Positions 1 through 64,000 of a stretch of DNA of 64,000 bases are shown one piece after another. Positions within the stretch are counted from its first letter, which is position 1; each line of letters opens with the position of its first letter. The notes under the pieces are model-generated. The model did no database searches. It saw nothing but the letters and a program-made list of their open reading frames with translations, and was not told the origin of the DNA. The position numbers and the translations under genes were made by a program. The stretch lies in the IMG/VR virus record IMGVR_UViG_3300027770_000025, positions 284,583-348,582 of that record; one strand, 5' to 3'.

Positions 1-955
1 CACTCTGATTTACATTATTACCTGCCCTAGAGGTTAAGGTATATCCATTTATAAAATAAGGCACTAAGCCAAATCCTACCCTATTAGTTATAACCAAAGG
101 TACAGTTTGAGCTGTTGGTGCGGTTCCCTCCGGAAGAGCAGCATCTATTTTATTACCCGCCGAGGTATATCCAGGTAAAATCCTAGCCTCTGCTTTAGGA
201 TCTTTATCAAATGCAAATTGAGATCCAAGGTTAACAAAATTAAGATTATAATAAGGATCTATCCAGCAATCATAAAAGCTAGTATCGTCGTCTTTATAAG
301 ATCTAAGTGAAACCTCCTGTATGAAATCATAATAAGAATAATTTGGACATATCCAAGTCATTTTATCCGCTAGCGATTTATCATTAGAAGAAAATCCCAG
401 ATTCAAATCTTGCGAGACCTCAAGCAGAGTATCGTGTGAATTTAAACTACTGAATGATTTTATTCGGTTTGTGTAAATTCCGGGTATTCTGCATTCTGCA
501 ACTATATTAAATCTTAAATTAATACCCTTCCCCTCAGGATCACTTCCAGATTCAGAGTATTTACTCGATACATCACTAGCAACATTTAGTATATTAAAAT
601 CCATTCTTATTGGCTTATAGTAATCACCAGGTGCTCTCATGTAGAGAGAAACTATGTCTCCATCTTTAGGGTAATTCACTGATATAAATATGCTTTCAGC
701 TGCAATAAAAGAAAATCTGATGACTGGCATAAACCCACCAAGATCCATGTCAAATTTAGTAAGATATAGCGAAATATTATAACCATTAATCGAAATAAAC
801 GGCACATTTAATCCCGTAGATTTTTCTGCAGTTTCCCCTGAACTTCTTAATGAATTAACATCACTAGCTCCGTTAGCAAGGTCAGTCTGAACTAGCTCGT
901 CCAGCTTCATGTTGTTTAGTGCTGAACTAGATATAATTATAGAATCTCTTTCCAT
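1..955 (-). CDS. Baseplate hub-like protein (T4 gp27/VgrG-like), 3' end beyond window
   Basis: Not in the ORF track. ATG at 955, translated by hand as MERDSIIISSSALNNMKLDELVQ...YPKDGDIVSLYMRAPGDYYKPIRMDFNI...MTWICPNYSYYDFIQEV...FYDCWIDPYYNLNFVNL. Directly follows the gp53/LysM-like gene. Confidence 0.55.
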   Translation of the reverse strand, partial: MERDSIIISSSALNNMKLDELVQTDLANGASDVNSLRSSGETAEKSTGLNVPFISINGYNISLYLTKFDMDLGGFMPVIRFSFIAAESIFISVNYPKDGDIVSLYMRAPGDYYKPIRMDFNILNVASDVSSKYSESGSDPEGKGINLRFNIVAECRIPGIYTNRIKSFSSLNSHDTLLEVSQDLNLGFSSNDKSLADKMTWICPNYSYYDFIQEVSLRSYKDDDTSFYDCWIDPYYNLNFVNLGSQFAFDKDPKAEARILPGYTSAGNKIDAALPEGTAPTAQTVPLVITNRVGFGLVPYFINGYTLTSRAGNNVNQS

Positions 956-961
956 TTATCT

Positions 962-1552
962 TTAGCTTGTCTGCGGTGTATTGAATCCTCCTCCGCCAGC
1001 ATTCGGAGCGAATACAAAGAATCCTTTTTTCTTTAATATTGTCTTTTCCCCTGGTTGTAATACATTAGGTGGAAGATTAAGCTCGGGCTTATTTTTTATT
1101 TTATCCTGTAAAAATTTCTTTCTGCCGTCACTCACTTTAAATTTTTTCTGCTCCTGATTTTTCTTGAATACGTTATTAGGATTTGTATTTGTATTAGAAG
1201 TAACCTGCTGATTCTGTATTTTCTTAACCCTAAAAGTTTCCTTTACCGTACTGGCATCAGGGATTGCTAAAGCCATACCCTCCTTTAAAGCAAAGGGATT
1301 ACCTATTGCATTAAACTTTAATAGCGACCCAACCATACCGGGATCTCCCAGTTTAATAGCTGCTATTAGATCTGGTCTCATTTGATAATACTCGGTAACA
1401 ATAAAGAAAGAAGCTATCGATACAGGTAAGTTTTTATATGTTATAGAAGCTTTAGTTAAATCCCATATACCATAGGTTCCCGTTGTATTCAAATCAGTTT
1501 GAGGATTGAATACTGATTTATTCTGGGTGATGGTGTCTATTATTAATGCCAT
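962..1552 (-). CDS. Baseplate wedge gp53 / P2 gpX-like LysM-type protein
   Basis: RPDLIA...LLKFNAIGNPFALKEGMALAIP pattern typical of the LysM-like gp53/gpX fold; baseplate gene context. Confidence 0.65.
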   Translation of the reverse strand: MALIIDTITQNKSVFNPQTDLNTTGTYGIWDLTKASITYKNLPVSIASFFIVTEYYQMRPDLIAAIKLGDPGMVGSLLKFNAIGNPFALKEGMALAIPDASTVKETFRVKKIQNQQVTSNTNTNPNNVFKKNQEQKKFKVSDGRKKFLQDKIKNKPELNLPPNVLQPGEKTILKKKGFFVFAPNAGGGGFNTPQTS

Positions 1553-1562
1553 TTTATATTAA

Positions 1563-3434
1563 TTAATTTCCTTCCGGACCTAAAGTATCAGGTAAATCGT
1601 CAATCTGGCTATTCCATAAGCCGGTCGATAATGCTTGATCCGGGGTATCCTCGCTAAGTACGTTTCCTGCTACATCAGCAAATGCACCAAAGCTTTGTAA
1701 GTTAGCAGATGTTTTTTGAGTGCTATGATAAAGTCTTCCGTCCCCTCTATTGAATATGCTTTCAATCTCACCCCTTTCCCTGCTTCTTGCGTGTTTGAGT
1801 GTGAATGTTGCTTTCATAGTAGTTGGAAAATCATCAGGTCCTAGCGTGTCACCAAATCCAATAGTAACACCATCACATATTAAATTTCCAATCATTGCAA
1901 TAGGATTACATGGATTGCCTATAACTACATGCCATTCTCCTATTGGTGCTCCTGTTAAAAAGCTTAAAGGTGCTTGGTACTTCTCTATAAATTCACCAGT
2001 CATAGCTGTTTTCAAGAATCTAGAAGCATCGTCGCCTAAAGCATTTGTTATTTCTGCTAGTGTATCTGATATATTATTTCCTGAATTTTTACCCAATCTT
2101 GTATAGATCTCCTTTATCTTAGCAATCGATGCCTCGTCGGTTCCCCCCTGGTCTCCACCTACAGTTTCTGGTGTCTCCGATGAATCGCTACCCCCTGTGA
2201 CGTTAGCTATCTTGGATCCATAGGTAAGTAACCATCCCATAGGATCTTTATAGTATTCTTGAAGCCCCTCATCTCCACCAGGAAATCCTATGGCAGGAAA
2301 GTTGCTGTTATATCTAATATCCGGAGTTAAAAAATTACCATAATTTGTACCGATCGATAAAAGATTACCCATTAAATCCAAAAAAGCAGCTTTACTATTA
2401 ACCTCACCAACTGAGCTTAATTCATATTCAAATATTAGACTTAATCCCTCCCATGTAAAACTAAGACCTGTACCTCTGGTATATCCATCGGTAACAACAT
2501 CAACAGGGGTCCAGATATATTCCCCCATTATACCAGCTCTTTCCTTAGCAAGATCTCTTAGCCCCTTAGCTCTTATACCCTTAGATATTGTTTCATCCTC
2601 GTCAGTTGCAATCATGATTCCTTCAGAAAGAGCTGCAGTCGCATCAAAAGCATTACCCATGTCTTCAGATATTTTCTGCATAGCGCCGCCAAAAAATTTA
2701 ATTGGGCCATCCTGGAAAAATCCCTTAGAAAAAGCTTCCTGTACTAAAGTAGCTCCCTGAGAACTTGTGCTCCATACTATGCCTGTACTAAATGTAATAA
2801 GCTCGGTTAGAGCATTTCCCGTATTACCTCCAAACCAGGTAACTGCCTGTGCAACAGGTCTTCCTGCTCCCCCTGCATGATATGATTCGCTGCTTTTAAT
2901 ACTATTCTTTTCGCCAGGTACAGAAAGATTATCCAAAACTGGTGTGGGAAATCTTCTCAGGGTTATCATATAGTTATTCGGGATAGTACCATAGTATTTA
3001 CAGTACAAGAAGTCTTTCCAGTAGTAAGGTGCAGAAAGTCCGCCTATTATTGATCCCTCAACGCTACCAAGAAGACCACTTAATATTCCAGTGTTCACGT
3101 CGGCTACTGATTCGAATGTTGCAGTTTCTCTAACAAGAAAACCCGCTGTTGGATTTTTAGATTGTATTGAAGATACCCTAGTGTTATAGTCGGAAGATTC
3201 TGATCTGTAATAAGCATCAATGAAATCGTTTCCCCCGCTTCCTAGCGAATAAAAAAGATATTGCCCATATTTTCCAGGATTCCTCTTAGAAGCCTCGTAG
3301 AATAAACTCCTGGCAGTTGGACCCTTATATGGATTATTAGAACCTAGATTGCTTGCTTCCGATATAATATCATTAGCAGTACCCTGAAGCGTTGCTTCAT
3401 AGAGTAAACCAATCTTTTGCTTATCTGCTGGCAT
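1563..3434 (-). CDS. Putative baseplate/tail-tube initiator protein (gp48/gp54-like)
   Basis: C-terminal IGNLICDGVTIGFGDTLGPDDFPTTMKATFTLKH resembles tube-fold initiator C-termini; context. Confidence 0.45.
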   Translation of the reverse strand: MPADKQKIGLLYEATLQGTANDIISEASNLGSNNPYKGPTARSLFYEASKRNPGKYGQYLFYSLGSGGNDFIDAYYRSESSDYNTRVSSIQSKNPTAGFLVRETATFESVADVNTGILSGLLGSVEGSIIGGLSAPYYWKDFLYCKYYGTIPNNYMITLRRFPTPVLDNLSVPGEKNSIKSSESYHAGGAGRPVAQAVTWFGGNTGNALTELITFSTGIVWSTSSQGATLVQEAFSKGFFQDGPIKFFGGAMQKISEDMGNAFDATAALSEGIMIATDEDETISKGIRAKGLRDLAKERAGIMGEYIWTPVDVVTDGYTRGTGLSFTWEGLSLIFEYELSSVGEVNSKAAFLDLMGNLLSIGTNYGNFLTPDIRYNSNFPAIGFPGGDEGLQEYYKDPMGWLLTYGSKIANVTGGSDSSETPETVGGDQGGTDEASIAKIKEIYTRLGKNSGNNISDTLAEITNALGDDASRFLKTAMTGEFIEKYQAPLSFLTGAPIGEWHVVIGNPCNPIAMIGNLICDGVTIGFGDTLGPDDFPTTMKATFTLKHARSRERGEIESIFNRGDGRLYHSTQKTSANLQSFGAFADVAGNVLSEDTPDQALSTGLWNSQIDDLPDTLGPEGN

Positions 3435-3454
3435 TTTTAGCTATCACTATTTTT

Positions 3455-3784
3455 TTACAAATTGTGGATAGCATAATCTATTGTTTCTGGGAATTCCTCA
3501 AGAAACTCCTCCAAATTTGATTTAAAGTCAGGAGGCATGTTTCTATAGCAAACAAGTATACTATCACACTTGTTACTATATATTCCTTGAGTTATTTTAT
3601 TACGAATTGAATGATTTAGTATAAATTCTGATTCTGGATTTAGATTAATCGTCTCATACCCAAGATCCCTTATTATTTTGGTTATGTCTATAACATAGAA
3701 ATCGCAAGAAAAATTTGATCTTTTCCTTGCTTCTTTTGGAGAGTTCTTGGAGATATAAAAATTAACATTAGTTCCTTTATCCAT
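3455..3784 (-). CDS. Hypothetical protein
   Basis: ORF tightly packed in the minus-strand operon. Confidence 0.7.
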   Translation of the reverse strand: MDKGTNVNFYISKNSPKEARKRSNFSCDFYVIDITKIIRDLGYETINLNPESEFILNHSIRNKITQGIYSNKCDSILVCYRNMPPDFKSNLEEFLEEFPETIDYAIHNL

Positions 3785-3786
3785 TA

Positions 3787-4065
3787 TTAACTATTTTCTA
3801 TTTTGTCCCAATCTTTGCTTAATAGCATCGAATGAAAGCTATCATATTCGTTGGATTCGTTTCGGTAGGTAAATATTTCGTTATCTACAATGCTATTAGG
3901 TGTTTCTTTCTTCTGATTGATTATCTGTTGATTCTTCATATCCTGTAAATTTTGTCTATGAATCTCGTTTCCTGCCTCTATGCTGGAAAAATGTGAAAAT
4001 TGTTTATTTGGCTTAAGTAAACCAAACTGTCTGAGTAGCTTTCTTCTCTCTCTTCTATTTTCCAT
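3787..4065 (-). CDS. Hypothetical protein (basic N-terminus NRRERRK)
   Basis: ORF packed in operon. Confidence 0.7.
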   Translation of the reverse strand: MENRRERRKLLRQFGLLKPNKQFSHFSSIEAGNEIHRQNLQDMKNQQIINQKKETPNSIVDNEIFTYRNESNEYDSFHSMLLSKDWDKIENS

Positions 4066-4081
4066 TTATAATTTATTTATT

Positions 4082-4669
4082 TTAGATATCTACGCTAAAT
4101 CCTTTTGATTTACCAAAAGTTGAATCGTCTCTATTATAAAGATCCATGCCAACTACAAACTTAAAAAGTTTTAAAAATATTGCAGGGACAAATACGTCTT
4201 TTGCTTTAACCACGTCGTTAGCAGGAATGAAAATGAACTCTGATAATCTTTCCGATTCTGTCCCATCTGTCGTAGGAGTACCCCTTTCTATTCCAGTGAC
4301 ATCAACACCAAAGCAAGGATGCTCCGCATCCACCATTTTAGAGGCCGTTACCGTGCCTAAAAAGTGCCACTTAGTGTTATCATCAATATCAAATCCTGAC
4401 TCTTCTTTTAGCTCTCTTTTAGCTGTTTCTAGGAAGTCCGGATCTTCGTCTTCTGCGGTACCTGATATTAGGCTAATCGAATATCCACCTTCCCTAAAAG
4501 GATTTTTTTCTTTAAGAACTCCTAGCATTAAGGGTAGTCCTTGATCGTCAGTAATAAAAGGTAAAATCACTACAGATTCTACTGTTGATCTTATTCCTAT
4601 TTTACCGTCTATCTCAACAACATCGAATCTTGGGGTTGTTAAAAGTATTTTTTCCTCAGGGTTATTCAT
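4082..4669 (-). CDS. NUDIX hydrolase
   Basis: Nudix box GTAEDEDPDFLETAKRELKEESG. Confidence 0.9.
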   Translation of the reverse strand: MNNPEEKILLTTPRFDVVEIDGKIGIRSTVESVVILPFITDDQGLPLMLGVLKEKNPFREGGYSISLISGTAEDEDPDFLETAKRELKEESGFDIDDNTKWHFLGTVTASKMVDAEHPCFGVDVTGIERGTPTTDGTESERLSEFIFIPANDVVKAKDVFVPAIFLKLFKFVVGMDLYNRDDSTFGKSKGFSVDI

Positions 4670-5330
4670 TGTCAGTTTCTTTATTATTTGTTACTAATGT
4701 TCTTTTATCTGATGCTCCAGGAGAAGGAGATTTAGATTTTTCCACCTTTTCGTAATAAGACTTTTTAATAGAATCAGCCAGAGAAGCTTTAATATCCTCT
4801 ATATCTACTCCATCTAAAACAAAGTCTATAATTTCTCTTTCCGCATCTTCAAAAGAACCTGATAAAACTGTATAAAGATCCTTAGGAGGAAGATTCAATT
4901 TTATTTTAATTGAAACATCAACCATGTTCTTTTTCTGTTTCTTCAGTAGCTTATATATCGGAGAATCGTTTTGTGAGATTTTAGAATCTTCGTATATGAT
5001 GGATGTAACCGTTGTCTGCTCATTCGGTCTCGTATGAATCTGCTGATTATTAACGGGAATGACCTGTGCAAGTTGTGCGGGTAGCATAATCACATACTCA
5101 TTAAGAAGCTCTGAATTTATTCTTTTCCCGCTCTGAAATTCTATAAATGAAATATCTCCATTTAATACGATGTCCTTGTATTTTTCATCGATTCCAATGT
5201 CATCCCCTTTGATCCACTGGTAATCAAATGAGCTATAATGTGAGCGAGCATCATTTATTGTTTGTTCACTTATTTCCATTTTTTTCTTTTTTTTATTCCC
5301 CTTATTAAATAATGAAGATAATATCCCCAT
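4662..5330 (-). CDS. Hypothetical protein
   Basis: ORF overlapping the NUDIX start by 8 nt; the true start may be MEISEQ. Confidence 0.7.
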   Translation of the reverse strand: MGILSSLFNKGNKKKKKMEISEQTINDARSHYSSFDYQWIKGDDIGIDEKYKDIVLNGDISFIEFQSGKRINSELLNEYVIMLPAQLAQVIPVNNQQIHTRPNEQTTVTSIIYEDSKISQNDSPIYKLLKKQKKNMVDVSIKIKLNLPPKDLYTVLSGSFEDAEREIIDFVLDGVDIEDIKASLADSIKKSYYEKVEKSKSPSPGASDKRTLVTNNKETDNE

Positions 5331-5334
5331 AGCT

Positions 5335-5604
5335 TTACTTTTTATCAGATTTTTTAGTAATTGTTTCTAAAGTACTTTGGTTATATAATTCACCGAGGGA
5401 TCTTATGTTGCTATAAAGATCTCCGGTGGTTATCCAGGAGGACTCACCTTTTTTACTTTTTCTCTTATCATATTTCCAGACCTCTATTATATTATCTAGA
5501 TCCTTATCTGGATGCCGGGAATACTCTACCGCAGAATACCCTGGAATCTTACTTAAAGTAAGTCTTTCCCCATAGGGTAAAACAAAATTCTCATCTATCT
5601 CCAT
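5335..5604 (-). CDS. Hypothetical protein
   Basis: First gene after a GAAAC-N18-TACAAT promoter motif. Confidence 0.65.
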   Translation of the reverse strand: MEIDENFVLPYGERLTLSKIPGYSAVEYSRHPDKDLDNIIEVWKYDKRKSKKGESSWITTGDLYSNIRSLGELYNQSTLETITKKSDKK

Positions 5605-5609
5605 ACCTA

Positions 5610-5638
5610 ATTGTAGAAATCAGAAGAGCCTTTGTTTC
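5610..5638 (-). promoter_or_regulatory. Putative middle promoter GAAAC-N18-TACAAT
   Basis: Same motif and spacing at 6 intergenic sites. Confidence 0.6.
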
Positions 5639-5649
5639 GGTTTACGTAT

Positions 5650-6567
5650 TTATTCTTCTGGCATTTTTGCAGAGATCTCTTCAACTTTTCTTTTGTCGAT
5701 GAATTCGGAAAGTAATGAAGCTATATTTTTTAGCATCTCTCTGTCTTGAGATCCTGAATCTACGGATCTTTTATAGTGGTTAAGTAAAGACTCCTCATCA
5801 GAATTGCTCTGTATATCCATTGCTCTCCTAGTTAAATATTTAATATAAGGATCTGGATTTTTTACATCGCTAAAACCACAGGGAACTGTAATTATACCCA
5901 TATCTTGAATTTTAAAAGAGGTTTTTTTATTTAGAGAATCGTTGTTTATATAAACACAAGGATGATGATCGCTAGAATTTAGATATATTTTAAATTCAGA
6001 TAAAAGATCATCTTTAGATCTCTTTGATATCTCGATAAGCATTCCATTATCTAGTGTAGCATCCCAAATATAATCACCGCAGGATTCAAATGATTCTATG
6101 GAACCAGGTATACCTATCAGATCCATAAGCAATTCTACATCGTCTTGTGCATTTTGTTTTATTCTATCTTGTCCTGTGGTTTTTGAATATTCTAAGTGAT
6201 TTGCAAATTCCTCGATAAAGTCATCCATTCTTGATTTGTTATCTTCTTTTGATATCCACTTCTTATTCGGATCTAAGTCTAATTCTATTATAGCGCCATC
6301 AGCATCTTTTTTAAATGAAATTGCGTCATTGGGTATCCAAACGTGATCAGATTCTTTGCCATCTGAATCGACATAGCATATAGCTATAGATGTTCCATTT
6401 TTCTTAGGAATTATTATTTTATCTGAGGGTACTTCCTTTTCTCCAGCTGTTAAATCAATTGCGGATATAATATAACCACCGTCCCACGAATCTTTAATCC
6501 CGGGGATCTGGTAAGATTGACTCTCGTTAATTTTATTCTTCTGAAAATCTTTAAATCCTAATACCAT
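5650..6567 (-). CDS. Putative internal head protein (CTS-like N-terminus MVLGFKDFQKNKINE)
   Basis: Start re-placed at ATG 6567 to avoid overlap; T4 capsid-targeting-like motif. Confidence 0.55.
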   Translation of the reverse strand: MVLGFKDFQKNKINESQSYQIPGIKDSWDGGYIISAIDLTAGEKEVPSDKIIIPKKNGTSIAICYVDSDGKESDHVWIPNDAISFKKDADGAIIELDLDPNKKWISKEDNKSRMDDFIEEFANHLEYSKTTGQDRIKQNAQDDVELLMDLIGIPGSIESFESCGDYIWDATLDNGMLIEISKRSKDDLLSEFKIYLNSSDHHPCVYINNDSLNKKTSFKIQDMGIITVPCGFSDVKNPDPYIKYLTRRAMDIQSNSDEESLLNHYKRSVDSGSQDREMLKNIASLLSEFIDKRKVEEISAKMPEE

Positions 6568-6571
6568 ATTA

Positions 6572-7012
6572 TTATACGTTATCGTTTCCAAAAGAAACCG
6601 TGATTTTAAAATTCTTTGGATCCGTAGATTTATTCATATCAATGGATAAATTACTGGGATAAGTAGGCATTACACTAGCAAGCTTTTCCACATTAAGTTG
6701 GCTATAATCTATTGTTTTGCCCGGTATCAAATCTATATCAAATTGTTTATGCTCGTTCGGATAATCATCCACGCTAAACTCTAGCTCTATTAGATCGATA
6801 TTAAATACGAAATCATCAATACCTGATTTTTTAATTATCAGATCAATGCTATATTCAATAAAAGCTTTAGAATCGTCAATGTCGCTATATTCCTCTGGTC
6901 TGTTAAAAAGATCGATTTCAATATATTTTAGTTCCGTGCCAAATGAGTAATCACCTCTAGAACTACCCTTCTTAGAAGAGCTAAATGCAGAATAGTCGTA
7001 AATTCTTCCCAC
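6572..7012 (-). CDS. Hypothetical late protein (GTG start, RIYDYSAF motif)
   Basis: Preceded by GATATATA motif at 7032-7039. Confidence 0.65.
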   Translation of the reverse strand: MGRIYDYSAFSSSKKGSSRGDYSFGTELKYIEIDLFNRPEEYSDIDDSKAFIEYSIDLIIKKSGIDDFVFNIDLIELEFSVDDYPNEHKQFDIDLIPGKTIDYSQLNVEKLASVMPTYPSNLSIDMNKSTDPKNFKITVSFGNDNV

Positions 7013-7031
7013 TTTTGTTAGATTTTTCTTC

Positions 7032-7071
7032 TATATATCCAATTTACTATTTTTAATAGCAGGAATATATA
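7032..7071. promoter_or_regulatory. Back-to-back late promoter motifs (GATATATA minus 7032-7039; AATATATA plus 7064-7071)
   Basis: Same motif lies about 18-30 nt upstream of structural genes throughout the window. Confidence 0.6.
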
Positions 7072-7100
7072 ATTAAGTATACTAACTAAATAATAAGGGT

Positions 7101-7829
7101 ATGTCAAAGAGCATAAGTCCTATATGGTTCCTTAGAGAGCCTATAGATCCGGAGCACAAAGAGTATGTGCTATTAGATTACTTAAAAGAAACGAGTAAGG
7201 GGTTAAACAAGGAAAATTGTTACCCTATAATGAAAGAAATATCACGGATTGTAAAAATACTAAACGAATTTAGAAAGGATAAGATAATTAGTGAATCAGT
7301 CAAGAAGTCTCTAGGAAAAGAGGACAGAGAATATATCAATTCTTTTGTCCTTATTAATCTTCTACCAGAGCAAAGGGAAACACTAAATATTATAATAGAA
7401 GACTCACTGGATACATTATATGATTATTCGGAGATATGTCTGGACATTTTAAAAGAAGAAGAATCTAAAATAAAAATATTTAGAATTCAATCAAAATTTG
7501 ATGACGCGGATAATCTAGTAAATTCAGGGATAGTTATTATCAGAAATATGGTAACAGATAAACTACTTAATTATTTCTTTAAATCAAACGTTAGAATGGA
7601 AACGCCAGATGGAGAAAAGGAGGTTTCAATTTTAAAAAAAATACACCTAAAAAATTCATTCTTCTCATTGAACTATGAGTATATCTACCATGAGATACTA
7701 AATGAAATAAACACAGATAATAAATACTCGCCTAAATTCTATGTTGTTGAAATATACGAGAACTTTGAAGAAACATCAGAGATCTATAAGTTAGCTAAAG
7801 AGAAATTCATAGAACATATAGGGATATAA
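7101..7829 (+). CDS. Hypothetical protein (only convincing plus-strand gene)
   Basis: 242 aa, non-overlapping, own promoter motif, ends at a bidirectional terminator. Confidence 0.8.
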   Translation: MSKSISPIWFLREPIDPEHKEYVLLDYLKETSKGLNKENCYPIMKEISRIVKILNEFRKDKIISESVKKSLGKEDREYINSFVLINLLPEQRETLNIIIEDSLDTLYDYSEICLDILKEEESKIKIFRIQSKFDDADNLVNSGIVIIRNMVTDKLLNYFFKSNVRMETPDGEKEVSILKKIHLKNSFFSLNYEYIYHEILNEINTDNKYSPKFYVVEIYENFEETSEIYKLAKEKFIEHIGI

Positions 7830-7836
7830 AGATCAC

Positions 7837-7862
7837 AAAAAAAGAGCCTATTGGCTCTTTTT
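7837..7862. terminator. Bidirectional intrinsic terminator
   Basis: AAAAAAAGAGCC-TATT-GGCTCTTTTT between convergent genes. Confidence 0.85.
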
Positions 7863-7880
7863 ATTATAGAGTTATTCTTT

Positions 7881-8225
7881 TTAAAAATTATTTAGTCTTT
7901 TAATAAAAGAATTGTTATCTAAAGACTCATTAGTATCCATATTAGCAATATTACCAAATCCTGCTACATCCATCATACCGGGTTTCCCGTTGAGATCTAT
8001 TCTATAACCAGGTGAATCTATTTTAGATTGCTTAGCAAAAACTGCATCTGCATATCCTGCATAATCGTATGCTGGTTCTCTTTTTATTTCGGATTGTCCC
8101 GATTTTGAAGATATCTCTCCTGTCTGATTTTCACCAGAAAGAGGTTTGTATGTGTTATCATGCACTTTTGAAAGAAACTTCTTAAAATCTAAGATTTCCC
8201 TTTGTGTTACGTTTTGTATATTCAT
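7881..8225 (-). CDS. Hypothetical, putative internal head protein
   Basis: ILDFKKF motif, TNES site, late operon. Confidence 0.6.
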   Translation of the reverse strand: MNIQNVTQREILDFKKFLSKVHDNTYKPLSGENQTGEISSKSGQSEIKREPAYDYAGYADAVFAKQSKIDSPGYRIDLNGKPGMMDVAGFGNIANMDTNESLDNNSFIKRLNNF

Positions 8226-8242
8226 GTTTTTAGTTTTTAATA

Positions 8243-8905
8243 TTAAGCTTCTTTTTTTCCAGTCAAAGAATTCCAGAAAGTTGAAAGATAATCCATTGCT
8301 CCTTTATCAGAATTCGATTGTGATGCAGAGCTAGGGTTTCCGTAGAATTGTGATGCCTTATCTCTTGCAATACTAGAAAGCTGATTTTTGTCGGTATCAC
8401 TTAGTGATGCTAAAGCATCTCTTCCGACAGATCCTTTTGCTCCTGGTCCTCCGAATGCTTCTATTAATGCGTTCTCAATTATAGCTTTTCCTTTTTCTGA
8501 TTGTAATCCTTCTCTCAATGTTGAGTAAAGCCATCCGGTAGGTTTTATACCCATTTGGGTAGCTAAACTATCCAAACCTTTTCTTTGTATAAACTCTTGT
8601 AAAGCTTTTGCCATTAGCGGAGCAAGATAATCAACGTTAGCTTTTTCCCCTGTTAATAATTCAGGGTAATCCTCAATCGGAATCTGATCTACAACTTCCT
8701 GTACTATAACGGACATATTGGAGTTTTCTTCAACACCAATCTGTTCCATTAACTTAGCAGCAACCTTTTGCTTTATAGTTTTTCTTAGACCCTCTCCGGC
8801 AAATCCAAGTAAGCCATTAAAGAATCCGCCTAAATCGCTAAACTGGAATGATTCGTTTGTTTCTCCATCCGAAAATGAATCAAAATTTTTAATAATTCTA
8901 GACAT
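8243..8905 (-). CDS. Putative internal head protein (MSRIIKNFDSFSDGETNES)
   Basis: CTS-like N-terminus; late motif at 8926-8933. Confidence 0.6.
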   Translation of the reverse strand: MSRIIKNFDSFSDGETNESFQFSDLGGFFNGLLGFAGEGLRKTIKQKVAAKLMEQIGVEENSNMSVIVQEVVDQIPIEDYPELLTGEKANVDYLAPLMAKALQEFIQRKGLDSLATQMGIKPTGWLYSTLREGLQSEKGKAIIENALIEAFGGPGAKGSVGRDALASLSDTDKNQLSSIARDKASQFYGNPSSASQSNSDKGAMDYLSTFWNSLTGKKEA

Positions 8906-8963
8906 CTATATTCTTTTATTTTATCTATATATCCACAGAAGAATTATTAATCCAAGGGGTATG

Positions 8964-10370
8964 CTATATGTTGTCCAGAAAAAGATCCACAGCTTTTTGT
9001 CTGTATTTAAGCTTATCCTCCTTGATCTCTGGATTTTTTAATGCCTCTTTCTTCCTATTGACAACAGAGTCGGGAAGCATTGGTCCGAATGTGTCTTTTA
9101 GAATCTTTTTATCAGTTCTCCATTCGAGCGGAAGATGTAAAGCAAATCTAACTATATCAAGGTTTAAGAAGGGGCTTCTTAGCTCTAGAGTATGAGCCAT
9201 AGACATCTTATCCAATCTAGGTAAATGATAATAAGACAGTTCATCAAATACATCAGATTGCTGGGAGTCATATTCATGTATTCTTGAATATCCTCCAAAT
9301 AGCTCATCAGATCCATCACCACTTAAAACTATTCTATAACCAGATTCTTTCTTAACTGCCTCAAATAAATGATACTGCGGGATCACTGATCCTAAATCCA
9401 CCGGTGTTTCATTCCATAGCGTGTATATAAGAGCATTCTTACTTGAATCCATACTATAGTCTAGAAAATTGACAGAAGTGCTTAAATGTGCGCTTAAATC
9501 GTTTACAAACGGTGTTTCCCCATTCTCTATAGTAAACCACGTAACCTTGGCATTCATTTCTTTTAGTACCCCTGCTATAATCGAAGAATCAAGACCCCCT
9601 GATACCAAAAGTGATATTGGGTAGTTCTTAGAGACAAGTCTATTTTTTACGCTCTCAAACATCTTATCCCACAGCCAACTCATGTGTGTCTCGTAATCTG
9701 CACCTTCTAGTTCGGATATTGGTGATTCCCATGTTCTGTAATAAGGACCATATGTTTGTTCAAATAGAGGAGACGCTATATTATAAAAATAAAACGTATT
9801 AGGTAGAATCCTTTTAATCGATTTAATCGGTGTTCTGTTGTCCTTATTGTAACCCCATTTTCTGATAGCACTTATATAGGTTTCGTCTAGCTCATCCAAT
9901 ACAGTGGTAAGACCCTTGATCTCCGAACAAATCTCACCAAGATCATTCTTATAAAGGCATTTCTTTCCCAATGGATCAGTAAATGCGATTACACTTCCTT
10001 TATTAGAATCGTATATTACTACCGCCCAAAATCCATCCCATGTTTGTATATGGGGTAAATATGCAGCAGCAAAGAATTCTAGATTTCCCCCTTTATATCC
10101 GCTGAATAAACTGCATAAATATTCCGTATCAGAAGAAAATGTATTCCTGTCATAATTAAATATTTCCCCATTGAACATCAAATACACCCCGGGAGAAACT
10201 TCTCTTGGCTGATTCCATTCGTCACCATCGGATGTTTGTATAGGCAATCTATGATGACATAATGTAATCTTATCAAGTTCCTCTACAGATCTTTCAATTC
10301 CCCTATGTTTTATCGTATCTAAAATTTCAGGATGTTTATCCGCTCTAGTTGTTAATAATATTCCGCACAT
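8964..10370 (-). CDS. asnB: Asparagine synthetase B-like glutamine amidotransferase
   Basis: N-terminal MCGI (Ntn Cys), FNGEIFNY, SGGLDSS PP-loop, SGDGSDELFGGY, RLDKMSMAHTLELRSPFL. Confidence 0.9.
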   Translation of the reverse strand: MCGILLTTRADKHPEILDTIKHRGIERSVEELDKITLCHHRLPIQTSDGDEWNQPREVSPGVYLMFNGEIFNYDRNTFSSDTEYLCSLFSGYKGGNLEFFAAAYLPHIQTWDGFWAVVIYDSNKGSVIAFTDPLGKKCLYKNDLGEICSEIKGLTTVLDELDETYISAIRKWGYNKDNRTPIKSIKRILPNTFYFYNIASPLFEQTYGPYYRTWESPISELEGADYETHMSWLWDKMFESVKNRLVSKNYPISLLVSGGLDSSIIAGVLKEMNAKVTWFTIENGETPFVNDLSAHLSTSVNFLDYSMDSSKNALIYTLWNETPVDLGSVIPQYHLFEAVKKESGYRIVLSGDGSDELFGGYSRIHEYDSQQSDVFDELSYYHLPRLDKMSMAHTLELRSPFLNLDIVRFALHLPLEWRTDKKILKDTFGPMLPDSVVNRKKEALKNPEIKEDKLKYRQKAVDLFLDNI

Positions 10371-10376
10371 GTTTTT

Positions 10377-10937
10377 TTAATTAAAAAGTATATCCTCAAA
10401 CATTGAACTAATATTGCTCACTGATTGATCGTCAAATTTATTTGTAATTGTCCATATTTTATGAAGTCCAGCTTCCTGAAACATAGATATTACTTTCTCA
10501 TAAGTGTCTCTTTCTCTTGTATCTCCATCAATGTGATCCCACTGATCTTTGCTTCTATCGGACTTATCCGGATTTTCACCATTTATATAGATTATAGTTA
10601 TCTCGTCAAGAAGTGAGTATTTCTTAACTATCCCTATTTGATCCCTAGCTTCGTCTTCTGTTATTCTACCCTCAAGCAATCCCCACACTAAGACAGTTAA
10701 TATTCCTCTATCATGTATGAATGATTCCCCGGGGATGTCCTTTGCTAACTGCATAAGCATAAACTCTTTACCTAATGAAAATGCATGTGCTTCTTTGCTA
10801 TCCTCACTTTTTAGATTTAAGTCGGCAAAGAAATTGGCAAACTTAAACTGAAATCTTGGGATGCTAAAAGATTCTGAGATATATTCAGATAAAAATGTCT
10901 TGCCTGAATTTCTTGGGCCTTCGAATACGTATACCAT
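10377..10937 (-). CDS. dNMP/thymidylate kinase-like P-loop kinase
   Basis: FEGPRNSGKT Walker A and FIHDR motif; start re-placed at ATG 10937, downstream of the promoter and hairpin. Confidence 0.75.
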   Translation of the reverse strand: MVYVFEGPRNSGKTFLSEYISESFSIPRFQFKFANFFADLNLKSEDSKEAHAFSLGKEFMLMQLAKDIPGESFIHDRGILTVLVWGLLEGRITEDEARDQIGIVKKYSLLDEITIIYINGENPDKSDRSKDQWDHIDGDTRERDTYEKVISMFQEAGLHKIWTITNKFDDQSVSNISSMFEDILFN

Positions 10938-10979
10938 ATATTTCTTTTTATGGTGGAACATCGCACATGTTCCACCTAG

Positions 10980-11000
10980 CAAATATAATAAATTAGTACG
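10980..11000 (-). promoter_or_regulatory. Putative early promoter CG-N11-TATATTTG (Bacteroidota -7 box)
   Basis: TAnnTTTG is the established Bacteroidota sigmaA -7 element; CG at fixed spacing at 5 sites. Confidence 0.65.
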
Positions 11001-11011
11001 GGGAAAGCACG

Positions 11012-11044
11012 AAAAACCCCGATCTTTATTAAAATCGGGGTTTT
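11012..11044 (-). terminator. Intrinsic terminator
   Basis: AAAAACCCCGAT...ATCGGGGTTTT. Confidence 0.8.
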
Positions 11045-11046
11045 AT

Positions 11047-13524
11047 TTATTTTGCGTCAATGTTGACGCATTTAAAAGGTGATTGCTGGGGTATCTCATC
11101 GAATGAAGTTGAATTCATTCTTTTAACGTGTGTTGCTATGCTAGGATAAATGTCAGCAGCTATATAATAGCAGTTATTACCTAGGATGTTTTTTATTCCA
11201 CTATCAGACCCTTTCATGTTACTCAATGTACCAATTCCCTCAAGTGCAGATGACACCTGTCTTTTTGAAGTTGTTTTCCTTTTCTTAATATCATCATACT
11301 CACCTACAATGATTTTAGATCCTTCATAAGTTAATAAAGGTCCGCTGTCCGAGTCATCTTCAGTTAGACCAAATATACTATCCTTAGATATTCTTTTAGC
11401 TGTAGAAGATCCTAAAACATTATCATTAATCCATTTTATACAGCTTACAAATTTGCTTCCATCGAAGGTAACACAGTTAGCTATCATTACGAGGAAGTTG
11501 TTGATAGCAACAAATTCTTCCTTACCTAAATCTGGGCTTCTGTCACTTTTTTGTAAAGCAATATTGAAAGCTCTAGATATATCGCTCTTAAGATTATCAT
11601 AATCAATAAAAGGAATTTCTTTATTCTTGATAGACGATTCCATCATTTCAAAAGGTCCGGAAAGATCTAGATCATCATTATCTGAATTTTTATTAATTAA
11701 TTGTTTTATACCATCATATCTAAACTGGGGTCTAATCATACCAAATGTTGTCCAGCCTTTAAGATAATTTCTAAGAAATTCCGTTGCGTCTTCGTTACCT
11801 AGTGTTTTAATCTGTCTAGTCTCTGCCCATTTATTCCAGTTGCATGGGGTTTTTAATGACGATGACCCTAGGTTGATATTATAAACTGCACCTTTAGCAA
11901 AAAAGTATGAAAATTCTTCCGCTGGTTTAGCTTTATCTAAAGCTAAATTCCAATCTTTTATAAATTCTGTGCTGTAGGATGATTTAAGAGATCCGTCCTG
12001 CTTAACAAAATCCTCAGACTCCACTTTTATATTATACTCAGATCTAAGCTTTTTAGCTAATCCCCGTACTCCTGACGCTGATTTTGCATCAGATGATCCA
12101 GATGATTTTTCTGGAGATGCTATTGCTCCTTGAGCTTTGTATTGAACAGCTAGCTCCTTTTCGAAGTCAGAATTGTTGATAATAATTTTACCCTCATTAA
12201 CACTAGAGAATAATTCAGAAATACTTTTAACATATCCTGAATTAGATGTGCTCTCATGCATTTTTGTTCCTATCATGTGCAAAGCTGCATTAATGGCTTT
12301 CCTATTCTTAGCTGAAACCCAATCAGAAGCAATTATATCAGTTAACAATGCTTGGTCTATCTGACCACTTGCATTTTTATTACCTGATAATTTTTGGATA
12401 GTTGAGATAACAGAAGTTGTAGCTGGGCCATATTTTCCATTAGGACCTCCTTTAGATTTTATCAGCTTACCTGCAGAAGTTATACCGTCACAAAGTGCAG
12501 TTTGAATAGCAAAGATTAATCCGCTTCCTTTTATCTTCTTATCAGAATCTGAATCCCCTCTTTTTAAAGGAAAAATAGCTTTAGCAGTTTCTACTTCTTT
12601 AACCTCATTTTCATCCTTGATAACCCTAACCGCTATTCCATACTGTGTCTTTGCTCTAGTCATAAGATCTAGTGCTTGACTAACTAAATTAGTAACATCA
12701 GAATATGTTGTATAAACTTCTTCATCATCCTCTAATTTTTGTAAAGACCTATTTGCTGTTTGGATCATAGTGTTGTTAAATTCTTCTTGAAATTTATCAA
12801 CTTGCTTTTCTAATTCTTCAAGCATTTTTCTATCCTTGTCGCCACCATCTGTATTATCTAAAGTCTTTCTCTTCTCGTCAAGATCTAAAAATGTTCTTTT
12901 CCAATCCCTTCCGTATCCTGATTTTTGATCTTTACCCTCAGAAGAACTTATTAAATTAGTAAGTAATTTTTTTAGATTATCAACTCTTCTTTTATACCCA
13001 GTGAAAATAGATTCATTTAGTATATCATCAAATTCAAATCCTTCGCTGTCATTTAGCTTTTCAGCTTCTTCTTCTGCTTGTTTAGCTATATTGTCTATCG
13101 AATTCTGAAGTTTAGTTGTAGCCATCTTAAACTGCTTAAATATAACATCATCTTTAGATTTAGAAATTTCCGAAGTCCTATCAAGTGCTTCAGCAAATTT
13201 ATATAAGCTCTCTAGATACAGTCTTTTAGCTTCAGCATATTTAGAATTTGCTAGATCATTATCGTCTGCGTAGTCGATCAATTTAGCGGTTAAAGATTTT
13301 ACAGTTTTAGAACTTGCAACATCAGAAAGCTTAAGTCTAATAACATCGGGATTTCTATCTCTCTTAGGAGCTAGGTCAAAGGTTAATATCTTGAAAGCAT
13401 TCAAAGCATTATCGCAAACCTTAACAAGCAAAGAATCTACTTGTTCATTTTCTAATAGCTTACTATAATACCCTTCTAATAGCTGTTTAGCTACCTGATT
13501 GTGAATATATGGATTATTGTTCAT
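11047..13524 (-). CDS. Large coiled-coil virion protein with central peptidoglycan-binding (PG_binding_1-like) domain
   Basis: FPLKRGDS...AIQTAL...NGKYGPATTSVISTIQK...GQIDQALL matches the PGBD pattern; several L/V-N-E sites. Confidence 0.6.
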   Translation of the reverse strand: MNNNPYIHNQVAKQLLEGYYSKLLENEQVDSLLVKVCDNALNAFKILTFDLAPKRDRNPDVIRLKLSDVASSKTVKSLTAKLIDYADDNDLANSKYAEAKRLYLESLYKFAEALDRTSEISKSKDDVIFKQFKMATTKLQNSIDNIAKQAEEEAEKLNDSEGFEFDDILNESIFTGYKRRVDNLKKLLTNLISSSEGKDQKSGYGRDWKRTFLDLDEKRKTLDNTDGGDKDRKMLEELEKQVDKFQEEFNNTMIQTANRSLQKLEDDEEVYTTYSDVTNLVSQALDLMTRAKTQYGIAVRVIKDENEVKEVETAKAIFPLKRGDSDSDKKIKGSGLIFAIQTALCDGITSAGKLIKSKGGPNGKYGPATTSVISTIQKLSGNKNASGQIDQALLTDIIASDWVSAKNRKAINAALHMIGTKMHESTSNSGYVKSISELFSSVNEGKIIINNSDFEKELAVQYKAQGAIASPEKSSGSSDAKSASGVRGLAKKLRSEYNIKVESEDFVKQDGSLKSSYSTEFIKDWNLALDKAKPAEEFSYFFAKGAVYNINLGSSSLKTPCNWNKWAETRQIKTLGNEDATEFLRNYLKGWTTFGMIRPQFRYDGIKQLINKNSDNDDLDLSGPFEMMESSIKNKEIPFIDYDNLKSDISRAFNIALQKSDRSPDLGKEEFVAINNFLVMIANCVTFDGSKFVSCIKWINDNVLGSSTAKRISKDSIFGLTEDDSDSGPLLTYEGSKIIVGEYDDIKKRKTTSKRQVSSALEGIGTLSNMKGSDSGIKNILGNNCYYIAADIYPSIATHVKRMNSTSFDEIPQQSPFKCVNIDAK

Positions 13525-13538
13525 AATTTATTAATCTT

Positions 13539-13811
13539 TTAGTATATATTTTCTTTAGGCCCAGCAGCATCCTTACCCGTATTGTTCTTTTGTATTTCAG
13601 CTGAAAGCGTTTTCATCAAAACCGATATTTCCTGATATATTCCAGCCTGTTGGTTTATACTTGCTATCTCTGAAGCAGTATCTCCAGGTTTTTTAGAATT
13701 CTTAGCATTTTTAATTGCATCAAATTTTTGGGAAAGAGTTGTTTTTATTCCCTGTATTTTGGTCTCCCCGCTGTCTTCCTCGTTAATAACGAATTCTCTA
13801 TATTTAAGCAT
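13539..13811 (-). CDS. Small putative internal head protein (MLKYREFVINE)
   Basis: Close match to T4 CTS MKTYQEFIAE; start re-placed at 13811. Confidence 0.6.
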   Translation of the reverse strand: MLKYREFVINEEDSGETKIQGIKTTLSQKFDAIKNAKNSKKPGDTASEIASINQQAGIYQEISVLMKTLSAEIQKNNTGKDAAGPKENIY

Positions 13812-14739
13812 ACTTTCTAGCAATTGTTATTTTAGATCTTAGATCTCTTATCTCATCCATATACTTCTCTCTAATCTCCTTTATTCTTTTAGAAGCTAGT
13901 TCTCTTGCTCGATCCGGACTGGCTGAATTTTCAACTTCTTTATTTAGGATGTCCCTTTCCATATCCATAGCAACATATCTGTCGTTCCTCTCTTTTAAAA
14001 GGAAAGAAACAAGTTTTTTTCCTTGAGCTGGAACGTATTCTTTTATAGCATTTGTAAATTCGACTAAAGGAAGTTTAGCTACGAATTCAAACGAGGCATC
14101 GCTTTCATTCCCTGATTTAGTATAATTATCTGGACCTGATGTTGATTTAGTTGATCCTGATTTATCCTTAAATCTCTCCCCTGCTTCAATGTCTTTAGTC
14201 ATCAGGTTTCCGTACTTATTTCTGAAGTCAATATCTTTCTGCTTAGCTTTTAATAATGCTGCTTTATATTTAGAGTATAATGATCCAGAAAGCGAAGAAT
14301 CTGCTAGGTTTTTAGCTCTCTTATACATCTCCTCAGCTATATCAGCATCAACTTTTGTTTTAAGCTTTTCCCAATATATTCTAACTCTTTTATTATCGCT
14401 TATGACATCTCTAACCTTAGTGAATATGCTTTCCGTCTTCTTCTCGTGAGATCTAGACTGAGCATCCATTAACTCATTATTTCTTTGAATCAAACGATCG
14501 ATTCTTTTTATCTCTGCAGGATCGCTTTTGGTTTGGGATCTTTCTAGATCTAACTTATCGATCTCAACATTAATATCTTCCCATTTTTCAACATATTCAA
14601 GCTCTGCTGATCTGTACTCATTAGCTAATTTATCTAGTGATTCTATACTGCCACCAAAAGTTCCACTTAGCCAGTTTTTTATAGTGTCGAATATGCCAGC
14701 TTCATTTAAGCTGTCCCATTCTTTAAATTTTAAAGTCAT
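13804..14739 (-). CDS. Coiled-coil putative internal head protein, paralog A
   Basis: MTLKFKEWDSLNEA; aligns by eye with 14742..15890. Confidence 0.6.
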   Translation of the reverse strand: MTLKFKEWDSLNEAGIFDTIKNWLSGTFGGSIESLDKLANEYRSAELEYVEKWEDINVEIDKLDLERSQTKSDPAEIKRIDRLIQRNNELMDAQSRSHEKKTESIFTKVRDVISDNKRVRIYWEKLKTKVDADIAEEMYKRAKNLADSSLSGSLYSKYKAALLKAKQKDIDFRNKYGNLMTKDIEAGERFKDKSGSTKSTSGPDNYTKSGNESDASFEFVAKLPLVEFTNAIKEYVPAQGKKLVSFLLKERNDRYVAMDMERDILNKEVENSASPDRARELASKRIKEIREKYMDEIRDLRSKITIARKYA

Positions 14740-14741
14740 AC

Positions 14742-15890
14742 CTAGTTGTTTAGTTTATCTTTTGCAGTTCTTAATTTACTGGCGTCAATATTACCTGAAG
14801 GAGTAACGAATACATCAGAAATTATTTTCTTAGTTCCTGAGTTTGCATCTTCACCATCAGCTATTCCTTGATTTATCATATTAGTTAACTTTGTGAACTC
14901 TTGCTCCTTGCTTAATGTCTTATCTATATCAGATTCAGTTTTGCCTAGATTCCTGAATAATTTTAATAGATTTTTCTTAGAATCCAAAGCTGAGCTAAGT
15001 TCAAGTAATTCAATCTTAGATTTTTCTATGTAAGATTTGCTAACCTTATCTGGATTAGCACCTATTCTTTTCTCCAATACTGTTAACTTTCTCTCGATAT
15101 TTGCTCTTAAATCAGCAATATCTTTTTCAAGTTCCTTTTTTCTCTCGATGATATCTTTTCCTCTTCTCCCCGCAACCTTTTTCTTTTCCTTTTCCGAATC
15201 TAAGGAAAGGTCCTCCGTATCGGGTCCATTATCCTTCTTTTCTTCTTCCGATTTTTTATCCATTTGATCTTTCAGATTCTGAGCTTTCTCTTCTGCTTCT
15301 TTCTTTTTAGCATTAATCTTATCCTGAAACTTCTTGATGTCTACGTCGTCAGCTTTATCCCTAGCCAATTTATATTCAAGTTCAGCTAATGCAATTTCAT
15401 CGTCTGCTCTTCCTGCCTCGTAATACTCTCTTCTTCTAGTGTTATTATCAATAACCTTAGAGACGAAATCTTTTGCTTTTTTTATCTTAAGTGAATGCGA
15501 CTTAATGAAAGTTTCAAACTCTTTCGTTTTAACGTCTCTTTCTCTTTCAACAGAGCTTATTTTTCCCTTGTCGTTTATTGAACTTAAACCATCTATTTCA
15601 GATTCCAGTTTTTCGATATTTTCTTCGAAATTTGCTCTTTTCTCGATAGCATCAATTTCTAAATCTACAAGAAGCTTTCTTGCCTTATCGATCATTCCTA
15701 CCCTAGATAAAGAGCCTAAGAAAAACTTAGAAAGTGAATTTTTAAGGTAGTCACCAAAGATGCCTTCGTTTACTGTGTGATTGGGTTCTGATCTCTCTAG
15801 GGAAGCAAACTCCTCACTAAGTTCACGGTCTACAGTTTCTATCAGAGACTCGTATTTTTTAAAATCATTAAAAGATGGTAGATTCTTCAT
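14742..15890 (-). CDS. Coiled-coil putative internal head protein, paralog B
   Basis: MKNLPSFNDFKKYESLIE; late motif at 15917-15924. Confidence 0.6.
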   Translation of the reverse strand: MKNLPSFNDFKKYESLIETVDRELSEEFASLERSEPNHTVNEGIFGDYLKNSLSKFFLGSLSRVGMIDKARKLLVDLEIDAIEKRANFEENIEKLESEIDGLSSINDKGKISSVERERDVKTKEFETFIKSHSLKIKKAKDFVSKVIDNNTRRREYYEAGRADDEIALAELEYKLARDKADDVDIKKFQDKINAKKKEAEEKAQNLKDQMDKKSEEEKKDNGPDTEDLSLDSEKEKKKVAGRRGKDIIERKKELEKDIADLRANIERKLTVLEKRIGANPDKVSKSYIEKSKIELLELSSALDSKKNLLKLFRNLGKTESDIDKTLSKEQEFTKLTNMINQGIADGEDANSGTKKIISDVFVTPSGNIDASKLRTAKDKLNN

Positions 15891-15957
15891 TACAAAACAA
15901 TACTTTTTTTATATTGTATATATCCAATTGGAATTTTTATTCTTAACCAGGAAGCAC

Positions 15958-15988
15958 AAAAAAACCCTAGGATAAATCCTAGGGTTTT
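15958..15988 (-). terminator. Intrinsic terminator after major capsid gene
   Basis: AAAACCCTAGGAT-AA-ATCCTAGGGTTTT. Confidence 0.85.
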
Positions 15989-16006
15989 AATTATGCGTGA
16001 GTTAGA

Positions 16007-17737
16007 TTATGCTAAACCACCAGCAGGTACGTTAACAAAGAATGTTAAGTACATAGTTTCTGGTAAGAAACCAGCTTCTACTAATGCGTATCTAGATTTA
16101 ACTGCGATCTTAGGTGACATTGTTCCTTCAGAGATAGTCTGAATAGACTCTGCCATCATGTAAGGCATAAATTTGATACCTGGTTCATCGTCTCCACCTT
16201 TTCTTCCAACTAATACTCTTGTATCACCGTAGCTCATGTTTTGATCAACATATACAGTCATACCAGCAAGCGAACCTACAGGGTATAAAGTACCATTGTT
16301 TTGAGTTAAAGTGTTAGAGAATGGTGCGAAAGTGAATTGAGAGATATCTTGAAGTGCACTTGCAACTGCAGCGTTTGTAACGATGAAGTTAGCAGGACCT
16401 CTTCTACCTCTGTTAGCTACCACGTTACCAGCTGCAAGAATTCTTGAGAATAATCTTCTTTGTAAAGTTGATAAGTTCTCATATCCTCCTGATGAAGGAC
16501 CTGCAGGGATTACCATTGTAGATGTAGTGTCGTCTTTCTTAACATAAGCAGATGTAGTTGAAACACTACCGTTAATAATTAAGTTTAAGTTAAGGTTTTG
16601 GCTTTCTACGTTTAAGAATTGTACGTGGTTAGACCATCCTAAAGCAAATGCTCTTGAAAGGATGTGTTTGTTGATTGCTTGAGAAACCTCATTAACCAAT
16701 GCGTTCTCGATCATTGAAATAACATCGATACCGAATTGTTTGTTAAGATCCTGAATTTGCTCAGTTGTAACTGAAGCAGCAACTTGGAAAGTTTCAGCTT
16801 CTACGAACTTAGTGAAAGTCGAAAGACCCATTGAGTTGTAGTAAGTAGATTCTCCAACACCTCTTAACATTGGGTTGTAAGTTTTAGTACCATCAACGTA
16901 AGGACCTTGGTAAGCTTGGTCGTTGTTGAAACCAGCACCAGAATAACCTTGGATGTGATCTTCTAAAGCTTTAACTAATTGTGCAGTTCCAGCTGAGTTT
17001 TGAGTGTAGAATCCTGATCCACCAGCTCCAGTAACTACTTGATAAGGAGTACCGTTGAAATAAGTAGCAACGGGAGTACCTGATGCAATACCTGTGATTT
17101 GGAAGATAGGGAAACCATCAATTCTTGATAGACCTACGAAAGTTAAAAGTAAAGTGGTGTTTATAGAAGCTGTAGCACCTACTGTGAAAGTTGTAGCATT
17201 AGCACCAGTAGCACCAGTAGCACCAGGGATACCTGAAGCAATTTGGTAAACTGGGAATTTAATCATTGAAGGAGCAGTAGCTAACTGATCAGCAGCTGAA
17301 CTAGCAGCAGCAGCACCTACTTTACCACCTGCGTATACGTAGTCTAAGTAAGACAGAATACCAGTTGGACCTGACATAGGGATAACAGGAACGATATCAA
17401 AACCTACAGTCTTCGCAGCTACCTGAATAGCTAATGGAAGTAATGAAGGGAATTTATCGCCTGAACCTTGCCAAGTGTTGTTATAAAAACCAGCGTTTGC
17501 GCCAGTTGTTAAAGCAGCAGCACCACCAAATGATGCTCCTGGGAATGCTGGAGGAGCAACAGTACCCATACCGTTTACTACGCCTAGTGAGTTGTATGCA
17601 CCAGCAGATTCATTTAATGAATGGTAATGACAATATTTAGTCAACCACCCTTTTTTGTTCTCGTCTGTGATACCAGCCTTGCTCTCAATAAGAGGTGACC
17701 AGGTTTCATAGATTTCTTGTTCGTTTATCAATTTCAT
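16007..17737 (-). CDS. gp23: Major capsid protein (T4 gp23-like)
   Basis: DIVPVIPMSGPTG, TTEQIQDL, NEVSQAINKHIL, GRRGPANFIV, PYM...PKIAVKSRYAL; true start MKLINEQ at 17737; follows the protease gene. Confidence 0.92.
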   Translation of the reverse strand: MKLINEQEIYETWSPLIESKAGITDENKKGWLTKYCHYHSLNESAGAYNSLGVVNGMGTVAPPAFPGASFGGAAALTTGANAGFYNNTWQGSGDKFPSLLPLAIQVAAKTVGFDIVPVIPMSGPTGILSYLDYVYAGGKVGAAAASSAADQLATAPSMIKFPVYQIASGIPGATGATGANATTFTVGATASINTTLLLTFVGLSRIDGFPIFQITGIASGTPVATYFNGTPYQVVTGAGGSGFYTQNSAGTAQLVKALEDHIQGYSGAGFNNDQAYQGPYVDGTKTYNPMLRGVGESTYYNSMGLSTFTKFVEAETFQVAASVTTEQIQDLNKQFGIDVISMIENALVNEVSQAINKHILSRAFALGWSNHVQFLNVESQNLNLNLIINGSVSTTSAYVKKDDTTSTMVIPAGPSSGGYENLSTLQRRLFSRILAAGNVVANRGRRGPANFIVTNAAVASALQDISQFTFAPFSNTLTQNNGTLYPVGSLAGMTVYVDQNMSYGDTRVLVGRKGGDDEPGIKFMPYMMAESIQTISEGTMSPKIAVKSRYALVEAGFLPETMYLTFFVNVPAGGLA

Positions 17738-17762
17738 GATTTTAGTTGTTTTTTTTTGTTTT

Positions 17763-19727
17763 TTATCTTTTTGGAAATTTTTGCTCAAGTGCAGAAGCAA
17801 TATAATTCATATAATCTGAAGAATATCCTTGTGGTTTTGCAGTCTCGGCTACATTTTCACTCTCGTCAAGTTTTTGTACTCCAACTGTTTTAGCTCCAAG
17901 CTGACGTGTTGACCAGAAATTTTTGATCTGATAAGGTGTATCTAAATTATAGAAGTTTGACTGAGCAACAATTGATTGCTGATGTCCTTCAGATAAAGAT
18001 TCCCATACCGGAGCATATTCTGCTGGCATTTGGTCAATAAACTTAAGACCTGTTTTAGAGGTGTCTTCTGACTCGTTAAGAGTTGTTTCGTTAGCCTTTT
18101 GTGTTTCGGCTGATGTTCTTACTGCTTTAGCAGCTTCGTTGATATTTGAAGCGGTTTTTTGTGTCTTAACCGATTCTATTAATGAATCAATCTGTGAAGT
18201 TAGGTTCTCGTAGTTTCCAGCAAAGCCAGATTCGTTAAGACCTGCTTCTGCAGATAGATTTACATTTTCTATTAATGATTGCGTAGATCCTATAGGCAAT
18301 TTGTTAGCAACTGATTCTGCAATATACTCACTGTAAGCAATACCTTTGTTTAATTTCTCCGCAATGTATTCTGAATAATCTAATCCTTTATTAACATTCT
18401 CTGCTAAATAATCAGAATACTCAATGTTTTTGTTTAGATTCTCTGCAATGTATTCAGTGTATTCGATTCCGTTGTTTAATTTTTCTGCAACGTACTCAGT
18501 GTAAGCAATACCTTTATCTAAGCTTTCGCCAAGATATTCTGAATAAGCAATACCTTTATCTACGTTTTCTGCTAGATACTCAGAATATTGAACGCTTTGA
18601 TCTAATTTTTCTGCTAGGTATTTAGAATACTCGATGTTCTTATCTACGCTCTCAGCTACATACTCTGAATAAGAAATAGATTTGTCAACATTCTCAGCTA
18701 GATATTTAGCATAAGAAATATTTTTGTCTAGATTTTCAGCTAAATATTTACTGTAGCTAATATTGCTATCTAAGTTTTCTGCAAGATATTCGCCATACTT
18801 AATAGAATCTTCTAAATTCTCAGCTAAATATTCTGCATATTTTTCAAGCTTAGCAACTCTTTCCTCAAGAGCATCATTAGCTTTACTTAAATCTTCGGAT
18901 TCGCTTAGCGATGTTTTTTGGGTTTTAGCCTCTGCGATAGCTGCTTTCATCGAATCCATTTCTTTTTTCAAGAATACTGAATACTGATTAAGCTCCTCCG
19001 CAGTAACAAATTCATTGTTCTCCATAAGGACTGATTTATTTTTATTGTCTGATTTATTCACGATTTTGTTGAATTCTTCGTTATTTTCAACTTTATATAT
19101 CTTCAGTGAAGATTCTTTTTCGATACCTAAAGATTCATTTAAGCATTCTAATGAATTTAATATGCTATTATTTTTCATTGCTTGAAAATATTGAGATGTA
19201 AACCCTTCACTCTCATATACTCTTTCAAGCTGAGCATCCTTAAATCCAGGATCTGCTACTAGATCATAGGTAAAAATTTTCTTAATCGCCACCTTCTTAT
19301 CGTTGCCAACGGATCCAGCTGCTCTTGAAGAAATAGAAAGAGGAACACCAGCATCTACTAGATTCTTAGCTATTCTACCCGCTGGGGTATCAAGAAGCTT
19401 AACCTTAATTTTAAGATCCCTATTGCTTTTGTCGTAGTTAAGATCTGTCACCATATGTGAGATATTCTTAAGTGATACGTCAAATTTCTCCGGGTGATCT
19501 AATTCTCCAACTAGTCTATTCTGAGATATCTTATCTTTTAAATAATCTAGGTGAGGTAGATATTCGCTCTCTTCGTAAATTCTATTGTTGTTGTTCTCTT
19601 TACCGAAAACAGCAGCAATACCTTCCAGAACGTAATCATCTTTATCAGACTTTTTAGCTTCTAGAACGGAATTCTGTCTTTCGAGGATGAATACCATGTT
19701 TTCGTTTATTGATTGCAGTTGTGGCAT
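17763..19727 (-). CDS. gp21: Prohead protease (gp21-like) fused to scaffold/core domain
   Basis: NNNNRIY, GELDHP, SISSRAAG, TYDLVADPGF catalytic motifs; long C-terminal 14-aa repeat coiled coil; late motif at 19755-19762. Confidence 0.9.
   Translation of the reverse strand: MPQLQSINENMVFILERQNSVLEAKKSDKDDYVLEGIAAVFGKENNNNRIYEESEYLPHLDYLKDKISQNRLVGELDHPEKFDVSLKNISHMVTDLNYDKSNRDLKIKVKLLDTPAGRIAKNLVDAGVPLSISSRAAGSVGNDKKVAIKKIFTYDLVADPGFKDAQLERVYESEGFTSQYFQAMKNNSILNSLECLNESLGIEKESSLKIYKVENNEEFNKIVNKSDNKNKSVLMENNEFVTAEELNQYSVFLKKEMDSMKAAIAEAKTQKTSLSESEDLSKANDALEERVAKLEKYAEYLAENLEDSIKYGEYLAENLDSNISYSKYLAENLDKNISYAKYLAENVDKSISYSEYVAESVDKNIEYSKYLAEKLDQSVQYSEYLAENVDKGIAYSEYLGESLDKGIAYTEYVAEKLNNGIEYTEYIAENLNKNIEYSDYLAENVNKGLDYSEYIAEKLNKGIAYSEYIAESVANKLPIGSTQSLIENVNLSAEAGLNESGFAGNYENLTSQIDSLIESVKTQKTASNINEAAKAVRTSAETQKANETTLNESEDTSKTGLKFIDQMPAEYAPVWESLSEGHQQSIVAQSNFYNLDTPYQIKNFWSTRQLGAKTVGVQKLDESENVAETAKPQGYSSDYMNYIASALEQKFPKR
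18294..18839 (-). repeat. 13 tandem 42-bp (14-aa) repeats Y-x-x-Y-[LIV]-A-E-x-[LV]-x-K-x-I-x
   Basis: Directly visible in translation (YAEYLAENLEDSIK ... YSEYIAESVANK). Confidence 0.9.
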
Positions 19728-19785
19728 GTTTTTATACTACTTTTTTATGTTTATTATATATCGACAGAAAAAATTATTTTTTTGC

Positions 19786-22410
19786 TTATTCATATTTTAT
19801 TCTATCCTTTGTCTGCTCAACAAATCTTTTAGCAAGTTCAAAGGCTTCACCATCTGTCACCCTATATTTTCTTGTTTTATCTCCAAAAGCAGCATATCTG
19901 TTTTTAAACTTAACCTCTGTAGTATCCCCCTTATCATCAAAAAATTCTTTTGCAAAAGTTATTGTTTTCCAATTTTCTATCTTAAGTGCCTCCTTATCCC
20001 TTGTGGTTAATATGGTATCGAAGAGATTGACACCTCCAGGCAATTGTGTGTCTTTTATAACTGTAGAATTTTTTCTATCCTTAATATCAACGTCTTTGGC
20101 ATTAGTTTTTATATAATAATCATCCGCCTTGATATCTACATCTTTTTCCTTATCCTTATCCTTATCCTTATCATTATTAGAGTCATCAGCATCTTGAACC
20201 TCATCTTTGACAACTGGTTTAATCTCTTCTTTCTTTTCTACGTAATTATAAAGTCCTCTTTTAGTTTCTTCCAGCATCTCATCGGTATTAGGTTCAATCT
20301 CAATTGAATCACCATTTCTAGCCTCCCAGTCGATAGGATCTAATAAGAAGTTGGTAAAATCACCAGTCTCATATTTTCCTCTAAGCTTAGGATCTGCATA
20401 ATCCCTCTCTACAACAATATAGATTGCTATTTCTGCAGGTCCGCTTTTTTGTTCAGAAGTTAGATCTATCATTTGTGATCCTTTAGAATCCATATCATCC
20501 TTTCCTTCTACCGAATTTCCACTTACTGTTTTAGTCTGAACGTTTTCGTCTTCTAATACAGGATACCCCTGTTTCTTAAAGTCAGAGAATTTAGTTATTA
20601 CCTGAGACGATGTATTTAAGTTATCGTTAACCTCTACCTCTACCTTCTCTTCATCCTCAACAGGTTTTTGTTCAGCAGTTTCTATTTTATTTTCAGTCTC
20701 TCTTGATAAGGTAACCCCAAAAATCCTATCAAGATCAGCAGAAGAATATTTAGATAATTCCTCAGTGGTTACTTTTTTACCAACAACATTTATTATATTA
20801 TCCTCAGAGTCACTGAAATGAAACTCATACGATTCTGGTGCATCCGGATCAGATATCAATAATGTTCCAGACGAATTATCAAACTCGGACTCAAATAATT
20901 CCCAATCACATGAACCTTGGTAATTAAACAGAGCATTAAGATCATTCTCGATAGATAACATTTTAAAATCAAGATCTTCATTATCGAAATAGCCTCTTTC
21001 TACCACATCACTATTATCAAATGAGATTAAAGTTAGATCATACTTTGATATTTGCTTCTGTACTTCTTTCGAGTTGATCTGGCTTAATATGAATACTGAT
21101 TCGGATCCTGTATCTGCAACCTTTACTATCTCCATCGTTGTTCTAGTCTCATTGCTGAATAAGAATGAAACAGCCATTCCCCATCCTCCAGCAGGTTGTG
21201 ACCAACATACGGTGATAGGCACACCAATCTTTATTGATTTTGGATCGAATGATTCTTTAGCAAAATCATCAACGTTTCCTAATCTAGGAGCTTGATTTCC
21301 ACTATACCAATTCCAAGTTGATCCGACAGCATTAATAGCTAAAAGTGCCCAACCTATCGGATTTGTCCATTCTGCTGCTTTAACAATACTGCCTGCGGCT
21401 TTAGCTCCAGTAACAAATCCTTTGACCATACCTAAAGATTTTGCTGCTATACCTGCATTCTGCATTCTGCCCAATGATCTCTGGAGTTTAGCTCCTTCTA
21501 CCCCGGCCTTTCCTATCTTACTCCAGAATGAAACTGCTTTCATTGGATTTACTGCGCTCCAAATTCCCTTTATACCTTTACTGGCTTTAGTAAGCAGGCT
21601 AGCTGATTTTACTGCAGTCTTTCCTGTTCTTAGAAACTTTATTGCTTTCCAACCTCTTCTTAGAACAATTGCACCACCTAAATATTTAAGGCTAGCAAAT
21701 ATTGCGGTTCCTGCTACAGCATAAGTAGCTACTTTAATACCAGTATTAAGTGCGTCCTTTGCTAAACCAGGTCCAGTAGAATCTTCATCTACTTTTCCAG
21801 CTAGTTTTCTGTCACTGATGTCAAATAACATAAACTTAGAGTTTTTGTTATTTGTCTCTAGAGGCATCATCTTATAGGCATCCAATGTCTCAATTAGATT
21901 AGCCCCAGACTCCTGATCTTCCAGACAAAGAAAAACAGCTTTTGGATTTCCTGGTGTCTGGCTCTTAACAATAAATTCATTATCCAATTTTCCGTCCGCC
22001 TCTAATTTATTATAGGCAAAGTGGAATTTTACAACCTTTTCCTCTTCTGACTTAGTATTGGCAGCATCTTCAAATACTGAATTGGAAATGAAATCACCAA
22101 ATTTAGATACCCTTCCTTCTGGCTGAAATTCATTAGATTCCCTTAATGCTTTTTGCATAGAGTAACCGCTGCCTCCTAAAGATTCCCTAATTATCTCAGA
22201 AATATCCCCGTAGTTTGGTATTTCTTCGGAATCAGCAACCCATTCGCTAGGGTTTTTATCCAACCAATTTTTAAAGTCTGATGAGTATGCCCACCACTGA
22301 AAGTCTTCGAGTGATTGACTTGTTGCTCCCTCCATTTTAATAGGTATAGTAAACATGGGGAAATCGTTTCCCCTAGCATATTTACCGTCTGTTGCTAATA
22401 ATATTATCAT
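19786..22410 (-). CDS. Large putative virion/ejection protein with hydrophobic helices
   Basis: Hydrophobic segments VATYAVAGTAIFASLKYLGGAIVL and NPIGWALLAINAVG; two internal KFxDF motifs; head gene cluster. Confidence 0.5.
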   Translation of the reverse strand: MIILLATDGKYARGNDFPMFTIPIKMEGATSQSLEDFQWWAYSSDFKNWLDKNPSEWVADSEEIPNYGDISEIIRESLGGSGYSMQKALRESNEFQPEGRVSKFGDFISNSVFEDAANTKSEEEKVVKFHFAYNKLEADGKLDNEFIVKSQTPGNPKAVFLCLEDQESGANLIETLDAYKMMPLETNNKNSKFMLFDISDRKLAGKVDEDSTGPGLAKDALNTGIKVATYAVAGTAIFASLKYLGGAIVLRRGWKAIKFLRTGKTAVKSASLLTKASKGIKGIWSAVNPMKAVSFWSKIGKAGVEGAKLQRSLGRMQNAGIAAKSLGMVKGFVTGAKAAGSIVKAAEWTNPIGWALLAINAVGSTWNWYSGNQAPRLGNVDDFAKESFDPKSIKIGVPITVCWSQPAGGWGMAVSFLFSNETRTTMEIVKVADTGSESVFILSQINSKEVQKQISKYDLTLISFDNSDVVERGYFDNEDLDFKMLSIENDLNALFNYQGSCDWELFESEFDNSSGTLLISDPDAPESYEFHFSDSEDNIINVVGKKVTTEELSKYSSADLDRIFGVTLSRETENKIETAEQKPVEDEEKVEVEVNDNLNTSSQVITKFSDFKKQGYPVLEDENVQTKTVSGNSVEGKDDMDSKGSQMIDLTSEQKSGPAEIAIYIVVERDYADPKLRGKYETGDFTNFLLDPIDWEARNGDSIEIEPNTDEMLEETKRGLYNYVEKKEEIKPVVKDEVQDADDSNNDKDKDKDKEKDVDIKADDYYIKTNAKDVDIKDRKNSTVIKDTQLPGGVNLFDTILTTRDKEALKIENWKTITFAKEFFDDKGDTTEVKFKNRYAAFGDKTRKYRVTDGEAFELAKRFVEQTKDRIKYE

Positions 22411-22417
22411 TGTATTT

Positions 22418-23227
22418 TTATTTTTCTGTGTATATTTTATCGTAAGACTCGGAATTTACATCTATTAACTTTTCTATATATCCCTCGTTTCTAAGCTTCT
22501 TAAATGTTAAATTCCCTATAGAGAACTCACCATCTTTACTTAATCCCTCTTTTCTCATCTTCATAATTTTCTCTTTCAGCTTAGTACTTCTCTTATAAAG
22601 CTCTTTTGCATTGTGTGGTAGAACTGAAGAAGCTACTAGTCTAGTGTGAAGCTGCTCAATCTCGTATGCCATAGCCTCGAATTTTTTATTCACATCCTTC
22701 TCGTCTATCTCTGGCGGATCAAATACTGGGTTCTTTATCCATTCGTTATTCAGTAGAGAAAATAATCCAGATGAGTTATGGGGGAATTTAGCATCCTGTA
22801 TATAAAGCTCGACGTCATATCCTCGAATAGCTACATTATGTCTTAGATTCCATATGAATCTAATACCATCTAAAGCTGATTTAAGTATCTGAGGATTTTC
22901 ATCATCAATCCCCTCAAGATTAACTATAACATGAACGTCAAGATCTGATAGATTTGTGTAATTGAAATTGGCTAGTGATCCGGTTAATTGGATATCGACT
23001 ATATCTTTCTCTTTAAGTATTTCGCCGAACTTTTTAAAAAAATCACCTGCTATCCTAAGAAGTTTTTTTCTAACCCTCTGGTCTAATGTCCATTCAATAT
23101 CATCTCCCTTGGTTTTCTTAGTCCAAAAAATAGGGTTTAGCTCATCGTGATAGAATGGATTTACCTGTCTCTCTAGTATAGGAGAAGATAAGTTAATGTA
23201 ATTTTTATAAGATAATACTGAACCCAC
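22418..23227 (-). CDS. Pol-beta-superfamily nucleotidyltransferase
   Basis: GSLANFNYTNLSDLDVHV (GS...DxD) plus VELYIQD; GTG start at 23227 downstream of the late motif. Confidence 0.8.
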   Translation of the reverse strand: MGSVLSYKNYINLSSPILERQVNPFYHDELNPIFWTKKTKGDDIEWTLDQRVRKKLLRIAGDFFKKFGEILKEKDIVDIQLTGSLANFNYTNLSDLDVHVIVNLEGIDDENPQILKSALDGIRFIWNLRHNVAIRGYDVELYIQDAKFPHNSSGLFSLLNNEWIKNPVFDPPEIDEKDVNKKFEAMAYEIEQLHTRLVASSVLPHNAKELYKRSTKLKEKIMKMRKEGLSKDGEFSIGNLTFKKLRNEGYIEKLIDVNSESYDKIYTEK

Positions 23228-23265
23228 AAAAAAAGCTTTTCTTGTATATATCAAAGAAAAGCTTT
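23228..23265 (-). terminator. Terminator hairpin whose loop holds the late promoter motif
   Basis: Minus strand AAAGCTTTTCTT-TGATATATAC-AAGAAAAGCTTT-TTTT. Confidence 0.6.
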
Positions 23266-23336
23266 AGATGTTATTATAAACTGAATATTTAGCTAGGGAA
23301 GCATACCTTTAGCATAACTTCCATTACTGTACTAAC
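23245..23336. repeat. 92-bp direct repeat, copy 1
   Basis: Identical to 24013-24104 by base-by-base comparison. Confidence 0.95.
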
Positions 23337-23403
23337 TCGAGAAGATAGTAGGGAAAGAGCTGTTAACTAATTCTCTTGCTTGGTCTAATGTGCGTTTTTC
23401 CAT
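23332..23403 (-). pseudogene. Truncated early ORF MEKRTLDQARELVNSSFPTIFSS*
   Basis: Has its own CG-N11-TACATTTA promoter (23433-23453) but runs into the repeat junction and stops after 23 codons. Confidence 0.5.
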
Positions 23404-23473
23404 TTTGTATATAGTTTTAATTGGTTATGAAGTAAATGTACAAATCCCCTACGTAGGAAAAAACCCTAGGCAC

Positions 23474-23505
23474 AAAAAAAATCCCTGGGGGTTACCAGGG
23501 ATTTT
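23474..23505 (-). terminator. Intrinsic terminator
   Basis: AAAATCCCTGG-GGGTTA-CCAGGGATTTT. Confidence 0.8.
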
Positions 23506-23522
23506 AATTTAATTTATTGGAA

Positions 23523-23993
23523 TTATCTCCCGAAATAATCTTTAACCTCTTTTGCGGTAAGAAGTTCATATTCAGCATAACCATTCGTTAAAACTAGAAA
23601 TTTTCCGTTTGGTATGGTGAAGACAAAACTATCGTCCAGTACTTTAAAATTATCACCTATTTTATAAAGATCGAAAACCCCCTCGCTAAAGCAAGCGAAT
23701 TCAAAAGTATCCCCCAAAGATGGAAATACCTGTATACTTATTTGACTGGCGTAATCGGCTCCATATACATCGTCTTTCGATACAAATTGTTCTAACTCTC
23801 GTAGGTAAGCTGCCTCTGATAGGCTATTTATGGTACCAACTGCTAATCCGCCACCGCCCATATCGGCTATACAAATTACCCCGTTCCTGTAATCATTAGA
23901 ACCTTCTCTAAAACCTGCATTAGGGTTAGGTGTTCCAATTCTTGGATCTTCTCTGAAAGATTCAAATTGTGCAATGTGTTTTGTTCTGTTCAT
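23523..23993 (-). CDS. Putative internal head protein in repeat-flanked cassette (MNRTKHIAQFESFRE)
   Basis: CTS-like start; late motif at 24013-24020. Confidence 0.6.
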   Translation of the reverse strand: MNRTKHIAQFESFREDPRIGTPNPNAGFREGSNDYRNGVICIADMGGGGLAVGTINSLSEAAYLRELEQFVSKDDVYGADYASQISIQVFPSLGDTFEFACFSEGVFDLYKIGDNFKVLDDSFVFTIPNGKFLVLTNGYAEYELLTAKEVKDYFGR

Positions 23994-24012
23994 TTTTAGT
24001 TATTATTTTACC

Positions 24013-24104
24013 TATATATCAAAGAAAAGCTTTAGATGTTATTATAAACTGAATATTTAGCTAGGGAAGCATACCTTTAGCATAACTTCCATTACTGTAC
24101 TAAC
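24013..24104. repeat. 92-bp direct repeat, copy 2 (3' end of exonuclease gene plus late promoter)
   Basis: Identical to 23245-23336. Confidence 0.95.
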
Positions 24105-24764
24105 ATCGAGTTCACAGTACGTTTTAATGTTTTCATAGTCTTTATCAATCCAGAATGAATCATTTACTTTGGATCCGTCCATTATTCCCTTAGGCGATTC
24201 TATACCAAGAGAACAAGAAAGAAGATCCAGGCTTAAGTATTTTTGATGTGTCCAGCTACCGAAAGCAAACACGTCTGATGTATCAACATACGGAATCTCC
24301 CATGGCTTCTTGTCCCAGATTCTAATATTTGCTGGCGGATTGATTCCATTATAGACCATTCTTTTACCTAAGCAGGGAACGTCAAATCCTTTTATATTAT
24401 GACCGCACAACTTCCAATTTTTTGAAGCTGCATTATTAAGCACCTTAGCTGTTTTAGTTAGAATGTCATGCTCATCGTCCCCGTAGAAAGATGCGAATCT
24501 CACCTCTCCTATATCAGTAAATGATCCAAAAGAAACACACACAACTCTGGAAAATTCAGGCTCTAATCCAGCCTTTTGTTTATAAATAGTTTCAGGATCT
24601 TCAGCAGATAATGACGGATATGCTCCAAGATAATATGCTTCCCTCTTTTTCCATAGCTGCCATAAACGGGGATTAGCATCATGTAATGTTTCGAGATCCT
24701 TATAAAGAGCTGCGGTCTCAACATCAAAATAAAGATATTTATAAATGTCTTCTTTTTTAAACAT
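24057..24764 (-). CDS. DEDD 3'-5' exonuclease (PolB-exonuclease-like)
   Basis: YFDVET, GHNIKGFDVP, YCELDV motifs; early promoter at 24779-24799. Confidence 0.85.
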   Translation of the reverse strand: MFKKEDIYKYLYFDVETAALYKDLETLHDANPRLWQLWKKREAYYLGAYPSLSAEDPETIYKQKAGLEPEFSRVVCVSFGSFTDIGEVRFASFYGDDEHDILTKTAKVLNNAASKNWKLCGHNIKGFDVPCLGKRMVYNGINPPANIRIWDKKPWEIPYVDTSDVFAFGSWTHQKYLSLDLLSCSLGIESPKGIMDGSKVNDSFWIDKDYENIKTYCELDVSTVMEVMLKVCFPS

Positions 24765-24809
24765 AATTTGGTTTTTTACAAAGATAATAGAATATCGCGG
24801 GAATAAAAA

Positions 24810-25709
24810 TTATTTCTTCGAATTTTTATTTATTACTATAGGGGGAAGAGATTTATGATCCATTCTGTATTTTAAGCATGCATCTTCTCTTGCTGGGGAT
24901 TCTATGATTACGTCTATATCCAAGCCGAATGTTGGTATCCTTCTTTTGAGGTATTCTGATTGCTTTGGTATAGATGGTATTCCATAAGCATCACATTCTT
25001 GTGACTCTGAATGTATAAATACAGGTTTTTGCCCAGCCTTCCAGGTTGAGCAGGAAAGAAAAAGGGCTTCTCTTATACTAAGTCCACCATCATTAAACTG
25101 ATGTGGCAATAGCCTAAAACATATTGGAATATTAGATCTGTAGTAAATACCAGATAGAAGATCAGTAACTGAGAAAAGACTGGGTTTGTCATCATTAACA
25201 ACACAAAGTTTAGAAACGACTGTACTGTCCATCTCCGATAATCTCTCACAAAAGAGATCCATAGTATTTCTTCTATTTCCATAAGCTGATCCAACTCTAA
25301 CCATTATAGACGGGTAGTTAATCCCAATTAAATCCAGAATGCTAGATAGTCTGGATAGTAACGATATTGTAGAGCTCTTAATATTATCCAATTGCGTACC
25401 TAAGAAATATTCCCTGTTTATACATAGAAATATTCTGAGATCATTTTTAGTTATTGCCGAATTTATCTCATCGATTATATTCGATACAGGGGATTCTTCC
25501 TCTATTACCTCATTAAAGAAATTTGGTGAAAATTTAAAATTACATACATCTATACATGTGATCTCTATATCGAGCTCAAGATTTAATTTTATATTATCTC
25601 TAATTACACAGAGAAACTCCTCATATGAATTTATCGGGTAGTTTATATCATATGATTCAGAGTGTGGACCTATATAAGATAATTTCGGTGGCGTTTGTCC
25701 TAATATCAT
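24810..25709 (-). CDS. uvsE: UV-damage endonuclease (UvsE/UvdE) homolog with degenerate active site
   Basis: VGSAYG, NDDK..FSVTDL, IPI, STW, HSES, DVIIE scaffold present; metal-ligand residues altered. Confidence 0.7.
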   Translation of the reverse strand: MILGQTPPKLSYIGPHSESYDINYPINSYEEFLCVIRDNIKLNLELDIEITCIDVCNFKFSPNFFNEVIEEESPVSNIIDEINSAITKNDLRIFLCINREYFLGTQLDNIKSSTISLLSRLSSILDLIGINYPSIMVRVGSAYGNRRNTMDLFCERLSEMDSTVVSKLCVVNDDKPSLFSVTDLLSGIYYRSNIPICFRLLPHQFNDGGLSIREALFLSCSTWKAGQKPVFIHSESQECDAYGIPSIPKQSEYLKRRIPTFGLDIDVIIESPAREDACLKYRMDHKSLPPIVINKNSKK

Positions 25710-25759
25710 TTAATCTTTTTAAGATTGTACTGATAAAAGTATTTTTAGTTTCTGTTAAA

Positions 25760-26248
25760 TTAGCCCCCTGTTGTTTCCAGTCCTAACTCGGACGAATTAT
25801 AAACAGTTTTAGAATTATATCCTTTATCAACGATTTCGCTGTTTTTGTATTTGGTTTTTGTGGAAATGTTACCGTGTTCACCACCTTCTGCAAACTTAAC
25901 GGTATTACCCTTAATCTCTATAACTCTTTCAGTCTTTTTACCTTTATTATAAACTTGAATGAAATATCTATAGCCTATATTATTAGGATTTCTGAATGCT
26001 CTAACAATAACACCAGTTACTTTATCCTTTGAATCTAACGGTTCAGCTATTACCACATCACCTATCTTATATTCATCACCCTTTACATTGGTTGGCATAT
26101 TGGGATCAGTACCGACAGAAATTGATAAATCGCTAAAAGGTTTATAGTTTATTTTTAGGACGCCATTAGCTCCTCCATAACCATAGGTATCACCAAAAGC
26201 TCCGCTTTCTCCACCAAAGTCCTCGTTTATTGATTTAATATACTTCAT
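25760..26248 (-). CDS. Hypothetical protein with KOW/SH3-like segment (MKYIKSINED start)
   Basis: YKIGDVVIAEP...VTGVIV; start re-placed at 26248. Confidence 0.6.
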   Translation of the reverse strand: MKYIKSINEDFGGESGAFGDTYGYGGANGVLKINYKPFSDLSISVGTDPNMPTNVKGDEYKIGDVVIAEPLDSKDKVTGVIVRAFRNPNNIGYRYFIQVYNKGKKTERVIEIKGNTVKFAEGGEHGNISTKTKYKNSEIVDKGYNSKTVYNSSELGLETTGG

Positions 26249-26252
26249 TATG

Positions 26253-26810
26253 CTATTTATCTTCGGAGGCCTCACCATTCTGAAGCGCTAGTAGATCTTT
26301 TATTTTTGTAGCTAATTCAAAATTCTCTGTATCGATTGCTTTTTTAAGCATTGCTTCCAGTCTGATAATATCGGATTCATCCTTTGCTATATCATTTTTT
26401 TCTGTATTGCCTATTACATGAATTCTTTGTGGCGAATAAATAACTTCCAAGCTAGAATCAAATCTTATATTTAATCCCGCTTTTATATCACCTCTAGAAG
26501 GTTCATCGTCTTCATCATCATAGTCGTCATCACTTAATTCTACCCATTCCCCATTAACCCAGAATATCATCCAAGGTCCATAGAAAAGCTCGGCCACATC
26601 ATTATCGATAGCATAGTTAAGCAACATCTTCAGCTCAGATTTAATGTCATTTTTATTTAAAGTATCTGAAAATACCTTTCTCTTAATACCAGGGATTACT
26701 GATGTTCCCTCGCCTACCCCTATCTTAAAGCATTTATTAACCCCGATAATAGAGTCCCAATCCAAGCTGGAAATAACCTTGTCAATTAGTTTGTTATTCG
26801 GTTTCTTCAT
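26253..26810 (-). CDS. Protein with C-terminal UVR (UvrB/C) motif
   Basis: LEAMLKKAIDTENFELATKIKDLL. Confidence 0.7.
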   Translation of the reverse strand: MKKPNNKLIDKVISSLDWDSIIGVNKCFKIGVGEGTSVIPGIKRKVFSDTLNKNDIKSELKMLLNYAIDNDVAELFYGPWMIFWVNGEWVELSDDDYDDEDDEPSRGDIKAGLNIRFDSSLEVIYSPQRIHVIGNTEKNDIAKDESDIIRLEAMLKKAIDTENFELATKIKDLLALQNGEASEDK

Positions 26811-26823
26811 TTCTTATATATTT

Positions 26824-27243
26824 CTATTTTTGAAGCCCTGCCTGGTCTGATATATCAGATACCCAAGAAGCATATTTAGCTGGATAAAAATTCTTAATAG
26901 TTTCTATGTCTCTTTTGGATACCCTATATTTATCTCTTATGAAAGATTCTATTAATTCTGACGCTTTAACCTCCTCTATCTTAATTCCTTCAGATTTCTT
27001 AGTCTTTGTATATAACCAAACTGGGGGTTTGGAAAACCTTGCTGAAAGAGTTCCGTGCCACCAATCTACCACCGGTGCGGGTACGATTTTCATCTTATTG
27101 AACTGATTTGCTTGAACGGGGAATTGTATAGACATTATCCTGTTGATCATAAAAAAGTTTCTGGACTTATCTATTTTACCAACAGCTTTCCATTCGTTTG
27201 CTTTGTTATTAAAAATAAGTTTTATAATATCAAATAATTGCAT
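26824..27243 (-). CDS. Probable clamp loader small subunit (gp62-like)
   Basis: FFMINRIMS motif; same operon as gp44-like gene. Confidence 0.5.
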   Translation of the reverse strand: MQLFDIIKLIFNNKANEWKAVGKIDKSRNFFMINRIMSIQFPVQANQFNKMKIVPAPVVDWWHGTLSARFSKPPVWLYTKTKKSEGIKIEEVKASELIESFIRDKYRVSKRDIETIKNFYPAKYASWVSDISDQAGLQK

Positions 27244-27249
27244 AGTGTA

Positions 27250-28398
27250 TTATTTTAAGAAATTTTCAAATGGATCAAATCCTTTAGGCTGGACTGGGGT
27301 AACTATCCATTCTGTTCCGTCTAATATTTTTATTCTATCCAGGGTTACTGATTTTTTTTCTAGCTTAATCCCTCTTGTTGTTTCCATTTTACATGAGAAA
27401 GAAACATTCTCCGGTATCACAATGTTATCTAACCACATAAGTTTGGTATTTCTTAAAAAATTATTCTTTACCTTTATCCTATTTTCTGTGCTATCAACTC
27501 CCTTGCATATCTTTAGAATTAATGGGGATATCCAATTTAAAAAATCATCATCACCAACTAATGATTTTATCGATAAATTTTTCCATTCCGATTCGATTAG
27601 TAAATCATAGATTTTCTCTGCACTCTTTGGAGTAAACCTAGTAATCTTTCCTGCGTTTTCAAATTCCCATACGCTGGGTACAGAATCACCCTTGTCACCT
27701 ATTAATATCTTATTGAATATAAACGGAAAGCTGTCTATCTCTTCTATATCAACTTTCTTTAAGAAATCTTTGAGTCTTTCTTTCTCGGGAGAAATAGTAG
27801 ATCCCATATTAAATATGCTTACCTCACTTTTTGTTTCGTCTAGCCAATTTTTCTTCCATCCTTTAGGTACCGAAAGTACATTATTTTTAGAATTATTGTT
27901 CCAGGTTGCTGTCCAGATATCAGGCCCTTTCATTCTAGCAAGCTGATGTAAATCTTTATCACCACTTATTATAATACAGCTTTCCCCTATATCGTTGAAT
28001 TTTTCTGACCAATATAAAAGAAGATCATCGCCTTCTGCTCCCTCCACTTTAGAAAAAATAAATCCCATTTTTTCTAGGTGAGTTCCAAACGCCTGCATGA
28101 GATCAAAGAAAATTGACCAGTCTACATTTTCATCCTTTACCCTTCCCGATTTATATCCGCCATCTTCAATTTCTACGTCCTTTCTCCAACTTCTACTATC
28201 TGATGCAAAAACTAATCTTCCCCCTATAGGTAGCATCTTCAGTGATGAGCATAAATCAGTAGCAATTTTTCTAATAAACATGGATTGATCTGATTTGCTT
28301 TTCAGTACTTTCCCTGGATCTACGTTAGATCCATATCCTGCAAATACCCCAAATGTTTTATGGAATATGTAGTTGCCATCTATCAGTATATTAATCAT
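27250..28398 (-). CDS. rnh: 5'-3' exonuclease / T4 RNase H (FEN family)
   Basis: LIDGNY, EGDD, SGDKDLHQL, LIGDKGDSVP. Confidence 0.88.
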   Translation of the reverse strand: MINILIDGNYIFHKTFGVFAGYGSNVDPGKVLKSKSDQSMFIRKIATDLCSSLKMLPIGGRLVFASDSRSWRKDVEIEDGGYKSGRVKDENVDWSIFFDLMQAFGTHLEKMGFIFSKVEGAEGDDLLLYWSEKFNDIGESCIIISGDKDLHQLARMKGPDIWTATWNNNSKNNVLSVPKGWKKNWLDETKSEVSIFNMGSTISPEKERLKDFLKKVDIEEIDSFPFIFNKILIGDKGDSVPSVWEFENAGKITRFTPKSAEKIYDLLIESEWKNLSIKSLVGDDDFLNWISPLILKICKGVDSTENRIKVKNNFLRNTKLMWLDNIVIPENVSFSCKMETTRGIKLEKKSVTLDRIKILDGTEWIVTPVQPKGFDPFENFLK

Positions 28399-28918
28399 TT
28401 CCTCCTCCTATTTTTTCTAATACCTCATCTATTGTGAAGTTTGGGTTTGTTATTATACAGTCAAAATCAGAAAAGTTTTTAAAATCTTCCCTGTCTGCTT
28501 GAATTCTTCTCTCCGATTTATCTGCGTCGTTTCTTCCTGCTAGTCTTTCCCTTAATGTATGTTCGTCAATATCGATGAACATTATAAGTGACTCTTTTCT
28601 ATCTTCAGGTTTAAGTTTTTCTATTCCAGAAGGGGTCATTATAAAAAGATTAGCTCTATAGAATTCATCAAGAGACGTTCCATAGAACCAGCTATTAAAT
28701 TCGACCCATTCATAAAATTCGCCCTTCCCAATCATTTCCGTAGCCTTATCGTAAGTAATAAAGTAATAATCTACACCATTGAATTCACCCTCTCTTGGAG
28801 GTCTAGATGTATGCGAAACTGAATATATTAGATCTTTCCCCTTTAGAAGTTTAACTAAATGATCCTTCCCAGATCCTCCTTTTCCTGCTATTATTATTCT
28901 TCTCCAACTATCTTTCAT
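28391..28918 (-). CDS. gmk: Guanylate kinase-like protein
   Basis: GKGGSGK, SHTSRPPREGEFNGVDYYF, YGT. Confidence 0.88.
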   Translation of the reverse strand: MKDSWRRIIIAGKGGSGKDHLVKLLKGKDLIYSVSHTSRPPREGEFNGVDYYFITYDKATEMIGKGEFYEWVEFNSWFYGTSLDEFYRANLFIMTPSGIEKLKPEDRKESLIMFIDIDEHTLRERLAGRNDADKSERRIQADREDFKNFSDFDCIITNPNFTIDEVLEKIGGGND

Positions 28919-28919
28919 A

Positions 28920-29864
28920 TCAATCGGTTAGTTTCTGTATTTGAAACACGAGTGATAATAAAGAAACAATAGGGTCTATAACTTGAGTCCTTTGAGCTTG
29001 ATGTTCTGCAACCAATACGATGACAGCAGGAATTATCTTCTTTAATTCAGGTTTATTATTGATTATCCAATTTATAAACTCCTCGCCAAGTGCAGACATT
29101 ACCTCATCAACCTTTCCGTGATATTCACCTACTATATTTTGATAATTTTTAACAGGATCTTTCGATGTTGTTATGAGGGTATATAAATCCTCGTATGACC
29201 AGCCAAGCTCATTTATTTTTGCAGAATCTACTTTCTTTATACCTTCGATCATCCATGTTTGAACCTTGTTAAGAGCTGATCTAAAATCAGGATAATAATT
29301 CTTCTGAAACTCAACAAGAGATTCGGAATCTATTTCAATCCCAATTTTTCCAAGAATCAACCCTATTCTTTTATTCCATTCTGCTTTTAATTCCTCCTCC
29401 TCGTTACTATTTACAGGGTTGAAATCAATAAGTTCAAAACGGCTTTGGATTGCATCAGGAACCTTATTGATATAGTTACACGTAGCAATGAATCTAGCAT
29501 TGCCAGCGAACTTTTCGACTGTTCCCCTTAGTGCTTTATAGAATTGGTCGGAAGCTCCGTCAAACTCATCTAAAATAACTATTTTTTTAGATGATTTTCC
29601 ATCCATTACAGAAATGGTAGAACAGAAGTCATTTATTTTTACTCTGATAGTTTCTACCGAGCTCTCGTCGGAGACATTTATAAATATACTAGGATAGCCG
29701 TTAGCTAAGATTTTGGCAAGAGTTGTTTTGCCACATCCAGGAGGTCCGCTTAAAAGTACGTTATGACCTAGGCCATTCGTAAAAAGATTCGATATCCTAT
29801 GAGGGAGAATCATATGCTTAAGCTCCTTTGGTCTAAGCTTTTCTGTTAAAAGTTCCTGTATCAT
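28920..29864 (-). CDS. gp44: Clamp loader large subunit (gp44/RFC AAA+)
   Basis: EKLRP, GPPGCGKTT, ILDEFD, AIQSRF, PDFRSALN. Confidence 0.92.
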   Translation of the reverse strand: MIQELLTEKLRPKELKHMILPHRISNLFTNGLGHNVLLSGPPGCGKTTLAKILANGYPSIFINVSDESSVETIRVKINDFCSTISVMDGKSSKKIVILDEFDGASDQFYKALRGTVEKFAGNARFIATCNYINKVPDAIQSRFELIDFNPVNSNEEEELKAEWNKRIGLILGKIGIEIDSESLVEFQKNYYPDFRSALNKVQTWMIEGIKKVDSAKINELGWSYEDLYTLITTSKDPVKNYQNIVGEYHGKVDEVMSALGEEFINWIINNKPELKKIIPAVIVLVAEHQAQRTQVIDPIVSLLSLVFQIQKLTD

Positions 29865-29897
29865 ATTGTTTCTATAGTTAAAAAATGAAGTTGTTTC

Positions 29898-31244
29898 TTA
29901 AAATTTCGAAGAAAGATCGTCTGAAGAATCTTTGTCCTGTCTAATGTCTACAAAACGTGGTAAGAAAAGGGATCTATTCTCGTGCTTATCTGTAATAGTG
30001 ACGTTATATAAAACTGCTGCGATTTTTCCAATGTGTGAATCGGGATCTTTACTTAAAGATTGTAAATCAAGATCTGTGAATCCGGATCCAACTTTAACAT
30101 TAAGTGTCTTCGAAGCATCAGTCATAATAAACCCACCGATATAGCCTTCCCTTTTACCTTCACCTGGATACCATCCGGTAATTTCAAGGTCACATTCATT
30201 AACCTCTTTGAACTTGACCCATGATTTAGATCTTTTGCATTCATAAGCACCGTTGTCTTTACAGATTACACCCTCTCCACCAATATCTACAATTTTTTTA
30301 TAAATTGCAGGGACTTCACCAGGATCAGAAAGCTCCCACATCTGGGCAAGCTTAACTGGTGATTCATCGGATAATCCATTGGTAATTTTTTCTAAAGTGT
30401 GTCTCCTATCAATATACTCTAAAACACCAACTCCTTTATCTAAGGTTACAAGTTCATCGAAATCAAAAACATTAAATAAAAATCCACTCTCTATATCAAT
30501 ACTGGCTGTTCCCTTTAGTATTTGTGTTACCTTACCGCTAACTGACTTTCTATTTAAGTCAGTTAATTCGCCGTCAAAAAACCAATTACCAGATAAACCT
30601 GAGTTTATCATACAAAGTTTTAAATCGAAAGTTATCTTAGGGAAGCAAGAGGCATTAAGCTCATTGAATGCCCGGGTAAAATATGTTATCTCACCATTTT
30701 TATATACTGCAATCACACGGACGCCATCATATTTTTCCTCACAATAGATTTTGTCCCATTTATCGATTGTTGAATGATCGTCGGTAGCTAGCATTAAGGA
30801 AGGATCTGGGATTAGCTCTCTAGAAAGTGCCTTATTAATTAGCTTTGCTCCAATCCCTATGTTCATTCTCTTGGTTAATATCTTCATAAGAGTCTTGCGG
30901 AGTTCTTCGTCTTCGCTTTCAACCTCTGATAATTTAGAGGATAATAATGTTTCCGCTCTAGATCTTAGCGAATCGTTTGCAGCGGGTGCTTTCTTTAAAT
31001 CTTCAACCAAATCTTTAAACTCCTCCCATAAATTAGGATTATGCTCTTTACACTGGGGTGGGAAATTTAGCTTATGCAGCTTAGTAGTAACAAAAGGATT
31101 AAAGCATGTATCCAGGATATACTCCATTTGAGGATTTATTGACTCCTTAATTAATACCTGTTTTGCTTTTTGCGAGCCATCACCTGTTAGAGATTCTACT
31201 ACCTTTAGAATCTTAATACTGTTTACCATTTCATCAAATTTCAT
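29898..31244 (-). CDS. ATP-dependent DNA ligase
   Basis: EEKYDGVR, FDGEL, EGVICK, KFKE, VGSGFTD, LFLPRF; early promoter at 31262-31282. Confidence 0.95.
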   Translation of the reverse strand: MKFDEMVNSIKILKVVESLTGDGSQKAKQVLIKESINPQMEYILDTCFNPFVTTKLHKLNFPPQCKEHNPNLWEEFKDLVEDLKKAPAANDSLRSRAETLLSSKLSEVESEDEELRKTLMKILTKRMNIGIGAKLINKALSRELIPDPSLMLATDDHSTIDKWDKIYCEEKYDGVRVIAVYKNGEITYFTRAFNELNASCFPKITFDLKLCMINSGLSGNWFFDGELTDLNRKSVSGKVTQILKGTASIDIESGFLFNVFDFDELVTLDKGVGVLEYIDRRHTLEKITNGLSDESPVKLAQMWELSDPGEVPAIYKKIVDIGGEGVICKDNGAYECKRSKSWVKFKEVNECDLEITGWYPGEGKREGYIGGFIMTDASKTLNVKVGSGFTDLDLQSLSKDPDSHIGKIAAVLYNVTITDKHENRSLFLPRFVDIRQDKDSSDDLSSKF

Positions 31245-31465
31245 ATATTGTATATTTTCTACAAATATAACGAATGATAACGGTTAAAAAAAATTATTCC
31301 TGATAATTTCGGAAAGAAAATTAGCACAATGGCGAAGGGTATTTAATATCTTCTATTTCACATTTTAACCATACTGTATTGAGTCATACGGTATATTGAA
31401 GGTGTTATGCTGATATAATGAGTAGAGTCGCTTATAACTGACTATAAGCTGTATTAAGAAAATAT

Positions 31466-33079
31466 TTATAGAGTTACTTCCGGTGCTTCTTCTTCCGCAC
31501 CTTCAGCTGGAGCAGCTTCTCCTTCAGCGGCTTCAGCTTTAGGAGCTTCTTTTGCCTCTTTTTTCTTGTAAGATTCGTTAGCTGCTAATTGATCTGGTGT
31601 TAATCCAAGGAATCTTTGAATAAGATAATCATTATCAAAATATGCTTTTTCCTCTTCCCCTGCTTTAACCTTAAGTTCTCCTAGGCCTTTGATGAATTCA
31701 CTTCTTTTAGAAAAATTGGTTAATTGAACCATTTCTTCAAATTCACTTTCCCTATGAAAATCTAATCCAAGATTTGTTTTAAAGCTTCTATCCCTAGATA
31801 GTTCGGGAAAATCTAAACACATCTGAATGTATAAAGGTTTTACTAATATCTCTTGAAATATCGATCTTAATCTCCTTAGAAATTTCTCAAATCTTATCTC
31901 ATCTCTTTCCAATTGATCTATTCCTGTCTGATAGTTAACTGGACCAGAAGCTCTGGATGCAAACCTAGCATAAGGTATCTTTGAATCCATTTTAAGCTTG
32001 TTATAGAAATAAAGAACATTATCCATAACGTTGAAATCAGGTCCGCTTGGATTAAGTGACTCAATTTGAGGTGATTGTCCATTCTGTTCCGGGAATAGAT
32101 AGTTTTTATAAAACTGAACCTTAGGTCTTCCATTAACTGTTAATTCCCCTGATGCGTCATTAATTGAGATATCTTCCTTATAGTTTGACATTAGCTGTCC
32201 TAAAGTTTGCATCGCTTTTTGAGGTGATTGGCTTCCGGTAGGTATAATAAATTTAAGTCTATAAGAAGCATTCATAACATTCCAGATTATTCTGGAATTT
32301 TCCATGATCCTAAGAATGTTATATGATCTAACTAATCTCTCGATATAGCTAACCCTAGATACGCTGTTTCCTTTAGCATAAGAGATATAGACAATCTGCT
32401 CGTTTGTAAGCTTCCGAGTCATTTGCGGATTCTTGGGATACTGAATCCAAAATTGCTGATATTCATTCTCACCAATTTTTTCAACCGCTGGCTGAAGTGA
32501 AGAAGCATCCAATTCTTTGAATCCTATTATCTCCTTACCCTTATTATCATAGATAATCTCGAAAGCAAGAAATCCATCTATTAGGAATTGTTTAAAATAC
32601 TGCCATCCTAGTATAGAATTCTGAAATCCAAAAACGTTATAAATCCTGTTATAGTGATCGGCTATTTTATCCTTTACCTTTTCCTTAATATCTAGATTAA
32701 CGAAAGAAGGATTAGCAAAATAATTTCTATCGTCGTATGTGATAGATTCGTCTGTAATAGTATCAAGTATAAATTCAATTTCTCCATTTAGTGAAAATTT
32801 TCTTAAAAAGTTTCTTTTTTCTATATAATCCTTATCGAAATAAGCAATATATTTTCTTACCTTGGTATCCTGATAGGAAGCTGTCCAATAGAAAGCATCA
32901 TCCTGGGTAAATCCAGTCCCCTGCTGAGAGAAAGCTCCTTCTGTTTTACCTATGGCCTGAGAGTTTCTAACGACCATATCATCATACTGCATACCAAACT
33001 TGGAAACCTTTCCTAGGTTCCTTATTATGTTGCCTAGAGCTGACTCGTTAGGTCTTAAAAAATCTAAAAATCCTGCCAT
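31466..33079 (-). CDS. gp20: Portal protein (gp20-like), paralog 2
   Basis: FLIDG, SYIERLVRSYNILRIMENSRIIW, KIPYARF, RDEIRFEKFLRRLRSIF. Confidence 0.88.
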   Translation of the reverse strand: MAGFLDFLRPNESALGNIIRNLGKVSKFGMQYDDMVVRNSQAIGKTEGAFSQQGTGFTQDDAFYWTASYQDTKVRKYIAYFDKDYIEKRNFLRKFSLNGEIEFILDTITDESITYDDRNYFANPSFVNLDIKEKVKDKIADHYNRIYNVFGFQNSILGWQYFKQFLIDGFLAFEIIYDNKGKEIIGFKELDASSLQPAVEKIGENEYQQFWIQYPKNPQMTRKLTNEQIVYISYAKGNSVSRVSYIERLVRSYNILRIMENSRIIWNVMNASYRLKFIIPTGSQSPQKAMQTLGQLMSNYKEDISINDASGELTVNGRPKVQFYKNYLFPEQNGQSPQIESLNPSGPDFNVMDNVLYFYNKLKMDSKIPYARFASRASGPVNYQTGIDQLERDEIRFEKFLRRLRSIFQEILVKPLYIQMCLDFPELSRDRSFKTNLGLDFHRESEFEEMVQLTNFSKRSEFIKGLGELKVKAGEEEKAYFDNDYLIQRFLGLTPDQLAANESYKKKEAKEAPKAEAAEGEAAPAEGAEEEAPEVTL

Positions 33080-33088
33080 TTCTTATTT

Positions 33089-34699
33089 TTATAATGTTAC
33101 TTGGGTTGATTTTTCTTCTCCCTCTTCACCATTCTCTCCGCCTTCTTTATCCTCTGACTTTTTCTTTTCCTTCGCTTTTCTATCCATAACCTCTCTATTT
33201 GCAATGATATCTTGTCTAGACATACCAAGGAATGTTTCGATAAGAAATGCAGTAGAGAAATAAGGCTTTTCCTCATCACCAACTAATCCGGACATAGCAG
33301 TAACAGATTCTTTTCTTTTGTTGATCACGTCCATTTCCTGATTAATCTTAAATGGATTATCAGAAAAGTAGTCAAGTCCCATTTGACTTTTAAACATGAA
33401 ATCTTTTTCTAAATGTGTATATTTCTTAGCCATCTGAATCCAGAGTGGTTTGACTAATATCTCTTGGAATACAGATCTTAATCTTTCGATAAATTTGGCA
33501 AACCTTATCTCCTCCTTGTCCAATCCTTCTGCACCGTTAGAGTAGGGAGAAGTATTACCCCCGTCGGGTGTATGAAATCTAGAGGGTGGAACTTTCGATT
33601 CCTGGACAAACTTATCAAAGAAATATGATAAAGGTGCGGGATCATTAAGATTTGGTCCTTCTGTATTAACTGGCTCGATAGTAGGTGTACCGTTAACCCC
33701 AGAAGGCATCAGATAGTTCTTATAGAACTGTATCTTAGGTTTACCGTCTACCAGTAATTCTCCGCTATCATCATTTAGCTGAATGTCTTCCTTATAAATA
33801 CTCATAAGTTCTCCTAAAGTCTGCATACCTTTTTGAGGAGATTTAGTACCAATGGGAACTGTCATCTTTAGTCTGAATGAAGAATTCATTACTGACCATA
33901 TAATTCTGGTATATTCTATAATCCTTAGAATATTATAGGGCCTAATTAATCTCTCGATGTAACTTACTCTAGATATAGAGTTTCCCTTAGCGTATGAAAT
34001 GTAAATTATTTGTGGATCGTAAAGTACTCTTCTCCTTTTTGGGTCCTGAGGAAATTGTGTCCAGGTATTAATAAAGGTACCGTCTATTTGTTTTTCAACC
34101 GATGGTACAATAGTAACCGAATCTAATTCTTTGAATCCTACGATATATTTACCGTCATCATCATATATGATCTCAAAGCATAAAAATCCATCAACTAAAA
34201 ACTGTCTGAAGTATTGCCATCCTGTTATATCATCACTGAATCCCCATATATCATAAAGCTTCTTGTAATTCTCATATAACTCATCTTTAAGTTTCTCATT
34301 GATATTAGTTATATCGATAAAATCAGGGTATGCAAAAAAGTTAGCTGGATCATAAGATATAGCCTCATCGCATATAGTATCTAGTACCCATTCTATTTCG
34401 GGATTAAGCGAGAATTTTCTTAAATAATCTCTTTTACCCTTATAATCTTTATCGAAATATGAAATGAATTGTCTTGTAGTAATATCCTGCTTCGCTAATG
34501 TCCAAAGCATGCTTTCATCTTCTACATTAGCCTTATTCTTGTTTAAGAATGCAGCTTCAGTTACACCAACTGCTTGTGAATTTCTGATGACCATGTCATC
34601 ATATTTCATACCAAAAGTGCTTAGCTTTCTCACCGATTCCCTAATCCTCTGTATAACAGGAGATTGGGATGGATCATTATTATCTACAAAACCGGCCAT
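33089..34699 (-). CDS. gp20: Portal protein (gp20-like), paralog 1
   Basis: FLVDG, SYIERLIRPYNILRIIEYTRIIW, KVPPSRF, KEEIRFAKFIERLRSVF. Confidence 0.88.
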   Translation of the reverse strand: MAGFVDNNDPSQSPVIQRIRESVRKLSTFGMKYDDMVIRNSQAVGVTEAAFLNKNKANVEDESMLWTLAKQDITTRQFISYFDKDYKGKRDYLRKFSLNPEIEWVLDTICDEAISYDPANFFAYPDFIDITNINEKLKDELYENYKKLYDIWGFSDDITGWQYFRQFLVDGFLCFEIIYDDDGKYIVGFKELDSVTIVPSVEKQIDGTFINTWTQFPQDPKRRRVLYDPQIIYISYAKGNSISRVSYIERLIRPYNILRIIEYTRIIWSVMNSSFRLKMTVPIGTKSPQKGMQTLGELMSIYKEDIQLNDDSGELLVDGKPKIQFYKNYLMPSGVNGTPTIEPVNTEGPNLNDPAPLSYFFDKFVQESKVPPSRFHTPDGGNTSPYSNGAEGLDKEEIRFAKFIERLRSVFQEILVKPLWIQMAKKYTHLEKDFMFKSQMGLDYFSDNPFKINQEMDVINKRKESVTAMSGLVGDEEKPYFSTAFLIETFLGMSRQDIIANREVMDRKAKEKKKSEDKEGGENGEEGEEKSTQVTL

Positions 34700-34732
34700 T
34701 TAGTATATTTTTAGTTATTCTAGTTACGAAAC

Positions 34733-35338
34733 TCAAATTAATTTCGATTGGTATTCCTTATATATCCCTGCTATATCTAAGCCCTCTACTTGAGATTTTC
34801 TAAGATATGGTATTTTATACCAGTCATCTAGATCTAAAATGCTGATCTCCCTTATGAATGTTGTCTTAAATCCGAAGACTGAATACTCATATCCCGTACC
34901 CAAAAGAATTTTTTTAAGATTTATATTTGTTAAAGGCAGTGGGGTTATTGCTCCACCTTTTGTGTAATGATTTTGGTTTTTCTCTATGATGCTAGTAAAG
35001 TTATCATAGATCTTACCCAATATTTTCACTCTATATTCGGGAGGGGTTACTATTAAATCTATACCAGAGAGTATAATCCCATTTTCTTTTGTCTGGTAAG
35101 AATCAGTACATAGCACTATGGGATTTCTGTCTATAAACTTTCTTTTCTCTGTTACCTCGCTGTCTGTAGGATAGGGAAAGGAGTATATCTCGCCAGGGAT
35201 AAACGGGGGTGAGAATTTCTTCTCCGATTTCCCGCCTTGGAAATACTTTTCTGTAAATATATCATCGGTATTCCTTACAAGATCTGCAATACTGGGAAAT
35301 TCTTTTTTATATTCTAATACTAATTCTGAATAGGTCAT
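34733..35338 (-). CDS. gp2: DNA end protector (T4 gp2-like)
   Basis: PGEIYSFPY...DRNPIVL...GIDLIVTPP pattern; adjacent to gp4 as in T4-like phages. Confidence 0.6.
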   Translation of the reverse strand: MTYSELVLEYKKEFPSIADLVRNTDDIFTEKYFQGGKSEKKFSPPFIPGEIYSFPYPTDSEVTEKRKFIDRNPIVLCTDSYQTKENGIILSGIDLIVTPPEYRVKILGKIYDNFTSIIEKNQNHYTKGGAITPLPLTNINLKKILLGTGYEYSVFGFKTTFIREISILDLDDWYKIPYLRKSQVEGLDIAGIYKEYQSKLI

Positions 35339-35820
35339 CTACTTTTAAATAGAAATTTTTCATCGACCACACCGAATCTAAACCCTCTTTTTTCTGCCCA
35401 TTCCTTTGCTGCTTTGAATTTTGCCTGATTTGTTATCCATACCTGCATACTGTGATTATATGACTTTAACTTAGCAAGAGTCATAGCTCCTTCGTAGATG
35501 GGCTTTTGTGTTTGTCTTTCTGGTTTTATTTCGATAATCCACTCTTGCTCTTCTTCAGATTCTTTGAGTACCTTTATATAGAAATCCACATTATAATCAT
35601 GTTCTTTCTTATCCAGTGGATTGAAATACTTAATTGCTATAGGTTCGGAACTCCATTTTAATATAGAATCATTTGTATCGCAATAAACACAAAAACGATA
35701 TTCCCAGGAAGACCTGTATATTATATTATGGATGTCACCAATATACTTTTCTGGCTTAGATGGTTCAAATTTTCCAGATTTATAATCACCATTAGGCTTT
35801 ACCTTCTTTATATCGGTCAT
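35335..35820 (-). CDS. gp4: Head completion nuclease (gp4/TnsA-like)
   Basis: PEKYIGD...YRSSWE...WSSE...VDFY...EIKP...NQAKFKAA. Confidence 0.9.
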   Translation of the reverse strand: MTDIKKVKPNGDYKSGKFEPSKPEKYIGDIHNIIYRSSWEYRFCVYCDTNDSILKWSSEPIAIKYFNPLDKKEHDYNVDFYIKVLKESEEEQEWIIEIKPERQTQKPIYEGAMTLAKLKSYNHSMQVWITNQAKFKAAKEWAEKRGFRFGVVDEKFLFKSR

Positions 35821-35831
35821 TCGAATTAAGA

Positions 35832-36191
35832 TTAAACGTTATAAGTGTTATCATCACCAGTTATATAACTGAATGGTATCATCTTAGGACTTTTCGGAGG
35901 ATGCAGTTTCTTCCATCCTTTTGCAAATCCATTCTTAGCTATTTGAGTAAAATAAGCAAATGGATTGTTAGATTTTTCCGGATTGAATCTGTCCCAATAT
36001 TTACAAAGATCCTCCATAGCAAATGCCATGCAATCCTCTTTGTCTTCCGGATCCTTATAAGCCATTTTTTTAGATATACCTTGTATCATAAGGTTAAACA
36101 TTCTTATGGTCTCGGGGGTAAGTTTACCCAATTTTTTTGATTCTATAACAGCGACAATAAGTTCACTATTTCTAACATATTCTTTTGCCAT
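35832..36191 (-). CDS. gp55: Late-transcription sigma factor (gp55-like, short)
   Basis: YVRNSEL, FNPEKSNNPFAYFTQI. Confidence 0.8.
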   Translation of the reverse strand: MAKEYVRNSELIVAVIESKKLGKLTPETIRMFNLMIQGISKKMAYKDPEDKEDCMAFAMEDLCKYWDRFNPEKSNNPFAYFTQIAKNGFAKGWKKLHPPKSPKMIPFSYITGDDNTYNV

Positions 36192-36254
36192 TAATTTTTT
36201 ATATTTTTTAAGGTTGGTATTACTCTTTCTAGTAGAAAAAAGGTAAATTATTTC

Positions 36255-36286
36255 AAAAAAAAGAACGTAGCCTATTGTCTACGTTC
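36255..36286 (-). terminator. Intrinsic terminator
   Basis: Minus strand GAACGTAG-ACAATAGG-CTACGTTC-TTTTTTT. Confidence 0.8.
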
Positions 36287-36303
36287 CCTGATTGTTTTTA
36301 ATA

Positions 36304-36462
36304 CTATTTGGAGTCTTCTTTTGTATCTTCTTCCTCTTCTTGTTCTTCTTGTTCTTTCCCTGTTGGGGCTTTACTTAATTTTCCTGCGGAAGAATCTACG
36401 AATTTTTTTCCCGGTGCGTTCTGATTTTCTGCCTTAGGAGCAAAATAGAAGTTGCGGCTTAG
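36304..36462 (-). CDS. -1 frame extension (52 aa) of the 766-aa protein
   Basis: LSRNFYFAPKAENQNAPGKKFVDSSAGKLSKAPTGKEQEEQEEEEDTKEDSK*, with no start codon, opening at the TTA AAA AAA AAC TAA slippery site. Confidence 0.6.
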   Translation of the reverse strand, partial: LSRNFYFAPKAENQNAPGKKFVDSSAGKLSKAPTGKEQEEQEEEEDTKEDSK

Positions 36463-38759
36463 TTTTTTTTTAAATCGTCTGCTTCGTCTAGGTTGTATCC
36501 AATTTCGTCATTTACTTCGAAATCGATATCACCTTCTGTTCCAGGAGCTTCAGCTAGATTCATAAATTTATCCAGAGAAGTTAAGTGTTTTTTTTCTTTC
36601 GTAGATTTTCCAGATTCGTTTACTGTTAGGTTGTAACCGTGCATATGATCTAATTTCATTCCGATCTCGTCGTCTTCGCCTTTAGGTGCTTTAGTAAATC
36701 CGTGTCCGTCTGCAAATGTTTTCAATAAAGCTTTTTGTTCTTCCTCGCTTAATGCAGATTTATTTAGATTTCTTGAAATCTCATCTGATTCTTTAACTTC
36801 ACCGCCTTCTTCTTCACCTTTAGAATCGTCATTTTTTTCTGCTGCTTGACTTAAAGCCTCTTCTAAATCAGAAATCTCGTTAACTAAAAAGTCTGAAGTT
36901 TTACCAGTATCTAAAAGAATAGTGAATCTACCCGAAGATCCATCTACGGATATGATCTTCCCCGTTTCTCCTGATTCTTTAACCTTGATGTAATCCCCAA
37001 TGTTGAATTTCTCATCTTCAGATAGGGTTTCGATCTCAGGAGTGATTTCAGCTTTATCTAATTCAATATTGATTTGATTCCATTTTTCTCTTAGTACTGA
37101 AAGTTCGCTATTAAGTAAAGAATGTGCGGTCTTCATTTCTTTTGAAGCAGCATATAATGGATTGTTTTCCATTAAGCTCTCAATTTTATTGATTTGATCT
37201 TCCACACTAGAAATATTTTCTAATACTTTAGTTCTGTCATTAATCATAATAGACTTAAGTTTTTGCTCTCCGTCTAAGAATTCTGTTAATCCTTCAGCGA
37301 TATCATATCTTAAGTAATCCTTAACCATTTTAACTGCCTGAGATCCATTTACTTTGTAAATTGAATTCTCTCTCATTCCCTCGTTAATTCTCTGAAGATA
37401 AATCTCGTTATTCCATTTAATAAGGTTGATTGCTACTCCTTCGTAAATATTGGAAGTTATATTTTTAGCAAAATCTAATTCAACGATATTAGAGAAGTTT
37501 ACATAAAGATTAAGGATATCATTAACTACCTGAGATTCATTAACAGCAAAGTGAGATGCTGATTCTAATCCTAATACTTTACCTAATTCTCCAACGCTTC
37601 TAAAGTTTAATTTTGATTTACCTAGGTAAACAGATACACTTTCATTTTCTTCTACTAAGCTAACATATTTCTTACCTAATTGAATTAGGATACCATTTTC
37701 GTTAATTCTAACATAAGATCTAACCGATGCGTTTACCAATCCGATATAATCAGATGGAACTGAACCAATTTCTTTTGTACTTAATTTTCTAAAAGATTCA
37801 CCTTGAGCTTCAAATAAGCTGTTACCTATTGCAAAGATAGTCTTATCCCCTTCAATTAAGATCGGTGAGTAAATTCTGCCTACTTTTGATTCACCTTGAG
37901 CATTAACAGGGATTTCTAATTTTCTAGTATCAGCTGCTTCATTAACATTTAAGTAATTGATTAAATTTCTAACAACCGGATTGAAAGACCATTTAGTAAT
38001 TTCTTTAGATAATAAACCAGAAGATTTACCTTCTGAAATTAACCAGTTGTTTAATGACTCGCTAAGCTCAGAATAAAAGCTATTATTTCCACTTTGCTTA
38101 ATAGATTCTAAAACTTTAGAAACCTCTATCTCTCTAGCGAATTTAGTAGATTTCTCTTTTAATCCCTCAATCAAAGGTAAAACTGTAACGTCCCATTTGA
38201 ATGATTCTAATTCAGCAATAAAGTTATCAATTACTGCAAATTCAGGTACGTTTTTATTTACGATGATATTTGCATATTGTTCACAAACAATTTTAACTTT
38301 AGGGTATTCGTATATAGAAAGACCTCTTAGATCGTTAATTGATTCTAAAACTCCTAGATTTTTTAATCCCTGAGCATCAACAAAAGATTTAGCGCTATCA
38401 TCATTCGAAGCTAAATTATTTAAGCTTTCTAATAATGAATTGCTAGTATCCTCTTTCTTTTCGTTATCTAAATATGAACCAGCATTATTTAAAGATGGAT
38501 TAGCTTTTAGTCCTCCCCATGATTCCATTAAAGATGATGCTGCTTTTTTAGAAGCCCCCATCTGTTCGCTCTTTATTGATTCCCAGTGATTTTTTAATTC
38601 TGGTGTTGCTTCTATATCTGAAGCTTGCTCGTTAAGAGCAGCAAGAACTTGGCTTTCGCTCATTTCAGATGATCCGTTAAGATAGCTTTCGCATATCTGT
38701 CTAACCTCTGGCGATTTTGTTAGTTCTTTTAGTTTTTTAACTTGGTTTATAAAATCCAT
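36459..38759 (-). CDS. Large acidic late protein, putative prohead core/head protein
   Basis: Late motif at 38784-38791; many [LIV]xE sites; KOW-like FNIGDYIKVKESGETGKII; C-terminal AP repeats. Confidence 0.55.
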   Translation of the reverse strand: MDFINQVKKLKELTKSPEVRQICESYLNGSSEMSESQVLAALNEQASDIEATPELKNHWESIKSEQMGASKKAASSLMESWGGLKANPSLNNAGSYLDNEKKEDTSNSLLESLNNLASNDDSAKSFVDAQGLKNLGVLESINDLRGLSIYEYPKVKIVCEQYANIIVNKNVPEFAVIDNFIAELESFKWDVTVLPLIEGLKEKSTKFAREIEVSKVLESIKQSGNNSFYSELSESLNNWLISEGKSSGLLSKEITKWSFNPVVRNLINYLNVNEAADTRKLEIPVNAQGESKVGRIYSPILIEGDKTIFAIGNSLFEAQGESFRKLSTKEIGSVPSDYIGLVNASVRSYVRINENGILIQLGKKYVSLVEENESVSVYLGKSKLNFRSVGELGKVLGLESASHFAVNESQVVNDILNLYVNFSNIVELDFAKNITSNIYEGVAINLIKWNNEIYLQRINEGMRENSIYKVNGSQAVKMVKDYLRYDIAEGLTEFLDGEQKLKSIMINDRTKVLENISSVEDQINKIESLMENNPLYAASKEMKTAHSLLNSELSVLREKWNQINIELDKAEITPEIETLSEDEKFNIGDYIKVKESGETGKIISVDGSSGRFTILLDTGKTSDFLVNEISDLEEALSQAAEKNDDSKGEEEGGEVKESDEISRNLNKSALSEEEQKALLKTFADGHGFTKAPKGEDDEIGMKLDHMHGYNLTVNESGKSTKEKKHLTSLDKFMNLAEAPGTEGDIDFEVNDEIGYNLDEADDLKKN

Positions 38760-38843
38760 GGTCTTTTGTTTTTTTAATCTTTTTATATATCCACGTTATG
38801 GATAGAAACTTTTTACTATATATTTAAACTGTGTCGAATTTTA

Positions 38844-39329
38844 TCACTTACACACTAAGATTTCTAATTTAATATCTATGTCAGAATGTGTATTACAGAA
38901 AACTATGCCTCCTAGGTCTGAATATACCCCAGGTTTAGATAGAAGCCATCCCTCGTAAATTGAATCAGTAGCTGATATTCTTTTTCCCGAAAGCACCATT
39001 AATTCACCCATATAATATGTATTTCCCAGATAAGTCCATTCGAGATATTTTCTTGACTCCACTGTAGTTGACGGAAATATAGCTTTTACTCCTAAGAACG
39101 AAACATATCCAAGATCGTCTCCTATATCTGTTTGCTGAAGAAGAAAACATTTTCCTGCTTTTAATGTAACCCTACTTTTACTAAAAGATACGGTTTCTTC
39201 TAGGAGATCCCTCATATCTAGGTAAATTGGTAGCTTCATGCTATTACCCTCATCTAATACAAGGCTGCCTCTATAGAATCTGAATCCCGTTCCTTCGTCA
39301 TATGGGCATATTATTGGTTTAGTTGCCAT
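38844..39329 (-). CDS. Putative structural protein, paralog A
   Basis: Aligns by eye with 39334..40008 (RF..SLV, YLD, LG..S, W.Y.GN, MG..MVL.G, GW.L, GG..F.N, KL.I). Confidence 0.65.
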   Translation of the reverse strand: MATKPIICPYDEGTGFRFYRGSLVLDEGNSMKLPIYLDMRDLLEETVSFSKSRVTLKAGKCFLLQQTDIGDDLGYVSFLGVKAIFPSTTVESRKYLEWTYLGNTYYMGELMVLSGKRISATDSIYEGWLLSKPGVYSDLGGIVFCNTHSDIDIKLEILVCK

Positions 39330-39333
39330 TTTA

Positions 39334-40008
39334 TTAGTTAGCTGTTATTATAGTCAATTTAACCGTCTTCGACGTTGGGTTACTAAAGGATAGCCCACCA
39401 TTTCCGATATTGGCTGGACCTGTGTGTCCGTATGTAGAGAACGGATCTAAATCCCATCCTTTCCAATGAAGATCTTTTTTTATGGCTCCGGTTAGAACCA
39501 TAAATTTACCCATTATATTTCTGGAGTTTCCTTTATAGTCCCAAAATAGGATTCTCTCATCGGCTTTAGATTCTGGTAGATAATATGCTCTTGCTACTAT
39601 CATTGATGCTTCTCCTAAAGTTCCTTCAAAAGAACCTGGGTCTATGTTAACAGAGTTTAAAGGTCCTATTGTAAAAGTTTGTTTTTGAAAATCAGAAAAA
39701 TCTTGAAGTGGATGGAAAAAGGATGCAATGTCAAGATAATCTAAAGTATCAGCTTTTTGTGTAACCACCAATGATTCTTTTACAAATCTAAGCTCTGGTT
39801 TTTCGTTAAATTCTCTAAATGTAGCTTCTATTCTAAGTAAAGAATCCCTATTAATCGCTAGATTAGTATAGAGAGTATCGAATCCCCCTGTTGTTCCTGA
39901 CATGGGGTTCAGCGGATATCCTGCAGATCCACCTGCTATTTGATTCCCGCCGTCGCTAAAAGCAGATCCCCCGTCAAAGTTATATGATGCTATGTCTTGA
40001 TCTGCCAC
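39334..40008 (-). CDS. Putative structural protein, paralog B
   Basis: See paralog A. Confidence 0.65.
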   Translation of the reverse strand: MADQDIASYNFDGGSAFSDGGNQIAGGSAGYPLNPMSGTTGGFDTLYTNLAINRDSLLRIEATFREFNEKPELRFVKESLVVTQKADTLDYLDIASFFHPLQDFSDFQKQTFTIGPLNSVNIDPGSFEGTLGEASMIVARAYYLPESKADERILFWDYKGNSRNIMGKFMVLTGAIKKDLHWKGWDLDPFSTYGHTGPANIGNGGLSFSNPTSKTVKLTIITAN

Positions 40009-40015
40009 CTTTAAA

Positions 40016-40696
40016 TTAATTTATTTTTGTCGGATCCATTTCAACCGCTGTGTTATATCTTCCTGCATTTAATGATTCTACAATTTCGCCAACTGGTTCC
40101 TCTGACTCGTTTGAATCACCCCCATCGACAACTTCACCTATTTTTTCTTCCAGTTCCTCGATTTTTTCCTCTAGCTCTTCGACTTTATTATCTAGTGCCT
40201 CCTCTATTTTTTCTTCGAGTATAGCTTCTATTTTATCTTCAGTTTCAGACTGGACTGCTTCATCAGTGGGCTTTATGTAATCAACCAAAGATTTAATAAA
40301 CCCCAGAGCAACAATAGGTAGAATTGCTCCACTAACTATCGAGAGGACCCTTTTTTGATATATGAGATCCTCTTCAGTTAGACCAAATAATTCTATCCAA
40401 CCCTGAAAATTAGCCAGGTGCGTGTATGCGTAATATGTGTTACCCATAGCTTGCATAAGGGTCAATAATATAAAAAGACCCCAAACTATACCCTTATTCA
40501 TCTTTTCGAGTGTAATTATCGAAGCAAGTGAAGCTGCAGCACCAATCTCGAAAGCCACTGCTAAACTTACAGCTAACCAATCTGGATTGGATAGCTTAAA
40601 GAAGTCTATTACGTGTATTGTCGAGATTACTGAAACAAGTAAGTACAGTGTAACAAATGTACCTATTATAAAATAGCCCGTTGTTTTCTTTCCCAT
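40016..40696 (-). CDS. Four-TM membrane protein with acidic coiled-coil tail (holin-like?)
   Basis: Four hydrophobic stretches in the N-terminal 140 aa; late operon. Confidence 0.5.
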   Translation of the reverse strand: MGKKTTGYFIIGTFVTLYLLVSVISTIHVIDFFKLSNPDWLAVSLAVAFEIGAAASLASIITLEKMNKGIVWGLFILLTLMQAMGNTYYAYTHLANFQGWIELFGLTEEDLIYQKRVLSIVSGAILPIVALGFIKSLVDYIKPTDEAVQSETEDKIEAILEEKIEEALDNKVEELEEKIEELEEKIGEVVDGGDSNESEEPVGEIVESLNAGRYNTAVEMDPTKIN

Positions 40697-40995
40697 TATT
40701 TAGAATTTTCAAGTTTTTTAATTTCAAGATCTATTTCAGATTGGCGATTAACATCCATGATTTTTCTGTCCGTAGATTGAATCATTCTTTTTTCTGCTTT
40801 TAGACCTTCGATCTCAATAATCTTATTTAGCTCGTTTTTAGTGCAAAGAGAATCCATATAAGAGCTTTGGATTTTAGAATTTTTCTCTAGTCTATCTAGG
40901 TCTCTGTTTACTCCGCATTGTCTCAATAGGATGATAAGGGTTAAAAATAGGGTGATAGCCCAAGAATAACTTTTAATTTTTTCTATCGTTTTCAT
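40696..40995 (-). CDS. Single-TM coiled-coil protein (spanin-like?)
   Basis: N-terminal TM WAITLFLTLIILLRQC then coiled coil; late motif at 41017-41024. Confidence 0.45.
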   Translation of the reverse strand: MKTIEKIKSYSWAITLFLTLIILLRQCGVNRDLDRLEKNSKIQSSYMDSLCTKNELNKIIEIEGLKAEKRMIQSTDRKIMDVNRQSEIDLEIKKLENSK

Positions 40996-41040
40996 ATAGC
41001 TGTTTTTATTTCTTTATATATATCTATAGTAAAATGCAAC

Positions 41041-41072
41041 AAAAAACCGATCCTTAAAAAGAACCGGTTTTT
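41041..41072 (-). terminator. Intrinsic terminator (imperfect stem)
   Basis: AAAAAACCGATCC...GAACCGGTTTTT. Confidence 0.6.
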
Positions 41073-41096
41073 ATATGATTTTTTTTGTTTATTAAA

Positions 41097-41627
41097 TTAT
41101 CCTAAAGAAACCCCTTGCATAGCAGCACCTAATTGCTGTTCGAGGTCTTTAATCTCAGAAACATCTTTCTTAGCATCATTTAAAGCCTGATCGAATGGTT
41201 TATATAATTCAATAAAGGTTTCAGCGCTTTTAAGTCCTTTACCTCTACCTTTAGAGATAAAATAATGACTTGCTTCTAGGGGTAAAGCAGACATATAAAT
41301 AACCTGATTCTTTACTCCCTCTTTTTTAATTTTCTGAATTTGCTTACTTACTTCTCTAACCCCTAGAGCTTCAGTAGAATTCCATTCAGCCTCATTAGTC
41401 ATGTAATCCTCATATTTAGCTAAAAGCTCTTGACTAAATGTTATTGCATAAACTTTAGTTTTAATTTCTTCCTTTCTAGATTTGATTTGGGATTCTAAAG
41501 ACTCAACGAGATCCTTATCGATAGAAAAACCGCTCTCTTGGTTTATAGTATCGAAGTCAATTGAAGCAGATGCTCCGGGTCCGTTTTGAAGTTCTAATGT
41601 AGTTTCTTCTAATTTTTGCTTTGCCAT
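41097..41627 (-). CDS. Hypothetical helical protein
   Basis: ORF with GAAAC-N17-TAAAAT promoter motif at 41649-41676. Confidence 0.7.
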   Translation of the reverse strand: MAKQKLEETTLELQNGPGASASIDFDTINQESGFSIDKDLVESLESQIKSRKEEIKTKVYAITFSQELLAKYEDYMTNEAEWNSTEALGVREVSKQIQKIKKEGVKNQVIYMSALPLEASHYFISKGRGKGLKSAETFIELYKPFDQALNDAKKDVSEIKDLEQQLGAAMQGVSLG

Positions 41628-41676
41628 ATTATTTTTTTGTATTTATTTATTTTAGTTGTTTTTGTGTGATTGTTTC

Positions 41677-42486
41677 CTAATCAATAGAAAAAATATCAAA
41701 ATCTACCCTATTGTCATTAAGATATGCTCTAAGAGGCTCCCTCAAATCTTTTGTCTTATATACTTTCGCAGGACCTTCTGGCCCAATATGGCAAAGAAAT
41801 CCGTCCTGGGTCTCTATATTTGCTTCCTCCTCTAATATCAATCTATATAGACTAATCTGAATGGAATATTCATTATGATTGTTTTCATATAGATGAGAAA
41901 AAGGTCTAAGTAATTTTTTATATCTACCCTTGGGATGCTCGTCATGTTTAAAATCCCCGTTCGTTTTCCAATCTCCAATCAGTAAAAATGGCTTATCGTG
42001 TTCTTCCGACCAAAAAAGAAATGGCTGATCTATAGTTCCAGCTAATCTCCATCTTCTAGAAAATATTTTTAGCTCCGATTTAAGTGGCAATAAAACGCTT
42101 AGTCTTTTATCGTGGATCTCCATGAACTTTTCAATTCTTTCCCTTAATATCTCATCATCAGGAATAATTGGGGCTTTACCGCTCCAAAAGTCTTCTATCC
42201 ATTTATGAACTCTAGTGCCCAAGCTATTAGCTACGTCCGCCTTACCCTGCCATTCATTAAGAACTACTGAAACATCAACACCTCTTTCGTCTGCCTTTCT
42301 TTTAGACCAATATTCCCTGTCAAAAGGAACTTTAAATGTTTTAAGAAATGTTGTTACTGAATCAAACTTTGAAGAGTTATATCTGTATACGTGTGATGGT
42401 TCATCGAAAGTAAACCCACGATCATCGAATATCTCTAGCTTTATCTCTATCTCTTTTTTAGCGCTTATTAGTCTAGAATCCATCAA
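41677..42486 (-). CDS. PD-(D/E)XK (RecB-like) exonuclease
   Basis: SVTT, GTRVH, AGTID, IGDWKT, YSIQISLY. Confidence 0.85.
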   Translation of the reverse strand: MMDSRLISAKKEIEIKLEIFDDRGFTFDEPSHVYRYNSSKFDSVTTFLKTFKVPFDREYWSKRKADERGVDVSVVLNEWQGKADVANSLGTRVHKWIEDFWSGKAPIIPDDEILRERIEKFMEIHDKRLSVLLPLKSELKIFSRRWRLAGTIDQPFLFWSEEHDKPFLLIGDWKTNGDFKHDEHPKGRYKKLLRPFSHLYENNHNEYSIQISLYRLILEEEANIETQDGFLCHIGPEGPAKVYKTKDLREPLRAYLNDNRVDFDIFSID

Positions 42487-42929
42487 AACAAATTAATTAG
42501 GTAACTTGCATTTGCTATAGTAAATACAAGTAAGAAAATTTCTAGTATAAATCTAAATATCCATATCCAGCTCAATTCTCTAAAAACGTATTGGTAAACT
42601 ACCAGGTAGGACTCCTCGTCGGTTCCTTTAATTGGTTCTATCCATAGAGTTATTAGTTCCTCTATGTTAATAGCCTTGAAGTATTGATTTATGGGCTTTA
42701 TCTCGTTCATAACAAAAGAAGGTCTTGCTTCTTTTGGTAGATCTGCAGAAAATAGAACCTCTGGGGGTAGATTTACCACAGTATAGATTCGGCCAAACCA
42801 ATCTATTCTCATTCCCTTCCTTGTCCAGATTGGGGACTTTCCCAACTCTTCTTTTATAATCTTAAGATAATCCCTATATAATTTGATATCTTTATAAACT
42901 TTAAAAAATTTTAATATAGCTAGCCACAT
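42483..42929 (-). CDS. Hypothetical membrane protein
   Basis: C-terminal hydrophobic helix. Confidence 0.65.
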   Translation of the reverse strand: MWLAILKFFKVYKDIKLYRDYLKIIKEELGKSPIWTRKGMRIDWFGRIYTVVNLPPEVLFSADLPKEARPSFVMNEIKPINQYFKAINIEELITLWIEPIKGTDEESYLVVYQYVFRELSWIWIFRFILEIFLLVFTIANASYLINLF

Positions 42930-42963
42930 ATTTTTGCTTTATGTTTTATATGAGAATTACACA

Positions 42964-43596
42964 TTAATGTTTCCCCTCCATCTTTTTTTTGATCCTACCC
43001 CTTGCTCTTCTTATTCGAGTAGCGATAGATCTTTTCTTAATGCCATACTTTTCTGCTATGTCCTTGTATTTCATACCATTAATCTCTCTGTCAATCATAA
43101 TATCTCTATAGGTATCAGGTAAAGATCTTATTTCATCTAAAACGGACTCATAAACAGAGTCAATGGTATTTTCCTCGCTAAAGAATCCATATGCTGGATC
43201 ATCCTCAATAGTATAAAATCCACCTATTTCTCCTATTGTGTTTTTAGAAGAAAGGTACTCTAAATCACCATCCTCATGAGCTATTAATCTCTTTCTAGAT
43301 TTCAGAAGTAATAGCGATTCATTTCTTGCTATGTTATAACACCATGTGGAAAAATTACCTCTCTCCATATCATATTGATCTATCTTTAGCCATATCTTGG
43401 ACATGGTATTAAGAAAAGAATCCTCTGCTAATTCCATATTTTTTAGAATCAAAAAACAATGGTTGGATACACCAGGTTTAAGTCTGTTAAATAAATCACT
43501 GAATGACTTGTCTGTTTTATTTAGAATGAAATCCTCTGCTAATGTCTGAATGTTTGTCTCTTTAATCTCCTTTACTTCTCTGTGTTCTTTTTGCAT
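42964..43596 (-). CDS. ECF-type sigma-70 factor
   Basis: Region 2 AEDSFLNT...FSTWCYNIARN; region 4 LPDTYRDIM...GMKYKDIAEKYG...SIATRIRRAR. Confidence 0.9.
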   Translation of the reverse strand: MQKEHREVKEIKETNIQTLAEDFILNKTDKSFSDLFNRLKPGVSNHCFLILKNMELAEDSFLNTMSKIWLKIDQYDMERGNFSTWCYNIARNESLLLLKSRKRLIAHEDGDLEYLSSKNTIGEIGGFYTIEDDPAYGFFSEENTIDSVYESVLDEIRSLPDTYRDIMIDREINGMKYKDIAEKYGIKKRSIATRIRRARGRIKKKMEGKH

Positions 43597-43598
43597 AT

Positions 43599-44204
43599 TT
43601 AGATTTGGTCAAATTGGTTAATTTTATATAATTCTATTCCAGCCTCTATTAGAAATGGAAGTGAATCTGGTTTTCTATAAACTTCTGAAAAAACTACTCT
43701 TTTTATTCCCGATTGTATTATCAATTTAGAACATTCAAAGCAGGGGGAAAGAGTTACATATATTGTAGATCCATCGGAACTTTGGGTACTCTTTGCAAGT
43801 TTTGTTATCGCGTTTGCTTCCGCATGAAGGACGTAGGGTAATGTAGCCATATTCTCATCCTCACAGATATTAGGAAATCCAGTTGGTGATCCATTATAGC
43901 CATCAGAAATTATTGATTTATCCTTTACCATTAAGCATCCCACCTGCATTCTTTTACAGTGAGAATTTTTTCCCCATGTATTAGCCATTTGTAAATAGAT
44001 AAGATCGTTTTTCATTGCCTTTGAATTTTCCCCATATAATGGGCTTTTTTGAATGGCATCGGAATGATCCCAGGAAATGTCAAAAGTTTTTCCTATTTTT
44101 TTGACGCTCCAATTATTTATGCTAAGGAAATCTGGATTGGAGAAATCAAAATCTTCTGAAACTATTTCTCGTCCTGAATAATGTGATAGTATAGATAACT
44201 CCAT
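43599..44204 (-). CDS. dCMP deaminase
   Basis: VGC, GYNG, HAEANAI, SPCFECSK; early promoter at 44221-44241. Confidence 0.9.
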   Translation of the reverse strand: MELSILSHYSGREIVSEDFDFSNPDFLSINNWSVKKIGKTFDISWDHSDAIQKSPLYGENSKAMKNDLIYLQMANTWGKNSHCKRMQVGCLMVKDKSIISDGYNGSPTGFPNICEDENMATLPYVLHAEANAITKLAKSTQSSDGSTIYVTLSPCFECSKLIIQSGIKRVVFSEVYRKPDSLPFLIEAGIELYKINQFDQI

Positions 44205-44268
44205 TAGTTTATAATTTCTGCAAACATAATAAAATTGTACGAGGAAAAAAAATATTTTACGATATTTT

Positions 44269-46023
44269 TTAGATCCTTCTAGAATCTGGTCTAAATGGTT
44301 GATCTATTGCTGAAACTGTTAACGGTCCTTCAAGAAGTCCTGCTATTCTGGTAAGTGCATTTTTTATATCCTGCATATCACTATTACTTTCTAATCCATT
44401 ATTACCAGATGCTGGTGTTTCTGATTTTTTATCGGTTCCAGATTTATCTGCAGCTGATTTCATTAAATCTGCGGATGGCTTTGTTTCTGCTGCCTTTGTT
44501 TCCTCTGGTGCTTCCTTATCTTTAGCTGCTTCTTTCTTTGCTAAAGGGTTAAGCTTTTTAACGTTATTTACTAAAGAAGGTGTTTCACCTATTTTAGATG
44601 CTGCCGAGGTTTCAGTAATCTTTTTACCGAGATCAGTTTTAGTTTCTTCCTTCTTTGAAAAGACCCCCTTTAATCCACCTTTCTTATCTATAACCCCTTT
44701 AAGAGCTCCGAGACCTTTTTTAGCAAATGGACTTGCAGCGCCAAGACTTTCCGTTGCTTTATCTGCAGCGGAAAATAAAGCATCCTCTGCGCCTCCTCCT
44801 ATTTTAGAAAGTAACGAAGATACTTTAGTCTCTTTCTTAACATCCTCTGCGCCTCCTCCTATTTTAGAAAGTAGCGAAGATCCTTTAGTCTCTTTCTTAG
44901 GACCCTCCTCAGCACTCTTTTCTTTTTTCCTCTTCTTAGGATTTACTACTTCTTCAGATTTTTTAAGTTCATCGGGTTTCTCTTTAGTTCCAGAGTCTAG
45001 AGTATCCGGTAGATTTTCTAATTTAGAATCGCTCTTATCCGATTTACCTAAGACTTGCTCTGCTGATTTATCCTCCGATTTTTCCTTGCTAATAAGTGAT
45101 TGCGTAGCTAGAAGTTTAGCTTTAGCTACCGCTAGCGAATTATAATAATCTTTATCCTTAGATAAATTCTTTAATATAGCTACCCATGTATTACTCCTAT
45201 TATTTAGATCCTCCCCACTCAATTTATTTTTTATCTCGAGATCTAAAGCCTCTTTCTCAATCTTAGTAATCTCACCATCTATTCCATCCTTTCCTTTACC
45301 GATTAACGAATATAGGGTTTCTACGATCTCACCTGTAGATTTTCTTGAATTATCGTCTTTAGCATTATCCTGAGCTTCTTCATACTTCTCAAGCAATCCA
45401 CTTAAATTCATATTTATGCCCTCGGAATCTATTAATCCCGGATCACTTGGATTACCAAAAAAGTTTAGACTACCTTCTTTGCTATTCTTTAAAAGAGAAC
45501 TAAACTCGGGAACGTTTTTTAATCCTTCCATTAGATCCTTAACGTTAATTGGGATAACACCAGCACCCTTTGGTAACTTAACTACCTCCGGACCATTTTC
45601 ACCAACCAAATATTTGCCTTCTTTCTTAGCAACCCCACCTTCCTGAAATGCTTTAATTATTCCCTTTAATCCCCCCGCGATATTACTGAAATCCTTATTT
45701 GGCCCTTCTCCGCCTTTAGAAACAGATCCTTTTGCCATTTCTGCTATTTTTCCCATAAGTGGGCCTTTCTCGCCAAGTAGTCCACTGATAGCTTTGGTAA
45801 GATCCTTTATTGCTCCTTCACCCTTCTCACTTTCTTTAGGATTAGCCGTAGAAGCCTTATTAGAGGTCGTAGCTGACTCCTTTTCGCTTTTTGTAGATTT
45901 ATCCGTTGATGATATAAGGGACTCTGTAGCGGAAGTATTTTTCTTAATAGACTCAGCTAGAGAATTTATATTCCTGCCAAGGTCGGCTATTTGGGAAAAT
46001 AATTTTTGATTAGGATCTGCCAT
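44269..46023 (-). CDS. Tape-measure-like protein (uncertain)
   Basis: Position after tail chaperones; FQEGG...YLVGENGPEVV motif common in TMP C-termini; low-complexity K/E/G-rich. Confidence 0.45.
   Translation of the reverse strand: MADPNQKLFSQIADLGRNINSLAESIKKNTSATESLISSTDKSTKSEKESATTSNKASTANPKESEKGEGAIKDLTKAISGLLGEKGPLMGKIAEMAKGSVSKGGEGPNKDFSNIAGGLKGIIKAFQEGGVAKKEGKYLVGENGPEVVKLPKGAGVIPINVKDLMEGLKNVPEFSSLLKNSKEGSLNFFGNPSDPGLIDSEGINMNLSGLLEKYEEAQDNAKDDNSRKSTGEIVETLYSLIGKGKDGIDGEITKIEKEALDLEIKNKLSGEDLNNRSNTWVAILKNLSKDKDYYNSLAVAKAKLLATQSLISKEKSEDKSAEQVLGKSDKSDSKLENLPDTLDSGTKEKPDELKKSEEVVNPKKRKKEKSAEEGPKKETKGSSLLSKIGGGAEDVKKETKVSSLLSKIGGGAEDALFSAADKATESLGAASPFAKKGLGALKGVIDKKGGLKGVFSKKEETKTDLGKKITETSAASKIGETPSLVNNVKKLNPLAKKEAAKDKEAPEETKAAETKPSADLMKSAADKSGTDKKSETPASGNNGLESNSDMQDIKNALTRIAGLLEGPLTVSAIDQPFRPDSRRI
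44781..44900. repeat. Tandem 60-bp in-frame duplication (KKETKxSSLLSKIGGGAEDx x2)
   Basis: 44781-44840 vs 44841-44900, 3 mismatches. Confidence 0.9.
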
Positions 46024-46061
46024 TTAATTTGGTTATTATCTCTATATATTTCTTAATAAGA

Positions 46062-46292
46062 TTACTTACCAAAACTAAACAACTCTTTGACCCCGCTTTT
46101 AGCTTTCGCCTCTGCATTTTCAACTTCTATGGCATCATTGAGCTTATCTATCCATATCTGATATTCGTAGAAAGGTATGCTTTCTATCCAATCAGGATCC
46201 AGACTATGCTCCTTCCATAATCTAAACTTGATATCAAAGAAGTTCTCTAAAGATATCTGAAATAACGAAAAGAGATCTGATCCCGTAGGGAA
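46062..46292 (-). CDS. gp51-like tail/baseplate chaperone ORF, probably reached by +1 frameshift
   Basis: FPTGSDLFSLFQISLENFFDIKFRLWKEHSLDPDWIESIPFYEYQIWIDKLNDAIEVEN...; no ATG/GTG/TTG start; not in ORF track. Confidence 0.65.
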   Translation of the reverse strand, partial: FPTGSDLFSLFQISLENFFDIKFRLWKEHSLDPDWIESIPFYEYQIWIDKLNDAIEVENAEAKAKSGVKELFSFGK

Positions 46293-47331
46293 AGTTTATT
46301 CTAGCGGTGACCTCCATATCACCGCATACTGGGCACTTTTGTTTTACCTCTAGCTTCGTTCCCACTTTGATTTTCTGAGCAAGCTCAAAATACAAGCTAA
46401 ATTCTTCTTTGGTCCAATAATCGCTTTCTCTCATTCTGGAAAGGATCCTTTGGAAATTTAGATCCCTCCATTCGCTAAACATGAAAGGCGCTATATCAAG
46501 AAATCCATCATCAATATCAATATTTTTCTTAGCACATTCTGTTATGAATGAAGTTATTTCCTGGGTTACCCCTATACTAGGAATGTATAGTTCAACAGTC
46601 TTATCAAGTTTTTTAATGGTAAAAACAAAACCTCTGGTCTCTTCACTATAATACTTAGCAATATTTTCGTCAAGTTCATAAGAACTTAGTACGCCAGTTC
46701 TGAGTTCTATACCTTCATTGAAGGGACATTCTGGTGTTTGGTTGCATGATTTTTGCGGCTTAAGGATAATAGAGTTCTCGCCTTTAACGAACGTAAGATC
46801 TCTAATAGCCATGATTATAAAGAATCTATCTTCTTGCTTAAGATCTTTATAAGAAACCACCCCTTCTCCCGAAAATTCCATCCGAGAGCATCGATCTATT
46901 ATGTGAGTTAATTTTTCCTCTATGTCCAATTGATCATCTTCATCGATTGTGGAGAAATGTCTTATCTCTCTAACCTCAGCAGCTCTAATAGCAATTTTAG
47001 TTCCGTCCGGATAATATTTACCTTCCGATGGTAATATCCCAACCGGTATATTTTTCCAACCCATCTCTAATGATATAGGTTTATTTACACTTTGAGCTTT
47101 ACCTAAGGAAGCTAATTGTTGATCATATTGTATCTGATCGATCTTTGGTTGAACCGGTTGGGGAATAGCCTGCTGAACTTGTTGTTGAATTTGTTCAGTT
47201 CTAGCGGATAGCTCCTGTACCTGCGACACCACATTGGTTTCCTTTGCAATAGGCTGGGGATCATCATATTCTATACCCCCCGCAATTTCCTTTCTCTTAA
47301 GAATCTCTTCTGGTGAAATATTATTATCCAT
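46234..47331 (-). CDS. Baseplate hub assembly / tail assembly chaperone (gp26-like)
   Basis: LPSEGKYY, IRAAEVREI, DRFFIIMAIR, C-terminal CPVC; follows the tube genes. Confidence 0.7.
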   Translation of the reverse strand: MDNNISPEEILKRKEIAGGIEYDDPQPIAKETNVVSQVQELSARTEQIQQQVQQAIPQPVQPKIDQIQYDQQLASLGKAQSVNKPISLEMGWKNIPVGILPSEGKYYPDGTKIAIRAAEVREIRHFSTIDEDDQLDIEEKLTHIIDRCSRMEFSGEGVVSYKDLKQEDRFFIIMAIRDLTFVKGENSIILKPQKSCNQTPECPFNEGIELRTGVLSSYELDENIAKYYSEETRGFVFTIKKLDKTVELYIPSIGVTQEITSFITECAKKNIDIDDGFLDIAPFMFSEWRDLNFQRILSRMRESDYWTKEEFSLYFELAQKIKVGTKLEVKQKCPVCGDMEVTARINFPYGIRSLFVISDIFRELL

Positions 47332-47366
47332 TATTTAATCGTTTTTCTTATTATATAACAAAAAAC

Positions 47367-47397
47367 AAAAAAGGAGACAAATTAATCGTCTCCTTTT
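47367..47397 (-). terminator. Intrinsic terminator after tube genes
   Basis: AAAAGGAGAC...GTCTCCTTTT. Confidence 0.8.
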
Positions 47398-47419
47398 GCA
47401 TTTAATTTAAAATATATTA

Positions 47420-47995
47420 TTACATAAACAAATCTTCCCAGTAATCACATATCCATGATGTGGTTACAGTGTAGATAGCTGGATTTTCGTAATCTAACTG
47501 CATATCATTAATGGCAGTACTGATAAAGCAAGAAGGTATTCTAATTCTTCTAAAAACATCCCCTCTTTTATTAAATATCGAGATAACCATAGAACCAACA
47601 TAATCGCTTTTAATACCCATCGCACCTGTTAGTGGATTGTATATTAAGTCGCTCCATTGTCTAAGTATCTTATAAACACTCATTGAATTTACGTCATTTA
47701 AGTTAACCTCAAATTCCATACTTAATGTCATATCACTAGTAGTAGGCTCACCTGCAGCATATCTTCTTTGAGCAAACTTATAAGTTTGTTCAATGTTCCC
47801 GTTTGCTAAAATATCTACGGCCAAACCAGTTATAGATTTAACCTGCTGAGCTAAAATTGATTCCCCTTTAAAAGTCGTGCTAGCATCTACTATTCCCGAC
47901 GGTGGCGTGATCAAAACCTCAAATTGGTTAAGATATACCGGTTCGTAGTTGTTTATCGCGGCTTTAGAGTTTGTATAATGTGGTAAACCTGCCAT
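47420..47995 (-). CDS. gp19: Tail tube protein (gp19-like), paralog 2
   Basis: EPVYLNQFEV, LRQWSDLIYNPLTG, CDYWED; follows sheath. Confidence 0.85.
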   Translation of the reverse strand: MAGLPHYTNSKAAINNYEPVYLNQFEVLITPPSGIVDASTTFKGESILAQQVKSITGLAVDILANGNIEQTYKFAQRRYAAGEPTTSDMTLSMEFEVNLNDVNSMSVYKILRQWSDLIYNPLTGAMGIKSDYVGSMVISIFNKRGDVFRRIRIPSCFISTAINDMQLDYENPAIYTVTTSWICDYWEDLFM

Positions 47996-48012
47996 TTATT
48001 TTTTTTATTTTT

Positions 48013-48567
48013 TTATAAGAATAAATCCTCCCAGTAATCAACTGCCCAAGTCATATCATCTATTTTAAATATATCAGTTGAGGTGTAATTAAGATTCATT
48101 TCACTTATTGCCTTAGTGGGATAGCAGTCTCTGCATGTTATTCTTCTGAAAACGTCTCCTTGTTTATTAAAGATAGAAACTACGATAGTACCTGTATAGT
48201 CATTCTTAAGACCCATTGCTCCTGTTAATGGATTATAGATCAAATCACTCCATTGTCTCAATGTTTTAAAAACGTACATTGAGTTGTCATCATTTAAGTT
48301 TACTGTGAAGCTTAAACTTAAATCCAGATAGGTATTATCAGGTTTAGGTCCAGCATAATTTCTTTTAGCAAACTTATACTTTTGAGTAGTTAGTCCTGGG
48401 TTTTTATCTAAGGTAAGTCCACCAACCTTTGACACGTGCTGAAGAAGTATCTCTCCACCCGCAACAGCAGAAGGAGGTATAACAGTAACCTCAAACTGGT
48501 TCAGATAAACAGGTTCGTATTTGTTTATTGCTGATAATGAATTTTGATAATGTGATAGTCCTGCCAT
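48013..48567 (-). CDS. gp19: Tail tube protein (gp19-like), paralog 1
   Basis: Same motifs; directly downstream of sheath. Confidence 0.85.
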   Translation of the reverse strand: MAGLSHYQNSLSAINKYEPVYLNQFEVTVIPPSAVAGGEILLQHVSKVGGLTLDKNPGLTTQKYKFAKRNYAGPKPDNTYLDLSLSFTVNLNDDNSMYVFKTLRQWSDLIYNPLTGAMGLKNDYTGTIVVSIFNKQGDVFRRITCRDCYPTKAISEMNLNYTSTDIFKIDDMTWAVDYWEDLFL

Positions 48568-48613
48568 ATTCAGTTTATATTTATCTTAGTTGCCTAAAAG
48601 GCTCCAATTCGCA

Positions 48614-51600
48614 TTATACGAATTGAATAAAGCCTCCCGCTGCTATACCACCTGTTCTGGTAACAGTAATTCTATTTATGAACTTCTGTATACCTCTAGC
48701 AGGTTCGATGATAACGTCTATGATTCCCATATTCATATCAATGATTGCTGGAGTGTTATTAGAAGCATCCATAACAGTTTGGTAGTTGTATATTCCACCG
48801 CCTGCTCTAACGCCATCTAGGTAGTTATCAACTAATGTTTTAATTTCAAGTCTAATTGAATCGTCATTAAAATCAAATAGGTAGTTAGAAAGAATTGACT
48901 GAACGTCTGTTTCGATACTTATTAAAAGGTCTCTTACGTGAACTAAGTTGAATGCAGAGTTAACTTGTTGATAAGCAGTTTGGTTACCAAAGATAACTAC
49001 CCCAATCCCTCTTCTCTTGATGATCGGGTTAATACCGAATGGTTCAAGATTTCCTCTGTCCTCATCGGTAAAGTCATATTCAACACCCACGATATTACCG
49101 CCTCCGCTTAGTATACCTCTTTTTTGACCTGCGATAATTGCATAAGGTTCTCCTGTAGCAAATTTTCTAACAAAGTTATTAGATACCATAGCAGCTGGTG
49201 GTACGTCTATATTTCTATTAGATTCCCTGATAGTAATATAAGGAGCGTAGAATGCAGCAAATTTAGATCCTTCTGCTTCACTAGGTAAACTGAAAGTATA
49301 AGAAGGATTTAGAGATAAGTTACCCCCGTCAACTATATAAGCAGTATTTAAACTTGGATAAGGATTAACAGCTGTAGGTGCGTTAGTAAATCTAGGATCT
49401 GTACTCTTTTGAAACTGAGCCATAGAAGGTGCGTTAATAAGAGCAAGCGATTGCTGTCTTATCATTGCCAATCTGCTTAACTGGTATTTAGAGTTAGGCA
49501 GAATTTGTCCAGAGAATGTATCTACTACGTATCTGAATGATATAACGTCCCTAGAAGCTAATGTCTGAGCAATATTTGTATCATACATAACATCTAGTAT
49601 GGTAGAAACTCTAGCATCAGTTCCGTTAGGTCTATGTGATTCTTTCATGGTAAATCCAGAGAGATAAGTGAAATCAAAAGATCTTGTAAATTGAGATATC
49701 GATGAGAATTTCTGAACTCTTGACATATTACCATTTCCTGAATAATAAAGAACTGGTCTAGCACATGTTGCTTTATAGGTTCCTGATGTAGTCGTAGAAG
49801 CAACTTTAGTGATCTTAGCTAATCTGCTTTGTTGATTGCCTGTTTCAGGTACGCAGATGTCAAGGTCAGTACATACTACCAAATCTCCAACCGACATAGG
49901 TACGTTTCCGTTTGCATCTTCTGTTATGTAGAATGATGTTGTGTCTATTCTAGTACAATCTACGAATTCATTAATCGATCCCTCTTGAGAAATTATATCG
50001 AATTTTTGCGATGATACCGCAGTACCGATATTATCAGAAGCATATGTTGCAGCGAATAATGCTATGTTATTTATAGTATTACCAGCTAAAGAAACGTTTG
50101 TGTGGGATCTTGTGTTAACGTAGTTGAATTGATCCCTATCTACTGTGTTTTCGAAAGTAAGGTAATTTACGCTTGTTCCCGCAGAGTTTAGCCAAATAAT
50201 ATCTCCGTCCATTATTTCGGTATATTTAACATTCTGGAATAATGTTGATGCGTTATAAGCTTGGAGAACTCTTGAGGTTCCAGTTGTAGCATTCGGACCG
50301 GTTACCCCATTAGGCGTAGGTACGTTGCTAACTAAATCTAGATAATCTGAATTACCGAATTGATAAGCGCTAGTGTAAAAAGGTTTAGCACTTCCTGAAG
50401 CTCCTGTATTATATGAGGTTACACTATAAACAGGAGATACCGTTATACCTTGAGATCTATAGTAAGATGTATCTAATGGATGGCTAAAGAATATTCTAAG
50501 CTCGTTATTGACGTCTTTAGTTCCGGTAACTTTAAGTTTAACCAAATCATGTAAAGAGAATTGGTTGATTAATGCTCCAGTTGCACCGGAGATACCTTCA
50601 ACTATACCCATTATGTATTTCTGGTCATCCGAAGAGTTAACAGTTAAGAAAGATTTTAGCTCATTCTTCTGTGTTGCATTTAATAAATAACCCGCAGTTC
50701 CACCTGTTCCTGATGTTTGGAGATAATGTAATCCCGCGTCATAAGCAGAAGAATCGTAAGGAGCAAAAGCTTGGTAAACAACTCCTGCTGTTGTACCTGC
50801 GTTGATTGCGAATAAAGTACCTGCTTTCATACCGGATGTGTATCCAGTAGCTCCTGTAGGACCCGCAAATCCACCAGCTCCAGTAACACCTATTACATTT
50901 TGTGTGTAAAGGTAATCTGCAACTAATGCCTGGTCATAACTTAGGAAGTTAATTGTAGGATTAGCTAAATCCCTGTCTCCCGATAATTCATCAATCAGGT
51001 GATTACCTACTAAATCTATTGTGTATGGATTAGTACAAATATTATCAAATGCTTCTTCGTCAATAGCACAGAATAAACCTGTTGCTGGCGAATTAGAATT
51101 TACTAAGGTTTGTATGTATTGATTAACACCATTAAGATCCACGAAGTCTGGAATTATACATCCTGTTACTGAGGTAACTATATTAACATCCTGTTGGCTA
51201 AGGAATGAATCAATTTGGCTTTTTATGAATCCGTTATTAGTAAAGTAGCTAGACCATTTTGGATCTAAAGCTAAAGCTGCATAATTTGTCCAATCCCCGG
51301 ATACTGCTATTACATCAATGAAATAATCCGAAATATAGTCGTAAGGGTGCATGAAAGTAGGAACGTTATTAGCTCCATACCAATCTAGTGCAAAAATATC
51401 AAAACCTTTTAAAGGTTTTGAAGAGTCAGTAGACTTTCTAGTAATCACACTGATAGGGGTTTTACCCAAGTTAGTTAAAGCAAATAGCTTTCCTGTGTCA
51501 GGTGTACTTAATGTAGCTAAGAAATATTTTGTATCTGCGTACCAGAATCTTTCTTTATTATAGTAAGATGAATATAACTCAGAAGTTACCACTCCGTTAT

Positions 51601-51964
51601 ATTGCTCGGTATCAAGAGAGTATGCTCTATATGTAACCTCATCTGCACTTCCAGTATCTGTGTCATTATTAAGCTTCAATAAATTTAAACCGAAAACCGG
51701 TCCAGTATTTAAACAGGTTAATATCGATCGGTGGAAGAAAGACCCCTTATTTTCTAAGGATCTATCAATGTCTCCAAACACAGAGATCATAGTAGTAGGA
51801 TCAGGAATGTATACAGGAGTATTGAAAGGTCCCTTATTAGAGAAACCCACAACCAATCTAATCGTTTGAGATGTTAGGATAACGCTTTGTGACGCGTCGA
51901 ATTCAAGAGTATAAACCCCTGAGGCTTTAAACTGTGAATAGTCTATTTTAACCTTATTTGCCAT
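48614..51964 (-). CDS. gp18: Contractile tail sheath protein (gp18-like) with large insertions
   Basis: SGVYTLEFD, VGFSNKGPFNTP, VPPAAMV, INPI, VRDLLISIE, LFDFND, IIEPARG; late motif at 51994-52001. Confidence 0.92.
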   Translation of the reverse strand: MANKVKIDYSQFKASGVYTLEFDASQSVILTSQTIRLVVGFSNKGPFNTPVYIPDPTTMISVFGDIDRSLENKGSFFHRSILTCLNTGPVFGLNLLKLNNDTDTGSADEVTYRAYSLDTEQYNGVVTSELYSSYYNKERFWYADTKYFLATLSTPDTGKLFALTNLGKTPISVITRKSTDSSKPLKGFDIFALDWYGANNVPTFMHPYDYISDYFIDVIAVSGDWTNYAALALDPKWSSYFTNNGFIKSQIDSFLSQQDVNIVTSVTGCIIPDFVDLNGVNQYIQTLVNSNSPATGLFCAIDEEAFDNICTNPYTIDLVGNHLIDELSGDRDLANPTINFLSYDQALVADYLYTQNVIGVTGAGGFAGPTGATGYTSGMKAGTLFAINAGTTAGVVYQAFAPYDSSAYDAGLHYLQTSGTGGTAGYLLNATQKNELKSFLTVNSSDDQKYIMGIVEGISGATGALINQFSLHDLVKLKVTGTKDVNNELRIFFSHPLDTSYYRSQGITVSPVYSVTSYNTGASGSAKPFYTSAYQFGNSDYLDLVSNVPTPNGVTGPNATTGTSRVLQAYNASTLFQNVKYTEIMDGDIIWLNSAGTSVNYLTFENTVDRDQFNYVNTRSHTNVSLAGNTINNIALFAATYASDNIGTAVSSQKFDIISQEGSINEFVDCTRIDTTSFYITEDANGNVPMSVGDLVVCTDLDICVPETGNQQSRLAKITKVASTTTSGTYKATCARPVLYYSGNGNMSRVQKFSSISQFTRSFDFTYLSGFTMKESHRPNGTDARVSTILDVMYDTNIAQTLASRDVISFRYVVDTFSGQILPNSKYQLSRLAMIRQQSLALINAPSMAQFQKSTDPRFTNAPTAVNPYPSLNTAYIVDGGNLSLNPSYTFSLPSEAEGSKFAAFYAPYITIRESNRNIDVPPAAMVSNNFVRKFATGEPYAIIAGQKRGILSGGGNIVGVEYDFTDEDRGNLEPFGINPIIKRRGIGVVIFGNQTAYQQVNSAFNLVHVRDLLISIETDVQSILSNYLFDFNDDSIRLEIKTLVDNYLDGVRAGGGIYNYQTVMDASNNTPAIIDMNMGIIDVIIEPARGIQKFINRITVTRTGGIAAGGFIQFV

Positions 51965-52036
51965 TATTTTTAAGATATTTTTTGCTTCTTTACTATATAT
52001 CGAAATAGAAAGTAGAATATTAGATCAATTGAATCT

Positions 52037-53878
52037 TCAGAGCAATTTATTGAAATCCCCATAGCTTCTTCCATCTTTAGTCAAAGGACCTTTGTTTCCG
52101 TATCCGTATTCATCATTTTCTGTTGCAATTCCAGCTTCGAGCTTTGCTGTTATTAGTTGTTTGTATTCATTGTCAAGTTCATCAAAGACATCACCGACCA
52201 TTTGGTTGAAATCATATCCATCAAAAAGACCCGGTAGATTCACTAAAGTCATTGCTACGTCATCATGCCCGGTCTGGCTAGAATATGTTCCCCTGTTATT
52301 AAGTCCAAATGTAAATAGTTCAGGGATTGTCCATTTCTTATCATTTACTAAGATTTTTCCCTCCCTTATTAAACTTCTAAGAAGTTCACAGTACTTCATC
52401 TTGTTTTTTTCATTGTATTTAATACCTGGTTTTAGAATCCGAGCAGACTCTGAGTGTTTTGTAAATAAAAACATCTCATCATAATAATCATCATCAGTCA
52501 TTAGTTTTTCATAAAGCAATTCACCCTTGAAATTCATCTCAATAGCTAATTTAGTTCTATCTATGCTTACAACTTTTACTAATCCTCTTAATAGCTTAAC
52601 CAGCTCTTCTAATTTTATCTCGTTATCTCTAAAAACCCCAACCTGTACAAGTCCGAAGAAATCTGACTCATCTTCAAATTCCTCTATTGCTTCTATTACT
52701 TTTTTAGGTAAGGGGGTAACCTTGAATATATTAACAACAGTAAAATCACCCTTTATACCTGCGCTTATATCAACAGAAAAGACGAACTTCTTACCTGGGG
52801 AGTTAGCATTATCTAGATTAAATTTAGGATGCCATAGGAGTTTTTCGTAATTAAGACTTTCCTCGTAATGTAAGCAATCTATCTCTCTCCATTCATATTC
52901 AACTTCATTAGACTTAATTTTTTTAAGCTCATTGGAGCCTAAAAGTAAAGATGAAGAGCTTAAGAATTGGTTACCGTATTCCTGATTGAAGAGTTCCTCG
53001 CTTCCAAGGTTACCTATTTCCAGTTGTTTCCATGCTTCGTCTCTTCCTGGAACTTGCCACCAATCAACCCTTATTGGATTAAAACTATTCTCTCCAGTGA
53101 GAGCACCCTGGTAAATCTCATAGAATTTATTCATTCCATTCGGAGTGGATGTTATGATTATTCTAGATACCTTTGATGATGATACAGTAGGATACGTAGA
53201 TCTAAAGAATGCTTCAATAAAGTTAGTATTAATATGAGCAAACTCATCCATATAAAGGAAGTGTATAGTAAAACCGATACCTGATGTTTTAGTTGTAGTT
53301 TTAGCTAGAATTCTACATCCGTTATCAAATCTCATTGACATCACATTATTAACTATCATTCCAGGTTTAAGAAAGAATGGCAGACCTTTTATAATCGCCT
53401 TGATCTTATCCATTAACTCTTCTGCAGTATCGCCAACATTGGCTAGAATCATCGCATTTTTATCATGATTGAATAAGAGATACCAAACAAGTATAATAGA
53501 TGAAGTTATGGATTTACCAACCTGTCTAGGGGCTAGGAATATATTAAATCTATTTGCCTGATATTCTCTAAGAACAGAGCTTTGATAATCCCTAAGCTTG
53601 ATGTAATTTAAACCCTCATCTGTCATTACCTGGCAGTATTTAGAGAAATATGTAACGTCTTCCGCACATTTTCTCATCTCGAGAATCTCCTCATTAGTAT
53701 ACTCCCAAAGTATATTTGGTTTTTTTAGATCAGGATTTCCGTCATGAAATGGGTTATCCACTTCTTTGTAATCTAATCCCTCTTCATCGATTTTTCTAAG
53801 AAGTTCATTTACTCTTTCTGTGCTCCAATAGCTACTTTCTGATTGGACTTCCTCTTTTTGTACTGCTTCTGAAAACAT
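52037..53878 (-). CDS. gp17: Terminase large subunit (gp17-like)
   Basis: LRDYQ, PRQVGKS, YMDEFAH, ITSTPNG, FNQEY, VDISAG, GHDDVAM. Confidence 0.95.
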   Translation of the reverse strand: MFSEAVQKEEVQSESSYWSTERVNELLRKIDEEGLDYKEVDNPFHDGNPDLKKPNILWEYTNEEILEMRKCAEDVTYFSKYCQVMTDEGLNYIKLRDYQSSVLREYQANRFNIFLAPRQVGKSITSSIILVWYLLFNHDKNAMILANVGDTAEELMDKIKAIIKGLPFFLKPGMIVNNVMSMRFDNGCRILAKTTTKTSGIGFTIHFLYMDEFAHINTNFIEAFFRSTYPTVSSSKVSRIIITSTPNGMNKFYEIYQGALTGENSFNPIRVDWWQVPGRDEAWKQLEIGNLGSEELFNQEYGNQFLSSSSLLLGSNELKKIKSNEVEYEWREIDCLHYEESLNYEKLLWHPKFNLDNANSPGKKFVFSVDISAGIKGDFTVVNIFKVTPLPKKVIEAIEEFEDESDFFGLVQVGVFRDNEIKLEELVKLLRGLVKVVSIDRTKLAIEMNFKGELLYEKLMTDDDYYDEMFLFTKHSESARILKPGIKYNEKNKMKYCELLRSLIREGKILVNDKKWTIPELFTFGLNNRGTYSSQTGHDDVAMTLVNLPGLFDGYDFNQMVGDVFDELDNEYKQLITAKLEAGIATENDEYGYGNKGPLTKDGRSYGDFNKLL

Positions 53879-53879
53879 A

Positions 53880-54659
53880 TTATTCTATTATATCGTCCTC
53901 GATAATGAAGTTGCTTTGATCTTCCTCATCGTCTTGCGGACGGAATTTATCATCAATCAATTTTTTTTCTCTCGCATTAACAACGGAGTTAGGATCAAGT
54001 TCTATAGGTTTAACATCAATAACCTCGTTTCCTAGTATATCCCTAAGACCCTCCATTATACCTCTTGTTCCCCTAGATCTTATACCAGCTCCATCCGTAT
54101 TAGAAGGATAGAAACTATTACCCTCGCCCGTCTGATTTTGATCCATAACTACTCCACCTGAATGTTTCTTTACTTCAAGTTCTGCATTTACCCTTTTATA
54201 GCTCTGCTCCATTTTTTCAAGGTAAGCCTGATAATCCTTGGGCATTTGCATTATTTGAGATTGAAGCTGAGCAAGCACCTCAAAAATTCTAGGATGCATG
54301 TTTCCTAAATCTATCTCTTCTAGTAATTTAGTGATCGCATGTTGAGCAGATTTCATCTGAAACATCATCGATGAAACGTTCATAGCATCAACTTTTTTCT
54401 TAACATCAAGAAATTCTACGTGCCCGTGAGCGTCAGGATCTACATAGAATTTTGCTACTGAATCCATTAAAAATCTGGCCTCTGTTAAAGCACTAAGCTT
54501 CTCGTCGGCAAAATTCATGAGTTCTGATGTTTTTAATCTCGGAAGGTCTCCAGAATCTAAAGAAATTGAATCCAGAGATTCTTCCATTATTATGGCATCT
54601 AGATTTTCTTTTATTTTCTCCTGTATTACCTTCTCTGGTTTAGGTTTTCTTCTTGGCAT
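53880..54659 (-). CDS. Hypothetical protein, candidate terminase small subunit
   Basis: Immediately upstream of TerL; helical HPRIFEVLAQL motif reminiscent of T4 gp16. Confidence 0.5.
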   Translation of the reverse strand: MPRRKPKPEKVIQEKIKENLDAIIMEESLDSISLDSGDLPRLKTSELMNFADEKLSALTEARFLMDSVAKFYVDPDAHGHVEFLDVKKKVDAMNVSSMMFQMKSAQHAITKLLEEIDLGNMHPRIFEVLAQLQSQIMQMPKDYQAYLEKMEQSYKRVNAELEVKKHSGGVVMDQNQTGEGNSFYPSNTDGAGIRSRGTRGIMEGLRDILGNEVIDVKPIELDPNSVVNAREKKLIDDKFRPQDDEEDQSNFIIEDDIIE

Positions 54660-54662
54660 ATT

Positions 54663-57152
54663 TTATCTGTTTCTAGCGAACTTAGGTATGTTCATCAATG
54701 GTTTAGCATTATCAATTATGTGTGCTAGTTGCGAATCCCTTACTATGTTTTGATTTAAAACAGTAGATTGGGTATCAACATCTATCATATTTTTAAATAG
54801 TCTTATATTACTTAGATATATCGGACCTGTGAATATTTTATAGGCATTTGTTTCTGTTCCATAGAATGGACTTGCTTTATCTGTGTTAATATTAGAAGGT
54901 GCGGCAAATAATATAGGCTCAGTAAACATTCTAACTTCCTCGTGTAGCTTTTTTAATTTACTAGATTGCTCGTTCGGATTAACAGGATCGTAGGTCATCC
55001 CCCATATGTTAGCTGCTATCTGTTTATATGTATTAGAAATATTAACAACTACGCCATACCATTCCCCGTATTCTGGTGTAAATTGTAAAGGAGAATTTAT
55101 GATCATACTATTAAGTCTTATAACCAAGCTCCCCTGGTCTAAGAAAGGATTAGTATTTTCGTCCATTACTCCTGAGTGTATTAGATCTACTCTCATACCC
55201 TTCATGTCAGAATTAGCGTCTAAATAAAGACCGCTTATTAAATTTCTACTTTGTGCTTTTTGTACTTTCCAAACTATAGTTCCTTGTGAGAAAGTGGTTG
55301 AGTTATTTTTGACAGTAAATCTATACTCGTCAATAACTGATAAAACCTCATATCCCCCAGAGTGTAGCTTATCAGCTCTTATTGCAACATAACCTTCAGG
55401 ATTTGTAGCATAGGTTTCCCATCTTTCTAATCTATGTCTATTGGGATAAGTACTTAAATATAAATAATCAGAATCAGAGTTCTCTAGGGTTGCATTTAAT
55501 ATCGGATAACCTCTTTTAGTCATCTTTGTGTTATCGTAGAAATCTCTTAAAGTGAACCAACAAGTGTATGCTAATTCCTCATTATCTCTTAATAAAGGAA
55601 GTGACTTATATCTAACAGCATTCTTATATCTGCTAGGATCGAATATAAATTCAGGCGTATCAGAAAAAGCTTCACTTAGATCATAATAGTTATTTAAAAC
55701 TATTGTCCAGTTATTATTAAGATCGTATTCGATTATCGGAAGATCATTATAAACATAAGATCTGATAGGATCCTGAGACATCTGTGTTATTGTGGTAGCG
55801 TACTGTTGTGGCTTAGAAGACTTTAGCTCCTCAGATTTAACTTCTTCTCCGAATAACTCCTGAGTAGTTACCGCTATTCCTTCTAGTTCCTCCTTGTATG
55901 CAGGATCTTGAAAATATGTATTACTTCTAGGACTGTATTTCTGTAGCTCTATTTTAAAATAAACCGGAGCATTCATGAAATCCCTGAATAAATAAGTTGA
56001 ATTTATTTCGTAAATTCTATTAGTTATAGGGAAGTAAAGAATATCTCTCTTTCTAGGTTGTGATCCTTTACCAAATATGCTTTCAAAATATTTTCTATCT
56101 ATTTGAATTTCAAAAGGATTTTCAAACTGAAGTCCAAAAGGATCATAATTTATTTTATTATCAGGGAATTGATTTTGGGGAACTAGTATTTTAACACATT
56201 TCTCATCAACAACATTGAAAAGAGTGTATTCTCTAAGAATAACATCTTTACCCCTTCCCTGAGGTTGTACAGAATAATAGTTTGCTTCTAATCCAAAAAC
56301 TTTATTAACCATCTGGCTTAAATCCTGATAAAGATTTAAAGCTTTATTTACTGCATAAGGATTGAATGTGAAATTACAATCACTAAATATAACGGGTCTA
56401 GTTGAAACCTCATTAGAACATATTAGTGCAGGTTTTGATATAACTTTCTCTGGTGTAGGAGCATATTCAAGATCAAGTTCAAATTGAACTATCACTATGC
56501 TAGGATCTATTGGTTCGTCTGTATTATAGATTAATGTGCCATCATCATTGACAAGGACAGAGGTAAATCTGAATTCGGGGTAGAACTTATTATTGGGATC
56601 TAAAGTTATTTCAAAAAGATCCGAGAATTCGTTTGTTAATCCTCCTAAAGCTGTTCCTACATTTGTCCAAAGAGACCATGTTTTTCCGTCTATGCTATAT
56701 CTGAAATCTATAGCGATATCATCAGCATCTAATATAGATCCCGAATTATTACTGTTTCCCGTATCAATTATCCATCCCTTAAATTTAGTGACGTATGTAA
56801 ATGGATTATCCCATGATAGAATTCTATAATTACCTATATACGTGAAGTTTAAGGCACTATCTAGCTGTTCTATTCTGGTATTATAGTAATCAATGCTATC
56901 GCAAGGCTTGTAGTAAGTTTTGCCCTCTATTACAACTGTGTGATATCCATCACATCCTATTTGTAATGCTCTAGCTTTTGCAGATTCTGGGGTAGCAAAA
57001 AGATTATCTACTGAAGATTTTTTAATCTTATCAGTATTCTGCAACCCGTCATGATATTTATATCTTATATCAGTAAGATCGTATTGCTCCCCGCTTCCGT
57101 TATAAACTGGGGTTCCTTTCTTAGGAAACTTGTCCTCTGGGTTAAAACTCAT
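54663..57152 (-). CDS. gp14: Neck protein (gp14-like) with N- and C-terminal accessory domains
   Basis: FGLQFENPFEIQIDRKYFE...PRKRDILYFPITNRIYEI core; late motif at 57175-57182. Confidence 0.7.
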   Translation of the reverse strand: MSFNPEDKFPKKGTPVYNGSGEQYDLTDIRYKYHDGLQNTDKIKKSSVDNLFATPESAKARALQIGCDGYHTVVIEGKTYYKPCDSIDYYNTRIEQLDSALNFTYIGNYRILSWDNPFTYVTKFKGWIIDTGNSNNSGSILDADDIAIDFRYSIDGKTWSLWTNVGTALGGLTNEFSDLFEITLDPNNKFYPEFRFTSVLVNDDGTLIYNTDEPIDPSIVIVQFELDLEYAPTPEKVISKPALICSNEVSTRPVIFSDCNFTFNPYAVNKALNLYQDLSQMVNKVFGLEANYYSVQPQGRGKDVILREYTLFNVVDEKCVKILVPQNQFPDNKINYDPFGLQFENPFEIQIDRKYFESIFGKGSQPRKRDILYFPITNRIYEINSTYLFRDFMNAPVYFKIELQKYSPRSNTYFQDPAYKEELEGIAVTTQELFGEEVKSEELKSSKPQQYATTITQMSQDPIRSYVYNDLPIIEYDLNNNWTIVLNNYYDLSEAFSDTPEFIFDPSRYKNAVRYKSLPLLRDNEELAYTCWFTLRDFYDNTKMTKRGYPILNATLENSDSDYLYLSTYPNRHRLERWETYATNPEGYVAIRADKLHSGGYEVLSVIDEYRFTVKNNSTTFSQGTIVWKVQKAQSRNLISGLYLDANSDMKGMRVDLIHSGVMDENTNPFLDQGSLVIRLNSMIINSPLQFTPEYGEWYGVVVNISNTYKQIAANIWGMTYDPVNPNEQSSKLKKLHEEVRMFTEPILFAAPSNINTDKASPFYGTETNAYKIFTGPIYLSNIRLFKNMIDVDTQSTVLNQNIVRDSQLAHIIDNAKPLMNIPKFARNR

Positions 57153-57204
57153 TATTTAGTGGATATCTTTTCTTTATATATCCACTTAAATAAATAAGAG
57201 AAGC

Positions 57205-58386
57205 TTAGACTTCTTCAGAAGTCCATTCGATAACGGATTGAAATACACGTTCTGGTGTTATTGATTTAGTACATTCAAAATGTCTATCTGTGTCCTTATG
57301 CTCAGGACACCACAACCAATCACCTTTATCGAACTTATGTTCAACTTTATTGAAGCATCCGTGGCAAACATCGGTGTTTATTATTCTGAGAGTTTTGTCA
57401 GAGAATTCACAAAATGGTTGGGTGAAACCTGAGATCACAACAACGGGAACGTCTAAGCCCCAGGCCAGCCACGAAAGACCTGAACTTACACCAACGAAGA
57501 ATTCACAATTAAGTATATCGCTTATTCTGTCCTCTATTGGTCTATCACCAGTTCTATCAATCACATTAGAAAAATGATTTCCCTGTTTATGAATTACAAC
57601 AACTTCATATCCTATACTTTTAAATAGATCAATAAGCTGCTGCCATCCTCCGGGATAATTCCAATGTTTTGCAGCAGCAGTAGATTCTGTTCCGATACAA
57701 ATGTATTTTTTATCCGAAGGGGTTTCATTTATTGCTTTCTTTAATCTTGGTCTGATCTCACCGATATATTCTAGTCCTAATATATCTGATGCAACTTTCT
57801 GCAGCGGACATAATCTAGGATCAACTTTATGATGATTAATATCGGTTTCTTGATACCATCCAATTCCAACTAAAACGTCAATATTATCCTCTCTATATCC
57901 TGGGTGTTTGAATTTAAGAACATCATATTGTCCTTCGAATAGGTGATTCCAGAAAGTAGTGATTGTTATATCCGAACAGTTATGAACCTCTGCGAATCTA
58001 TTAACATAAGGGACCCAAGCTAAAGTGTCACCAAGTGAACTGCTTTCTAAAGAAATTATCACTTTACCCGATCTTATCTTTTTAAAAAGGTTGAATTCAT
58101 GAACCTGCTCACCATTCTTGTCATAAACAAATATCGTTACATCATCAATCCATCTTCTGTATGCGTAGCAGAAATGACCTGTAATTATCTGGGAAGAGTA
58201 TATTACAGAACCCGATGCGTCTTTTATATGTACTGTATACGGTTCAACATTAAAATCTCCAAAGTCTATAGTTACTTTAGGCGATTGATCAAACTGGGCT
58301 CTTATCTTTACCTTATGTTTAAATATAGGGTAATCTGACTTTTTTACGTCATCATAGATAGCTATTGATTCCTTGTGTATCTGCAT
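57205..58386 (-). CDS. Aah/TibC-like protein O-heptosyltransferase homolog (GT-B, Cys cluster)
   Basis: SSSLGDTLAWVPY, KHWNYPGGWQ, FVGVSSGLSWLAW, ISGFT, CHGCFN...WCP...FECTKSI. Confidence 0.8.
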   Translation of the reverse strand: MQIHKESIAIYDDVKKSDYPIFKHKVKIRAQFDQSPKVTIDFGDFNVEPYTVHIKDASGSVIYSSQIITGHFCYAYRRWIDDVTIFVYDKNGEQVHEFNLFKKIRSGKVIISLESSSLGDTLAWVPYVNRFAEVHNCSDITITTFWNHLFEGQYDVLKFKHPGYREDNIDVLVGIGWYQETDINHHKVDPRLCPLQKVASDILGLEYIGEIRPRLKKAINETPSDKKYICIGTESTAAAKHWNYPGGWQQLIDLFKSIGYEVVVIHKQGNHFSNVIDRTGDRPIEDRISDILNCEFFVGVSSGLSWLAWGLDVPVVVISGFTQPFCEFSDKTLRIINTDVCHGCFNKVEHKFDKGDWLWCPEHKDTDRHFECTKSITPERVFQSVIEWTSEEV

Positions 58387-58393
58387 TGATCAT

Positions 58394-59350
58394 TTATTTT
58401 TTAATAAACCCGAGTATTTCTAAAATCTGATAAATATTCTTCGAATCATCATCAGTCATATAATAAGCATCTTCGTTGTTATTATATGAGCCCGAATAGG
58501 TTGGTAAATCCCTAAATAGTACAGGGGTCTTCCAAGAAAGCGATTCCTTTATGCATAGAGGATTTAATTCTATAATTGAATTAAAAACAAATAAATCTGC
58601 AGCTTGATAGAATACATCAACATCATTTCTTTCCCCCCAAATAGTGCAATTTCCAGGTAATTCATCCATTAGGGGTTTCCAATAATCCTCAAAATTAGAA
58701 GCTTGGTTTCCTACGAAATGAAATTGTATAGGGAAATATTCAAGTAGTCTAGCGTACTTAATAAGCTCCCCCTGATTTTTACCAGGGGTAAATAATCCAA
58801 CATTTATAACATGTTTTTTAGAGTGATCTAGCCCTAGATATTCTATAGAATTATTTTTGTCTGGTTTTTTAATTTCAATCGGATACTCTAGTAGTTCGCT
58901 AGGGATTCCTAGGATTTTGAATTTTTCATCTATCCATTTAGAAACCATGACAAACTTATCTGGTTTATAAATTTTGATCGTGGGATCGAATTGTGAACTA
59001 TGACAGGTCTCACATATAACATAATCCCTTTCCGGCCGATAAATGTTCTTTAGAACTTCATTATCAACAAATGTTTCGGGTAACTCTTCGAAATGTACCA
59101 CATCAGGTCTTATCTGTTCTATTATTTCTATTAGCCTTTTCTTATCGTCACCAAGAGCTATAAACCTATCACCAAGAATTGATATAACTTTATTTCTCTG
59201 GACAACATAATGATCACCATAGAAACTGTATTCCACACAATATATCTCAGCAGAGTCGTTTAATGACTCTATCTTCTTTAGTAGATATTGGGGAAGTCCT
59301 CCGGTAGAAAAATGTGGGGAAATATAAAGTATTCTCCTTCTATTTTCCAT
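58394..59350 (-). CDS. Glycosyltransferase family 4 (GT-B)
   Basis: PHFSTGGLPQY, NVGLFTPGKNQ, ADLFVFNSIIELNPLCIKES. Confidence 0.85.
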   Translation of the reverse strand: MENRRRILYISPHFSTGGLPQYLLKKIESLNDSAEIYCVEYSFYGDHYVVQRNKVISILGDRFIALGDDKKRLIEIIEQIRPDVVHFEELPETFVDNEVLKNIYRPERDYVICETCHSSQFDPTIKIYKPDKFVMVSKWIDEKFKILGIPSELLEYPIEIKKPDKNNSIEYLGLDHSKKHVINVGLFTPGKNQGELIKYARLLEYFPIQFHFVGNQASNFEDYWKPLMDELPGNCTIWGERNDVDVFYQAADLFVFNSIIELNPLCIKESLSWKTPVLFRDLPTYSGSYNNNEDAYYMTDDDSKNIYQILEILGFIKK

Positions 59351-59358
59351 ATTGAGTA

Positions 59359-59634
59359 TTAACCTTCTTTTGTAAATATTCCGCTTTCGAAATCAAGTTT
59401 TCCGTTTCCGAATTGGTCAGTTACTTTTTTCTGTAAATCTGATTCCTTTAAAGAGATATCTTCTGCATAATCGTAAAGAGAATTAATCTCTGTCTCAATA
59501 ATTTCTAAATCTTTTCTATGAAAAGCTGCTTCGATGTTAAGTCTTCCTACTCTAACAACGTTTGCTGTTAATTCGTCTCTTAATTTCTGGATCTCCATTA
59601 AGAGTTCTTCTGGTAATTTAATTTGTTCTGACAT
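59359..59634 (-). CDS. Small coiled-coil protein
   Basis: Coiled coil ending FGNGKLDFESGIF. Confidence 0.7.
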   Translation of the reverse strand: MSEQIKLPEELLMEIQKLRDELTANVVRVGRLNIEAAFHRKDLEIIETEINSLYDYAEDISLKESDLQKKVTDQFGNGKLDFESGIFTKEG

Positions 59635-59649
59635 ATCTTATTTTTTATT

Positions 59650-60855
59650 TTATAGTGATGGCCCTTTGACCGATTTTAATATTTTAGTCTCTATAGGGGC
59701 ATTTTGTTCTATATTTTCTCCTATTATTTTTGATTTTATTATTGCTCTCTCGTGGAGCTGTTTTACGTAATCGCCAGTGTCATAATATGCTGAATTTATT
59801 AAAAGGAAACATCTAAACGGGAATGGATTTTTTCTATTCTGATTTATGAGCCTTTCGGTGCAGGTCAACATAGAATTGTAATCTTCTACACATTCAAATG
59901 TTTCTGCCATCCACATAATATGTTCATTCCTTTCACAACAGAACTGCTCTGCATACCGATAGTGATCTATTGACAATTCGTAGTCGCCAATGAATCTATA
60001 AGCGTATCCCATCAAACAAAGTGCAAGATAAGCCATCTCATTAGGAAGATGCCCTATTTTTTTATCCGCCCATCCGTTGTTTATATTCAGGTACTGCTCG
60101 AAATAAAATATACACCTTCTTGCGTACTCGTCCGCGTGATCCTTTTTGAAAGGAAATTCTGAATAATTTCCATAACAATCGGAATAACTTTTACCTAAAT
60201 ACCAAAGGTGATACATGTCATTCAGAATCTTTCCGTTTGCAACTTGGTCTATTTCAAGTTCCAAAGCATCTCTCAGAAATTTCGTAGGGGAATTCCAGGT
60301 TTGGCCATCATTAGTTATAATGTGTCTAAAAGATCTAGGTAAATTTACCCTTTGAAATCCTTCGTTATCATCTCCATATCCAGGAAGCAGTATAACTTCA
60401 TGTCTTTTATCGTGCTTAAAAATCCAGGGTAATTTAGCATTCCATAGCCATGTTCTAAAATATATGCTACCTCCAGAATCCGCAGTTATATTAAAACTCT
60501 GAATGTTTGTATTTTCTAATAATTCCCAAGCAAAATCTGAATCGACAACCAGCTGTTCATCAGCATCCATTCTAAGAATCCAATCACATCCGTGATCTGA
60601 TGTTAAACATTTTTGTAGTGCATGGTCTCTGTTAAACCCAGGATATTCCCATTTGGTCTCGTATAAGAATCCAGGGATTTGTTTTTCCCTCATGAAGTTT
60701 CTTATCAGATCCTGTGTTCCGTCTACTGATCCATTATCTTGTATAACCCAATAATCAACATACACATAGCAGGATTCAAGCATTCTTAAAATGGTATTTG
60801 CTTCATTAGCAACCATAGCATTTAAGCATATTCTACTTCTTCTTTTCATGTACAT
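59650..60855 (-). CDS. Glycosyltransferase family 2 with TPR-like C-terminus
   Basis: NEANTI, DNGSVDGT, RMDADE, HE; helical repeat C-terminus. Confidence 0.85.
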   Translation of the reverse strand: MYMKRRSRICLNAMVANEANTILRMLESCYVYVDYWVIQDNGSVDGTQDLIRNFMREKQIPGFLYETKWEYPGFNRDHALQKCLTSDHGCDWILRMDADEQLVVDSDFAWELLENTNIQSFNITADSGGSIYFRTWLWNAKLPWIFKHDKRHEVILLPGYGDDNEGFQRVNLPRSFRHIITNDGQTWNSPTKFLRDALELEIDQVANGKILNDMYHLWYLGKSYSDCYGNYSEFPFKKDHADEYARRCIFYFEQYLNINNGWADKKIGHLPNEMAYLALCLMGYAYRFIGDYELSIDHYRYAEQFCCERNEHIMWMAETFECVEDYNSMLTCTERLINQNRKNPFPFRCFLLINSAYYDTGDYVKQLHERAIIKSKIIGENIEQNAPIETKILKSVKGPSL

Positions 60856-62095
60856 AGTTTAAATAACATTCATCCACACCGAATTTAAGTCTTTCTAACC
60901 CGGAATTCTGCAATCTCGGGCTAGTTCTGGTTTCATTATCCCAATCCCAATCAACTCCTCCTATATCTAATATTCTTTGATGGATCATTTCATTATAATG
61001 ATCACGAATTAATCTAGCTCTTCTATTTATATCAATCGAATTATTGCTTGTAGTGGTGTTTTTATCGCTGTACTGGAGATATAACATCTCTTTCACATGT
61101 ATCATTCGAGTATTGATAAAAGTCCTTATAATGAGCTCAAAATCGTCCGCTACGGGAAATTTAATATTATGCCCACCTATCTTCTGGTAAATGTCTCTAC
61201 GCCATATTCTAGCGTGATTAGGCATACCTATATTAAATCTTATTGTTCTTGGATTTATATCCGCCGTATGGTGTGCTAAATACTCCTTACCGTCAGCAAC
61301 CACCATTGTGTGCCCAGCATATCCCCAGCAATATGCGTTATCATGTCGTCCGTACCAATCGCCTGATCTACCGCTATCATAGCTTTTAAATTCACCGTCA
61401 TCATAAAGTTCGCAGCAATCTGTGTATATGAAACCAGCATCCTTATATGTAATTGAAGCTTCATAGCAAATCTCAAGACAGTTGCTTATTAAAGCATCAT
61501 CATGATCCAATTCAAGAAGCCACTCACCCTCGCATAGCATAGCTGCTCTGTGCTTTGCAAGCCCTATATTACCGTTACTTATAGGGAGTATTCTATGAAT
61601 TTTAATCCTAAAATCTTTCTGTGATAGCTCGTTTAGATATTTCCATGTCAGGTCCGCATTAGAATCATCTACTATAACCCATTCCCAATCTTGCATTGTT
61701 TGAGCTTTTAGACTATCGTACATGCGATCAATCTTAATAGTGCTGGTATTATATGTTGGGGTAAATATAGAGAATTTAGGCTTGGATAAAGAGCAATTTA
61801 TAAATGTTGATTGTACAACTATATCGTTTGCTAAAACGTTATCAGGAATCTGTGAATCCCTGGAAAACATTATCTCTTTAAGTCTAAAGTCATCGACGTT
61901 TATTTGATCACCGATCGATATTATAAGATCTGGCTTATATAATGAATAATCCTCTACGACTGTATTATTATAGATCAATGAGTGGACTATTACTTCATCA
62001 AAAAGTCCTTCCTCATAATAGATATCAGATTGGAGTTTTATAGTTCCTTTTACTGGCCAGCCATAAACAATTGCACTAGGTTTTGCTGTTTGCAT
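60833..62095 (-). CDS. Glycosyltransferase family 2
   Basis: FSIFTPTYN, WEWVIVDDS, ELDHDD, ADDFEL. Confidence 0.9.
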   Translation of the reverse strand: MQTAKPSAIVYGWPVKGTIKLQSDIYYEEGLFDEVIVHSLIYNNTVVEDYSLYKPDLIISIGDQINVDDFRLKEIMFSRDSQIPDNVLANDIVVQSTFINCSLSKPKFSIFTPTYNTSTIKIDRMYDSLKAQTMQDWEWVIVDDSNADLTWKYLNELSQKDFRIKIHRILPISNGNIGLAKHRAAMLCEGEWLLELDHDDALISNCLEICYEASITYKDAGFIYTDCCELYDDGEFKSYDSGRSGDWYGRHDNAYCWGYAGHTMVVADGKEYLAHHTADINPRTIRFNIGMPNHARIWRRDIYQKIGGHNIKFPVADDFELIIRTFINTRMIHVKEMLYLQYSDKNTTTSNNSIDINRRARLIRDHYNEMIHQRILDIGGVDWDWDNETRTSPRLQNSGLERLKFGVDECYLNYVHEKKK

Positions 62096-62673
62096 TATAT
62101 CTCGGTATTAAAAAAGAATAATTGAAATAATCTTCCGTTTTCTTTACTGTCACCAAAATAGTCTAAAGAGACATGAAATAGATCTCCCCTATAAAGGGCA
62201 AGTCTATTATACACATTCCCTATTTTATCGACCATCTCCCATTTAGTGTAGTCTTGTGAATATCTATTATGAATAGCATTTGCATTCTCCTCCTCCGTGT
62301 GCTCATAATTTTTCCAATTACGGAGGCCATTTTCTTTAAGTTTAAATAATCCAGTCCCTGATGAAATAGGTGCATCTGGGGTTAGATAAAGAACACCCGC
62401 CCAATTTGTTGTATAATCAGAATGTATCCATGATCTATCAGAGGCTAAGGTGTATTGAAAAGCTCCAGTTGAATCATCGCCCCACCAAGTAACGTTTCCG
62501 GCAAAAGGTCTGATTATATCCTGAATTAATCCCTTAGAACTATCAGTCATAAAAGATGCTGTTCTCTGTCCTGGGTAATTCCCAATTGAGCTAAATTCTT
62601 GGCTAAGAGCAAAAGCCCTAACCTCATCGGGATTATCATAAAAGTCATCAACTATTAAACTTTGTACTCTCAT
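62095..62673 (-). CDS. 2OG-Fe(II) oxygenase-like protein (DUF6445-like)
   Basis: VDDFY, YPGQRT, WIHSD (HxD), WAGVLYL, YNRL...FH, RLFQLFF; middle promoter at 62695-62723. Confidence 0.75.
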   Translation of the reverse strand: MRVQSLIVDDFYDNPDEVRAFALSQEFSSIGNYPGQRTASFMTDSSKGLIQDIIRPFAGNVTWWGDDSTGAFQYTLASDRSWIHSDYTTNWAGVLYLTPDAPISSGTGLFKLKENGLRNWKNYEHTEEENANAIHNRYSQDYTKWEMVDKIGNVYNRLALYRGDLFHVSLDYFGDSKENGRLFQLFFFNTEI

Positions 62674-62831
62674 AATTTACGATATAATTTATAGATTATA
62701 CTAAAAAATTTAGCTTAGGTTCCAGTAAAATTAATAAAAGATATGGATTTTATATCCAGTATACAGTTGAATGAGTTAGGTTAAATCAGAACCATATAAT
62801 ATCAAGAAATAAATAGCTGATCGAAAAAAAA

Positions 62832-64000
62832 TTACTTTTTCTTAAGTTCCCTGAGCTCTGCAGAAAGTTCTTTAATAGCTTCTATTAATAACGGAATGAT
62901 CTTTTCGTACTTAACCCCTTTAAATCCGCTAAGTCTCGTGGTGACAACTTCAGGTAAAACCGATTCTATCTCCTGCGCGATAACTCCAACATCATGACCT
63001 TCGAATCCATGCTGATACCTATGTTCTAGTTTCCAATCAAACTCATAACCTGAGATGGATTCCACTTTACTTAGTGCGTCCGAAATTTTAACGATGTTCT
63101 GTTTTAAATCCCTATCCGAAGTAGAGAAAGCAACAATATCAGCCTCAGCATCAATCCTACCAACGACATTAGCATATCCGATTTTTCCACTACCAATATT
63201 TGGCCCTACTGCCAGTGCAGTAGTTATGACTATACCACCATTTGCTGTAGTATTCTCTGACATACTAGCGTTACCTAAAGCAGATGCGCTGGTCCAATAG
63301 GCAATACTCGGTGCGATACCTCCTGTTAAACCACCACCACCCCCTGCTGCTCCTTGTGCTCCGTTGACTCCTGAAGTTCCTGCTGATCCTGTTTTACCAC
63401 TAGATCCTGATGATCCTGCTGCTCCTTGTGCTCCTTGTGCTCCTTGTGCTCCAACTGTTCCTTGTGCTCCTTGAGCACCTGTAATACTTATACCGGCTGG
63501 TCCAACTGTTCCTTGTGCTCCTTGTGCTCCATTGACTCCTGATGTACCACTAGATCCTGCTGATCCTGCTGCTCCTTGTGCTCCTTGTGCTCCTTGTGCT
63601 CCTTGTGCTCCAACTGTTCCTTGTGCTCCTTGTGCTCCTTGTGCTCCATTGACTCCTGATGTACCACTAGATCCTGCTGAACCATCTCCTCCGTTTCCCC
63701 CATTTTTTCCTGCTGCTCCTTGTGCTCCTTGTGCTCCATTTCCTGCTGGTCCAACTGTTCCTTGTGCTCCTTGTGCTCCATTGACTCCTGATGTACCACT
63801 AGATCCTGCTGATCCTGCTGCTCCTTGTGCTCCTTGTGCTCCTTGTGCTCCTTGTGCTCCTTGTGCTCCTTGTGCTCCATTTACTCCTGATGTACCACTA
63901 GATCCTGCTGATCCTGCTGCTCCTTGTGCTCCTTGTGCTCCTTGTGCTCCTTGTGCTCCTTGTGCTCCTTGTGCTCCTTGTGCTCCTGTTTTTCCACTAG
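62832..64000 (-). CDS. Collagen-like fibre protein with C-terminal peptidase S74 intramolecular chaperone (5' end beyond window)
   Basis: Frame open from 63998: (GAQ)n [15 protein letters not shown] repeats, then [11 protein letters not shown]...GVIAQE...[17 protein letters not shown]. Confidence 0.88.
63343..64000 (-). repeat. Gly-X-Y collagen repeats (9-bp GGAGCACAA units and larger [12 protein letters not shown] blocks)
   Basis: Tandem TGCTCCTTG on the plus strand. Confidence 0.95.

What the first reader, a model, noticed from the sequence alone, without database searches (positions are those of the whole stretch)
36304..36475. Candidate programmed -1 frameshift extending the 766-aa late protein
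The ORF ends GAT TTA AAA AAA AAC TAA, containing the canonical slippery heptamer A_AAA_AAC within an A9 run. The -1 frame continues 52 codons with no start of its own. It repeats the parent's AP motif (FAPKAE, NAPG, LSKAPTG vs FTKAPKGE, LAEAPGTE) and ends in an acidic tail just before the terminator. This would give two isoforms by ribosomal frameshift or transcriptional slippage.
Basis: partly seen in the sequence, partly recalled or inferred. Interest (0 to 1): 0.65.

Follow-up and report, generated by a model that had tools for sequence, protein, structure and literature searches.

The report
Conserved A9 recoding site, phage gene
A gene of a 349-kb T4-like freshwater phage ends at a run of nine A's, and a 52-codon tail in the -1 frame is conserved with it in dozens of related phages, so the gene almost certainly makes a short and a long protein by programmed slippage, a known trick in a new gene family of unknown function.

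Summary
The 766-aa ORF (36459-38759) ends TTA AAA AAA AAC TAA, with the A9 run at 36463-36471. The -1 frame runs 52 codons without a start codon to a TAG at 36304-36306, followed directly by a terminator.

Comparative evidence makes it a real recoding site:
- About 110 of 121 homologue clusters end KKN or KKK.
- All 34 distinct DNA loci keep a run of 9 A's (10 in two).
- The tail is under purifying selection only in the -1 frame (pN/pS 0.25, against 1.6-1.8 in the other frames).
- One derived clade has the tail fused in frame yet keeps A9, with a stop 1-4 codons into its -1 frame.
- In the 349-kb genome this is the only A9/T9 run inside a coding sequence; 57 KKK tripeptides are never all-AAA (16 expected).

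No conserved RNA stimulator was found. Because the run length is kept in two codon phases, and the usual heptamer A_AAA_AAC shifts poorly on E. coli ribosomes, I favour RNA polymerase slippage (about 0.5) over ribosomal -1 frameshifting (about 0.35). Read data could not settle this. The protein's function is unknown. This is a new member of a known kind.

The parts
38784..38791 (-). GATATATA promoter-like motif, about 22 nt upstream of the ATG
   Evidence: All 14 copies in the window lie on the coding strand (7.6 expected over both strands). They sit upstream of the sheath, portal, prohead protease and head-closure genes as well as this gene. That it is a late promoter is an inference.
36459..38759 (-). 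Zero-frame ORF, 766 aa (short isoform), including the stop TAA at 36459-36461
   Evidence: There are 295 homologues, all 'hypothetical'. The AF2 model gives a helical N-terminal part, a beta domain at 283-486, a coiled-coil hairpin at 491-571, an SH3-like domain at 590-625 and a disordered region at 634-766.
36463..36471 (-). A9 run (T9 on the + strand), the slippage site
   Evidence: It is kept at 9 A's (10 in two) in 34 distinct related loci across four arrangements. It is the only A9/T9 run inside a coding sequence in the 348,582-bp genome.
36462..36468 (-). Heptamer A_AAA_AAC in the zero frame (candidate ribosomal -1 slip site)
   Evidence: The last base is C in most relatives, G in some and A in one, and never T.
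36307..36462 (-). -1 frame extension, 52 codons, giving an 818-aa long isoform
   Evidence: pN/pS is 0.25 in this frame against 1.56 and 1.79 in the other two. All 36 third positions vary, against 22 first and 17 second positions. It holds two more A-P motifs and an acidic end.
36304..36306 (-). Stop codon TAG of the -1 frame
36252..36289 (-). Intrinsic terminator (11-pair hairpin plus T run), placed after the tail and not after the zero-frame stop
   Evidence: A similar hairpin plus T run follows the tail in the relatives printed.

Best explanation
The gene makes two proteins from one promoter-to-terminator unit. Faithful expression gives a 766-aa protein ending ...DLKKN. A set fraction of expression events shifts to the -1 frame at the A9 run and adds 52 residues, giving 818 aa. 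The addition holds two more copies of the C-terminal 'hydrophobic-x-x-A-P-G/K' motif and a strongly acidic end.

The shift is most likely made by the host RNA polymerase. On a run of nine A's that fills the 9-10 bp RNA:DNA hybrid, the transcript can realign and gain one extra A. A10 mRNAs are then translated normally into the long form, with junction ...LKKK-LSRNFYF.

Shown: the run, the frame relation, the coding status of the tail and their conservation. Inferred: that slippage occurs, its efficiency, that the polymerase rather than the ribosome slips, and what the extension does. My guess for its role is that it changes the number of binding motifs and the charge of a disordered C-terminal arm of a late, probably virion-associated protein.
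For: Recoding as such:
- 34 distinct related loci keep the A run and the tail, and about 110 of 121 protein clusters end KKN or KKK.
- The tail is under purifying selection only in the -1 frame.
- There is no start codon for the tail.
- The tail is fused in frame in one derived clade, which proves that body and tail are one polypeptide.
- The terminator sits after the tail.
- Independent DNA assemblies read A9.

Polymerase slippage in particular:
- The run length of 9-10 is invariant, although only 6 A's plus one base are needed for a ribosomal heptamer.
- The three synonymous positions inside the run never vary, while all 36 third positions of the tail do.
- The run is kept in two codon phases (xxA AAA AAA AAN and GAA AAA AAA ACC) and in the in-frame clade.
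- Coding sequences of this genome avoid A9. None of 57 KKK tripeptides is all-AAA against 16.3 expected, and counts of A-runs of exactly 7, 8 and 9 are 135, 25 and 1.
- No conserved RNA stimulator and almost no Shine-Dalgarno use.
- The review PMC5009743 states that bacterial RNA polymerase slips with high efficiency in vivo on runs of 9 A or T, that Thermus dnaX uses this, and that A_AAA_AAC is much less shift-prone than A_AAA_AAG in E. coli.
Against: - No direct RNA evidence exists. Only assembled contigs were on hand. The one RNA-library contig that bridges the site (X15, a related strain) reads A9 with no indel. This caps slipped transcripts below a majority but cannot show or exclude a minority, and the contig may derive from DNA.
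- Every arrangement also contains a valid ribosomal heptamer (A_AAA_AAC, A_AAA_AAG or A_AAA_AAA), and in most relatives a stop codon follows it directly, which can favour ribosomal slipping.
- Ribosomes also slide on long A runs, so dependence on run length is not unique to the polymerase.
- No protein data show the long isoform.
Confidence: 0.5

Rival explanations
1. The same two isoforms are made by the ribosome. This would be a tandem -1 slip at A_AAA_AAC (P site AAA, A site AAC), helped by the stop codon that follows, or ribosome sliding on the lysine-coding A run. The mRNA stays A9, and the junction of a tandem slip would read ...LKKN-LSRNFYF.
For: - A canonical X_XXY_YYZ heptamer in the zero frame is present in all arrangements.
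- In some relatives it is A_AAA_AAG, the most shift-prone bacterial site.
- A zero-frame stop directly after the heptamer is kept in most relatives.
- AAA AAA AAG is under-represented in this genome's genes, 4 against 8.4 expected.
- The RNA-library contig reads A9.
- The phage carries its own tRNA-Lys(UUU).
Against: - No conserved downstream structure at any spacing. RNAalifold finds none, and the one candidate hairpin starts 16 nt away and shows no covariation.
- No Shine-Dalgarno-type stimulator is likely, since only 7% of genes have such a motif.
- The commonest site, A_AAA_AAC, shifts poorly on E. coli ribosomes.
- A simple heptamer model does not explain why the three extra A's upstream of the heptamer never vary.
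- The immediate stop is dispensable in L028/L045.
Confidence: 0.36
2. DNA-level phase variation. Replication slippage toggles the run between A9 and A10 in the phage population, so some genomes encode the long form directly.
For: Homopolymer runs are hot spots for replication slippage. Relatives exist with the tail in frame, and two have A10.
Against: - In the in-frame relatives the run is still A9. The frame difference comes from changes outside the run.
- Both A10 relatives (L035, L058) still need a -1 shift.
- About 45 loci from many metagenomes and an independent DNA run show no length variant restoring the frame.
Confidence: 0.04
3. Artefact or decay. Either the true sequence is A10 and a homopolymer error split one ORF, or the tail is a dead remnant after a frameshift mutation.
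For: A single-base change in an A9 run is the commonest assembly or mutation error. A few relatives do have one continuous ORF.
Against: - The same A9 appears in an identical contig from another metagenome, in a DNA run of another study, and in dozens of relatives down to 52% protein identity.
- The tail's -1-frame pN/pS is 0.25 with saturated synonymous change, which a dead remnant would not show.
- The tree places the -1 arrangement as the widespread state.
Confidence: 0.03
4. The tail is a separate small gene, translated on its own or by termination-reinitiation.
For: It lies between a stop codon and a terminator and is conserved.
Against: - There is no ATG, GTG or TTG in its frame from the upstream -1-frame stop, 5-15 codons before the run, through the start of the tail.
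- Its first codon varies among CTA, GTA and ATA.
- It is covalently part of the protein in the in-frame clade.
- It repeats the parent's own C-terminal motif.
Confidence: 0.02

Closest known systems
dnaX tau/gamma (E. coli: -1 frameshift at A_AAA_AAG; Thermus thermophilus: RNA polymerase slippage on a run of 9; some bacteria with the reversed arrangement)
   Same: - Two isoforms share an N-terminal body and differ in a C-terminal part.
- The site is a lysine-coding A run.
- Related genes use either 'long form in one ORF, short form by slippage into nearby stops' or 'short form by default with the stop right after the site, long form by shift' (PMC5009743). Both arrangements occur in this family.
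   Different: - The protein is unrelated, with no clamp-loader or AAA+ signature.
- It is a phage gene.
- No downstream hairpin or upstream Shine-Dalgarno stimulator is present, unlike E. coli dnaX.
- The added part is a short disordered tail, not folded domains.
IS-element transposase fusion (IS1 A_AAA_AAC -1 frameshift; IS elements that use polymerase slippage on A/T runs)
   Same: The heptamer is the same as in IS1 (my own knowledge). Ribosomal and transcriptional routes are both used within that one class of genes (PMC5009743).
   Different: It is not a mobile element. The downstream frame holds a 52-aa tail, not a catalytic domain. The site lies at the very end of the ORF.
Phage C-terminal extension by -1 frameshift: T7 capsid 10A/10B and lambda gpG/gpGT tail assembly chaperone
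   Same: A tailed-phage late gene gives a major short and a minor C-terminally extended form in a fixed ratio (lambda G/GT in PMC5009743; T7 10A/10B from my own knowledge).
   Different: - It is not a capsid protein and not a chaperone upstream of a tape measure. The neighbours are a gp55-type late sigma gene and small unknown genes.
- The site is a 9-base homopolymer.
- The polymerase-slippage cases in virus genomes that the 2016 review's table caption covers are RNA viruses.
Shigella type III secretion genes spa13, spa33, mxiA (my own knowledge adds mxiE): transcriptional slippage on A/T runs
   Same: Bacterial RNA polymerase slippage gives a C-terminally extended functional protein in a fixed fraction, 25-30% for spa13 (PMC5009743).
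   Different: These are host pathogen genes, not phage genes, and the proteins are unrelated.

Membership tests
Programmed -1 ribosomal frameshift cassette | Slippery heptamer X_XXY_YYZ in the zero frame | tested here: met
   A_AAA_AAC at 36462-36468(-). Relatives have A_AAA_AAC, A_AAA_AAG or A_AAA_AAA.
Programmed -1 ribosomal frameshift cassette | Conserved stimulatory RNA structure 5-9 nt downstream, or a Shine-Dalgarno-like element upstream | tested here: not met
   - RNAalifold finds no consensus structure from -30 to +85 in 27 sequences.
- The candidate hairpin starts 16 nt downstream, and its pairing equals shuffled and slid controls.
- No conserved upstream G-rich element.
- SD-like motifs occur in only 7% of genes.
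- Stimulators are common but not obligatory for this class.
Programmed -1 ribosomal frameshift cassette | Conserved, selected ORF in the -1 frame without its own start | tested here: met
   (pN/pS 0.25 against more than 1.5 in the other frames).
Programmed -1 ribosomal frameshift cassette | Trans-frame protein made from unaltered mRNA | not testable with these tools
   This needs proteomics plus RNA sequencing. Only assembled contigs were on hand.
Programmed transcriptional slippage (bacterial RNA polymerase) | Homopolymeric A or T run of about 9 or more, matching the RNA:DNA hybrid | tested here: met
   A9 at 36463-36471. The run is 9 or 10 in all 34 distinct related loci. The threshold is taken from PMC5009743.
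Programmed transcriptional slippage (bacterial RNA polymerase) | Run length conserved as such, independent of codon phase and of amino-acid need | tested here: met
   The run is kept in two codon phases and in the in-frame clade. The codon before it is TTA, GTA, TCA, GGA or GAA, always ending in A. The Lys codons are never AAG, although AAG makes up 34% of Lys codons in this genome.
Programmed transcriptional slippage (bacterial RNA polymerase) | Heterogeneous mRNA (A9 plus A10...) from homogeneous DNA | tested here: inconclusive
   The DNA contig (X5) and the RNA-library contig (X15) both read A9. Contigs drop minority variants and no raw reads were available.
Programmed transcriptional slippage (bacterial RNA polymerase) | Such runs are selected against elsewhere in coding sequence of the same genome | tested here: met
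   One of 10 A9/T9 runs lies in a coding sequence, and it is this one. None of 57 KKK tripeptides is all-AAA against 16.3 expected.
T4-like (Straboviridae-type) phage, genome context | T4 core genes: gp20 portal, gp55 late sigma, gp4, gp2, sheath, large terminase, gp44-type clamp loader, prohead protease, major head protein | tested here: met
   PHROG and Pfam hits. The record is a 348,582-bp IMG/VR virus genome.
Phage tail assembly chaperone G/GT | Small chaperone gene directly upstream of the tape-measure gene, with a -1 shift near its end | tested here: not met
   This is a 766-aa multidomain protein with a gp55-type gene downstream and no chaperone or tape-measure family hit.

The most novel reading that the evidence does not exclude
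This is a programmed transcriptional slippage site in a late gene of a tailed dsDNA phage, read by the host RNA polymerase under phage late-transcription control. The default isoform has flipped within the family: it is short by default in most phages and long by default in one clade, while the A9 run stays fixed. That would make it a phage counterpart of the dnaX story. [quoted passage not shown] The extension would tune the number of A-P binding motifs on a disordered arm of a protein that in some phages carries a peptidoglycan-binding domain.
Probability: 0.45. Interest if true: 0.7.

Novelty: new member of a known kind. Interest (0 to 1): 0.6.

Why it matters
- Annotation. Gene callers truncate this protein in nearly every member of a large family of freshwater jumbo phages, so a conserved 50-56-aa C-terminal module is missing from the databases.
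- Recoding. It offers a natural comparative series for separating polymerase slippage from ribosomal slippage: four arrangements around one invariant A9 run, including a flip of the default isoform. The likely host group makes little use of Shine-Dalgarno pairing.
- Phage biology. It points to a dosed long isoform of a conserved late protein of unknown function, always encoded next to the late sigma factor gene. That gives a concrete handle (A9 interrupted, or tail fused) for finding out what the protein does.

Tried and rejected
- Downstream stimulatory hairpin. Single-sequence folds suggested a 7-pair hairpin 16 nt after the run. RNAalifold found no consensus structure, and pair counts equal shuffled and slid controls. 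Rejected.
- Upstream hairpin next to the run (GAATC...GATTT). It is present in some relatives only and is weak. Not conserved.
- T4 late-promoter consensus TATAAATA. It is not enriched, with 12 found against 13.5 expected. GATATATA fits better.
- Protein identity.
  - Pfam gave only a sub-threshold SH3-like MSSS hit.
  - PHROGs gave nothing.
  - A PDB profile search gave nothing.
  - Foldseek against PDB gave nothing at E <= 0.001. The weak RqcH, arylamine acetyltransferase and sliding-clamp rows have TM about 0.1-0.2.
  - VIA-align matched only generic coiled-coil hairpins for the whole model and reached Z <= 6.7, within noise, for the beta domain.
  - The ESM Atlas by shape gave weak rows and by features gave nothing.
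  - BFVD gave clear but uncharacterised relatives in Tenacibaculum phages PTm1 and pT24 and in uncultured phages.
  - A literature search on PTm1 gave no functional lead that I followed.
- Reads. All 22 runs are kept as assembled contigs. The laid contigs confirm A9 in DNA and in one RNA library but cannot show minority transcripts.
- Megablast against isolated phages found nothing. tblastn found one distant uncultured phage whose homologue ends after the SH3-like domain, without repeats or tail.
- A search of the phage's other ORFs for the same A-P motif array or the NFYF motif gave nothing convincing.
- The first tree script was lost and was rerun with FastTree.
- The large representative-protein search, the complex prediction and the metagenome and genome collection scans were not used. 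The claim does not rest on absence of relatives.
Full report
**What is in the sequence**

The feature lies on the minus strand. The ORF 36459-38759(-) encodes 766 aa and ends GAT TTA AAA AAA AAC TAA. Coordinates of the parts:
- A9 run: 36463-36471.
- Zero-frame heptamer A_AAA_AAC: 36462-36468.
- Stop TAA: 36459-36461.
- -1 frame extension: 52 codons, 36462 down to 36307.
- Stop of the -1 frame: TAG at 36304-36306.

The -1 frame contains no ATG, GTG or TTG start. An 11-pair hairpin followed by a T run (36289-36260, minus strand) comes 15 nt after that TAG. So the terminator closes the unit after the tail, not after the zero-frame stop.

**Context**

The window is the last 64 kb of a 348,582-bp IMG/VR virus record judged complete. 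Family scans identify a T4-like phage. The hits are:
- two gp20-type portal genes;
- gp2 and gp4;
- a gp55-type late sigma gene directly downstream of our gene;
- DNA ligase and a gp44-type clamp loader;
- prohead protease and major head protein;
- large terminase and tail sheath.

Only 7% of genes have a Shine-Dalgarno-like motif, and their leaders are A-rich. The clearest structural relatives of the protein are uncharacterised proteins of Tenacibaculum phages. The runs that hold the sequence are freshwater metagenomes. A Bacteroidota host is my inference from these three points.

The motif GATATATA occurs 14 times in the window, always on the coding strand. It sits upstream of the sheath, portal, protease and head-closure genes, and 22 nt upstream of this gene's ATG. 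The T4 consensus TATAAATA is not enriched. 'Late gene' is therefore plausible but inferred.

**Comparative test**

The search for related loci returned 52 loci at 52-100% protein identity from many metagenomes. In every locus that reaches the gene's end, the run of A's and a conserved peptide downstream of it are present. The peptide has the form xSRNFYFAPK..QNxPG..F[VI]xSSxGKLSKAPxGK followed by an acidic end. Of 121 protein clusters from the word search, about 110 end KKN or KKK.

Over the first 36 tail codons in 30 distinct sequences:
- pN/pS is 0.25 in the -1 frame, with pS at 0.68.
- pN/pS is 1.56 and 1.79 in the other two frames.
- All 36 third positions vary, against 22 first and 17 second positions.

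The tail is therefore translated in the -1 frame. Upstream of the run, the -1 frame is closed by a stop 5-15 codons back with no start codon between, so it cannot be a separate gene.

**The arrangements**

- (a) Most relatives have xxA AAA AAA AAN plus TAA or TAG, with the tail in -1. N is C, G or A.
- (b) L028/L045 read GAA AAA AAA ACC. The run sits in another codon phase, the zero frame runs on for 15 more codons, and the tail is still in -1.
- (c) L037/38/40/49, L054 and L056 read TCA or GGA AAA AAA AAC CCN. The tail is fused in frame, A9 is kept, and the -1 frame stops after 1-4 codons, giving KKKP* or KKKPQS*.
- (d) L058 and L035 have A10 with the tail still in -1.

A FastTree of 34 distinct proteins puts (b), (c) and L058 in one clade (support 100). 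That clade is nested among -1/A9 sequences and is sister to L024/L029. This suggests that '-1 plus A9 plus stop' is the ancestral state and that the in-frame form is derived. The root is only a midpoint root, so the polarity remains an inference.

The fused clade proves that body and tail form one protein. Its retained A9 and early -1 stop suggest that it still makes both forms, with the default reversed. The review PMC5009743 describes the same duality for dnaX.

**Is A9 special in this genome?**

The genome has ten A9/T9 runs. Nine lie in leaders or between genes, and only this one lies inside a coding sequence. Among ORFs of at least 100 aa:
- AAA makes up 66% of Lys codons.
- None of 57 KKK tripeptides is written AAAAAAAAA, against 16.3 expected.
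- Counts of A-runs of exactly 6, 7, 8 and 9 fall 322, 135, 25, 1.

The phage avoids such runs in genes but has kept this one across deep divergence.

**Not an error**

An identical contig from another metagenome (L033) reads A9, and so do all the relatives that reach the gene's end apart from the two A10 loci. A DNA run of another study (X5) covers 36200-38176 without any gap.

An RNA-library contig of a close strain (X15) bridges the site, also with A9 and no indel. So slipped transcripts are not the majority. Contigs cannot show a minority, and the contig might come from DNA. No raw reads were on offer.

**Mechanism**

No conserved RNA structure exists from -30 to +85. A hairpin seen in single folds has no covariation support. 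Four observations favour RNA polymerase slippage adding one A:
- The run length is fixed at 9-10, although a ribosomal heptamer needs only six A's plus one base.
- The three synonymous positions within the run are invariant.
- The run is kept in two codon phases.
- A_AAA_AAC is a poor shifter on E. coli ribosomes, while bacterial RNA polymerase slips efficiently on runs of 9 (PMC5009743).

Against this, every arrangement also offers a valid heptamer, a stop usually follows it, and ribosomes can slide on A runs. My estimates are about 0.9 that this is programmed recoding. Within that, I put about 0.5 on the polymerase and about 0.36 on the ribosome, and both may contribute.

**The protein**

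The AF2 model of the whole protein has pLDDT 67. It shows:
- a helical N-terminal part with a disordered loop at 81-129;
- a beta-rich domain at 283-486, which reaches pLDDT 88 when folded alone;
- a long coiled-coil hairpin at 491-571;
- an SH3-like domain at 590-625, matching Pfam MSSS below threshold but in 29 of 41 members;
- a disordered C-terminal region.

No solved structure matches above noise.

In four of the 41 scanned members, a PG_binding_1 domain is present (best E = 2e-26). In the three I mapped it sits in the loop after residue 102. That hints that the protein meets the cell wall.

The C-terminal region carries 1-8 copies of hydrophobic-x-x-A-P-[G/K/E], and the copy number varies among relatives. 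The tail adds two more copies plus an acidic end.

A distant homologue in a 462-kb uncultured phage ends after the SH3-like domain, with no repeats or tail, and is also followed by the gp55-type gene. So the repeat arm and its recoded extension are an addition within this subfamily. The function remains unknown. My working guess is a late, possibly virion-associated protein whose disordered arm binds a partner through the A-P motifs, with slippage setting the share of molecules that carry the longer, more acidic arm.

**Verdict**

This is a well-conserved recoding site of a known kind in a new, unannotated gene family. It has an unusually informative set of natural variants. If the polymerase is responsible, it would be a polymerase-slippage case in a dsDNA phage, whereas the cases covered by the caption of the 2016 review's table are RNA viruses.

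Noticed in passing
window 31466-33079(-) and 33089-34699(-): Two tandem gp20-type portal genes, 537 and 536 aa, 51% identical to each other. Both give full-length Portal_T4 matches. Two portal paralogues in one phage is unusual.
   Followed up: partly
window, 14 sites, e.g. 38784-38791, 34759-34766, 51994-52001, 57175-57182, 19755-19762 (all minus strand): GATATATA occurs 14 times, all on the coding strand (7.6 expected over both strands). Most copies are just upstream of genes, including the sheath, portal, prohead protease and head-closure genes. It is a candidate late promoter that differs from the T4 TATAAATA, which is not enriched.
   Followed up: partly
window 17749-17757 (T9 on +, A9 on the minus strand): A second A9 run lies just after the stop of the prohead protease gene (17763-19727) and within the open frame leading into the major head protein gene (16007-17800, TTG start as listed). 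It is probably in the leader, and the true start is likely downstream, but this was not checked in relatives.
   Followed up: partly
whole genome G000 (outside and inside the window): Coding sequences avoid long A runs. None of 57 KKK tripeptides is all-AAA (16.3 expected), AAA AAA AAG occurs 4 times against 8.4 expected, and nine of ten A9/T9 runs lie in leaders or spacers.
   Followed up: yes
G000:C1 45775-55609, 120689-120766, 182451-182522 (outside the window): Seven tRNA genes were found: His, Cys, Arg x2, Met, Lys(UUU), and one that ARAGORN calls with a two-base anticodon loop oddity. The phage's own tRNA-Lys(UUU) reads the codon of the slippery run.
   Followed up: no
homologues P0109, P0113, P0115, P0121 (loci L054-L057, L037): A PG_binding_1 domain (two in P0121, judged by the insert length) is inserted in the disordered loop that corresponds to residues about 81-129 of the window's protein. 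This is mostly the clade whose tail is fused in frame (P0121 itself ends before the tail).
   Followed up: partly
L059 (LR756500.1) 2200-4095 and downstream: A distant homologue (26% identity over the beta domain) in a 462-kb uncultured phage is also followed directly by a gp55-type late sigma gene. The pairing of this protein with gp55 is therefore old.
   Followed up: partly
whole genome; window gene starts: Only 7% of genes have a Shine-Dalgarno-like 4-mer. Leaders are A-rich and G-poor, as in Bacteroidota hosts.
   Followed up: partly
window 35335-35820(-): The gp4-type head-closure protein also matches the TnsA-like endonuclease N-terminal domain (PF08722, E = 1.5e-19).
   Followed up: no
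window 36254 and 36286 (terminator region): The RNA-library contig of a related strain (X15) differs by one inserted and one deleted base around the terminator after the tail, at its T run and at the 5' base of its stem. It has no indel at the A9 run.
   Followed up: no
window 42964-43596(-): A second sigma-factor-like gene (phrog_1740, E = 1e-23) lies a few genes upstream, in addition to the gp55-type gene at 35832-36191.
   Followed up: no

What the first reader, a model, noticed from the sequence alone, without database searches (positions are those of the whole stretch)
46062..46300. Start-less gp51-like ORF joined to the gp26-like chaperone by a probable +1 frameshift at TTT CCC
A 76-codon ORF resembling T4-like gp51 (LENFF...IESIPFYEYQIW...IEVEN) overlaps the gp26-like 3' end in the +1 frame. 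That frame opens just after a TAA at ...ATA AAC TTT CCC TAC (TTT CCC TAC at 46293-46285) and has no ATG/GTG/TTG start. TTT_C to TTC or CCC_T to CCT allows +1 slippage. Its position between the tube and TMP-like genes mirrors the lambda G/GT chaperone frameshift, but +1 and in a T4-like gp26/gp51 pair.
Basis: partly seen in the sequence, partly recalled or inferred. Interest (0 to 1): 0.65.

Follow-up and report, generated by a model that had tools for sequence, protein, structure and literature searches.

The report
+1 frameshift in phage tail chaperone
A huge phage most likely makes a long form of its tail-assembly chaperone by slipping the ribosome one base forward at TTT CCC, an unusual direction for a well-known phage trick, and one that gene callers miss.

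Summary
On the minus strand a 365-codon gp26-like gene (46234-47331) is overlapped by 59 nt by a 77-codon +1-frame ORF (46062-46295). This ORF opens right after a TAA and has no usable start codon.

- TTT CCC is invariant.
- 22 of the 49 carry a +1-frame stop one codon before it.
- From TTT CCC to the frame-0 stop the DNA is dual-coding.
- A stop-avoiding codon switch (xTA CGA versus xTC AGA/AAA) shows that the +1 frame is read just downstream of the hexamer.

The extension is homologous to the gp51-like ORFs of marine T4-like phages. There a -1 shift at T TTT TTY is inferred in 78 of 78 loci.

My own first idea, a prfB-like CTT_TGA site at the frame-0 stop, is rejected, and so is an alternative site at CTT TTC.

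The expected products are a 365-aa short chaperone and a 422-aa chaperone-gp51 fusion.

That gp26 and gp51 are the T4-type tail assembly chaperones is already published (Vladimirov et al. 2022, which I could not read). The +1 direction, the UUU_CCC site and a conserved Shine-Dalgarno-like GAGGTC 15 nt upstream look new.

There is no protein or RNA evidence.

The parts
46234..47331 (-). Frame-0 gene for the short chaperone (gp26-like, 365 aa). Stop TGA at 46236-46234.
   Evidence: ORF. Pfam PF12322 E 0.033; phrog_36717 E 1e-23; phrog_150 (baseplate hub) E 2e-3. AlphaFold model pLDDT 74; BFVD matches to baseplate hub subunit / hub assembly proteins at E 1e-9 to 1e-4.
46288..46293 (-). Proposed +1 shift site TTT CCC (TTT 46293-46291, CCC 46290-46288). 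tRNA-Phe would slip UUU to UUC and/or tRNA-Pro CCC to CCU. Either gives ...I-N-F-P-T-G-S-D...
   Evidence: Invariant in 49/49 distinct relatives while both flanking codons vary. TTT_C or CCC_N also occurs at the homologous codons in PAU, the LR7565xx phages, LR745206, Lak and MaF61. CCC is 11% of Pro codons, 3.9 per 1000.
46296..46298 (-). TAA in the +1 frame, one codon before the +1 TTC. It sets the 5' limit of +1 reading.
   Evidence: The same stop is present in 22/49 relatives in several sub-clades, and in LR756500 and LR756501.
46234..46292 (-). Double-coding overlap. Frame 0 encodes ...FPYGIRSLFVISDIFRELL*; the +1 frame encodes FPTGSDLFSLFQISLENFF.
   Evidence: Mean entropy at frame-0 third positions falls from 1.39 upstream to 0.36 and then 0.11. 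The remaining variation sits at +1 wobble positions. xTA CGA (5/5) versus xTC AGA/AAA (44/44) keeps the +1 frame open. No conserved RNA structure.
46062..46292 (-). +1-frame extension (gp51-like, small helical module). Stop TAA at 46064-46062. With residues 1-347 of frame 0 it gives a 422-aa fusion.
   Evidence: phrog_634 (baseplate hub assembly catalyst) E 1.8e-4. hhalign against marine gp51-like ORFs: 97.4%, E 1.4e-11, starting inside the overlap at SLFQISLENFF. Model with three helices, pLDDT 66.
46309..46315 (-). Shine-Dalgarno-like GGAGGTC (G + GAG GTC, coding E-V), 15 nt (5 codons) upstream of TTT. Role unknown; a possible stimulator.
   Evidence: GAG 50/50 and GTC 46/50 in the 50 listed family loci. 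Also present in PAU, LR756500, L090/93, LR756501/2 and LR745206. Expected by codon usage 2.4%; only 1 of 46 in-frame E-V dipeptides in the window's ORFs uses GAGGTC.
44269..46023 (-). Next gene: 584-aa low-complexity protein. A tape-measure candidate by position only.
   Evidence: ORF. No Pfam or PHROG family. No similarity to T4 gp29. Only a sub-threshold atlas lead to a tape-measure cluster.
47420..48567 (-). Two tandem tail tube paralogs (47420-47995 and 48013-48567), directly upstream.
   Evidence: phrog_32623 at E 1e-33 and 1e-38; phrog_45 (tail tube); Pfam gp19 weak.
48614..51964 (-). Tail sheath, 1116 aa.
   Evidence: phrog_34521 E 8e-119; PF17482.

Best explanation
The gp26-like gene and the start-less gp51-like ORF form one recoded tail-assembly-chaperone gene. 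Most ribosomes read frame 0 to the TGA and make the 365-aa short chaperone. A fraction slip one base forward at UUU CCC (46293-46288). Either tRNA-Phe re-pairs from UUU to UUC while the rare CCC codon waits in the A site, or tRNA-Pro re-pairs from CCC to CCU. The protein is the same in both cases. These ribosomes read the +1 frame to TAA 46064-46062 and make a 422-aa fusion (residues 1-347, then P-T-G-S-D-L-F-S-L-F-Q-I-S-L-E-N-F-F...).

By analogy with lambda G/GT and T4 gp26/gp51, the two forms would act together on the tape-measure or hub protein during tail assembly.

Shown by sequence comparison: the geometry, the place where +1 reading begins, selection on both frames, and homology of both parts. 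Inferred: slippage as the mechanism, which of the two codons slips, the efficiency, and the function of the two products.
For: 1. There is no ATG/GTG/TTG in the +1 ORF, and a TAA lies one codon before TTC.

2. In 49 distinct relatives, TTT CCC is invariant in 49/49 although CCC is a rare codon and both neighbouring codons vary. In 22/49, spread over several sub-clades, a +1 stop sits one codon upstream and no start is available.

3. Frame-0 wobble entropy is 1.39 upstream of the hexamer, 0.36 from -57 to -40, and 0.11 from -39 to -1. The variation that remains is at +1 wobble positions.

4. Whenever the Ile/Leu codon at -45 ends in A, the next Arg codon is CGA (5/5; about 1% of Arg codons) instead of AGA/AAA (44/44). 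AGA there would create TAA in the +1 frame.

5. The +1 peptide SLFQISLENFF, encoded inside the overlap, aligns with SLENYF of marine gp51-like ORFs (hhalign 97.4%). (D/N)(L/I)FSL is kept in PAU, PTm1 and MaF61 through synonymous switches between codon families, while frame 0 changes non-conservatively.

6. Four clades have no possible canonical start: part of the window's family, LR756500, L090-92 and LR756501. MaF61 has only ATGs that lie downstream of the conserved +1 motif.

7. Independent support for a fusion protein: in 78/78 loci of marine T4-like phages the gp51-like ORF follows an invariant T TTT TTY in the -1 frame without a start. T4 gp51 carries a gp26-like N-terminal part (BLASTP E 2e-6) and a gp51-core C-terminus.

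8. UUU_C followed by a rare codon is a described +1 motif: UUU_CGN in amalgaviruses (PMC5052127), and in influenza PA-X (from my own knowledge).

9. The shift falls just after the last strand of the modelled fold (E340-344; pLDDT falls after residue 350).
Against: There is no protein, ribosome-profiling or RNA evidence.

In-frame TTT CCC occurs 4 times in 28 ORFs of the window, so the hexamer alone is not a strong signal and the stimulator is not identified. No conserved RNA structure was found. The GGAGGTC element lies 17 nt from the shift codon, too far for the prfB type of stimulation.

In LR756500 and Lak the codon after TTT is the common CAA, so a slow A-site codon is not universal.

Some distant relatives have in-frame starts (PAU, PTm1, MA9V-2, LR756504, Lak) and may express the ORF independently.

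Invariance of TTT CCC could partly reflect a need for Phe-Pro in both frames.
Confidence: 0.8

Rival explanations
1. The gp51-like ORF is a separate small protein, started at a non-canonical codon just after the TAA (for example ACG 46286-46284) or further inside the overlap (ATA 46256-46254).
For: T4 gene 26 has an annotated internal product, 26'; from my own knowledge it starts at AUU. A Shine-Dalgarno-like GGAGGTC lies upstream. Several distant relatives have ordinary starts in the +1 frame: PAU has TAAGGAGcgtATGATG, MaF61 has ATGATGAGTAA, and MA9V-2 has a GTG.
Against: The codon at the ACG position is the most variable one in the region: the +1 residue is T, E, A, K, R, Q or P. No near-cognate start is conserved between the TAA and the conserved +1 peptide. 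GGAGGTC is 23 nt or more from any such codon. ATA lies downstream of conserved +1 residues and of the stop-avoidance site.
Confidence: 0.07
2. The shift occurs 7 codons further on, at TCT CTT TTC (46275-46267). It would be either +1 (CUU to UUU) or a tandem -2 slip (CUU to CUC and UUC to UUU), at the position homologous to the marine T TTT TTC site.
For: CTT TTC is invariant and T-rich. It aligns with the marine slippery heptamer (GLQDFF / GIRSLF). The strictest double coding starts at -39. The tandem -2 re-pairing would be perfect.
Against: Stop avoidance at -45 to -40 (xTA CGA) shows that the +1 frame is already being read upstream of this site. TTT CCC and the codons GGG ATC carry extra constraint upstream of it. 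L090-93 (TTA TTC) and Lak (ATA TTC) cannot slip here, yet they keep the arrangement.
Confidence: 0.05
3. A prfB-like +1 shift at the end of the gene, CTT_TGA (46239-46234). This would give the full 365 aa plus DIKFRLW...
For: CTT TGA T resembles the RF2 site CUU UGA C. The last codon is CTT (or TTT/ATT) and the stop is TGA in 75/79 relatives, while the previous Leu codon varies between CTT, CTA and TTA. TGA is a rare stop here, 3 of 28.
Against: The conservation is explained by the +1 codons TTT GAT (F-D). The +1 peptide encoded upstream of the TGA (SLFQISLENFF) is homologous to marine gp51 sequence and under selection, so +1 reading starts earlier. LR756500 uses CTT TAA, and L057/L059 have no stop there.
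Confidence: 0.03
4. The two frames are joined at the nucleic-acid level, by an assembly indel, transcriptional slippage or RNA editing, rather than by the ribosome.
For: No reads could be examined.
Against: 49 distinct, independently assembled sequences keep the same two-frame structure with a conserved frame-0 tail and stop. TTTCCC has no homopolymer run long enough for polymerase slippage (established knowledge). Both frames are under selection in the overlap, which a single joined frame would not need.
Confidence: 0.02

Closest known systems
T4 gp26 / gp51 as tail assembly chaperones (Vladimirov, Gautam & Davidson, Virology 2022; known to me only through citing papers PMC10885494 and PMC12846349), and the gp26-gp51 pair of marine T4-like phages
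   Same: Same protein families. The gp26-like fold is supported. The gp51 core matches the marine ORFs at 97% by profile. The marine gp26 profile matches T4 gp26 at E 1e-11, and the marine gp51-like profile matches the T4 gp51 C-terminus at E 6e-5. The logic is also the same: a short form plus a long form that shares its N-terminal part.
   Different: T4 uses two divergent genes; gp51 carries its own gp26-like N-terminal part. In the marine T4-likes and KVP40 the second ORF lies in the -1 frame behind T TTT TTY, 0-8 codons before the stop. The window uses the +1 frame and TTT CCC, 19 codons before the stop, with a 59-nt double-coding overlap.
Lambda G/GT, P2 E/E+E' and other tail-assembly-chaperone frameshifts (Levin et al. 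1993; Xu, Hendrix & Duda 2004; from my own knowledge)
   Same: The gene lies between the tail tube gene and a large following gene. There are two products with a common N-terminus, and the second ORF has no start. [quoted passage not shown]
   Different: The direction here is +1, whereas -1 is the rule there. No sequence or fold relation to gpG was tested or found. The tape-measure identity of the next gene is not shown.
UUU_CGN +1 frameshift motif of plant amalgaviruses (PMC5052127) and influenza A PA-X (my knowledge)
   Same: A P-site UUU followed by C allows UUU to UUC re-pairing, with a rare codon next. MaF61 has exactly TTT CGA; the window has the rare CCC.
   Different: Those are eukaryotic RNA viruses with CGN as the slow codon. 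Here it is a bacterial ribosome with CCC, CAA, CCT or CGA depending on the clade.
prfB (RF2) +1 frameshift, CUU UGA C with an upstream Shine-Dalgarno-like element (my knowledge)
   Same: A +1 shift in bacteria, with a conserved Shine-Dalgarno-like sequence upstream.
   Different: No stop codon sits in the A site here. The SD-like element is 17 nt away rather than 3 nt. The look-alike CTT TGA at the end of this gene is not the site.
Listeria phage PSA +1 frameshifts in capsid and tail genes at CCC UGA (Zimmer et al. 2003; my knowledge)
   Same: A +1 shift in phage structural genes, on a proline CCC codon.
   Different: The PSA sites are at the stop codon of the upstream frame and in different genes.

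Membership tests
T4 gp26 family (Pfam PF12322 T4_baseplate; 'baseplate hub subunit' / hub assembly chaperone) | Sequence match to the family profile above the curated threshold | tested here: inconclusive
   PF12322 scores 14.3 bits (E 0.033) against a cut-off of 24.5, but the match is collinear over 101-339. phrog_150 E 2e-3. hhalign of the superfamily alignment against marine gp26: E 1.4e-3, probability 18%. No direct signal to T4 gp26.
T4 gp26 family (Pfam PF12322 T4_baseplate; 'baseplate hub subunit' / hub assembly chaperone) | Same fold as family members | tested here: met
   AlphaFold model: pLDDT 74, and above 90 over most of 90-330. Foldseek against BFVD gave 44 matches at E <= 1e-3, including proteins named baseplate hub subunit, baseplate hub assembly protein (T4-like) and hub assembly chaperone, at E 2e-9 to 6e-4 and target TM about 0.5-0.6. 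This compares one prediction with other predictions; no solved structure exists.
T4 gp26 family (Pfam PF12322 T4_baseplate; 'baseplate hub subunit' / hub assembly chaperone) | C-terminal CxxC ... G-(L/I)-(K/R)-x-(L/F)-F motif, as in T4 gp26 (CPECG...RGLKEFFEL) | tested here: met
   The window has CPVCG...YGIRSLFVISDIFRELL. See the alignments.
gp51 core (phrog_634, 'baseplate hub assembly catalyst') | Homology of the +1 ORF to gp51-like proteins | tested here: met
   phrog_634 E 1.8e-4 over residues 10-68. hhalign against marine gp51-like ORFs: 97.4%, E 1.4e-11. The best BFVD match of the small model is P-HM1 Gp51, but at E 0.6.
gp51 core (phrog_634, 'baseplate hub assembly catalyst') | Direct relation to T4 gp51 itself | tested here: inconclusive
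   The window-family profile against T4 gp51 gives no signal. The link is transitive only: the marine profile matches T4 gp51 residues 205-244 at E 6e-5, probability 65%.
Frameshifted tail assembly chaperone (G/GT type) | Located between the tail tube gene and the tape measure gene | tested here: inconclusive
   The tube paralogs upstream are supported. The downstream 584-aa protein has no family match and no similarity to T4 gp29, so its tape-measure identity is positional only.
Frameshifted tail assembly chaperone (G/GT type) | Second ORF overlaps the 3' end of the first, has no start of its own, and the geometry is conserved | tested here: met
Frameshifted tail assembly chaperone (G/GT type) | Two products in a fixed ratio, both needed for tail assembly and absent from the virion | not testable with these tools
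   This needs expression, mass spectrometry and genetics.
Programmed +1 ribosomal frameshift | P-site codon whose tRNA can re-pair in the +1 frame, conserved at the nucleotide level | tested here: met
   UUU_C gives UUC and CCC_N gives CCN. Invariant in 49/49. TTT_C or CCC_N is present in 8 further clades.
Programmed +1 ribosomal frameshift | Slowly decoded A-site codon, or another stimulator | tested here: inconclusive
   CCC is rare in the phage, at 3.9 per 1000, but the host is unknown and some clades have CAA there. No conserved RNA structure was found. The conserved GGAGGTC sits at an untypical distance. The phage genome encodes no tRNA-Phe or tRNA-Pro.
Programmed +1 ribosomal frameshift | Trans-frame protein detected | not testable with these tools
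No proteomic data are at hand.

The most novel reading that the evidence does not exclude
One chaperone family has solved the same problem in three ways: a -1 slip at U UUU UUY (marine T4-likes, KVP40), a +1 slip at UUU_CCC (this huge-phage group, including Lak-type and other megaphages), and gene duplication (T4). In the +1 lineages the invariant Shine-Dalgarno-like GAGGUC(ACC), 15 nt upstream, would be a new kind of long-range stimulator. It would act even in Bacteroidota-type hosts, whose ribosomes normally hide the anti-Shine-Dalgarno sequence.
Probability: 0.3. Interest if true: 0.7.

Novelty: new variant of a known kind. Interest (0 to 1): 0.55.

Why it matters
- Annotation. In this group of huge phages the long chaperone form is missed or started at the wrong codon. 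PAU gp94, PTm1 ORF-023 and Mosig gp51 are all annotated from internal methionines, and the Lak and LR75xxxx records carry no annotation at all.
- Recoding. It adds a well-conserved bacterial +1 site of the UUU_C type, so far documented mainly in eukaryotic RNA viruses. It comes with a natural series of variants (CCC, CAA, CCT, CGA) and a candidate upstream element that can be tested directly.
- Evolution. It shows that the need for a short and a long chaperone is older than the mechanism that delivers them. The shift direction and site changed while both protein parts stayed homologous.

Tried and rejected
1. My own first hypothesis was a prfB-like CTT_TGA shift at the frame-0 stop. It looked strong but is rejected, because the +1 peptide encoded upstream of the stop is conserved and homologous to gp51.

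2. A shift at CTT TTC, including a tandem -2 slip, is rejected because of the stop-avoidance covariation upstream of it and because L090-93 and Lak cannot slip there.

3. Downstream RNA structure: the window alone folds into a long hairpin (z = -2.0), but the consensus fold of 36 relatives is weak (-4.4 kcal/mol, no covariation). A GAGGUC:GAUCUC pairing around the site is not kept in PAU.

4. A frameshift-suppressor tRNA: the window has no tRNA. The 348.6-kb genome has 7 tRNAs, none for Phe or Pro. One is odd, with a 6-nt anticodon loop called 'Lys|Stop', but it bears no obvious relation to UUU or CCC.

5. Natural in-frame fusions among close relatives: none among the 120 listed homologs, which are 215-408 aa long. 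The in-frame equivalent is T4 gp51.

6. Tape-measure identity of the next gene: no support from Pfam, PHROGs, T4 gp29 or the atlas search.

7. PDB fold search for the gp26-like model found nothing.

Single-protein searches with PAU and PTm1 found only themselves.

10. Literature: six full-text searches found no paper on a gp26/gp51 frameshift. Vladimirov et al. 2022 surfaced only through a reference list and is not held.
Full report
**What is there.** The window is the last 64 kb of a single 348,582-bp contig of 36% G+C, that is, a huge phage. All genes around the finding lie on the minus strand, in this order:
- terminase;
- a 1116-aa sheath (48614-51964);
- two tube paralogs (48013-48567 and 47420-47995);
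- a 365-aa ORF (46234-47331);
- the +1-frame ORF of the finding;
- a 584-aa low-complexity protein (44269-46023);
- dCMP deaminase and a sigma factor.

Frame 0 ends ...ATA AAC TTT CCC TAC GGG ATC AGA TCT CTT TTC GTT ATT TCA GAT ATC TTT AGA GAA CTT CTT TGA. The +1 frame reads TAA ACT TTC CCT ACG GGA TCA ... and stays open for 77 codons, down to TAA 46064-46062. Its only canonical start is a TTG five codons before the end.

**What the two ORFs are.** The 365-aa protein gives only weak sequence matches to the T4 gp26 family: PF12322 E 0.033 and phrog_150 E 2e-3, both collinear. An AlphaFold model built on 33 homologs has mean pLDDT 74, and above 90 through most of residues 90-330. Among predicted viral structures it matches many proteins annotated as baseplate hub subunit or hub assembly protein/chaperone, at E 1e-9 to 1e-4. 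No solved structure resembles it.

The +1 ORF matches phrog_634, 'baseplate hub assembly catalyst' (gp51), at E 1.8e-4. As a family profile it matches the gp51-like ORFs of marine T4-like phages with 97.4% probability, E 1.4e-11. Those marine ORFs in turn match the last 45 residues or so of T4 gp51 at E 6e-5. In T4, gp26 and gp51 are both listed as hub assembly chaperones (PMC3004832).

**Comparative evidence for where +1 reading starts.** A word search found 496 homologs, and 80 IMG/VR loci at 52-100% identity were fetched. In every locus that could be scored, the second ORF lies in the +1 frame.

Among 49 distinct sequences:
- TTT CCC is invariant, although CCC is only 11% of Pro codons here.
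- The codon before it varies (ACC, ACA, AAC, AGC, AGT, GCC, TCC), and so does the codon after it (TAC, AAC, GGA, GGC, GAC, CAA, TCG, TCC, TCA, AGA).
- In 22 of the 49, from several sub-clades, the +1 frame carries a stop exactly one codon before TTC. It arises from ATA A.., and no start is available.

Positional entropy shows ordinary frame-0 wobble variation up to position -58 (mean of positions 1/2/3: 1.06/1.05/1.39). It then drops sharply from TTT CCC onward: 0.60/0.28/0.36 for -57 to -40, and 0.35/0.01/0.11 for -39 to -1. The little variation left falls on frame-0 first positions, which are +1 wobble positions. Examples are ATC/CTC/GTC and GTT/ATT/CTT. After the frame-0 stop the pattern is that of the +1 frame alone (1.25/0.64/0.41).

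The most telling detail concerns the Ile/Leu codon at -45. Wherever it ends in A, the following Arg codon is CGA (5/5). Wherever it ends in C, the following codon is AGA or AAA (44/44). ATA AGA would put TAA in the +1 frame, and CGA is about 1% of Arg codons in this phage. So the +1 frame is kept open, and therefore read, within four codons of the hexamer.

No conserved RNA structure accounts for the nucleotide conservation.

**Rejected sites.** I first favoured the end of the gene. CTT TGA T looks like the RF2 site, and it is nearly invariant while the preceding Leu codon varies. However, the +1 peptide encoded before that stop, SLFQISLENFF, is homologous to the SLENYF segment of marine gp51-like ORFs. 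The conservation is then simply that of the +1 codons TTT GAT.

A second candidate was TCT CTT TTC. It is homologous in position to the marine slippery heptamer and allows a perfect tandem -2 slip. It lies downstream of the stop-avoidance site, and it is not slippery in L090-93 or Lak.

**Other clades.** The homologous codons are:
- TTT CCC in Sphingomonas phage PAU, LR756501, LR756502 and LR745206;
- TTT CAA in LR756500 and the Lak phages (the Lak phages read with TAG=Q);
- TTT CCT in L090-93;
- TTT CGA in Flavobacterium phage MaF61;
- TAC CCC in LR756504.

So either UUU_C or CCC_N is present in all of these. LR756500, L090-92 and LR756501 have no possible canonical start. In MaF61 the only ATGs lie downstream of the conserved +1 motif LFSLFQ.

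PAU, PTm1, MA9V-2, LR756504 and Lak do have in-frame starts, so independent initiation there cannot be excluded. PAU also has a perfect TAAGGAGcgtATGATG right after the frame-0 stop.

The +1 motif (D/N)(L/I)FSL is kept in PAU, PTm1 and MaF61 through switches between Leu and Ser codon families, while frame 0 changes non-conservatively.

**The wider family.** A search with the gp26 of pelagiphage Mosig returned 80 loci, of which 78 could be scored. In 78 of 78:
- the gp51-like ORF lies in the -1 frame;
- an invariant T TTT TTC or T TTT TTT sits 0-8 codons before the gp26 stop;
- no start precedes the conserved FFRIALSHDSLENYF;
- in several loci the -1 frame opens only at FF.

tblastn finds this ORF overlapping the gp26 end in 566 phage records, covering cyanophages, pelagiphages, KVP40-like vibriophages, Sinorhizobium and Aeromonas phages. 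KVP40 has tube - gp26 (GAT TTT TTC GTA TAA) - small ORF - large ORF.

In T4 the two genes are divergent. T4 gp51 residues 17-171 resemble gp26 residues 17-161 (BLASTP E 2e-6), and its C-terminus is the gp51 core. T4 gp51 is therefore the in-frame equivalent of the fusion.

Much of this is evidently published. Vladimirov, Gautam & Davidson (Virology 2022) is cited as showing two things:
- T4-like phages carry a short chaperone gene and a long fused one (PMC10885494);
- poly-T -1 signals occur in the short-chaperone (TAC-N) genes of T4-like phages (PMC12846349).

I could not read the paper itself. I do not know whether it covers +1 cases or these huge phages.

**Mechanism.** UUU followed by C lets tRNA-Phe exchange a G.U wobble pair for a G-C pair by moving one base forward. 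CCC_N likewise lets tRNA-Pro re-pair. A rare A-site codon (CCC here, CGA in MaF61) would give time for the slip. This is the logic described for UUU_CGN in amalgaviruses (PMC5052127) and for influenza PA-X (my knowledge). The protein is the same whichever codon slips: residues 1-347, then P-T-G-S-D..., 422 aa in all.

The junction lies just after the last beta-strand of the modelled fold. This matches other chaperone frameshifts, where the shift is near the C-terminus of the short form.

What drives the shift to a useful level is open. In-frame TTT CCC occurs three more times in 28 ORFs of the window.

One unexplained feature is a candidate. GAG GTC (E-V), usually preceded by G so that it reads GGAGGTC, lies exactly five codons upstream. 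It is invariant or nearly so in the family (GAG 50/50, GTC 46/50 of the listed loci). It recurs in PAU, LR756500, L090/93, LR756501/2 and LR745206. Codon usage predicts it only 2.4% of the time. Its distance from the shift codon (17 nt) does not fit the RF2 model.

**Limits.** Everything here is comparative inference. There is no protein or RNA evidence. The host is unknown; relatives infect Bacteroidota and, in the case of PAU, Sphingomonas. The tape-measure identity of the neighbouring gene is positional only.

**Verdict.** It is a +1 variant, at UUU_CCC, of the known chaperone frameshift, in the gp26/gp51 family, and it is conserved across a large group of huge phages.

Noticed in passing
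window 46309-46315 (minus strand): Shine-Dalgarno-like GGAGGTC (codons GAG GTC), exactly 5 codons upstream of TTT CCC. It is conserved at wobble positions in the family and in at least six distant clades, although codon usage predicts it in 2.4% of cases. Its function is unknown.
   Followed up: partly
genome G000:C1 46419-46493 (complement), outside the window: ARAGORN calls an odd tRNA, 'tRNA-?(Lys|Stop)(tt)', with a 6-nt anticodon loop. It sits next to tRNA-Cys. The genome also has a tmRNA at 200187-200650 and 6 ordinary tRNAs (His, Cys, Arg x2, Met, Lys).
   Followed up: partly
L094-L173 (marine T4-like phage contigs); L003 Mosig 3001-3186; L175 KVP40 1495-1680: The gp51-like ORF lies in the -1 frame behind an invariant T TTT TTY in 78/78 loci. 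Many have GAG GGN (GGAGGG) about 10 nt upstream, a dnaX-like spacing. GenBank records start gp51 at the internal Met of ALMQHH (44 aa in Mosig) or omit it altogether (S-CAM1).
   Followed up: partly
L001 PAU 3145-3282 (gp94); L002 PTm1 3148-3270 (ORF-023): The annotated small ORFs start at internal methionines. The conserved coding sequence begins about 140 nt further upstream, inside the preceding gene.
   Followed up: yes
L088 (T4) 3803-4429 (gene 26) and 4480-5229 (gene 51): T4 gp51 residues 17-171 resemble gp26 residues 17-161 (BLASTP E 2e-6). gp51 therefore looks like a gp26 paralog with the gp51 core added at its C-terminus. This agrees with what citing papers report from Vladimirov et al. 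2022.
   Followed up: partly
window 47420-47995 and 48013-48567 (minus strand): Two tandem tail tube paralogs (191 and 184 aa) with near-identical N-termini (MAGLPHYTNS... and MAGLSHYQNS...).
   Followed up: no
window 44269-46023 (minus strand): The 584-aa Lys/Glu/Ser-rich protein contains a direct repeat, KKETK(G/V)SSLLSKIGGGAED, twice in tandem. It has no family match.
   Followed up: no
window 42964-44204 (minus strand): A dCMP deaminase (PF00383, E 8e-25) and a sigma-70-type factor (regions 2 and 4) follow the tail genes directly.
   Followed up: no
L057 and L059/L060 (IMG/VR relatives): In these relatives the TGA is replaced (CTT GGC AAT TAA; CTT CGA CCT TAA), so frame 0 runs two codons longer. 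The +1 ORF and TTT CCC are unchanged.
   Followed up: partly
BFVD hits of the gp26-like model: Some structural relatives are 384-450 aa long (Myoviridae sp. ctNQV2, Achromobacter phage Motura, Ralstonia phage phiRSL1). They could be natural in-frame long forms.
   Followed up: no
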